In this document: one piece after another, positions 1 through 32,000 of the stretch | How the letters are laid out: each line of letters begins with the position of its first letter | Numbering within the stretch: position 1 is the first letter of the stretch | Assembly: GCA_030149205.1 (NCBI GenBank) | Contig: JASBSB010000007.1 | Location: 450,001 to 482,000, forward strand | Length of the DNA stretch: 32,000 bases | From: Candidatus Heimdallarchaeota archaeon | Lineage (GTDB): Archaea > Asgardarchaeota > Heimdallarchaeia > Heimdallarchaeales > Kariarchaeaceae | Reading direction: 5' to 3' | Position numbers and translations under genes: made by a program | Notes under the pieces: model-generated | The model's database searches: none | Seen by the model: only the letters and a program-made list of their open reading frames with translations | What the model was told of the DNA's origin: nothing

Positions 1-2912
1 TGGATGACAATGTTGAATATTCACTCAAGACCAATCCATTAAAGGCTGATAGTGACTATGACCAGGTGTCTGACTATAAAGAAACCACAATTTATGGAAC
101 TAACCCATTGTCTGCTGATACAGACCAAGATGGTTTGGATGATTACTATGAGATTAATCATGCTTGGAATATAACTGGTGTTACTACCTCAGTTTCACAG
201 ATAAAAATTGGTGGAAAGTTCTATGATGATCATACAGATCCACTCAACCCAGATACGGATGGAGATGGGTTGCTTGACGGTCAAGAAGGTGAAAGAGGTG
301 TCTATTACGGACCTCAGCTCACTGGAACAGCCAAAGATTATGGATACACCCCAGACCCACCATTGATTTTTAATGGTGGATACACTCATCCACTGGATAA
401 TGACACAGATGATGATTCATATTGGCAGCTTTATGATGGCTCTATAGCCCCTGTTAGTTCTCCCTATATAATGAACCTAAATGATTATGTGGAGACCCAT
501 GGGCTTGAGGTTGTACTTATAGATCCTCTTACTGGTGAACCTGAGGCTCCTAGATTAATAAGGACCAATCCAGTTAATCCAGATTCCGATGGTGACACAG
601 GTGTAACAGCCTCACAAAGGAAAGTTCCTCCACCAGGGTTCTTCTTAAACTCTGATGGATATGAACTCGGTATTGCACACACAGATCCACTAAATGGAGA
701 CACAGATCAGGACGGATTAATTGATGGTTTAGAAGGTATTCTTAGACCAGATTCTAACCACACAGATCCATTAAATCCTGACACAGATGGAGATGGGCTG
801 GGTGACATGCAGGAAACACTCCTGGGGTTAAACCCAAGAGGTATAGATACAGATCATGATGGGGTAACAGACAGTGATGAGTTCTTCAAATATGGAACAA
901 ACCCCTTCCTTAATGATACAGACTTTGATGGATTGGAAGACGGAGAAGAACTCTTCTTATATCACTCAAATCCCTTCATGTCTGACAGTGATGCCGATGG
1001 TCTCTCTGATTATGCAGAAGTCTGGAAATATTTCTCATCTCCTTCAGACGAGGACTCAGATAATGATGGACTCACAGATTATGAGGAAGTGATGATACAT
1101 TATACAGACCCCTTTGTAGCAGACACCGATGGTGATGGACTTCTCGATGGTGATGAGGTTTTAGGGCTTCCATTTACAGATTCATTGAACCGAACACACC
1201 TTGTCTTTACAGACCCAACTAAATGGGATACAGATGGTGATTCTTTGACAACCTTGGATCAGTATGGCAAAATGAGTATGCCAATGTCCGATGGACAAGA
1301 ATTTGCAATGGGTACAGACCCATCAAGACGAGATACTGATCTGGATGGAATTGAAGACGGATGGGAACTTTGGTTAGGAAAAGGTATAATCCCTGGAATG
1401 GATCCAATTAAGCTTGATCCACTAAATAATGATACAGATGGTGATGACCTCCTTGATGGGCAAGAAGTTGCTATAATGAATATGAGTACACTTCTTAACC
1501 CCTACATAGGATTTACACTTGTCCGACCGTACAACACCTCAGCCACAAACCCAGATACAGACGGTGATCAAATCCCTGATCATGTGGAACTGTTAAATGG
1601 AACCCGTCCAGATAATCCCGACAGTGACAACGATACATTGACAGATTATGAGGAAATTAATGTCTACAAGACGGATCCAACACGAAATGACACAGATGGA
1701 GATGGACTGCTGGATCAAGAAGAGGTATTTGGATATCAGTTCCCCTCAAACACCAGTTCAGCTATCACCCTCCATGCATTGATAAGAACCGACGCTAACA
1801 ATCCAGACAGTGACTTTGATCTGTTACCTGATGGGGCAGAGGTACATTTCTATAACACAGACCCAAGAAATGGGGATGTCAATGGAAATGGTATTGTTGA
1901 TGGTATGGAAATTGATACAGACGGTGACGGACTCTATGATGGAGAAGAATTTATGGTCTACAAGACTGTTCAATCACCTGATGGAGGTGGTGTACTTAAC
2001 CCAGACTCAGATCATGATGGTCTCTTTGATGGGTTTGAAGTGTACCAAACCCTGACTAATGCATCTCGCTGGGACTCAGATAACGATACATATTCCGATG
2101 GACTTGAATTCTATTGTAACACAAACCCATTAGATAATTCAACAACACAATCAGAGATCAATGCCTGCTTTACTGGGTTGGATAAGGTTGTAATTCTCTC
2201 ACCAGCTCCAACAAAATATAGAACAAATAGTATACCTGTCATTGTATTTGATGCAACCAAGAATATGACAGCTATGTCTTACCAGTTCAGAGCTCATAAT
2301 GGCACATGGAGTGGATCAGTTCCTATGACCCCCTCTGTTGGTAAACCTGGACAATGGGAAGGAGCTGCATTAGGCATCCCACTCAAAAATGGAACTTATG
2401 AAGTTAAAGTTACAATACAAAGACCTGATGGGACAACCTTTGAAAGGAAAAGACTTTTCTCCTTGTTACTTGGACCCACTTTAATTCAGGTACAAACCCC
2501 TGAGTCAAGGAGGTATGACTTCAACGAGTTTACCACTCCTTCTCTTCCAATAAAGGTAAAGGCTGGGTTGGATTTCAATTCCACCTGGTATCGTATGAGA
2601 ATGGAGAATGGGACAATTATGAAGGATAACACCACCCTTCAGTATGACTCAGGTCTTAGTGCCTACTATCAGGACAAATTCGAATTTCCAAAGTTACGTG
2701 GGACACACAATTACACCATTGAGGTTTTCGGGATGAAGACCAATGGACAGGTGTATGTCTCAGTGGTGAACTTTCAAATCAAAACCCCCACCATCATTGA
2801 AAATGTGGCTATTGTGGGTACAGGTGTTGCAGCAACCATAGGTGTAGGTGGTGGAACCATAATAGGTGTGAGAAAGGGCATCTTCAAGAATCCTTTCAAA
2901 AAGAGGAGTTAA
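1..2912 (+). CDS. Membrane-anchored surface protein with ~22 TSP3-like (DxDxDGxxD) Ca-binding repeats, two C-terminal Ig-like domains and a TM helix; 5'-truncated by the window edge
   Basis: The frame is open from nt 3 (DDNVEYSLKTNPLKADSDYDQVSD), so the listed GTG at 66 is internal. Recurrent T[ND]P..xDTDGDGL.D..E units run to about nt 2130. Two similar segments follow (VILSPAPTKYRT.. and IQVQTPESRRYDF..). About 20 N-x-S/T sequons; hydrophobic segment at 2805-2870, then a basic tail. Confidence 0.85.
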   Translation, partial: DDNVEYSLKTNPLKADSDYDQVSDYKETTIYGTNPLSADTDQDGLDDYYEINHAWNITGVTTSVSQIKIGGKFYDDHTDPLNPDTDGDGLLDGQEGERGVYYGPQLTGTAKDYGYTPDPPLIFNGGYTHPLDNDTDDDSYWQLYDGSIAPVSSPYIMNLNDYVETHGLEVVLIDPLTGEPEAPRLIRTNPVNPDSDGDTGVTASQRKVPPPGFFLNSDGYELGIAHTDPLNGDTDQDGLIDGLEGILRPDSNHTDPLNPDTDGDGLGDMQETLLGLNPRGIDTDHDGVTDSDEFFKYGTNPFLNDTDFDGLEDGEELFLYHSNPFMSDSDADGLSDYAEVWKYFSSPSDEDSDNDGLTDYEEVMIHYTDPFVADTDGDGLLDGDEVLGLPFTDSLNRTHLVFTDPTKWDTDGDSLTTLDQYGKMSMPMSDGQEFAMGTDPSRRDTDLDGIEDGWELWLGKGIIPGMDPIKLDPLNNDTDGDDLLDGQEVAIMNMSTLLNPYIGFTLVRPYNTSATNPDTDGDQIPDHVELLNGTRPDNPDSDNDTLTDYEEINVYKTDPTRNDTDGDGLLDQEEVFGYQFPSNTSSAITLHALIRTDANNPDSDFDLLPDGAEVHFYNTDPRNGDVNGNGIVDGMEIDTDGDGLYDGEEFMVYKTVQSPDGGGVLNPDSDHDGLFDGFEVYQTLTNASRWDSDNDTYSDGLEFYCNTNPLDNSTTQSEINACFTGLDKVVILSPAPTKYRTNSIPVIVFDATKNMTAMSYQFRAHNGTWSGSVPMTPSVGKPGQWEGAALGIPLKNGTYEVKVTIQRPDGTTFERKRLFSLLLGPTLIQVQTPESRRYDFNEFTTPSLPIKVKAGLDFNSTWYRMRMENGTIMKDNTTLQYDSGLSAYYQDKFEFPKLRGTHNYTIEVFGMKTNGQVYVSVVNFQIKTPTIIENVAIVGTGVAATIGVGGGTIIGVRKGIFKNPFKKRS

Positions 2913-2921
2913 GTGATTAAA

Positions 2922-5900
2922 ATGAAGAAATTTACAATTTCAATACTTTCTGTTATCTTGCTTCTTATGCTGGTCTCTAACCCATTGGTAAGCATCCATG
3001 GATTGAGCAGCTCAGATGTAACCTCAAAACCAGAACTTACTCCTTTGAAGGACTGGAAAGATGGCATAGTGAAGGATAACGGGACAAACCTAAATCCAAA
3101 CGGAGTCTACGATCAAAACACAGATCTTGGAAAATTTCTGTCAGATCAGAAATCGACATTTGATAAAAAATGGGATCCATGGCTCACTCAAGGTGCAGTT
3201 CATGCTGTGGCATCAACTGCTGACGGAGACATGATGGCAATAGCAACTGGATATCTCTATGATAACCAGATACATGTGTACAGATACAACCACAAAACAC
3301 TGCAATATGATCACGTATGGGAAGTAGGCGGTGGAGTGTTTCAGTCTGATGTATTTACATTGGATTTTGCAGACACAGACTACAACAATCTTACTGAGAT
3401 AATTGCCGGTGGAAATGACGGAAGAATCTATGTGTTTGAGCAAAGGCATCTTTATGATCCAGTTACAAATATGGAAAACATGTTTGATCTGGTTTGGACA
3501 AGCCCTCGTCTTGGAAGAATCTTTAGTGTGACTGTGGACGACACAGATATGGACTTCCGGAAAGATATTGTGATTGGAACTGGTGATACAGTCAGATGGT
3601 ATGAATATGATAACCACTCCAACTATCCCTTCACAAAGGATCACTGGATGACATTCAGAGAGGTAAGCACCTTTAAAGCAAACTCACAGATTACCGCCTT
3701 AGGTGTGTCTGATGTAAACAGCAACGGGTTGAAAGAGGTTGCAGTGGGTCAAAAGTCTGGAGAGATTCAACTGCTTGAGAATGCTGGGGTTGTAATCCCC
3801 ATCAACGGGAAAAAATTCCCCTATTATCAAGATAACACCTATAGACAAATCTGGAGCTCGAATAACACCCTTAGAAGAGGTATAAGCTCTATGAGTGGTG
3901 GAGACCTGGATAATGATGGGTATCGAGAACTCTTGATTGCAGTTCAAGGTCAAGGAGCCTATGTTCTTGATCAATTAGACGGGCAGCTTGGCACATACAG
4001 AATCGAAAGACCATTTGCACCATGGGAATCCAACATGACTGCGTTTTATTCATTGGATTACTATATAGACTCAATGGTCAACTCATCTAGCATGTTCAAT
4101 GGAACGTGGCTACCACTTGCCTCTGCTAATGTGTATTACAAGAACATTACAAACAGCTATCAGGAGCCATTCAACATAAGTAAATATGTCTATGATAACT
4201 ATCCCTACAACTCAGAGACTGTCAGAGTTCCTGATAATAAATACACAACCTTGGATGGAACCAAGGTTCCAGGAAAAGCAGCATGGGCAGTTTATGATTT
4301 TGGGCATGATGAAGAGGCAGCTGGTAATGGCGTGCCTACTCAGTATGACCTATCAATACTTCTGCACTCTACAAGCACAGCAGTTAATCCAACAGATATT
4401 GAGATCTCAATTTCGGCAGATAATGTAAACTTTCACAAGATTGATTCTAAGTACATTAAGTTTAACTCAAGCGTTCCATTGAATACTTACTACCGTGCAT
4501 TCAATGTTGAGGTTGATCCAACCCTGATAAATGCATCTTTGGATTATTACAGATATATTAACATCACGGTGTTTAGTAAAAAACTGGTCATAGATTCAAT
4601 GAAGACCCTCTCAATAAATAACCCGATTTATGATGCACAATCAACAGAGGTTGGTCCTCTTCTCTTCAAGGGAGAGACTGTCGCAGAGAAGGCAGGGTTT
4701 ATTGGAACAATTGACGGTACAATCTTGGCCGTTACCTGGAACCCAACCATGAAACGATACACAATTTCATGGGACAGTTGGGTAAATGAAAGATTTAAGC
4801 TGAAGAAAAACATCTTTGATATGGAGCTGGTTCATAAGTCTGGTAGATTCCCATCTATCATCGGAAACAAGTTCCTTGCTTCGATTGCTGATTTTACATC
4901 TGGGTTAATCAATCCTTTCAATGGCTTCACAGAGAAAGTAGTGTCCTATTCTGCAGAAAACTTCTATAACTATCAACAGGAGCCTCGAGCAGAGTTTGTT
5001 ATCTCAACTGATAGCGGGAGATTATTAATTTACAGACAGCAGGCAGATAACTCACCTCTGGTTTTAGATAAAGCCCTGTCTAAGCAAATGTTTGACACAC
5101 CCATGGTGTATTCAAGTAAACTTGCAAACAATTTGACAACGGTGATGCAATACATAAATCAGAGGAAGGCTCTAGCTAATGGACCAAAATATTTTACGGT
5201 TTCATTCGTTCCGTTAGAAAATGGTATTATGGATGGATTTCTTGGAACCCAATTAAACATAATCAACACACCGTTTTTGATGCTCTTAGGTGAATGGACT
5301 GGTTCATTAGGTGATCTACAAGCACAATTGACAGGAGTCCCTGATTCACCCGTTCAAAATAATGATCTGACCATGTGGTATGTATACAACTTCCCATTAG
5401 GGAACGCTGCCTGTGATCCAGCATTAGAACAATGTACAACCGTTGTACCTTATATGAATGACCGTACAAATGCGCCTTACAGTCTGAAGGACTTGGATCT
5501 GACTGGACAAATGCTTGGATATTTCAGACAATCCAGTTGGATGCCAAAAATTGCTGGCGGTGATTTTATTGGCTCCTCTTCGAAAGATCTCGTTCTAACA
5601 AATGGAAAATTGATGCTGTTGGAGGTAAGTTATTCGGCAGACCCGAATTATATTCCCACTAAACCCAAAAATCAATTCGTAGCTGGGCCATCAGTTTGGG
5701 GATCGTTTAGCCCCACAAGTCAGATTATCTACACAGCTAACCCCTCCTATTTCTCACAAATCAATGAGATGTCTAATGGAAGGCAATGGACGAATCCATA
5801 TCCAGTGGACTTTGATAATGATGGTGATCTTGATCTTATTCTTAGCTTTGCAAGGTATGATACAACCACGTTCACAGTTGATCTGAAGAAGTACGGAATG

Positions 5901-8900
5901 ACATATTTCGAGAACGCAGGAACCCGAAACAATCCAATCTGGATTGAAAGGAAGAAGGCTGTGACAAACAATGACCCAGATTCAAATCTTAGAGTTAACT
6001 TGTACACAGATCCAGTTTTCATTAACGATAACTATGATCTAAAGTTTGGGTATTATCCTACAGTTGGATACCATCCTTACTTTAAGACAGGTTTACCTTC
6101 CAGATTGGTCATGTTCAATCTCCCAAGCATCTCTGCCGGAGTGTTTGACGGAAAGTTAAACTCCTTCAAGCTTAATTATGAACCTGGAACCTCACTGATG
6201 GTGGCAACCTACCCAGAGACAAAAAGACTTGATATAAATCTCATGGACTATAATATGGGGTTGCTTGGGCAGACTAACTTTGGGTACCATATCTTTGAAA
6301 GTTGGAACAATGGTCGAGAGCTAAATAACTGGACTCTCTCCCTCAGTACAGCAGATATGGATCAAGATGGAAAGAATGAGGTAATTGTTGGTGATTTTAA
6401 CAACAATGCGTATGTATTTGAACATCTCACAAACAACACCTACAAGAGAGCCTACAAGACACCTGATATCAATCGAACAGTGGTCACAGATCAAAGTCCA
6501 TATGCCAGTAACCTATTTACGGGTATTAGTGGAAACTTTAACAGGACAATCTTTAACCACGCAACATTTACGATGGCAGGGGTAGACTTAAACAATAACA
6601 CACTCCAAGAATTCATCATTGCAACTGACTCTGTCTTGTATGTATTTGAATCCTATCTTACAAGAGCAGGAAGGATAAGGGATGACTCATACAGGTTAAT
6701 CGCACAGATTGATCTTTATTCCCTTCCAGCCCTCTCAAGGATGGATCGTAGCTTGATCAAGGTCAGCTCACTGACATGGGCAAACGACATCACCAATGAT
6801 GGCAACAGAGAATTAGTTGTCGCTGTTGGTCCCGCATTGTTAATTTTTGATATTCAATCACTTAATCATGACACAAGCCTTGCCTTTGTAAAACAGGTGT
6901 TTATGAATAGATTAGACTCAAATCTGTTCAACTGGAATGAAATTTTCTTCAAAGACACCTACAATGCCACCGGAAAGTACAACATGCCAGGAAACTACCT
7001 GATATCATTGAATCAGGTAATCTCTTCAGTCCTTGTTGAAGACATCAACAAGAATGGAAAGATGAATATAGTCATTGCAGGAAAAGATCTTGATACAGCT
7101 AAGCCTATAAGGGACGGCTTCATCAGAATCTATGAATGGACTGGTGTGAACTTTGATCAGATTATTGCTCCTGAGGTGTTTAAAAAGACAACCCAGTTCA
7201 ATATGATTACTGATCTAGAGACAGATGACGCAGACCATGATGGTTTAACAGAACTAATAATTGGACATCAAAATGGAATTGATATCTATGAGGTTACGGG
7301 TAGTAACACAGTTGAATATCGTGAGACAATCACCTCGAACCCTCATTATCAAGTGCCAAAGCATAATTATCTAGGTTTGGGAAGAACTCCCACCACATTC
7401 ACAAACGCAAAGGATGTAGTGCTACTTTCCAATGGGACTCTATTGATGGCATATGTTGTACAAGTGACCAAAGGAAACTTTGAGATAAGGGTTGCAGGAT
7501 CAAACGATGATGGAGCAACTTGGATCCAATATGGTGCAATAACCTATTCTGGAACAGCATCTGCGAGCTATCCTGGTGCTTTGGTTGCAATCGAAAGTAT
7601 AGACCTATTGATCAAAGGTGGATTATTGTGGTTATCTTTTGCGGAAAGACGCAGTGACACACCTACTACCGATGTGGCTGTGTTTTACGTAATTAGAAAC
7701 CTACAGTTCAAAACATCAAACACCGCATACTTTGTTAGTGCAACCTCAGTAACACGAAACAGTGAGCAATCTGCCTCACCACAAATGTTTAACTTTCCAA
7801 ATGCATCTACTACAGAGGTTGGGTTTGTTTACTTTAACTTCCAAAACTCAAGCTTATGGTTCTTAAGAGCAGATACAGCCTATGCAGGGATTTTTGGAAC
7901 ATACTTTTCCGCAAGCACAAGAGTCCTATGGGCTAACGGGTCAGTTTTAGGGGAAAAATTCCTTGTTCACTCACTCAGCGTCTATGATCAACCTAGAGGA
8001 AACTCACTCGATTTCGCATTTGCTGGATACCCCCGAAACGAATCCCTCTCACTTGCAGTGAACCTGTACTATGTGTCTGTGGATATATTTCGAGCTTCTA
8101 GCTGGATGTTTAACTTTACAAAACAACCAACCAAGGTGTTACAGGGTAACCTGCCAATTAAGTTCCCATCTATTATTCGAATGCAGGATACTGGGGCATT
8201 ACTCATCTCCTTTGAGCAGCTATCCCTGAAGCCATTTGGTGGACTTTATGCTGCTTGGTCAAATGATCTTGGAACCTCATGGAATGGACCATATTCTATG
8301 ACTCATCCTTATGGTTTGGATCTCCCTCTACTCACAGCATTACCGACCCCATCCAAAGAATCCTACAGAGTTGGAACATATGATGGCAGAATCATGCTTG
8401 ATTTCTTTGATGTCAGAAGACCTGTCCTTGTACCTACAAAAGGAAGTGGATTTACTCAAGTTTATAATGTGTACTTCACCACAAACCTGAGGAGAGAGGG
8501 TTCTATTGGGTATTGTGCTTCTTACACCTTCAATTTTGGGGATATTGCACAAACCATCTCTGGCACCTGTGATCCATACTCAGGCACTTCCAGGGTTTTG
8601 GCTTCTTTCCACAATCCGTGGAGTAACTTCACCACGTATTCCCTGAGAGGAGTTACTGATCTTACAGTTGGGGACACAGATAATGATGGTAGACATGAGA
8701 TACTTGCACTTAGCGGAAATCAGGCATATCTGTATGAATTTGCACACAACAGTAAGACATTCATTAGACATGTTGAGACCTGGATATCTGATCCATATGA
8801 TCAGCAACTACGTAAAGGTGCAATCTCAGATGCAAACGGAAATGGTATCCCTGAAATTATTCTCGAAACAGCAAGGGGTGTTGTAAACTCTTTTGAGTTG

Positions 8901-11645
8901 GTCAAAGCCAACAAAGAGGCACCAAATCTGAAGTATCCAATACTTGACGCCACAATCTCTACAACCGCAGGGATGAATAATTTAGTTCGTGAGATAATCC
9001 CAGTGGATGTAAACGCTGATGGTGTGGATGATATACTTTACAACACTCAGAATGGTGAACTAGTTGCAATTAACGGTAAGGACAACACACTCATCTATAA
9101 TGTGTTAAGTCCTTCACTGCCTCTAAGGTCAACGAGTCATGCAATATTTAACGATGTGAATCTTGTCCTTATCTCTCACAAGGCGACAGGAAAGGCAGAA
9201 TTTGTTGTTATGCCATATAACAACCTTCTGTATATCTACAAGTTGGATGGAACCTATGTGGGGTCCAAGATACTTGGTATCAATGGAACAGACTTCATTT
9301 CAGGGATACAGGCGATAAACTTAGATAACTCAGGTTTTGATGAGCTCGTTGTATCTGTCTCAAACGGAACAATCGTTGCCTATGATATGTCAAATCTTGT
9401 GGTTAGATTCTCTGTTCCCAGCAGTAAAAGCTTCATCACAAATGAATACATTGAGACCTTTAGAGTTGCCCACTATCTGAGTAATTCCAGCTTCAGTCTT
9501 GTAACAGTAACCAACAATGGTTTCTTTGAGATGTTTGACCTCACAACATTAACGTCTGTCTGGACAAAGCAAACAGCTGTCTCATTTGGTCGTATGGATG
9601 TGTCAACCTCTACCGACTGGAATGTCCTAAATGTGGGAGATTTCAATGGTGATGGGTTAGATGATTTGGCAGGAGGTCTTAATACCACAATCGTCCTCAA
9701 AGGTTCCAACGGTGACCAGCTCTGGAACCAAACTAACTCAAATCAAGTAATTCAAAGTGAGGCAATTGTTGAGGACATTAACGGAGATGGTATCGTCGAT
9801 TTTATCATCACCTATTACTCCTCTTTAACACCAAACGCTTTGATAATGAAAGCTGTCTCTGGATTAACAGGTACTGTGCTTTGGTCTTACCAACTTAAAG
9901 ATCAGGCTGGACTCGTGATTCCAGAATCATTTGTCTCATCTTTACTTGCCCCTGGTAAGAGGTTAATAACCGCTGGACTGTATGCCTTCGATTCCTATGG
10001 CTTAGTGAGTTCTGCAGAAACTGGACAGGTGATGCTTGGAGTCAAGAACCCCATTTCTCTGCTCAGTTCTGCACTTCTGGAGAAAGGTCAAGCAGAGCCA
10101 AAATTTGTCACTGGTGATCTCAATGGGACAGTCAGAATATACTCAATCTATGATGGTACCCCACCAGTCAACCGTGTAAAAACACCTCAGCTTCAAAAAA
10201 CACCATTCATCAGAGTGGGTTCTGATTTCACAGAGCGAACCAAATTCTTTGTACAGGATGTTTTTGGAGGAGATGGGATTGATGACATATTTGTGGTCGA
10301 TGATAATTACATTGGTGGTGCAGATACAAACAGACTCCTCAATGACCCAAGCTATAACACAGTTGAATGGTCTAAGGATCTCAAATTCAGTGGGAAGCTG
10401 TTAACTGCCATTCACGGTGACTTCAACAAGGATGGGAAAGCTGAAATTGTGGTAGCATTTGAAAATTACTGGATGTCCGTTGATATGAGAACTGGCTCAG
10501 TTCTCTGGAACAAAACACTTCCAATCAGCTCTGGGAATATTGCACTCTCAATGTCTTTACAGAATGCATCTCTCAACAAAAACTTGCCAGGAACCCAAAT
10601 TGCATTCTCTCTGGTTGAGAAAAACCCAACCTCAGGAGACAACATTACCTCCTTTGGGTATATTAACCCTGCTACAGGTGATCTATTGGATCTGTACTTC
10701 TTCACTGATTTCAAGAACCCCTCATTCACACTGGTTGATATTGACAAAGATGGATACGCTGAGTTTGTTGGAGCAATCAACCATCAGACAAACCCACTGG
10801 TAAACCGATATGTCATTTACCAGATTGACCAGGTAACTGGAAAGTTCATCATCATCAAAGATGCATACGTAACAGGATATCCTCCCATCAGTCAAGTCAT
10901 TGGTGGTGAGTTTGATCTGAGTAACACCAAAAGAGAGTTCACATTCGTTTTTGACTACTCTAGAATCAAAATTCCATTCCCAATGTATGATTTCTCAAGA
11001 GTTCCATCCATCATGTTTACTCTCACAGCAGACCTGACCACCAAGGTGCTTCAGGCAACCAACAACACCATTGGTGTGGCACCCTTTGGTGGTGAAGCCC
11101 GACGCTATATGCTGACTGATTACAACAAGGATGGACTTAATGAGGTTATCATTCAGACCGGATTTGGAGACCTTTATCAGATACAATATGGCAATTCTGG
11201 AATTTACATCAAAACTGGTGGAAAAATTGCAAGTGTGGCAGTGCCCTACGCAGAGACACCTTTCCTTGTTGGAAATTTCTTTGCTGGTGTATCCAATGCA
11301 ATGGCTGTGGTCATAAGTAGCGATGCAATGTCTCTCTATGATAATGCGAAACTTGACCCAACTGCAACGCCAAAGGGAAGTGTGGTATTAGCGATTGACA
11401 CTATTCAGGATATCATCCCTGGGCACTATGACAAAGATACTATTACCGATATAATGGTGATCAGTAAGGCTGGATATGTGTGGGTGGTAAACTCAGTTAA
11501 CCTCAGTCCACTTCAGCTAAACGAAAAAGGCATAGTAAAACCTGAACAGCAAAGCACAGTAACAGACAGAGTTGAAGTCATACCTGGGTTAATGCTTACT
11601 ATCTTTGTGATGATCATTATCCTGAGAAGAAAAAAGAAGAACTAG
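2922..11645 (+). CDS. Giant (~2,900 aa) secreted FG-GAP/VCBS-repeat multi-beta-propeller surface protein with C-terminal membrane anchor
   Basis: Signal peptide MKKFTISILSVILLLMLVSNPLVSIHG; ATG 2922 is preferred over GTG 2913 because GTGA lies 5 nt upstream. More than 20 D-x-[DN]-x-[DN]-G-x-x-[DE]-hydrophobic repeats (e.g. DLDNDGYRELLIA, DFDNDGDLDLILS, DFNGDGLDDLAGG), two Asp-boxes, and C-terminus VIPGLMLTIFVMIIILRRKKKN. Confidence 0.85.
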   Translation: MKKFTISILSVILLLMLVSNPLVSIHGLSSSDVTSKPELTPLKDWKDGIVKDNGTNLNPNGVYDQNTDLGKFLSDQKSTFDKKWDPWLTQGAVHAVASTADGDMMAIATGYLYDNQIHVYRYNHKTLQYDHVWEVGGGVFQSDVFTLDFADTDYNNLTEIIAGGNDGRIYVFEQRHLYDPVTNMENMFDLVWTSPRLGRIFSVTVDDTDMDFRKDIVIGTGDTVRWYEYDNHSNYPFTKDHWMTFREVSTFKANSQITALGVSDVNSNGLKEVAVGQKSGEIQLLENAGVVIPINGKKFPYYQDNTYRQIWSSNNTLRRGISSMSGGDLDNDGYRELLIAVQGQGAYVLDQLDGQLGTYRIERPFAPWESNMTAFYSLDYYIDSMVNSSSMFNGTWLPLASANVYYKNITNSYQEPFNISKYVYDNYPYNSETVRVPDNKYTTLDGTKVPGKAAWAVYDFGHDEEAAGNGVPTQYDLSILLHSTSTAVNPTDIEISISADNVNFHKIDSKYIKFNSSVPLNTYYRAFNVEVDPTLINASLDYYRYINITVFSKKLVIDSMKTLSINNPIYDAQSTEVGPLLFKGETVAEKAGFIGTIDGTILAVTWNPTMKRYTISWDSWVNERFKLKKNIFDMELVHKSGRFPSIIGNKFLASIADFTSGLINPFNGFTEKVVSYSAENFYNYQQEPRAEFVISTDSGRLLIYRQQADNSPLVLDKALSKQMFDTPMVYSSKLANNLTTVMQYINQRKALANGPKYFTVSFVPLENGIMDGFLGTQLNIINTPFLMLLGEWTGSLGDLQAQLTGVPDSPVQNNDLTMWYVYNFPLGNAACDPALEQCTTVVPYMNDRTNAPYSLKDLDLTGQMLGYFRQSSWMPKIAGGDFIGSSSKDLVLTNGKLMLLEVSYSADPNYIPTKPKNQFVAGPSVWGSFSPTSQIIYTANPSYFSQINEMSNGRQWTNPYPVDFDNDGDLDLILSFARYDTTTFTVDLKKYGMTYFENAGTRNNPIWIERKKAVTNNDPDSNLRVNLYTDPVFINDNYDLKFGYYPTVGYHPYFKTGLPSRLVMFNLPSISAGVFDGKLNSFKLNYEPGTSLMVATYPETKRLDINLMDYNMGLLGQTNFGYHIFESWNNGRELNNWTLSLSTADMDQDGKNEVIVGDFNNNAYVFEHLTNNTYKRAYKTPDINRTVVTDQSPYASNLFTGISGNFNRTIFNHATFTMAGVDLNNNTLQEFIIATDSVLYVFESYLTRAGRIRDDSYRLIAQIDLYSLPALSRMDRSLIKVSSLTWANDITNDGNRELVVAVGPALLIFDIQSLNHDTSLAFVKQVFMNRLDSNLFNWNEIFFKDTYNATGKYNMPGNYLISLNQVISSVLVEDINKNGKMNIVIAGKDLDTAKPIRDGFIRIYEWTGVNFDQIIAPEVFKKTTQFNMITDLETDDADHDGLTELIIGHQNGIDIYEVTGSNTVEYRETITSNPHYQVPKHNYLGLGRTPTTFTNAKDVVLLSNGTLLMAYVVQVTKGNFEIRVAGSNDDGATWIQYGAITYSGTASASYPGALVAIESIDLLIKGGLLWLSFAERRSDTPTTDVAVFYVIRNLQFKTSNTAYFVSATSVTRNSEQSASPQMFNFPNASTTEVGFVYFNFQNSSLWFLRADTAYAGIFGTYFSASTRVLWANGSVLGEKFLVHSLSVYDQPRGNSLDFAFAGYPRNESLSLAVNLYYVSVDIFRASSWMFNFTKQPTKVLQGNLPIKFPSIIRMQDTGALLISFEQLSLKPFGGLYAAWSNDLGTSWNGPYSMTHPYGLDLPLLTALPTPSKESYRVGTYDGRIMLDFFDVRRPVLVPTKGSGFTQVYNVYFTTNLRREGSIGYCASYTFNFGDIAQTISGTCDPYSGTSRVLASFHNPWSNFTTYSLRGVTDLTVGDTDNDGRHEILALSGNQAYLYEFAHNSKTFIRHVETWISDPYDQQLRKGAISDANGNGIPEIILETARGVVNSFELVKANKEAPNLKYPILDATISTTAGMNNLVREIIPVDVNADGVDDILYNTQNGELVAINGKDNTLIYNVLSPSLPLRSTSHAIFNDVNLVLISHKATGKAEFVVMPYNNLLYIYKLDGTYVGSKILGINGTDFISGIQAINLDNSGFDELVVSVSNGTIVAYDMSNLVVRFSVPSSKSFITNEYIETFRVAHYLSNSSFSLVTVTNNGFFEMFDLTTLTSVWTKQTAVSFGRMDVSTSTDWNVLNVGDFNGDGLDDLAGGLNTTIVLKGSNGDQLWNQTNSNQVIQSEAIVEDINGDGIVDFIITYYSSLTPNALIMKAVSGLTGTVLWSYQLKDQAGLVIPESFVSSLLAPGKRLITAGLYAFDSYGLVSSAETGQVMLGVKNPISLLSSALLEKGQAEPKFVTGDLNGTVRIYSIYDGTPPVNRVKTPQLQKTPFIRVGSDFTERTKFFVQDVFGGDGIDDIFVVDDNYIGGADTNRLLNDPSYNTVEWSKDLKFSGKLLTAIHGDFNKDGKAEIVVAFENYWMSVDMRTGSVLWNKTLPISSGNIALSMSLQNASLNKNLPGTQIAFSLVEKNPTSGDNITSFGYINPATGDLLDLYFFTDFKNPSFTLVDIDKDGYAEFVGAINHQTNPLVNRYVIYQIDQVTGKFIIIKDAYVTGYPPISQVIGGEFDLSNTKREFTFVFDYSRIKIPFPMYDFSRVPSIMFTLTADLTTKVLQATNNTIGVAPFGGEARRYMLTDYNKDGLNEVIIQTGFGDLYQIQYGNSGIYIKTGGKIASVAVPYAETPFLVGNFFAGVSNAMAVVISSDAMSLYDNAKLDPTATPKGSVVLAIDTIQDIIPGHYDKDTITDIMVISKAGYVWVVNSVNLSPLQLNEKGIVKPEQQSTVTDRVEVIPGLMLTIFVMIIILRRKKKN

Positions 11646-11732
11646 TTAAATTAATCAATCCAAGATCTTTACAAATTATAAAAATTTAAACAAACAAATA
11701 ATTAACAACAAATAAGATATTTCACAGTAAAA

Positions 11733-11740
11733 TTTTAATA
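11733..11740 (+). promoter_or_regulatory. Candidate TATA box for the beta-helix gene
   Basis: TTTTAATA about 26 nt upstream of ATG 11766, preceded by A-rich sequence. The AT-rich context weakens the call. Confidence 0.3.
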
Positions 11741-11765
11741 CGGTAAAAATTAACATATATGTACT

Positions 11766-14264
11766 ATGACTAATGGTAAGAGTATATCAACTCTGTTATT
11801 TATCTCATTGTTTTCTCTACTAATTTTGTCTAATCTGACAAATGCAAATAGTGTAACATTGACTTCAGAGGATTTAAGTGAATTAAAAAGTTTTAGAGGG
11901 GATACTTCACTAACTAAGATGGCAAAATCCCCCGTATACCCTTCTTTAACACCTCAGGCTTTGACTTCGATATCAGTCACAAAAGATTCTGATCTTTCAA
12001 CTTTTCCTGGTTCAGGAACTGTCCTTGATCCCTATAGGATCGAAAATAAGGCTGATGTATCTATTTCCATAGGGAACACTCGTTCTTATTTTGTTGTTCA
12101 AAATGTGCGAACCACAGCATCAATTTCGATGTACAATGTTAGTAATGCAATTGTACGAAACGTTACAACATCCGGTTTCAGTCTCACGATGGGGATAAGC
12201 AACACTTTGATTGAGAATAACACCATTTCGGCTGGATATGATGCTTTAACCTTAAATGGGGGTTTAAACACGATAATCAATAATAATAGTTTTAGCCTAC
12301 CTATAATTGGTGCTTCTTCAGGGATTAAAGTTGATGCAAGCAAAAATATCATCATTTCTAATAATTCGATTAATGGAGCTATCGGAATTAATATAGGTTC
12401 AAATTCCGAAAATATCACTATCGCTGACAATCAGATACAAAATGCATCTCGAAATGGGATTCAGATGGGTCCATTGTTCTCTAGTATTGTCAGCATTACG
12501 AACATCACCTTGAAATCAAACAATATTAGCAATTCTGGTTACAGCGGAGTCTGGATTGGATACGTAAGTAATGTGACTTTAATTGGTAATTATATCAAAG
12601 ATTCAGTACAGGCATCGCTCTCCCTCTATTCGTCATCTAACGTAACTCTACTTACAAATAAATTTGTTAATGGGACGTTTCTATTTGACATGTCCTCCCT
12701 AAAAAATTTTAAGTTATTTGGAAACACTATGGATGGATTCCCTATGGTTTTTCTAAATAATGCAAATAATTCTATAATTAATACACAAAATTCATTCTTG
12801 TTCATTGTTAATTCAACAAATATTCTTGTTAAAAATTCTATTCAATCAATAATCAAATTTTACTCGTCACAGAATATCACGATAATCAATAATTTGCAGA
12901 TAGATTCGCTTGAAGTTTACAACTCTAAGAACCTTACTGTCACACAGAACGTTTTTTCTTCAATTGGTGATGTAATAATTCAAGGGACCTCTCACGGGTT
13001 CATCTCTAATAACACCTTTTCAACGGGTAAAGCTACATCGATTTTTCTGCAAGACGGAGACACCTTTACACTTTCTCATAATTCGTTCCAAGGAGGTTTA
13101 TCTGGAACAAGTCTCAATAATGTGTCTTCAAGCACAATTAAAGGAAATTTATACAAAAACTTTGCATCTACAGCTTTAGTGGTACAATCCTCAACAAACA
13201 ACACCATAGCTGACAATTCATTTTTCAATACGTCGACAGGCATAAGTTTAACCCACACGACAACCAATCTTATATCAAATAACAGTCTAAATCTTTTCGG
13301 CACTGGTATCTCTCTTTCCACTTCAGGGAAGAATAATATTACTAAGAACAACCTTCAAAATTCTAACAATGACGGAATTTATCTCTACGCTTCAGATGGA
13401 GTAAGGGTATTAAAAAACACAATCTCAAAAACAAGCACAGGAATTAACGAATTTGGGTCTAAAAACCTGTTAATTCAACAGAATCATATCAAAGATTCAA
13501 CCTTATATGGGTTGTTTCTTTATTCAGTAAGTGTTAGTCAGGTCAAAGAAAATACCATAACAAGCAGTAAATTATATGCAATAAAATTAGGTTCAAGCTC
13601 ATATCTAAATGAAATCTCCTCCAATAATTTCTTAGGTAATAATGTTGGAGGCACACAGGCTATAGATGATGGAACTGAAAACCACTTTATTGGAAATTAC
13701 TGGAGCGATTGGATATCTCCAGATGCTAATCATGATCGAATTGTAGACTCACCTTATATTATAGATGGGACTGCTAAATCTAATGACTCTTCTCCTTCAG
13801 TGTACTTTATTCCCACCTATGATTATCAGGCACCAGTTATCACAGCAGCACAATCGTCAATCAATATGACTGAGGGAGATAACACAAAAGCAGTTATTTG
13901 GACAATTGGAGATAAGCATCCTGCAACCTTCTTGATAATTATTGATGGAGTAATTTCTGGAAATCGTACTTGGACTAATACAACCGTACAATTTTTCTTA
14001 TCAGGGGAAATGCCTGGGTTTCATAACTATACTATCGTGGTTTGGGATGAATTTGGGAATTTTGCCAGTAACACAGTATTTGTAACGATTAATGCAAAAC
14101 CAACACCTGTGTCATCTATTGCTACAACATCTGTAACACCAACACCAACACCTCCATTAACATCACCAGGATCACCTATTCCATTGCCAAATCTTTGGGT
14201 GATCATTTCCGGTATGATATCTATAGCTCTAATAATTCGAATTAAAAAGCACAGGATAAAGTAA
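11766..14264 (+). CDS. Secreted right-handed parallel beta-helix (NosD/CASH/PbH1-like) protein with Ig-like domain, Thr/Pro linker and membrane anchor
   Basis: Signal peptide; GSGTVLDPYRIEN motif; many I.L..S.N..I..N.I repeats; GNYWSDW...D motif typical of the end of NosD-like helices; PTP linker, then a hydrophobic segment and RIKKHRIK. Confidence 0.8.
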   Translation: MTNGKSISTLLFISLFSLLILSNLTNANSVTLTSEDLSELKSFRGDTSLTKMAKSPVYPSLTPQALTSISVTKDSDLSTFPGSGTVLDPYRIENKADVSISIGNTRSYFVVQNVRTTASISMYNVSNAIVRNVTTSGFSLTMGISNTLIENNTISAGYDALTLNGGLNTIINNNSFSLPIIGASSGIKVDASKNIIISNNSINGAIGINIGSNSENITIADNQIQNASRNGIQMGPLFSSIVSITNITLKSNNISNSGYSGVWIGYVSNVTLIGNYIKDSVQASLSLYSSSNVTLLTNKFVNGTFLFDMSSLKNFKLFGNTMDGFPMVFLNNANNSIINTQNSFLFIVNSTNILVKNSIQSIIKFYSSQNITIINNLQIDSLEVYNSKNLTVTQNVFSSIGDVIIQGTSHGFISNNTFSTGKATSIFLQDGDTFTLSHNSFQGGLSGTSLNNVSSSTIKGNLYKNFASTALVVQSSTNNTIADNSFFNTSTGISLTHTTTNLISNNSLNLFGTGISLSTSGKNNITKNNLQNSNNDGIYLYASDGVRVLKNTISKTSTGINEFGSKNLLIQQNHIKDSTLYGLFLYSVSVSQVKENTITSSKLYAIKLGSSSYLNEISSNNFLGNNVGGTQAIDDGTENHFIGNYWSDWISPDANHDRIVDSPYIIDGTAKSNDSSPSVYFIPTYDYQAPVITAAQSSINMTEGDNTKAVIWTIGDKHPATFLIIIDGVISGNRTWTNTTVQFFLSGEMPGFHNYTIVVWDEFGNFASNTVFVTINAKPTPVSSIATTSVTPTPTPPLTSPGSPIPLPNLWVIISGMISIALIIRIKKHRIK

Positions 14265-14727
14265 ATATTACCCTCATTTACAACTTGAGTTAAATTAAAT
14301 CGTAATTTACCCCTATTTTTTATAATCAATGATACAGTGGTCTAAATTATTCTATAGAATTTTTTCTAAGCAGATGAATGAAAAAAGTAATCCTCTACAA
14401 AATATTAATTCAATAAAGTAGAAAGCATATTTTAAATGATTTTTCCAATTCTTTTCTAAGTCCTCTAATTCTTATCGCTACCTCTTCTGCAGATAAATTT
14501 TTAATTATTTATTGGTGTGTCGTTCTGATTATCATCTTCATTTTCTATTTGATCAGTATAGGCTGAGTTTCAATAGGATTGGGAAAGGTGTTATTAATCA
14601 ATGATGGTTGGTAAACACTTCCATAAAACCAGAGGTAATCATATTGGACTGTGTAAGTGCAATTCAAAATACTTTCGATTTTTATTTTTGCAATTTGAAT
14701 ACTTTCTTTTCCTCTATACTCGACACT

Positions 14728-14742
14728 GAAAAAGTTATAAAA
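14728..14742 (+). promoter_or_regulatory. BRE-TATA promoter of the secreted EEP gene
   Basis: GAAAAAG followed by TTATAAAA (14735-14742), about 21-28 nt upstream of ATG 14763, consistent with a leaderless archaeal transcript. Confidence 0.5.
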
Positions 14743-14762
14743 CCACAGAAAAGCCAAATACA

Positions 14763-16412
14763 ATGAGCTTTAGACGTTCTCGAACAATCTTGATTTTTAG
14801 TCTATTAATTTTTAGTCTAATTCAAGTCACAGCTGTAAAATCTTTACCTGGGTCTACTCCGGATATTCAGCCTCAGGTACAAGTTGAGACAGTTAAAATC
14901 ATGGCATACAATATCCTTGAGTCAGGAAAACACATTGAATGGAAAGAAGTAGTTAAACAAGCAAATCCAGACATCTTGATTGCAGTTGAGACTGGTGGGT
15001 GGAATGGTCCAACCGATCCTACACTTCGAACCATAAAAGATGAGTTTAACACCTATTTCTCCTCAGAAAAGCCTTATGAGGTCTGGGCGACAAATAACAA
15101 TCCATCAACAACTGCTGGGGAGGCAATCTTCAGCAGGTACCCCATTTTAAATGGGACAACCATAGTTGATGTTACATTAGACAATGGTGGAATTAAGAAG
15201 GCACATAATCCGTTTATGGATGCAGTGGTGAATATCAGCGGGATAGTAACACATGTCTTCGGGGTACATCTTAAATGTTGTTCCAGTACATCTGGTCTTG
15301 AACAGGTCAACAGAGAGCAAGACACAGAAGGAATATTGAACTATATGGACAACCTCGGTAATGTTCCAATAATCTATGCTGGAGATTTGAATTCCTTTTC
15401 TCCAGTTGATGTCAAACTCTGGCATGAAGACACAGGTCTTGGCTATGGGCCTATGGAGATGATGTTAAACAGCTCATCACCTTATGCTTCAAAAACACAT
15501 ACCTTTTACGATATGTATCGGGAGCTCAACCCATATGATAGGGGATACACCTATGTTGACAAGTTTTATAATAGCAGAATAGATTACATTGTCCTCAATC
15601 AGTACTTTAAAGATATGCTCGTGAATTCCACGGTCATAGATGATGCATTGGCTCAGAAAGGTTCAGATCATTTTCCACTGGATGGGTTCCTCAATCTACA
15701 GCCAACTCTTAAGGATCTTCGCCCACCAGCTCGGATATATAACACCACAGGGGTACTCGGAACCAATTCGTTTAATCTAACGTGGGATCCAAGTCCTGCA
15801 GTTGATTTTGTTGGTTATCGGGTCTATAGAAACTCAACGATGATTAAGACCACAACGGTGGCGCATTTTAATGATACAGGGTTACCTAGTAACACCCTTT
15901 ATGTTTATCAGGTCTCAGCATATGACAACTCCAGTAATGAGGGATTAAAGTCTCATTCGCTCTATGTCAATACATCTTACGGGATACTTACTTCACCTGG
16001 GGCTCCATTGAATGTGACAATAACAGTCGGTGAGAATCAGTTGAAGGTTAGGTGGAATCCACCAAATTCAGATGGTGGGACTTCAGTAATAAAGTACAAT
16101 GTGTACAGAACCACGAACCCCTCTTTTAAATACATACTCTGGGCATCGACTTCTGGCTTTTCCTATACTGATACTCGAACCATCTCAAATTTTGTCTATT
16201 ACTACAAAGTAAAGGCAGTAAATTTCGTTGGAGAGGGTAATTTTTCAGCAGGTGTGTCTGGAAGACCACTTACACCAAATTCTACGGCTCCCTCTTCAAC
16301 CCCAACCCCAACACAAACTGTAGGAACATCCCCAATTCAGTTCACTGTGACCTTTACTAGTGTGTTTATCACTATATTTGTTTTGAAAAAGCAGAAGAAA
16401 ACGAGAATTTAG
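14763..16412 (+). CDS. Secreted endonuclease/exonuclease/phosphatase (EEP) family protein with two fibronectin type III domains and membrane anchor
   Basis: Signal peptide; EEP motifs MAYNI, PDILIAVE, GDLNS, SRIDYI, SDHFP; two FN3-like units (LTWDP...GYRVYR...YVYQVSAYD and VRWNPP..DGG...YNVYR...YYYKVKAVN); C-terminal hydrophobic segment and basic tail. Confidence 0.85.
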   Translation: MSFRRSRTILIFSLLIFSLIQVTAVKSLPGSTPDIQPQVQVETVKIMAYNILESGKHIEWKEVVKQANPDILIAVETGGWNGPTDPTLRTIKDEFNTYFSSEKPYEVWATNNNPSTTAGEAIFSRYPILNGTTIVDVTLDNGGIKKAHNPFMDAVVNISGIVTHVFGVHLKCCSSTSGLEQVNREQDTEGILNYMDNLGNVPIIYAGDLNSFSPVDVKLWHEDTGLGYGPMEMMLNSSSPYASKTHTFYDMYRELNPYDRGYTYVDKFYNSRIDYIVLNQYFKDMLVNSTVIDDALAQKGSDHFPLDGFLNLQPTLKDLRPPARIYNTTGVLGTNSFNLTWDPSPAVDFVGYRVYRNSTMIKTTTVAHFNDTGLPSNTLYVYQVSAYDNSSNEGLKSHSLYVNTSYGILTSPGAPLNVTITVGENQLKVRWNPPNSDGGTSVIKYNVYRTTNPSFKYILWASTSGFSYTDTRTISNFVYYYKVKAVNFVGEGNFSAGVSGRPLTPNSTAPSSTPTPTQTVGTSPIQFTVTFTSVFITIFVLKKQKKTRI

Positions 16413-16481
16413 TTTAAAATTACCTATAATGCTCTTATTGCATACAATAAGCCTTATAACATTCTTTGTGTTTGGTTTGTT

Positions 16482-17711
16482 GTGTATCTAACAAAAGATG
16501 AAGAATCCTCATTGGAGGGAGACCATGGTGAGGCATTACAGGTGGCAATGTCTCTTCTGGTAGATGTAGGTGACTTTTACAAGGCAGACAAGCTTATTTC
16601 AGTTGACTCAGCCCATATCTCTGGTGTCTCATATTTAACTGGAGGTGATGGATTGATTGACCTCCTGGATTTTTTTGTGACAAAAAATGCCAAGGTTGGG
16701 GTCTTTTCAACCTTAAATCCAAGTGGGATGGATAGAATCAATTGGAAATCTCATTTCATAGACCTCGAGTTTGCGACGAAGCAGTACCACATACTTCGAA
16801 ATTTCGAGGCAATGGGTGTCTCAACAACCTGCAGCTGTACGCCATATGACTTTGGACATATCTTATACAAAGGACAGCATATTGCATGGGCAGAATCATC
16901 TGCAATCACCTTTGCAAATTCTTTCTTTGGTGCCAGAACCAACAAGGAAGATTCTCTTTCAGTATTGTCTGCTGCAATTGCTGGAAAAACCCCAAATTAT
17001 GGTTTTCATCTAACAGAAAATAGAATTCCAAATGTCAAAGTTTCTGTTGAAGTTCCCCTCACTTCCTACTCAGACTTTTCTGTTCTAGGTGAAGTTGTTG
17101 GAAAGAAATTTAATCATATTCCATTTCCTTTCGGGGCAATACCCGTTTTTGATGGAATTTCTCATGCACGTCCTCATCAATTGAAAGGTTTGGGGGCTGC
17201 TCTCGCATCATTTGGGACACAACTTTATCATGTTAAGGGGATCACCCCAGAAAACGAGATCTATGATAAGGTCACAAGATTTGACGATGAATGTACAATC
17301 ACTGAAGATGATTTGAATGAGGTATATGAAGAACTAAGGCCACCATCAGATCCAGATATTGTGGTAATTGGTTGCCCTAACGCAAACCTCGAGGAAATTA
17401 TGGAATTGGAGGAACTCTCAAGAAATTTAAAGGTGAGAGATGGAAAGGAGTTCTGGCTTTTTACAAACCGAGCCCAAAAAGGGCTTGCTGAGGGTTTAGG
17501 GCTGGTAAAGAGCTTGGAAGAGAGAGGAATAAAGATTCTGGTGGACACATGTCCTGAGGTGACCCCTTATGATAAGAACAGATTTAAAACCATCTTAACA
17601 AATTCTATAAAGGCACAGCATTACATCACTGCCCCAAGTTTAAATGGAATACCCACATATATTCTTCCAGTAAAAGCATGTGTGGATGCGATATGTGAGG
17701 TGAATACATGA
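16482..17711 (+). CDS. Aconitase X catalytic (large) subunit, DUF521 family; probable phosphomevalonate dehydratase large subunit
   Basis: MYLTKDEE..L.G..G start, AHISGVSY, NPSG, CSCTPY, WAESSA, ARTNKE, GCP and DTC motifs; ATGA overlap with the small subunit. Confidence 0.85.
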   Translation: MYLTKDEESSLEGDHGEALQVAMSLLVDVGDFYKADKLISVDSAHISGVSYLTGGDGLIDLLDFFVTKNAKVGVFSTLNPSGMDRINWKSHFIDLEFATKQYHILRNFEAMGVSTTCSCTPYDFGHILYKGQHIAWAESSAITFANSFFGARTNKEDSLSVLSAAIAGKTPNYGFHLTENRIPNVKVSVEVPLTSYSDFSVLGEVVGKKFNHIPFPFGAIPVFDGISHARPHQLKGLGAALASFGTQLYHVKGITPENEIYDKVTRFDDECTITEDDLNEVYEELRPPSDPDIVVIGCPNANLEEIMELEELSRNLKVRDGKEFWLFTNRAQKGLAEGLGLVKSLEERGIKILVDTCPEVTPYDKNRFKTILTNSIKAQHYITAPSLNGIPTYILPVKACVDAICEVNT

Positions 17712-18121
17712 CGACACTAAATGGGAAAGCCCTACGGTCAATCGGTGAATTGAAGGTGGAAGGTGTCAGTATAGTGACAAATCAGCCAATTACTCTTTTA
17801 GGGTTTGTTGATACAAAAACTGGGATTATCATGGAAAAAGGTCATGAATTGGAGGGTCAATCCATTTCGGATAAGGTATTTATATTTCCTAAAGGTGTTG
17901 GAAGTACTGTTGGTCCATATGTGCTCTTGAATCTAAAGAAGAACAATAAAGCACCTCTTGCAATAATTAATCGAGAATCAGATCAAGGCACTATAGCAGG
18001 ATGTTCGATGGCAAAGATTCCACTTGTCTATGACCTATCCGAGGATCCCATAGACACGATTCCAAGCTTAAGGCTTGTTAAAGTAAATATTTCTAATGGA
18101 CAAGCTAATGTAGAATATTGA
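17708..18121 (+). CDS. Aconitase X swivel (small) subunit, DUF126 family; probable phosphomevalonate dehydratase small subunit
   Basis: LGFVDTKTG...GHELEGQSI..KVFIFP.GVGSTVG motif; translationally coupled to the DUF521 gene. Confidence 0.85.
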   Translation: MTTLNGKALRSIGELKVEGVSIVTNQPITLLGFVDTKTGIIMEKGHELEGQSISDKVFIFPKGVGSTVGPYVLLNLKKNNKAPLAIINRESDQGTIAGCSMAKIPLVYDLSEDPIDTIPSLRLVKVNISNGQANVEY

Positions 18122-18187
18122 TCATATACGCCCCAAGAATTCTTCACTATACTTTTTTCTCTTATTACTATCTGCTTTCTCTTCTTA

Positions 18188-19858
18188 TTACTCTATTCTC
18201 TTACCCTTCTTTTTCAGCTCATTAATTCTTCTTGAGAGTTGATTTGCAACATCCTTTCTATTTTCTATAAATCTGAGAATCATTAACTCTTCTATGTCTT
18301 CATTCTCTTGAATGGCTCGTTTGGCAAACTGATTCGATTTTGCCTCTAAAAGCTTCTTACTGTTTTTCTTAAAGTCTATTGCCTTTAAAACCTCGTCACT
18401 ATTTGCAAGATTGGCGTTAACCTCTATATCTTTAATCTCATCTACATCTACCTTTAACTCTGTAGCCTCAAATTGCACCCAAGGAACATTGGATTTCAAA
18501 AGTGAAGTAATGTCAACTGCCGAATCACTTGATGCCCTTCTGAGATCAACAAAAGAAAGCCTGTCGAAATTTTCAATCGCCTTTAAATTAGCCTCCTTGA
18601 AATCATTTCTATCAAGGTTTAGTTCTTCAAGGGTTCGAATCTGTGAAAGTGGGCTTAGATCAATGGACACTAATCTGTTTCTGGCCAGTTGAAGCCTTGT
18701 TAAAACTGTTAGGTTCCTCAAAGGTTTGAGGTCTATTTCAGTCAGGTTATTTCTTGTTAATCTAAGGACACGTAGCCTCTTTAACCCTTCTAAAGGTGTG
18801 AGGTCAATATGTTCAAGAAGGTTATCTCCTAGTCTTAGATTATCAAGGTTCTTTAGGTCTTTCAATGGTGTAAGATCAATCTGATGCAGATCATTAGATT
18901 CAAGGATCAACGAATTCAATTCATAAAGTCCAGATATTGGGTTCAAATCAATCTCGGTCAATCTATTTCTGGATAAATCAAGTTTCGTAAGGTGAGTTGA
19001 GCATCGTAATCCTTCTAGATCGAAGCTTGTAAGCTTGTTGTGTGAGAGGTTGACTTGAAATAGCTTGTCGGTTTTGTTAAACCCTCTTGCATCTATGTCT
19101 GTGATACCTGCATATCTTGCAACAAAATCAACAGTCTGTTCTGAAATGAAATTTGTAATTTTTATCTTCTTCAAGTCATTTTCACTTAAATCTATAGATT
19201 CAAGACTCTTTGGTGCTGATTTTGGGAGCTTGTAATTTTTCACCCCTCTGTTGTATGAGGCATCAACTTTGGTTAGGTTCGGATGGTGTTCAAGAAATGT
19301 CAAATCAAGAGTTTTTAACCGGGAATAACACTCATCAACATCAAGGTTGTATCTTCCAACACCATCTCCCTCAGCATCTTGATAATACCTGTAATTGTAC
19401 CAGTTATAGTAGAAATTAGAGAACCTGCTTCTGTTTCGTGTATTTTCATAACCACCTACCTCACTGACACTTAGATAAGTCAATCCCTCCATCCTCTTAA
19501 TTGGTGTAGTGTTGAGCTCAGTCAATGTATTCTGAGAAATGATCAATTGACTCAAGTACGGGAGCTTTTCAAGTGGTGACAGGTTCAGCCTCTCGGTTCT
19601 GTTATTTTCTTTAAAGGTAAACCTTATGAGATTCTCCAGCTCTGCTAACGGATCAAGATCCACCTCTGCTAATGAGTTATTTATGAATTTTACCGATCTA
19701 ATCTCTTTAAAATGTAACAGGTCAGCAAGGTCGATGCTCTTAAAACCTCCAGTGATGTCAATTGATAGGAGTTCACCAGTTGGAGTAAACTTTGGGTTAA
19801 GAATTACCTTGTCTTTATACAGTTTTCTTAAAGCCCTGAACTTGTTGTACTCTGACAA
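18188..19858 (-). CDS. Cytoplasmic leucine-rich repeat protein (~15 LRRs of about 22 aa, internalin/SDS22-like)
   Basis: Repeats IDLxPLxxLxxLxxLxLxxNxLxx; TTG start; no signal peptide or TM segment. Confidence 0.85.
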   Translation of the reverse strand: MSEYNKFRALRKLYKDKVILNPKFTPTGELLSIDITGGFKSIDLADLLHFKEIRSVKFINNSLAEVDLDPLAELENLIRFTFKENNRTERLNLSPLEKLPYLSQLIISQNTLTELNTTPIKRMEGLTYLSVSEVGGYENTRNRSRFSNFYYNWYNYRYYQDAEGDGVGRYNLDVDECYSRLKTLDLTFLEHHPNLTKVDASYNRGVKNYKLPKSAPKSLESIDLSENDLKKIKITNFISEQTVDFVARYAGITDIDARGFNKTDKLFQVNLSHNKLTSFDLEGLRCSTHLTKLDLSRNRLTEIDLNPISGLYELNSLILESNDLHQIDLTPLKDLKNLDNLRLGDNLLEHIDLTPLEGLKRLRVLRLTRNNLTEIDLKPLRNLTVLTRLQLARNRLVSIDLSPLSQIRTLEELNLDRNDFKEANLKAIENFDRLSFVDLRRASSDSAVDITSLLKSNVPWVQFEATELKVDVDEIKDIEVNANLANSDEVLKAIDFKKNSKKLLEAKSNQFAKRAIQENEDIEELMILRFIENRKDVANQLSRRINELKKKGKRIE

Positions 19859-19907
19859 TATATACCTATTAAAATTTAAAGTATTTAGATGTTAGTATCA
19901 ACGAAAA

Positions 19908-20840
19908 TTACGTGGTAAATGTTATGCCTAATGACCTTACAAGCTCTTTATATCTATTTCGAATTGTGACTTCTGTAACCGTTGCTGTTTCTGCAATCTC
20001 TCTCTGTGTTCTCTGGTCGCCTTCCAATATTCCTGCAAGATAAATCGCTGCTGCTGCTAATCCAACTGGATCCTTTCCGATTGTTATCCTGTTTCTCTTT
20101 GCCTTATCAACAATGTCTCTTGCAGTTTTAACCACTCTTCCACCAAGATTAAGTTCAGCACCGAATCTCACAACATACGCTGTAGGATCAGTTAATGGGA
20201 TTTTTAGACCAAGTTCATTAATCAAAAGTCTGTAACATCTTCCTATATCTTTCTTGCTTGTTCTGGAATGTTTTGCAAATTCGTCTAATGGTCTGGGGAC
20301 TCGTCTCTGTCTGGCTGCTGCATAAGTCGCTGCGGCGATCATTGCTTCAATTGATCGACCTCTGATTAATCTCTGACTTAGAGCTTTTCTGTAAATGACA
20401 GAGGCTGTCTCTTTCACACTTTGTGGAAGACCAAGCTGACTTGCAATTCTTTCCAGCTCTCTCATAGCTTGTGTAAGGTTTCTGTCTGTTGCAGAATTAA
20501 CACGGGTTCTCGCCTGCCACTTTCTCAGTCTATAAATTTGTGATCTCTGCTGTGGGCTTAATTTTCTCCCATATGCGTCTCGATCCTCAATGCCTATCTG
20601 CGTGGACAATCCCTTGTCATGCCGGGTGTATGTGGTTTGAGCACCTACCCTGGCTCTTTTTGCCCTCTCTTCAGAAGAATATGCACGCCACTCTGGAGAA
20701 TCATCAACCATACTCTCTTCTATCACAGCACCACAATTTGTACAGGTGATTTCTCCTCGATGATGATCTTGAATAATCTCTGTACTTCCACAGTCGGGGC
20801 ACCGTTCTTCTGTCTCTTTCTTGTTCTCAGTTGCTGCCAT
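19908..20840 (-). CDS. tfb: Transcription initiation factor IIB (archaeal TFB)
   Basis: Zn ribbon CPDC..CTNC, PEWRA B-reader, two cyclin repeats, GRSIEAMIAAA, GKDPVGLAAAA and EVTIRNRYKEL. Confidence 0.97.
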   Translation of the reverse strand: MAATENKKETEERCPDCGSTEIIQDHHRGEITCTNCGAVIEESMVDDSPEWRAYSSEERAKRARVGAQTTYTRHDKGLSTQIGIEDRDAYGRKLSPQQRSQIYRLRKWQARTRVNSATDRNLTQAMRELERIASQLGLPQSVKETASVIYRKALSQRLIRGRSIEAMIAAATYAAARQRRVPRPLDEFAKHSRTSKKDIGRCYRLLINELGLKIPLTDPTAYVVRFGAELNLGGRVVKTARDIVDKAKRNRITIGKDPVGLAAAAIYLAGILEGDQRTQREIAETATVTEVTIRNRYKELVRSLGITFTT

Positions 20841-20885
20841 AAATTACACCAAAAAATTAATAAGCGTTATCTTCCCTGCAAACAC

Positions 20886-20895
20886 TTATATATAC
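20886..20895 (-). promoter_or_regulatory. Candidate TATA box for tfb
   Basis: TATATATAAG on the minus strand, about 46-55 nt upstream of the tfb ATG. Confidence 0.35.
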
Positions 20896-20939
20896 ATTAT
20901 TTCAGACCACTACTATAAAAACATTTGTATGGCGAGTGA

Positions 20940-20967
20940 GGAAAAAAAGCCCTTCCCCTTTTTTCTT
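20940..20967 (-). terminator. Probable oligo-T terminator downstream of the small GTPase gene
   Basis: The minus strand reads AAGAAAAAAGGGGAAGGGCTTTTTTTCC: a T7 run about 70 nt after the GTPase stop, with a complementary A-run that could form a hairpin. Confidence 0.35.
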
Positions 20968-21018
20968 GTGTCCTATGACGATGTGATCACAACTGCTTAA
21001 ATTCTAAATTTAGTAAAA

Positions 21019-21585
21019 TTAGTGTCCTTCTTTGAATTGTAGGTCATAACCTATTTGCTTTAAAATATCTTCAAAAGCTGAGTTAACTCCTTCACCTGTT
21101 AAGGCTGATGTCTGATAAAGCTTTATGTCAGTGATGTCATCACCATATGTTTTTAATATTTGTTCACGTGTCTGTTCCACATCATCTTGTGAAACCTCCC
21201 TGTCACTTTCAAGATCCAACTTGTTACCAATTAGATAGATGGGGATTCCCTTGAGTACGTTTGTACACCATTCTACCCAACGGGGGATGTTCTCTAGTGA
21301 TCTTTTTTTAGTTAGATCATAAACCGCTAGCACACCAAGGCCACCTTTTAGGTAAGCTTCCGTTCTAGGAATATTGTATGCTTCACCAGCTAGATCCCAG
21401 ATGACAGCCTTTCCATATATATTTTCAAGATCAAAGGGTTTTACAGAAAAATCTGAACCAAGGGTTTTGATATGACTGGTCTTAAATCCTAACCCAAGAT
21501 ATCTACGTCTTAGTGAGGTCTTTCCCACTCCATCACTACCAATAAGAACAATTTTTACCTGATATTGTTCTTTGTTGCGAATCAT
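21019..21585 (-). CDS. Ras-superfamily (Rab/Roc-like) small GTPase
   Basis: G1 GSDGVGKTS, G2 TLG, G3 WDLAG, G4 NKLD, G5 TSALTGEGV; no C-terminal prenylation cysteines. Confidence 0.92.
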   Translation of the reverse strand: MIRNKEQYQVKIVLIGSDGVGKTSLRRRYLGLGFKTSHIKTLGSDFSVKPFDLENIYGKAVIWDLAGEAYNIPRTEAYLKGGLGVLAVYDLTKKRSLENIPRWVEWCTNVLKGIPIYLIGNKLDLESDREVSQDDVEQTREQILKTYGDDITDIKLYQTSALTGEGVNSAFEDILKQIGYDLQFKEGH

Positions 21586-21753
21586 TTACAAATAGATTGC
21601 CCCTTCATTGAATTTTAAGTTTGCTTTTTATTTCATTAACGTTCAACAATTTTTTTGCTTATGGGAGCAATCGTAACGAAATTACAGAGAAACTAACACT
21701 TTCTTGAAAAATACAATCAGATGTATCTTGTAGAGTTAAGGGAAAGTTAAAAA

Positions 21754-21761
21754 TATAAATA
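21754..21761 (+). promoter_or_regulatory. TATA box upstream of the akr-thrB-thrC run
   Basis: TATAAATA about 22 nt upstream of ATG 21783, preceded by purine-rich GGAAAG..AAAAA. Confidence 0.45.
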
Positions 21762-21782
21762 CTAGATGTTTTCTCTTTAACT

Positions 21783-22802
21783 ATGAAGTATACAAAGCTT
21801 GGAAAAACTGGAATAACTGTTTCAAAACTCTGTCTTGGGATGATGAGCTATGGTAACTCTCAGGCTTGGCACCTAGAATTAGACGAGGCCCGACCTTTGG
21901 TTAACAGGGCCCTTGAAGAGGGGATAAACTTTTTTGACACTGCTAATGTGTATTCAAGAGGAAGAAGTGAAGAAATTACAGGAGAATTGCTAAAAGACCA
22001 TCGAGATGATGTAGTTCTTGCAACCAAAGTTTACTTCTCTATGTCTGATACAAATAAGAATGCACAAGGGTTAAATCGATACCATGTTCAACGTGAGATT
22101 GAAAACTCATTAAATAGGTTACAAACCGATTTTGTTGATCTTTATCAAATTCATAGGTGGGATGGTTATGTAGACCTTGAATATCAGATGAGGACATTGA
22201 ATTCTCTTATTGAGCAGGGAAAGACACTTCATATAGGAGCAAGCTCAATGTACACCTGGCAATTTGCTAAAGCTCAATTTATAGCTGAAAAACTTGGTTT
22301 AGAAAAATTCGCAACTATGCAAAATCATTATAATCTCATTTATAGAGAGGAAGAACGGGAAATGATACCTTTCTGTCAGGATCAAGGGGTTGGAGTGATC
22401 CCCTGGTCACCATTAGCCAGGGGATTTTTATCTGGAAAATATAGACCCGAAGACAAAGATTCTGGGAATCAAGTAAGACTTCAATCAGACCCATATCTAA
22501 AGCACAGGTACTTCAGAGTAAATGATTTCAGAATTATTGAACTTCAAAAAGAAATTGCAGAGGAACTTCAGATCACACCAGCACAACTAGCAATAAATTG
22601 GGTTTTAAACAGACCAGGTGTTACATCACCAATCATTGGTGTTACCAAAATGTCTCATCTAGAAGAGGCTATTGAAGCAGTTGAGTTAAAAATTGATCAC
22701 GATTACTTCAGACAGCTAGAAGAGCTATACTTACCAAAACCTATCATTGGACACAGCTATCAGACAGCAGGAACAATGATCGATCTATCGGGAAAAAATT
22801 GA
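21783..22802 (+). CDS. Aldo/keto reductase (YajO/aryl-alcohol dehydrogenase-like)
   Basis: LGKTGITVSKLCLG, FFDTANVYS (Asp, Tyr), ATKV (Lys), LYQIHRWD (His), PWSPLARG, PIIG. Confidence 0.93.
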   Translation: MKYTKLGKTGITVSKLCLGMMSYGNSQAWHLELDEARPLVNRALEEGINFFDTANVYSRGRSEEITGELLKDHRDDVVLATKVYFSMSDTNKNAQGLNRYHVQREIENSLNRLQTDFVDLYQIHRWDGYVDLEYQMRTLNSLIEQGKTLHIGASSMYTWQFAKAQFIAEKLGLEKFATMQNHYNLIYREEEREMIPFCQDQGVGVIPWSPLARGFLSGKYRPEDKDSGNQVRLQSDPYLKHRYFRVNDFRIIELQKEIAEELQITPAQLAINWVLNRPGVTSPIIGVTKMSHLEEAIEAVELKIDHDYFRQLEELYLPKPIIGHSYQTAGTMIDLSGKN

Positions 22803-22811
22803 GTTGATATA

Positions 22812-23744
22812 ATGAGGGTTGTCAGAGCCTATGCACCTGCATCATTGGCAAACTTTGCTGTAGGCTTTGATATCATTGGAGCAGCAATACAAGGCATGGG
22901 AGATGAGGTGACCTTAGAGAAGGCAGAAGATGGGGTAAAAATTACCTCAATTTCTGGAGATGCAACCATCCCCATGAATCCTGAGAAAAATACAGCAGGA
23001 AAGGCTTTACTTGAATTTATTGAGCTCAACAATTTAGAATATGGGTTTAATATGTCTATCAAGAAGGGAATTCCTTTGGCTTCTGGATTGGGTGGGAGTG
23101 CAGCCTCTGCAGTAGCTGCAACAATTGCAGCAGATAGACTTTCAGGATTGAAACTTTCAAAAGAAACCCTTTTAAGGATTTCACTCAGTGGTGAGCTAAT
23201 TTCAAGTGGTTCTGTTCACACTGACAATGTGGCTCCTTCCCTTTATGGGGGAATCACAGTTAGTCTTAAAGATAAAAATCAAAACTACATCATCCAGAAA
23301 ATACCCAGCTTAACCTCGCTGAAAATGGTAATGATTCATCCTCATCTAGAAATCTCAACCAAGGAGGCACGAGATATTCTAAGACAGGATGTTCCTCTTA
23401 ATCTTCATGTTCAACAATCCATGAATCTTGCTGCTTTTATTATCTCAGTCTATACTGCTCAGATAGATCTATTAAAAAAGACCTTTGATGATTTGATAAT
23501 TGAACCTCAGCGTGCCTCTCTAATTCCAGACTTTAGTCAAATTAAATCAGTTTGCCAAAACTCTGGTGCAATAGGGTGCTCAATCTCTGGTGCTGGTCCA
23601 ACAATGTTTGCTGTATGTGATAATGCTGAGGTAACCCAAAAGATTGAATCTTCTCTTAAAGAACTTAAGACCTCTGTGAAACTTGATGTATGGACAACAA
23701 ATATAGATACAATAGGTGCAAGAATTTTGGAGGTTAAATCATGA
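22812..23744 (+). CDS. thrB: Homoserine kinase (GHMP family)
   Basis: APASLANFAVGFD, GIPLASGLGGSAAS ATP-binding loop, HTDNVAPSL, ISGAGPT; overlaps thrC. Confidence 0.93.
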   Translation: MRVVRAYAPASLANFAVGFDIIGAAIQGMGDEVTLEKAEDGVKITSISGDATIPMNPEKNTAGKALLEFIELNNLEYGFNMSIKKGIPLASGLGGSAASAVAATIAADRLSGLKLSKETLLRISLSGELISSGSVHTDNVAPSLYGGITVSLKDKNQNYIIQKIPSLTSLKMVMIHPHLEISTKEARDILRQDVPLNLHVQQSMNLAAFIISVYTAQIDLLKKTFDDLIIEPQRASLIPDFSQIKSVCQNSGAIGCSISGAGPTMFAVCDNAEVTQKIESSLKELKTSVKLDVWTTNIDTIGARILEVKS

Positions 23745-25012
23745 AATTTAGGAGCACAAGAAGTAAATCTGAGGTTGTGAATCTCAGTGACGCAATAATC
23801 AAAGGCTTGGCATCTGATGGGGGATTATACGTTCCTGTAAATTTTCCCAAATTTAAAGTGGATGAGTTTATCCCACTTGATTCAAATGTCGAGATTGCAT
23901 ACAAGTTTTTACTGCCTTTTTTCAAAAATGATTTGCTCTCTGATAAGTTGAAAGAGATTTGTGAGAGCTCGTTTACTTTTCCTCTGCCCCTGAAGACACT
24001 AAATGAACGTCTCTCTGTTCTAGAACTATTTCATGGACCTACAGGTGCTTTCAAGGATGTTGGTGCAAGGTTTCTTGCTAACACACTAGAAAAGCTTCCT
24101 GGAAAGCGAACAATTTTGGTTGCAACTTCTGGAGATACGGGAAGTGCTGTCGCATCTGCGTTTTATAAACGACAAAGGTCTCAAATTGGGATATTATATC
24201 CATCTGGGAAAATTTCAGAGTTTCAAGAAATGCAACTGACATGTTGGGATACAAACGTTATATCGTATAGAGTTGATGCAGATTTTGATTCTTGTCAATC
24301 ATTGGTGAAACAGGCCTTTTCAGATGAGGGATTAAGACGGAACATGAACCTAAGCTCAGCTAACTCTATAAACATTGGGAGGTTGTTGCCACAATGCGTT
24401 TATTATGTCAAAGCATCAGTAGAGCACTATGCTAAATATGGTAGGTATGCCAATTTTATCATCCCAACAGGTAACATGGGAAATGCTTTGGCTTGTATAT
24501 GGGTTCGCAAGATGGGCTTTCCAATCAAAAAAATTATTCTGAGCTGTAATTCAAATCTTACAATTCCAGAATATTTTCAGACAAGGATATTTCATGGGAG
24601 ACCATCAGTTAAGACTCTAGCTAATGCCATGGATGTTGGAAATCCAAGTAACATGGAGCGATTTCTTGATCTTGAAGAACAAAATCCTCAAAAAGATCTT
24701 TCTTCTATCAGTGTATCAGACACAGAGATCAAGACTGCAATTCTTGAATGCTATGAGAGGTTAGGCTACATAATTTGTCCTCACACTGCAACAGCCTATC
24801 ATGCTTTTAGAAACTCAGATATTGAAGAGGCTATCATAGTATCCACAGCAATGCCAGTTAAGTTTAAAGAAGTAATTGAACCTATTGTGAGAAAGTCAAT
24901 TCCAATCCCAGTAAAGTTTAATGAGATGATGAACCGACCACGAAACTATGTTGAAATCCAACCACTCTATGAACTGCTAAAAAAGTCAATTCTTGAGAAA
25001 TTTTCAGTCTGA
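23741..25012 (+). CDS. thrC: Threonine synthase (long, E. coli/fungal-type subfamily)
   Basis: STR...GLASDGGLYVP N-terminus, LELFHGPTGAFKD PLP-lysine motif, VATSGDTGSA, SANSINIGRL, PTGNMGN, CPHTATA. Confidence 0.95.
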   Translation: MKFRSTRSKSEVVNLSDAIIKGLASDGGLYVPVNFPKFKVDEFIPLDSNVEIAYKFLLPFFKNDLLSDKLKEICESSFTFPLPLKTLNERLSVLELFHGPTGAFKDVGARFLANTLEKLPGKRTILVATSGDTGSAVASAFYKRQRSQIGILYPSGKISEFQEMQLTCWDTNVISYRVDADFDSCQSLVKQAFSDEGLRRNMNLSSANSINIGRLLPQCVYYVKASVEHYAKYGRYANFIIPTGNMGNALACIWVRKMGFPIKKIILSCNSNLTIPEYFQTRIFHGRPSVKTLANAMDVGNPSNMERFLDLEEQNPQKDLSSISVSDTEIKTAILECYERLGYIICPHTATAYHAFRNSDIEEAIIVSTAMPVKFKEVIEPIVRKSIPIPVKFNEMMNRPRNYVEIQPLYELLKKSILEKFSV

Positions 25013-25243
25013 ATTTTTGAAGTTGAACATTTCTTCGATCGTAACATTAAATAATTTTGCAATTCTATAGGCTAAACCCAATGATGGGTTGTAGCTTCCC
25101 TTCTCAATCGCAGATATAGTCTGTCTGGTCACACCCAATGAGCTTGCAACCTCCTCCTGTGTAAGGCTCTTCTCAGCCCTAAATACACGTAATCTGCACT
25201 CCCAGGATACATTGTAATCTTCAACAGTTTTTTTACGACGCAA
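25004..25243 (-). CDS. XRE/Cro-CI family helix-turn-helix transcriptional regulator (~79 aa)
   Basis: RLRVFRAEKSLTQEEVASSLGVTRQTISAIEKGSYNPSLGLAYRIAKLF. The likely start is TTG at 25243, preceded by GAGGTAGGA, rather than the listed 25342. Confidence 0.9.
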   Translation of the reverse strand: MRRKKTVEDYNVSWECRLRVFRAEKSLTQEEVASSLGVTRQTISAIEKGSYNPSLGLAYRIAKLFNVTIEEMFNFKNSD

Positions 25244-25248
25244 GGTTC

Positions 25249-25635
25249 CTACCTCATTGCCCCTTCTTCGTTTGTTGCCAAAATCAGATGCAAATAGACC
25301 AAGACAAGTACTGAAACAATCAGTGTTGCTCCCACTTCCCAAAAATTCAGTGAAAACACATCACTGATTATCAGAAGGAGAATCCCGAGAGTTGATGCAA
25401 TTATCACAAAAAGATTTATTGTTGATCTTGCACTGGCATCCAGAGCAGTGTCTGTTCTTTCATCTTTATTCCAAATCCTGTGAACACCAATAATTCCAAC
25501 AATAGCCAGGGTTAGCATTGCATACAGGATCAATGAATACTTCTGGGTTACGCTGTAAATTATAAGAAGGGAGTCTACAATCAGAGTCACAAGGAAGAGC
25601 AAAATGTAGAATATTTTCTTGCGTTTGATTTCCAC
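25249..25635 (-). CDS. Small multi-pass membrane protein, DUF2178-like, typical partner of XRE regulators
   Basis: About 4 hydrophobic segments with a KDERT motif after TM2; stop is 5 nt before the XRE start. The probable start is GTG 25635 (ORF open to 25704). Confidence 0.65.
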   Translation of the reverse strand: MEIKRKKIFYILLFLVTLIVDSLLIIYSVTQKYSLILYAMLTLAIVGIIGVHRIWNKDERTDTALDASARSTINLFVIIASTLGILLLIISDVFSLNFWEVGATLIVSVLVLVYLHLILATNEEGAMR

Positions 25636-25784
25636 AACTCTTGATATAATACCTAAATAAGAACACTCGTCTTTGAATTCTGAATGAATGTGAAGGAATG
25701 TCAAATTTATATTACATGGTTCGAAATTATAATCCAGAGATAAAGATTCACCACAAATTATGTCAATTAAAGTTTACTGTAAGT

Positions 25785-25817
25785 TAAGTTTAAATTACAT
25801 TATGTAATATAAACTTA
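25785..25817. promoter_or_regulatory. 33-bp near-perfect inverted repeat, candidate operator
   Basis: TAAGTTTAAATTACAT-T-ATGTAATATAAACTTA: 16-bp arms with one mismatch, ending 2 nt before ATG 25820. An extra half-site, AAATTTATATTACAT, lies at 25703-25717. Confidence 0.7.
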
Positions 25818-25819
25818 CC

Positions 25820-26269
25820 ATGAAATTCGTTGATTATCATAAACAGTTTCTGATCCTTGGATTTATCATCATGATTCTTGGAGATCTACTATATTTCGGG
25901 GTCTATCTGTTCCCTGAATTTATGCTCTCGCTTTTTGCCACACTTTCTTCTACTCTCACAATCGGAGACATGACTGGTCATTTGAAGACAGTCTCATTAT
26001 TCTACCTTGCTACTCTTGGAACACTAATGTATTTGGTAAGTTTTCTCCTTTTAGCTTTTGTACCACGAGATGGGAAAAAACAGAGATACATAATATTGGC
26101 AGGGATTTCTGTTTGGTTTCTCACTGACAGTATTGCTTCCTACATCTTTAGTTTTGAGTTAAATATTCTATCTAATGTTCTTTTTCTCCTCATAGGATTT
26201 ATTTTTGTGTATTTACCAATATTTACAAAGGTTGAACGTTCCGAAAAACAACCCTCATTAATGTCTTGA
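25820..26269 (+). CDS. Hypothetical 4-TM membrane protein
   Basis: Four hydrophobic segments and a WF.TDS..S....N..SN-type polar motif; the stop overlaps the next gene's TTG start. Confidence 0.65.
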   Translation: MKFVDYHKQFLILGFIIMILGDLLYFGVYLFPEFMLSLFATLSSTLTIGDMTGHLKTVSLFYLATLGTLMYLVSFLLLAFVPRDGKKQRYIILAGISVWFLTDSIASYIFSFELNILSNVLFLLIGFIFVYLPIFTKVERSEKQPSLMS

Positions 26270-27420
26270 ATCTAAACAAAGACGTGGCAAGAAAAAATGT
26301 GACAGCAATTGCTGTTATTATATTGCTTATCTCAACTATATTTTTAGGGATGTATTTTTTTACTCTAAACATTTCCAACCAATCAAGAGTTGGGCATTTT
26401 AGGCTAGATTCAGCCCTAAACAGTGCACGGTTTCAAAGTCCTGTAGGTATATTCTTTGAACCAAGCACTCCAGACATCTATTATATTTTGGAACAAGCTG
26501 GGAGAGTCATCTCCTTCAATAATAAAACTTTAGAACAGAAGGTGTTCCTAGATATCCGAGACAAGGTAACCTCGGGTGGTGAAACTGGGCTACTTGGTCT
26601 TGCATTTCACCCAGATTATAAATCCAATGGGAGGCTATTTCTAGATTATACAGCCTCTAATCCCCTGCGAACAAAGGTGGTTGAATACGACATGAATTCT
26701 GCTCAACCTAAAGAGAAAGTGATTTTGGAGGTTAATCAGCCATATTCAAACCATAATGGTGGGGCTATCGTCTTTGGTCCAGATGGATATTTGTATATCA
26801 GTCTAGGTGATGGAGGGTCTGGAGGAGACCCGCATAATAATGCACAGAACCTAAAGGTTTTGTTAGGAAAGATCTTACGAATTAACGTAGATGCAGGGAC
26901 TCCTTACACCATTCCTAATGATAATCCATTTTATGGTAACAAAGATGGCTATCGTGAGGAAATTTTCGCATACGGTCTTAGAAATGTATGGAAGTTCACA
27001 TTTGATGGTTCTGTTATTTGGGCTGGTGATGTAGGACAGGGAAAGTATGAGGAAGTGGATATCATCACTGCTGGAGGGAATTATGGATGGAACATCATGG
27101 AGGGAAACCATTGCTTTTTGGCTTCCAGTTGCAATCAAACTGGCTTAATTCCTCCAGTTGCAGAATATAACCATGATCATGGGCAGTCGATTACTGGCGG
27201 TTACGTGTATAGGGGAAAGATAAGTGAAATTAATGGTCAATATATCTACGCAGACTATGTCACTGGTAAAATCTGGGGTCTCCAAAAACATCAAAATTCA
27301 ACATACTCAAGCAGCCTTCTTTTTGATAGTCCCTTTCTTGTATCATCATTTGGCTTAACCCCAGCAGGAGAGTTGTTGGTCGTTGATCATCAGGGCTTTA
27401 TTTATATTATGAAAAAATAA
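26266..27420 (+). CDS. PQQ-dependent glucose/sorbosone (aldose sugar) dehydrogenase family protein with N-terminal membrane anchor
   Basis: GETGLLGLAFHPDY, NHNGGAIVFGPDGYLYISLGDGG, AYGLRNVW, GDVGQ..YEEV, GGNYGW, SITGGYVYRG. Confidence 0.9.
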   Translation: MNLNKDVARKNVTAIAVIILLISTIFLGMYFFTLNISNQSRVGHFRLDSALNSARFQSPVGIFFEPSTPDIYYILEQAGRVISFNNKTLEQKVFLDIRDKVTSGGETGLLGLAFHPDYKSNGRLFLDYTASNPLRTKVVEYDMNSAQPKEKVILEVNQPYSNHNGGAIVFGPDGYLYISLGDGGSGGDPHNNAQNLKVLLGKILRINVDAGTPYTIPNDNPFYGNKDGYREEIFAYGLRNVWKFTFDGSVIWAGDVGQGKYEEVDIITAGGNYGWNIMEGNHCFLASSCNQTGLIPPVAEYNHDHGQSITGGYVYRGKISEINGQYIYADYVTGKIWGLQKHQNSTYSSSLLFDSPFLVSSFGLTPAGELLVVDHQGFIYIMKK

Positions 27421-27426
27421 TGTCTA

Positions 27427-28164
27427 TTATTCAGATAATAATTTTATGACATGAATGAAATCTGGGGATGGTAATGCAACAAAGTTTGGGTCTTCGTAAG
27501 GGAAGGTCTTAAAAGTGCTGGGGAAGCCGATAACCTTGGTTCCGGCATTCAATGCACTTTGAACTCCTGGAAAAGAGTCTTCAATAACTAGACATGTATC
27601 AGCTCTTACACCAAGTCTCTGAACTGCCAGTTTATAGATGTCTGGATGGGGCTTACCGACCTCCACCTCAGTCCCAGATGTTATCTGACTTTGATTGAAA
27701 AATTTAGAAATCTTTACACTTTCTAAGGAAAAGTTGATCTTTTCTATCGAGCCTGATGAACAGATGGCAAGTTTTACACCCTCCTTCTTCAGGAAATTCA
27801 ATAATTCTAGTAAGTGTGGAAACGTTGTTAATTTCGCCTCAGCCAATACGAAGTACCTTTTCGCCTTTTTCTGATGAAATTCTTCCAGATTTTGAATGTC
27901 TTTTCTTAAGACTCCCTTTTCTCGAAAATGAGTAAGTGTGTCTTTAATTGACATTCCAATCACATCATCATAATCTTCACCAATATCCTCACCTGTTTCT
28001 TCAATTATGGTCTCCCTTAATGCCATACAAGAATATATCTCACTATCAACGAGAACCCCATCACAATCAAAGATAACAGCTTTAATATCTTTGAGACCAT
28101 TTACCGTCTCAAAATTACCCATGTATCTTACTTTAGGGTTTTGTTTAATGTTTTTTGGTTGCAC
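27427..28164 (-). CDS. HAD-superfamily phosphatase (beta-PGM/CbbY-like)
   Basis: Motif I FDCDGVLVDS, motif II CSS, KPHPDIY, IEDS..G. The exact start is uncertain. Confidence 0.9.
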   Translation of the reverse strand: MQPKNIKQNPKVRYMGNFETVNGLKDIKAVIFDCDGVLVDSEIYSCMALRETIIEETGEDIGEDYDDVIGMSIKDTLTHFREKGVLRKDIQNLEEFHQKKAKRYFVLAEAKLTTFPHLLELLNFLKKEGVKLAICSSGSIEKINFSLESVKISKFFNQSQITSGTEVEVGKPHPDIYKLAVQRLGVRADTCLVIEDSFPGVQSALNAGTKVIGFPSTFKTFPYEDPNFVALPSPDFIHVIKLLSE

Positions 28165-28476
28165 ATCAAAACGGTGTGGATTATAGGGAAGAAATAATTT
28201 AATCGACTCAATTAAGTGTTAAGTGGATTTTCTGCAATGCTGAAACTTTAAAAAAAGAATGAATTTATTTCGATAAATAGACTATTGACTAAAATAATAT
28301 GTGAACATAAGGTTAATATGTTTGCACTAAATAATCATTTTTCCCAAAAAATGCCATATTATTTGGATTATTGCCCTCAATCAATGATAATCTTTTAATA
28401 CCTTGAAAGCTATACTTAATATAGTTGTGTGGATTGCTTCAATTTGTGTTTTAGCATCACACAATAGGTGTCAAAA

Positions 28477-28710
28477 ATGGTTACTGCTGATCAAGAAATA
28501 GATACTAGTGGAATGAACTGTCCAATGCCTGTGCTTAAGAGTAAAAAGGCATTGAAGAAATTAGAGGTTGGTCAGATTCTCAAGATCATCTCTACAGATG
28601 TTGGAAGTATGAAAGATATCCCTTCATGGGCAAATACAACCGGTCAAGAGATTCTAGAATCCACAGAAGAAGGTGGAAAATATGTCTTCTTTGTTAAGAG
28701 GAGGAAATGA
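28477..28710 (+). CDS. tusA: TusA/SirA-family sulfur carrier protein (copy 1)
   Basis: IDTSGMNCPMPV motif, D.GS..DIPSW. ATG 28477 has AGGTG upstream (ORF open from GTG 28468). Confidence 0.9.
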   Translation: MVTADQEIDTSGMNCPMPVLKSKKALKKLEVGQILKIISTDVGSMKDIPSWANTTGQEILESTEEGGKYVFFVKRRK

Positions 28711-29189
28711 ATATGAGTGAGGATCGACCTAAAAGGGTGGCAATTATTGCAGCTCATGGGACATTAGATGCTGCTTACCCTCCTCTCATAATAGCTTCAA
28801 CTGCAGCTGCATTAGATATGGAGGTGGCAATCTTCTTCACCTTCTATGGCCTGGATATAATCAACAAGAAGAAATTAAATAACCTGAAGGTTCCTTCAGT
28901 GGGAAATCCAGCAATGCCAGTTCCAGTTCCAAATGTTGTGGGAATGCTCCCAGGGATGACTAGCATGGCAACTGGAATGATGAAAGGCAAGATGAAAAAG
29001 GCGAACGTGGCAACTATTCCTGAACTTCTTGAAATCTGTGAAGAGGCAGAAGTTAGGCTTATTGCCTGTCAAATGACGTTAGATGTGCTTGGAATAAAAA
29101 ATGAGGATATCATGGATGGTGTTGAATTTGCTGGGGCATCTACATTCCTCGAATTTGCCAAAGATGCAGACATTACATTGACTTTTTAG
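28707..29189 (+). CDS. DsrE/DsrF/DrsH-like (DsrE2/YrkE-type) sulfur carrier or peroxiredoxin-like protein
   Basis: YPPLIIASTAAALDMEVAIFFTFYGL, IACQMT with conserved Cys, GASTFL; ATGA overlap with tusA. Confidence 0.85.
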   Translation: MNMSEDRPKRVAIIAAHGTLDAAYPPLIIASTAAALDMEVAIFFTFYGLDIINKKKLNNLKVPSVGNPAMPVPVPNVVGMLPGMTSMATGMMKGKMKKANVATIPELLEICEEAEVRLIACQMTLDVLGIKNEDIMDGVEFAGASTFLEFAKDADITLTF

Positions 29190-29199
29190 GAGAACTAAT

Positions 29200-29613
29200 A
29201 TGACAACCATGTTGATATTACTAAAGAATGGAGATTATAACAGCCTAATGACGGCAGCAATGATTGCTTCTGGGGCTGTTGTGTCTGATATTGAAGTCAA
29301 GATTTTTGCTATGGAAGGTGCTGTCTTTGCCCTTAAAAAAGATGTATATAAGACAATAACTGGGTTTGATTCACCCTTTCCTGAGTACAACGAGAAGATG
29401 TCCAAGGCAAGAGATGAGGGGAAGTTACAGCCTTGGTATGACCTGATCAATGATTTAAAGGATTTAGGTGAGTTAACATTTACTGTCTGTGCTCTTGTCA
29501 CTGATCTTCTTGAATTAGAACTAGAGGATTTTGCTGATGTGGTGGATGATATCACTGGCGTAGCCAGTTACGCAGCAGATGCTGCAGAGGCAGACATATT
29601 TTTAACAGTTTAA
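29200..29613 (+). CDS. Second, divergent DsrE-family protein
   Basis: AAMIASGA...EVKIFAMEGAV, TVCAL (single Cys), GVASY; SD-like AGGAGA upstream. Confidence 0.75.
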   Translation: MTTMLILLKNGDYNSLMTAAMIASGAVVSDIEVKIFAMEGAVFALKKDVYKTITGFDSPFPEYNEKMSKARDEGKLQPWYDLINDLKDLGELTFTVCALVTDLLELELEDFADVVDDITGVASYAADAAEADIFLTV

Positions 29614-29625
29614 GGTGGAAACAAA

Positions 29626-29889
29626 ATGAGTTATACAGTCACGAAGAAAGTTGATGCAGTTGGTAGTTTCTGTCCGGGTCCACTAATGGAGCTAGTCAGA
29701 GGTATTAAAGAGGTAGAGGTAGGAGAGATTGTTGAATTGCTCTCCTCAGATAAGGGTTCAGCAGCAGAAGTACAGAAATGGTGCGAGAAGTCTGGAAATG
29801 AGCTCTTAGAGATCAAACAATATGATGGGGACACACAGGGATTTGTAATAAAGAAAGGTGAACGTAAGAGGAGGAGAAGACGTGAGTAA
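29626..29889 (+). CDS. tusA: TusA/SirA-family sulfur carrier protein (copy 2)
   Basis: VDAVGSFCPGPL, SSDKGS..EV.KW; SD-like AAGGTGG upstream. Confidence 0.9.
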   Translation: MSYTVTKKVDAVGSFCPGPLMELVRGIKEVEVGEIVELLSSDKGSAAEVQKWCEKSGNELLEIKQYDGDTQGFVIKKGERKRRRRRE

Positions 29890-31033
29890 TAACACAGTAA
29901 ATGTGGTTATCCTTGGTGCCGGGACTGGAGGAACCATCGTGGCCAATAAGCTGAACAAGAAACTAAAGAAAACAAAAAAGCCATTTCAGTTAACAGTCAT
30001 AGATCCATCATTTAAGCACGTTTATCAACCTGGATTCCTCTTTACTATGTTTAAGAAAGATAAAACTCACAGTATCGTCAAGGATGGGAAAAAACTTCTT
30101 CCAAAGAACACAAACATGATTGAAGAGAAGGTCAAAAAGGTAGAGACAAAGGATAAGGTTGTTATTACAGAAAGTGGAACAAAGGTTCCTTACGATTATT
30201 TAGTCATTGCAACCGGTGCTAAACTCTCACCAGAAAAGGTGGATTGGTGGGATGACAGTCTCTATCATTATTACTCTCCCGAGGCAGCAGATCGTCTTTC
30301 AGAAAAAATTGAGAATTTCAGAGAAGGAAAGATAATCATCGCCATCGGTGAAATTCCATATAAGTGTCCTCCTGCCCCAATTGAAGGTGCATTGTTGTTA
30401 GATGATTATTTCAAAAAGAAAGGGATCAGAGACAAGGTGGAGATACAGTACTGCTCTCCCTTGGATCGAGCCTTCAGTATTAAAACCGTGAATGAGGTTA
30501 TTGAACCAATCATGAATGAAAAAGGAATTGAAGTTGAAACCTTTTTCAATGTTGATGATGTGGATACAGAAGAGAAGGTTTTGTACAGCCTTGAAGGGTC
30601 GGACTTAGATTATGATCTTCTAATCATGATCCCCCCACACACGGGACAACCTTTCTTACATGAGTCAGGTATTGCCGGGAAATCTGGATGGGTACCGACT
30701 GATAGAGAGACATTAAGAGTGCAGGATCAGGAAAACATGTACGCTTTAGGAGACACAACAGATATACCCACCTCCAAGGCAGGATCAACAGCACACTATG
30801 AAGCACCAATCATTGCAGAGAACATCTACAAAGATATTATCGGCGACACAAACCTTACTAAATATGATGGGCATGTTCAATGTTTCTTCCTAACAGAATT
30901 TGGAAAATCATTATTCATTGATTTTAACTTTGAACATCCTCCCAAACCAGGAAAACCCTCAAGGTTCTGGTGGTGGTTTAAGCTTTTCTTTAAACCCTTT
31001 TATTTCAGAGCAGTTGCCAAGGGATTGGTTTAA
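29882..31033 (+). CDS. sqr: Sulfide:quinone oxidoreductase-like FAD-dependent oxidoreductase (type III-like)
   Basis: GAGTGG FAD motif, YDYLVIATG, KCPPAP, ALGD, YDGHVQCF (second Cys), aromatic amphipathic C-terminus RFWWWFKLFFKPFYF. The likely start is GTG 29882 after AGGAGGAGA (ORF open from 29858). Confidence 0.8.
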   Translation: MSNNTVNVVILGAGTGGTIVANKLNKKLKKTKKPFQLTVIDPSFKHVYQPGFLFTMFKKDKTHSIVKDGKKLLPKNTNMIEEKVKKVETKDKVVITESGTKVPYDYLVIATGAKLSPEKVDWWDDSLYHYYSPEAADRLSEKIENFREGKIIIAIGEIPYKCPPAPIEGALLLDDYFKKKGIRDKVEIQYCSPLDRAFSIKTVNEVIEPIMNEKGIEVETFFNVDDVDTEEKVLYSLEGSDLDYDLLIMIPPHTGQPFLHESGIAGKSGWVPTDRETLRVQDQENMYALGDTTDIPTSKAGSTAHYEAPIIAENIYKDIIGDTNLTKYDGHVQCFFLTEFGKSLFIDFNFEHPPKPGKPSRFWWWFKLFFKPFYFRAVAKGLV

Positions 31034-31097
31034 CTTCAATGTATCAAAATTAATTTAAGAAAAACACAAAATTAAATTAAAAATCAAAATTTAACCA

Positions 31098-31868
31098 TTA
31101 AAATTCTAATGTTATACTTATTGGGCAGTGATCGCTTCCCATCACAGAAGAATGAATTTCTGCGGCTTTTAAATGTGGAAGAAGGTCCTTATCTACAAAG
31201 AAATAGTCTATTCTCCACCCTACATTTCTCTCTCTTGCCCCAGATCTTACTGACCACCATGTGTATAATTCAGGTTCTTCGGTAAAATTTCTTAAACTGT
31301 CTACCCACCCTTCTGAAATCAAATTATCTATCCACTCTCTTTCTTGAGGAAGAAATCCAGAGTATTTGGAATTTGGCTTTGGATTGGCCAGGTCTTTCTC
31401 TTTATGCGCTGTGTTAACATCACCACAAACTATGGTTTTTTCACCAGCTTTTCTGAGTCTCTTAAGAAGATCTAAGGTGTGTTGGTAGAAATCCATCTTA
31501 AATTGGAGTCTCTCATCGTCTTTCTTTCCATTTGGGAAGTACACATTAATAAGAGTAAACTCTTCATATTTTGTGATGATGACTCTTCCTTCCTTCTCAT
31601 ATTCTTTAACGCCTATCCCAAATTTCACCTCCTTTGGTTTGATTTTTGAGTATGTCAAAACTCCTGAGTATCCTTTCTTCTCTGCAGCATTATGTATGAG
31701 CTCATACCCTTCAAATTTTATATTCTTGGGAATTTGTTCATCTTGCGCTTTTGTCTCTTGAAGACAAAGGATGTCTGGTTTGGTTGATTCAAACCAATCT
31801 GAGAACCCCTTCTTTGCAACTGCTCTAATCCCATTAACATTCCATGAGAATATCTTATAAGTCGACAT
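31098..31868 (-). CDS. xth: Exodeoxyribonuclease III / AP endonuclease
   Basis: SWNVNGIRA, LCLQETK, GYSGV, EGRVI, VYFPNG, GDVNTAH, YTWW, GWRIDYF, GSDHCPI. Confidence 0.96.
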   Translation of the reverse strand: MSTYKIFSWNVNGIRAVAKKGFSDWFESTKPDILCLQETKAQDEQIPKNIKFEGYELIHNAAEKKGYSGVLTYSKIKPKEVKFGIGVKEYEKEGRVIITKYEEFTLINVYFPNGKKDDERLQFKMDFYQHTLDLLKRLRKAGEKTIVCGDVNTAHKEKDLANPKPNSKYSGFLPQEREWIDNLISEGWVDSLRNFTEEPELYTWWSVRSGARERNVGWRIDYFFVDKDLLPHLKAAEIHSSVMGSDHCPISITLEF

Positions 31869-32000
31869 GAAAGAGAGTTTGTAGTCAGTTTATAGACTTT
31901 GAGGAACTATTAGATAAAATTGTTAACTACAAATTTGAATAGTATACCACCACATATGTTAGCAAGATTGAAATAACGTACTGTGAAAGAATTCTTATGG

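Follow-up and report, generated by a model that had tools for sequence, protein, structure and literature searches.

Organisation of the locus

The window (the whole stretch of 32,000 nt that was analysed, from a Heimdall-group Asgard genome) contains five plus-strand ORFs at positions 28477-31033, which form one operon consisting of tusA1, dsrE2, a second DsrE2-family gene, tusA2 and sqr. An earlier reading, made from the sequence only, had placed five tightly packed genes at these positions, with Shine-Dalgarno (SD)-like motifs and with the active cysteine kept in each product; the ORFs, junctions and codons were all verified, and its naming of the products as TusA, DsrE, DsrE, TusA and SQR agrees with the Pfam and NCBIfam matches. 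The SD-like motifs are found 3-9 nt 5' of the five starts (AGGTG, GAGGAGG, TAGGAG, AAGGTGG and GAGGAGGAG), AGGTG being located 6 nt upstream of the tusA1 start (ATG 28477). The tusA1 and dsrE2 genes overlap by 4 nt, or are separated by 2 nt if dsrE2 starts at ATG 28713, and the next two junctions (dsrE2/third gene and third gene/tusA2) comprise gaps of 10 and 12 nt. At the last junction, tusA2 and sqr overlap by 8 nt with an sqr start at GTG 29882, a start that agrees with the 383-aa database protein P0001.

Upstream of tusA1 lies an AT-rich intergenic region (28165-28476), shared with a divergent gene for a HAD hydrolase and presumed to hold an archaeal promoter. A scan for sigma-70 promoters and terminators, whose scope does not extend to archaeal promoters, gave sites no more numerous than in shuffled sequences, and no Rfam family matched anywhere in the window including this upstream region. 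On the other side the cassette is flanked by a gene for an exonuclease III-type nuclease. Thus, as had been noted before, rhodanese, persulfide dioxygenase (PDO), TauE and a regulator are absent from the flanks. The nearest relatives carry the names Heimdallarchaeota or Kariarchaeaceae, in line with the "probable Asgard" origin proposed from the sequence. None of the five proteins has a signal peptide upon direct inspection of the sequences.

Sulfur carrier proteins

The tusA1 gene (28477-28710) encodes a TusA-family carrier of 77 aa (PF01206, 6.9e-25, 87.1 bits) with its active cysteine, Cys15, in the motif CPMP (GMNCPMP; codon 28519-28521 verified). It is the TusA paralogue that travels with dsrE2. 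The second paralogue, tusA2 (29626-29889; 87 aa; PF01206, 2.5e-17, 62.9 bits), carries Cys16 in a CPGP motif (GSFCPGP; codon 29671-29673 verified) and ends in a basic C-terminal tail. Both proteins score above the PF01206 cut-off of 28.6 bits, and the active-site cysteine was present in 151/151 TusA proteins encoded by such cassettes. In a tree, all TusA proteins encoded directly before SQR (94/94) fell into one clade, which is set apart from the clade of the DsrE2-adjacent TusA proteins with a support of 0.96. The two are, as judged from this tree, separate, old paralogues.

The dsrE2 gene (28707-29189; 160 aa; start possibly ATG 28713) encodes a DsrE2-type carrier (PF13686, 3.5e-51, 173.7 bits), which reaches 199.9 bits with the NCBIfam equivalog model NF047629 and thereby stays below the cut-off of 210. 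It matches Sulfolobus DsrE2B (PDB 2QS7) with 3.8e-17 and contains an inserted Met/Pro-rich loop. Cys121 (LIACQMT; codon 29067-29069 verified) is kept in the orthologues; a second cysteine, C111, is not. The product of the third gene (29200-29613; 137 aa) is matched by PF13686 in its C-terminal part (4.5e-9) and by 2QS7 over its full length (1.3e-11) with the cysteines aligned; this residue, Cys97 (FTVCALV; codon 29488-29490 verified), is present in all orthologues, and the gene is linked to sqr in most loci. The protein appears to be DsrE2B-like or DsrE4-like, as judged from the 2QS7 match and from gene position. Taken together, the four small proteins, from the TusA and the DsrE2 family, are predicted to carry sulfur on a single cysteine each.

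The flavoprotein

The last gene, sqr (29882-31033), encodes a protein of 383 aa whose best model is NF049943, for sulfide:quinone oxidoreductase (SQR) of type III, with 398.6 bits over 352 residues, compared with 63.9 bits for the next model unrelated to SQR. The score lies below the model's cut-off of 525 bits, which belongs to an "exception" model built for a selenocysteine-containing (Sec) subtype. Our typing is based on NCBIfam, on similarity to PDB entries and on published trees, in which the SQRs of Heimdallarchaeia are mostly of type III (PMC11193907). Both redox cysteines, Cys162 (PYKCPPA; codon 30365-30367) and Cys334 (HVQCFFL; codon 30881-30883), were verified at the codon level, are unchanged across 13 homologues and align with both active-site cysteines of human SQOR (3.6e-42). 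Two canonical catalytic cysteines are the pair named for type III SQR (PMC13047784). The N-terminus carries an FAD Rossmann motif, and the C-terminus a single amphipathic helix (residues 361-378; 30962-31015), which is also present in the AF2 model (pLDDT 89.9). With this model, Foldseek returned human SQOR as the best match (TM 0.90), and nearly all of the top ~20 matches were SQR or FCSD structures. From sequence and model, we assign the flavoprotein as a predicted type III SQR that keeps the two redox cysteines and has an FAD-binding two-Rossmann fold as well as a helix for monotopic membrane binding; its activity is likewise a prediction.

The Sec subtype of the best model raises the question if the cassette handles another chalcogen, selenide, instead of sulfide. 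The two TusA proteins do match YedF models, far under the cut-off, and AIR-synthase-type domains, which could be SelD, occur in 3 of 150 neighbouring ORFs of other loci. The SQR of the window, however, carries Cys and not Sec, and the genome, which is 93.5% complete, yielded no SelD with a score over the cut-off, so that we regard a role in selenide metabolism as extremely improbable.

Distribution and gene order

The cassette is not particular to this Heimdall genome but recurs widely across archaea as well as bacteria. A survey of gene order, which the first reading had suggested, recovered it both from Heimdall genomes and from metagenomic loci. Since the same genes are kept in dozens of other loci, their association goes beyond chance. 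Among genomes of the Heimdall class two gene orders occur; the module is kept across families despite this shuffling, and tusA1 and dsrE2 change place jointly, as one unit, from one arrangement to the other. Of 80 metagenomic loci, 63 offered enough upstream sequence, and in 58 of these a TusA gene lies directly upstream of sqr, as it does in Heimdall loci; strict TusA-SQR adjacency was seen in 94 loci. The commonest core of the metagenomic loci is dsrE-like-tusA-sqr, and all four carriers are present in 21 of the 33 loci with long flanks. In a variant found in Bacteroidota, a DsrC/TusE-type carrier takes the place of TusA beside SQR and DsrE2. A census of 150 ORFs flanking the metagenomic loci gave ArsR-type regulators as the sole recurrent neighbour. 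In the surveyed loci the cassette usually stands alone, PDO, Hdr and exporter genes being absent nearby, and no biosynthetic sulfur-acceptor gene is linked to it.

Possible sinks and partners in the genome

The sequence-only reading had proposed a minimal relay. This holds for the locus itself, which is devoid of extras, but not for the genome, which elsewhere encodes a CstB-like enzyme, rhodaneses, TauE, oxidases and, together with a DsrE, a third TusA. Of the systems that it had named for a genome-wide check, sHdr was not found and a CstB-like PDO-rhodanese as well as rhodaneses were. The CstB-like enzyme, an MBL-rhodanese fusion (best PDB matches 3TP9 and 3R2U), is encoded on another contig next to cytochrome bd; in addition, the genome contains several rhodaneses, three TauE proteins and three haem-copper oxidases. 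A search for CCG-domain proteins and DsrC in the 93.5%-complete genome yielded no DsrC and a single CCG-domain ORF of 695 aa, which argues against sHdr or Dsr as the sink. DUF1641 is absent from the five cassette proteins and from the whole genome.

The CstB-like PDO was ruled out as a general downstream partner owing to poor co-occurrence across the class: it was found in 3/31 versus 26/31 for SQR in family f3, and in 0/22 versus 11/22 in family f5. Within 1.5-kb flanks, relatives did not show it beside cydAB. This poor co-occurrence, together with the mostly solitary cassette that has no PDO, Hdr or exporter nearby, would also suit an assimilatory role, in which protein-bound persulfide is made from free sulfide for biosynthesis (thiolated tRNA, molybdopterin, thiamine, Fe-S clusters) and quinone reduction is incidental. 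In E. coli, TusA is known to donate sulfur for biosynthesis (PMC4175335), and sulfide-adapted Methylacidiphilum fumariolicum altered the expression of sulfide-biosynthesis genes (PMC10205796). On the other hand, the related operon of that bacterium is up with H2S while bulk sulfide is converted to elemental sulfur (PMC10205796), which suits detoxification or respiration, and the surveyed loci have no biosynthetic acceptor gene linked to them. We therefore consider assimilation unlikely.

The third TusA and a DsrE adjoin a Qmo-like, quinone-interacting HdrA complex, and in two Heimdall genomes such a TusA/DsrE-bracketed complex adjoins the cassette itself. As a general partner, the Qmo-like cluster is unsupported: the ten best QmoC-like matches (E at most 1e-72) fall in ten genomes, a set that takes in the present genome and the two SQR-adjacent clusters, and SQR was present in 8/10 of these versus ~60% of the class, which is no clear enrichment. 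The quinone-interacting complex next to a further TusA/DsrE set could also point to the reverse direction, with the flavoprotein using quinol to reduce polysulfide or persulfides borne on TusA/DsrE, so that H2S is released in sulfur respiration or in disposal of sulfane sulfur. Cysteine pair/FAD chemistry is reversible in principle, and the carriers could donate as well as accept. Such a reversal is nonetheless quite improbable, as characterised type III SQRs couple quinone reduction to sulfide oxidation and a homologous operon is induced by H2S (PMC10205796), and oxygen reductases are encoded in the Heimdall genome.

Proposed function

We propose that the five genes constitute a single operon whose products oxidise sulfide in the cytoplasm and include their own protein relay for persulfide, a reading that we regard as rather likely. 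According to this proposal, SQR would oxidise H2S at Cys162/Cys334 and pass two electrons via FAD to the membrane quinone, and the quinol would be re-oxidised by cytochrome bd or the haem-copper oxidases. TusA2, whose gene lies directly before sqr and overlaps it here, would take the sulfane sulfur from SQR as a persulfide. The strict TusA-SQR adjacency makes such loading of a carrier by SQR plausible. From TusA2, the sulfur may proceed to TusA1 and both proteins of the DsrE2 type, which would buffer reactive sulfur and pass it on, although the order of the carriers is a guess. In this genome the likely sink would be the CstB-like persulfide dioxygenase-rhodanese, followed by export of sulfite or thiosulfate via TauE. 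As most other organisms with the cassette have no fixed sink nearby, its general role is probably detoxification of sulfide and sulfane sulfur, with energy gain as a bonus.

Several published observations count against parts of this proposal. In cable bacteria, type III SQR is taken to face the periplasm, an assumption of a recent paper (PMC13293266), in contrast to our cytoplasm-facing model. In M. fumariolicum, which has a small cassette, the product is elemental sulfur and not sulfite (PMC10205796). Also, DsrE2B of Metallosphaera cuprina proved unreactive towards all six sulfur compounds that it was offered, and the TusA of this archaeon took thiosulfonate and not persulfide (PMC4175335). 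The latter result would fit an enzyme that yields sulfur at the thiosulfate level, as human SQOR, the closest solved structure, does on sulfite, with the carriers binding Cys-S-thiosulfonate as seen for M. cuprina TusA and DsrE3A (PMC4175335). The carriers in the window, however, are of the DsrE2 type and not DsrE3A, M. cuprina DsrE2B did not accept thiosulfonate (PMC4175335), and the cassette has no linked sulfite source; a thiosulfonate relay is thus very improbable.

A persulfide relay fed by SQR may be extended, doubtfully, to the whole clade, in that its type III SQRs might be two-component enzymes with a dedicated cytoplasmic TusA as acceptor, unlike periplasm-facing polysulfide producers, and that some Heimdall lineages may feed the persulfide to the TusA/DsrE-bracketed Qmo-like HdrA complex. 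If true, this would amount to a route for oxidising or reducing sulfur that has so far gone undescribed. The cassette adds a concrete module for sulfide tolerance and respiration to the Heimdall archaea, lineages thought to inhabit oxic-sulfidic interfaces, and leaves the general picture of sulfur metabolism unchanged. In many bacteria as well as in Asgard archaea, the TusA gene that abuts sqr offers a direct handle on the sulfur acceptor of type III SQR, an enzyme that recent models assume to release polysulfide outside the cytoplasm.

Comparison with known systems

Operons of the cst/yrk type (S. aureus cst; B. licheniformis yrk, PMC9918477) resemble the Heimdall system in their logic of SQR, sulfurtransferases and persulfide dioxygenase, the latter represented here by the CstB-like enzyme. 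In the Heimdall genome, however, the parts are spread over contigs, the carriers are TusA/DsrE2 proteins instead of a CstA-type multidomain transferase, and neither a regulator nor TauE adjoins the cassette. Accordingly, the window does not hold a cluster of this type (SQR, PDO, multidomain rhodanese/TusA transferase, TauE and persulfide-sensing repressor), nor did the search for CCG-domain proteins and DsrC reveal an sHdr system (two HdrB-type CCG proteins, HdrA/C and LbpA) or rDsr (DsrAB and DsrC) in the genome. The tusA-dsrE2 pair as a unit is known from the sulfur-relay genes rhd-tusA-dsrE2, which occur in sulfur oxidisers such as Allochromatium vinosum (PMC11094781), whereas the present cassette lacks the rhodanese and has no Dsr or sHdr to feed.

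The best solved match to the window SQR in sequence as well as structure is human SQOR (PDB 6OI5/8DHK), which is ~24% identical and belongs to type II, in contrast to the window protein with its type III assignment by HMM and its one short C-terminal helix. Human SQOR passes sulfane sulfur to an acceptor instead of building long polysulfide chains. Its acceptors are small molecules, unlike the protein carriers proposed here.

Closer counterparts are found in two published loci. The "sulfur island" of M. cuprina (Mcup_1722-1724) is tusA-sqr-dsrE4 (Liu et al. 2014, PMC4175335), and this archaeal arrangement with TusA immediately 5' of sqr equals the core of the window cassette. A single TusA and a single DsrE are encoded there, compared with two of each in the window, and the Sulfolobales have sHdr, which was not found in the Heimdall genome. 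What defines DsrE4 is its location after sqr, and the role put forward for it is detoxification of reactive sulfur species (PMC4175335). In M. fumariolicum SolV, sqr-tusA-dsrE2 (MFUM_v2_0219-0221) rose ~1.7-fold upon adaptation of the cells to sulfide, together with a terminal oxidase that is insensitive to sulfide (Schmitz et al. 2023, PMC10205796). Here, too, type III SQR, TusA and DsrE2 occur together, in three genes with the carriers downstream, whereas the cassette in the window comprises five genes, and its two TusA paralogues and two DsrE2-type proteins are encoded upstream of sqr. In the searchable literature no different function is assigned to the cassette, a possibility that the first reading had left room for. 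Papers of 2014 and 2023 already described the core of the cassette, and type III SQR in Heimdallarchaeia has been published as well; with its adjacent genes on the same strand, the window contains this published type III SQR-TusA-DsrE module.

Organization of the cassette

The cassette consists of five plus-strand genes: tusA1 (28477..28710), dsrE2 (28707..29189), a shorter DsrE-like gene (gene 3, 29200..29613), tusA2 (29626..29889) and sqr (29882..31033). An ORF check placed all five where the sequence-only reading had put them, and Pfam and NCBIfam searches backed its naming of the products as TusA, two DsrE proteins, TusA and SQR. Gene 1 matched the TusA family (PF01206, 6.9e-25) and gene 4 was recovered as a second TusA (2.5e-17). 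Gene 2 is a DsrE2 (PF13686, 3.5e-51; NCBIfam NF047629 with 199.9 bits, slightly below the 210-bit cut-off), and gene 3 belongs to the DsrE family (PF13686, 4.5e-9). All cysteine motifs quoted earlier were found, and their codons were checked. The tight packing claimed for the locus is real: junctions do not exceed 12 nt, and a purine-rich Shine-Dalgarno-like motif lies 5' of each start. The tusA1/dsrE2 junction is a 4-nt overlap or a 2-nt gap, 10 and 12 nt separate the genes at the next two, and tusA2 and sqr overlap by 8 nt if sqr starts at GTG 29882, a start that agrees with a 383-aa database protein. Both neighbours, a divergent HAD hydrolase upstream and a convergent exonuclease III-type nuclease downstream, are unrelated genes. 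Judged by its closest homologues, which carry the names Heimdallarchaeota or Kariarchaeaceae, the source organism is a Heimdall-group Asgard archaeon. Its genome comprises 3.3 Mb in 12 contigs (93.5% complete). Elsewhere in the window, positions 2913-11645 (+) hold one ORF of 2910 aa, preceded by an ORF of more than 940 aa.

The SQR enzyme

For gene 5, a pyridine-nucleotide-disulfide oxidoreductase, NF049943 (type III SQR, 398.6 bits) was the sole strong specific model in the NCBIfam search, the next reaching 63.9 bits. The score stays below the cut-off of 525 bits because this model was made for the selenocysteine subtype of type III SQR; no SelD above cut-off was found in the 93.5% complete genome. 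In the alignment with human SQOR (3.6e-42), Cys162 and Cys334 fall on both human active-site cysteines, and they are invariant among 13 homologues of 45-65% identity. The AlphaFold model, of high confidence (pLDDT 89.9, pTM 0.89), had human SQOR as its best Foldseek match (TM 0.90), and the top ~20 matches were nearly all SQR or flavocytochrome c sulfide dehydrogenase structures. Residues 361-378 form one Trp-, Phe- and Lys-rich helix at the C-terminus of the model, and the N-terminus begins with the FAD-binding Gly motif from the outset. No signal peptide was seen on inspection of the SQR and the four small proteins which, in an archaeon with one membrane, strongly argues that the SQR active site and the carriers lie on the cytoplasmic side. 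Type III SQR of Heimdallarchaeia was reported earlier on phylogenetic grounds (PMC11193907); TusA and DsrE go unmentioned there.

The sulfur carriers

Genes 2 and 3 both aligned with the Sulfolobus DsrE2B structure 2QS7 (3.8e-17 and 1.3e-11), each with its cysteine on that of 2QS7. Compared with this structure, DsrE2 has a Met/Pro-rich extra loop (window 28920-29020, residues ~72-105) that is kept in orthologues. Among proteins pooled from cassette loci, the active cysteine is present in all 151 TusAs and in 127 of 128 DsrE-family proteins. When the TusAs pooled from all cassette loci were placed in a tree and labelled by genomic position alone, a branch with a support of 0.96 set all those directly before sqr (94/94) apart from the 54 adjoining dsrE2. 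Given these position-specific clades, the operon is, on sequence grounds, a composite of two old units, namely a core of DsrE-like protein, TusA2 and SQR, and a TusA1-DsrE2 pair. TusA2 ends in a basic run, KKGERKRRRRRE (window 29854-29886), which is similar in close relatives and absent from the other Heimdall gene-order group; it might keep TusA2 at the membrane, close to SQR.

Distribution and gene order

An SQR of the cassette type was detected in 61 of 400 genomes of the Asgard phylum, concentrated in families of the Heimdall class (9/11, 26/31, 2/3, 11/22 and 2/2 genomes). The survey of gene order proposed earlier showed that the cassette recurs, with two orders among Heimdall loci: that of the window, tusA1-dsrE2-dsrE-like-tusA2-sqr, and tusA2-sqr-tusA1-dsrE2-(dsrE-like). 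As 26 Heimdall SQRs form one clade (support 0.91), the cassette looks as if it was inherited within the class and then rearranged. The SQRs of two loci from another Asgard family (L039 and L044, family f12) lie outside the main Heimdall clade, and the TusA preceding sqr is the sole cassette gene seen within their 1.5-kb flanks.

The cassette is not confined to Asgard archaea. A metagenome scan with the SQR alignment gave 80 loci (38-46% identity), picked by similarity to the window SQR, so that their fractions describe its clade and not type III SQRs overall. In 58 of the 63 with at least 300 nt upstream, TusA is encoded directly 5' of sqr; in the other five, tusA still belongs to the cluster that surrounds sqr on its own strand, within ~2.6 kb. 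Envelope-based ordering likewise placed tusA2 immediately 5' of sqr in nearly all loci with an upstream accessory gene. All four carriers occur in 21 of 33 metagenomic loci with long flanks, the commonest orders being dsrE-like-tusA1-dsrE2-tusA2-sqr and dsrE-like-tusA2-sqr. Named relatives include Chloroflexota and Nitrososphaerales. A variant in Balneolales and other Bacteroidota (L003-L010, for example L005:4995-7138) has the order type III sqr, DsrC/TusE, dsrE2, without TusA; its single-Cys DsrC/TusE-family protein (PF04358, 9.4e-36) is a different small carrier in TusA's place.

A census of cassette flanks in the metagenomic loci, covering 150 ORFs, gave an ArsR-type regulator (12 ORFs) as the sole recurrent neighbour; PDO, rhodanese, Hdr and exporter genes were not recurrent. 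These ArsR-family HTH regulators, found in loci L046-L095, may be persulfide-sensing repressors; none adjoins the cassette in the window.

Sulfur and respiratory genes elsewhere in the genome

A search for sHdr, PDO and rhodanese, suggested by the sequence-only reading, had a mixed outcome: rhodaneses (nine domain matches) and a CstB-like PDO are present, and sHdr was not found (a single CCG-domain ORF). Neither DsrC nor DUF1641 was found in the 93.5% complete genome, which does encode three TauE proteins, one sulfite-oxidase-family domain and three haem-copper oxidase subunits I. The CstB-like protein (474 aa) combines a metallo-beta-lactamase domain with two rhodanese domains and shows both an HxHxD-type metal motif and a rhodanese loop of the CxxGxR type. 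Its best PDB matches were 3TP9 (5.9e-45) and 3R2U (3.4e-36), the latter being S. aureus CstB, then BpPRF and human ETHE1. On contig 1 (L015:3171-7580; G000:C1:249171-253580) cytochrome bd subunit I and a second, divergent bd-like subunit come directly after its gene; flanks of 1.5 kb in relatives did not show this arrangement. As a general cassette partner the CstB-like enzyme was rejected: two families have it in 3/31 and 0/22 genomes, versus 26/31 and 11/22 for SQR.

A third TusA heads a cluster on contig 12 (L014:7013-13594; G000:C12:71012-77593), followed by an MvhD/FlpD-like protein, two HdrA/QmoA-QmoB-like flavoproteins, a 96-aa protein that is conserved but matches no family, a QmoC-like membrane subunit (204 bits with NF038018, whose cut-off is 300), DsrE and an ArsR-type HTH regulator. 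By its gene content the cluster encodes a Qmo-like, quinone-interacting complex with sulfur carriers on either side. In two other Heimdall genomes, of different families (L148, L149), 1-4 kb separate it from the SQR cassette; as no clear co-occurrence was seen across the class, we regard it as a lead and not as part of the mechanism.

Proposed function and comparison with known systems

The cassette is best read as a self-contained cytoplasmic module. SQR would oxidise sulfide and reduce quinone, passing sulfane sulfur to TusA2 as first acceptor; the DsrE2-type proteins and TusA1 would hold the sulfur and then hand it on. In this genome the CstB-like dioxygenase and TauE could finish oxidation to sulfite or thiosulfate; cassettes elsewhere may yield elemental sulfur, the product in Methylacidiphilum, or sulfur for biosynthesis. 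The minimal relay proposed earlier finds partial support; 'minimal' goes too far for a genome that also holds a CstB-like enzyme, rhodaneses and TauE. The identity of the parts, their intact catalytic residues and gene co-inheritance are firm; we infer which way the sulfur moves, that TusA2 accepts it first, and where it ends up.

Human SQOR, the closest solved relative, requires an acceptor for its persulfide, and many cassette-bearing organisms presumably lack glutathione. By this argument a protein acceptor would be attractive. The lack of reaction of Metallosphaera cuprina DsrE2B with any of six sulfur compounds in vitro (PMC4175335) counts against easy persulfidation of the carriers. In the searched literature we found neither a description of the five-gene form nor a test of sulfur transfer from SQR to TusA/DsrE.

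The cassette belongs to an already known, widespread kind. For cable bacteria, a periplasm-facing type III SQR is assumed in a model from 2026 (PMC13293266). The DsrE4 group was defined as DsrE proteins encoded 3' of sqr (Liu et al. 2014, PMC4175335), and its proposed role in detoxifying reactive sulfur species was restated later (PMC11094781). In M. cuprina, TusA (Mcup_1722) is followed by SQR (Mcup_1723) and Mcup_1724 (Liu et al. 2014, PMC4175335). Methylacidiphilum fumariolicum has an operon of type III SQR, TusA and DsrE2, ~1.7-fold upregulated in sulfide-adapted cells, and these cells converted H2S by oxidation to elemental sulfur (Schmitz et al. 2023, PMC10205796).
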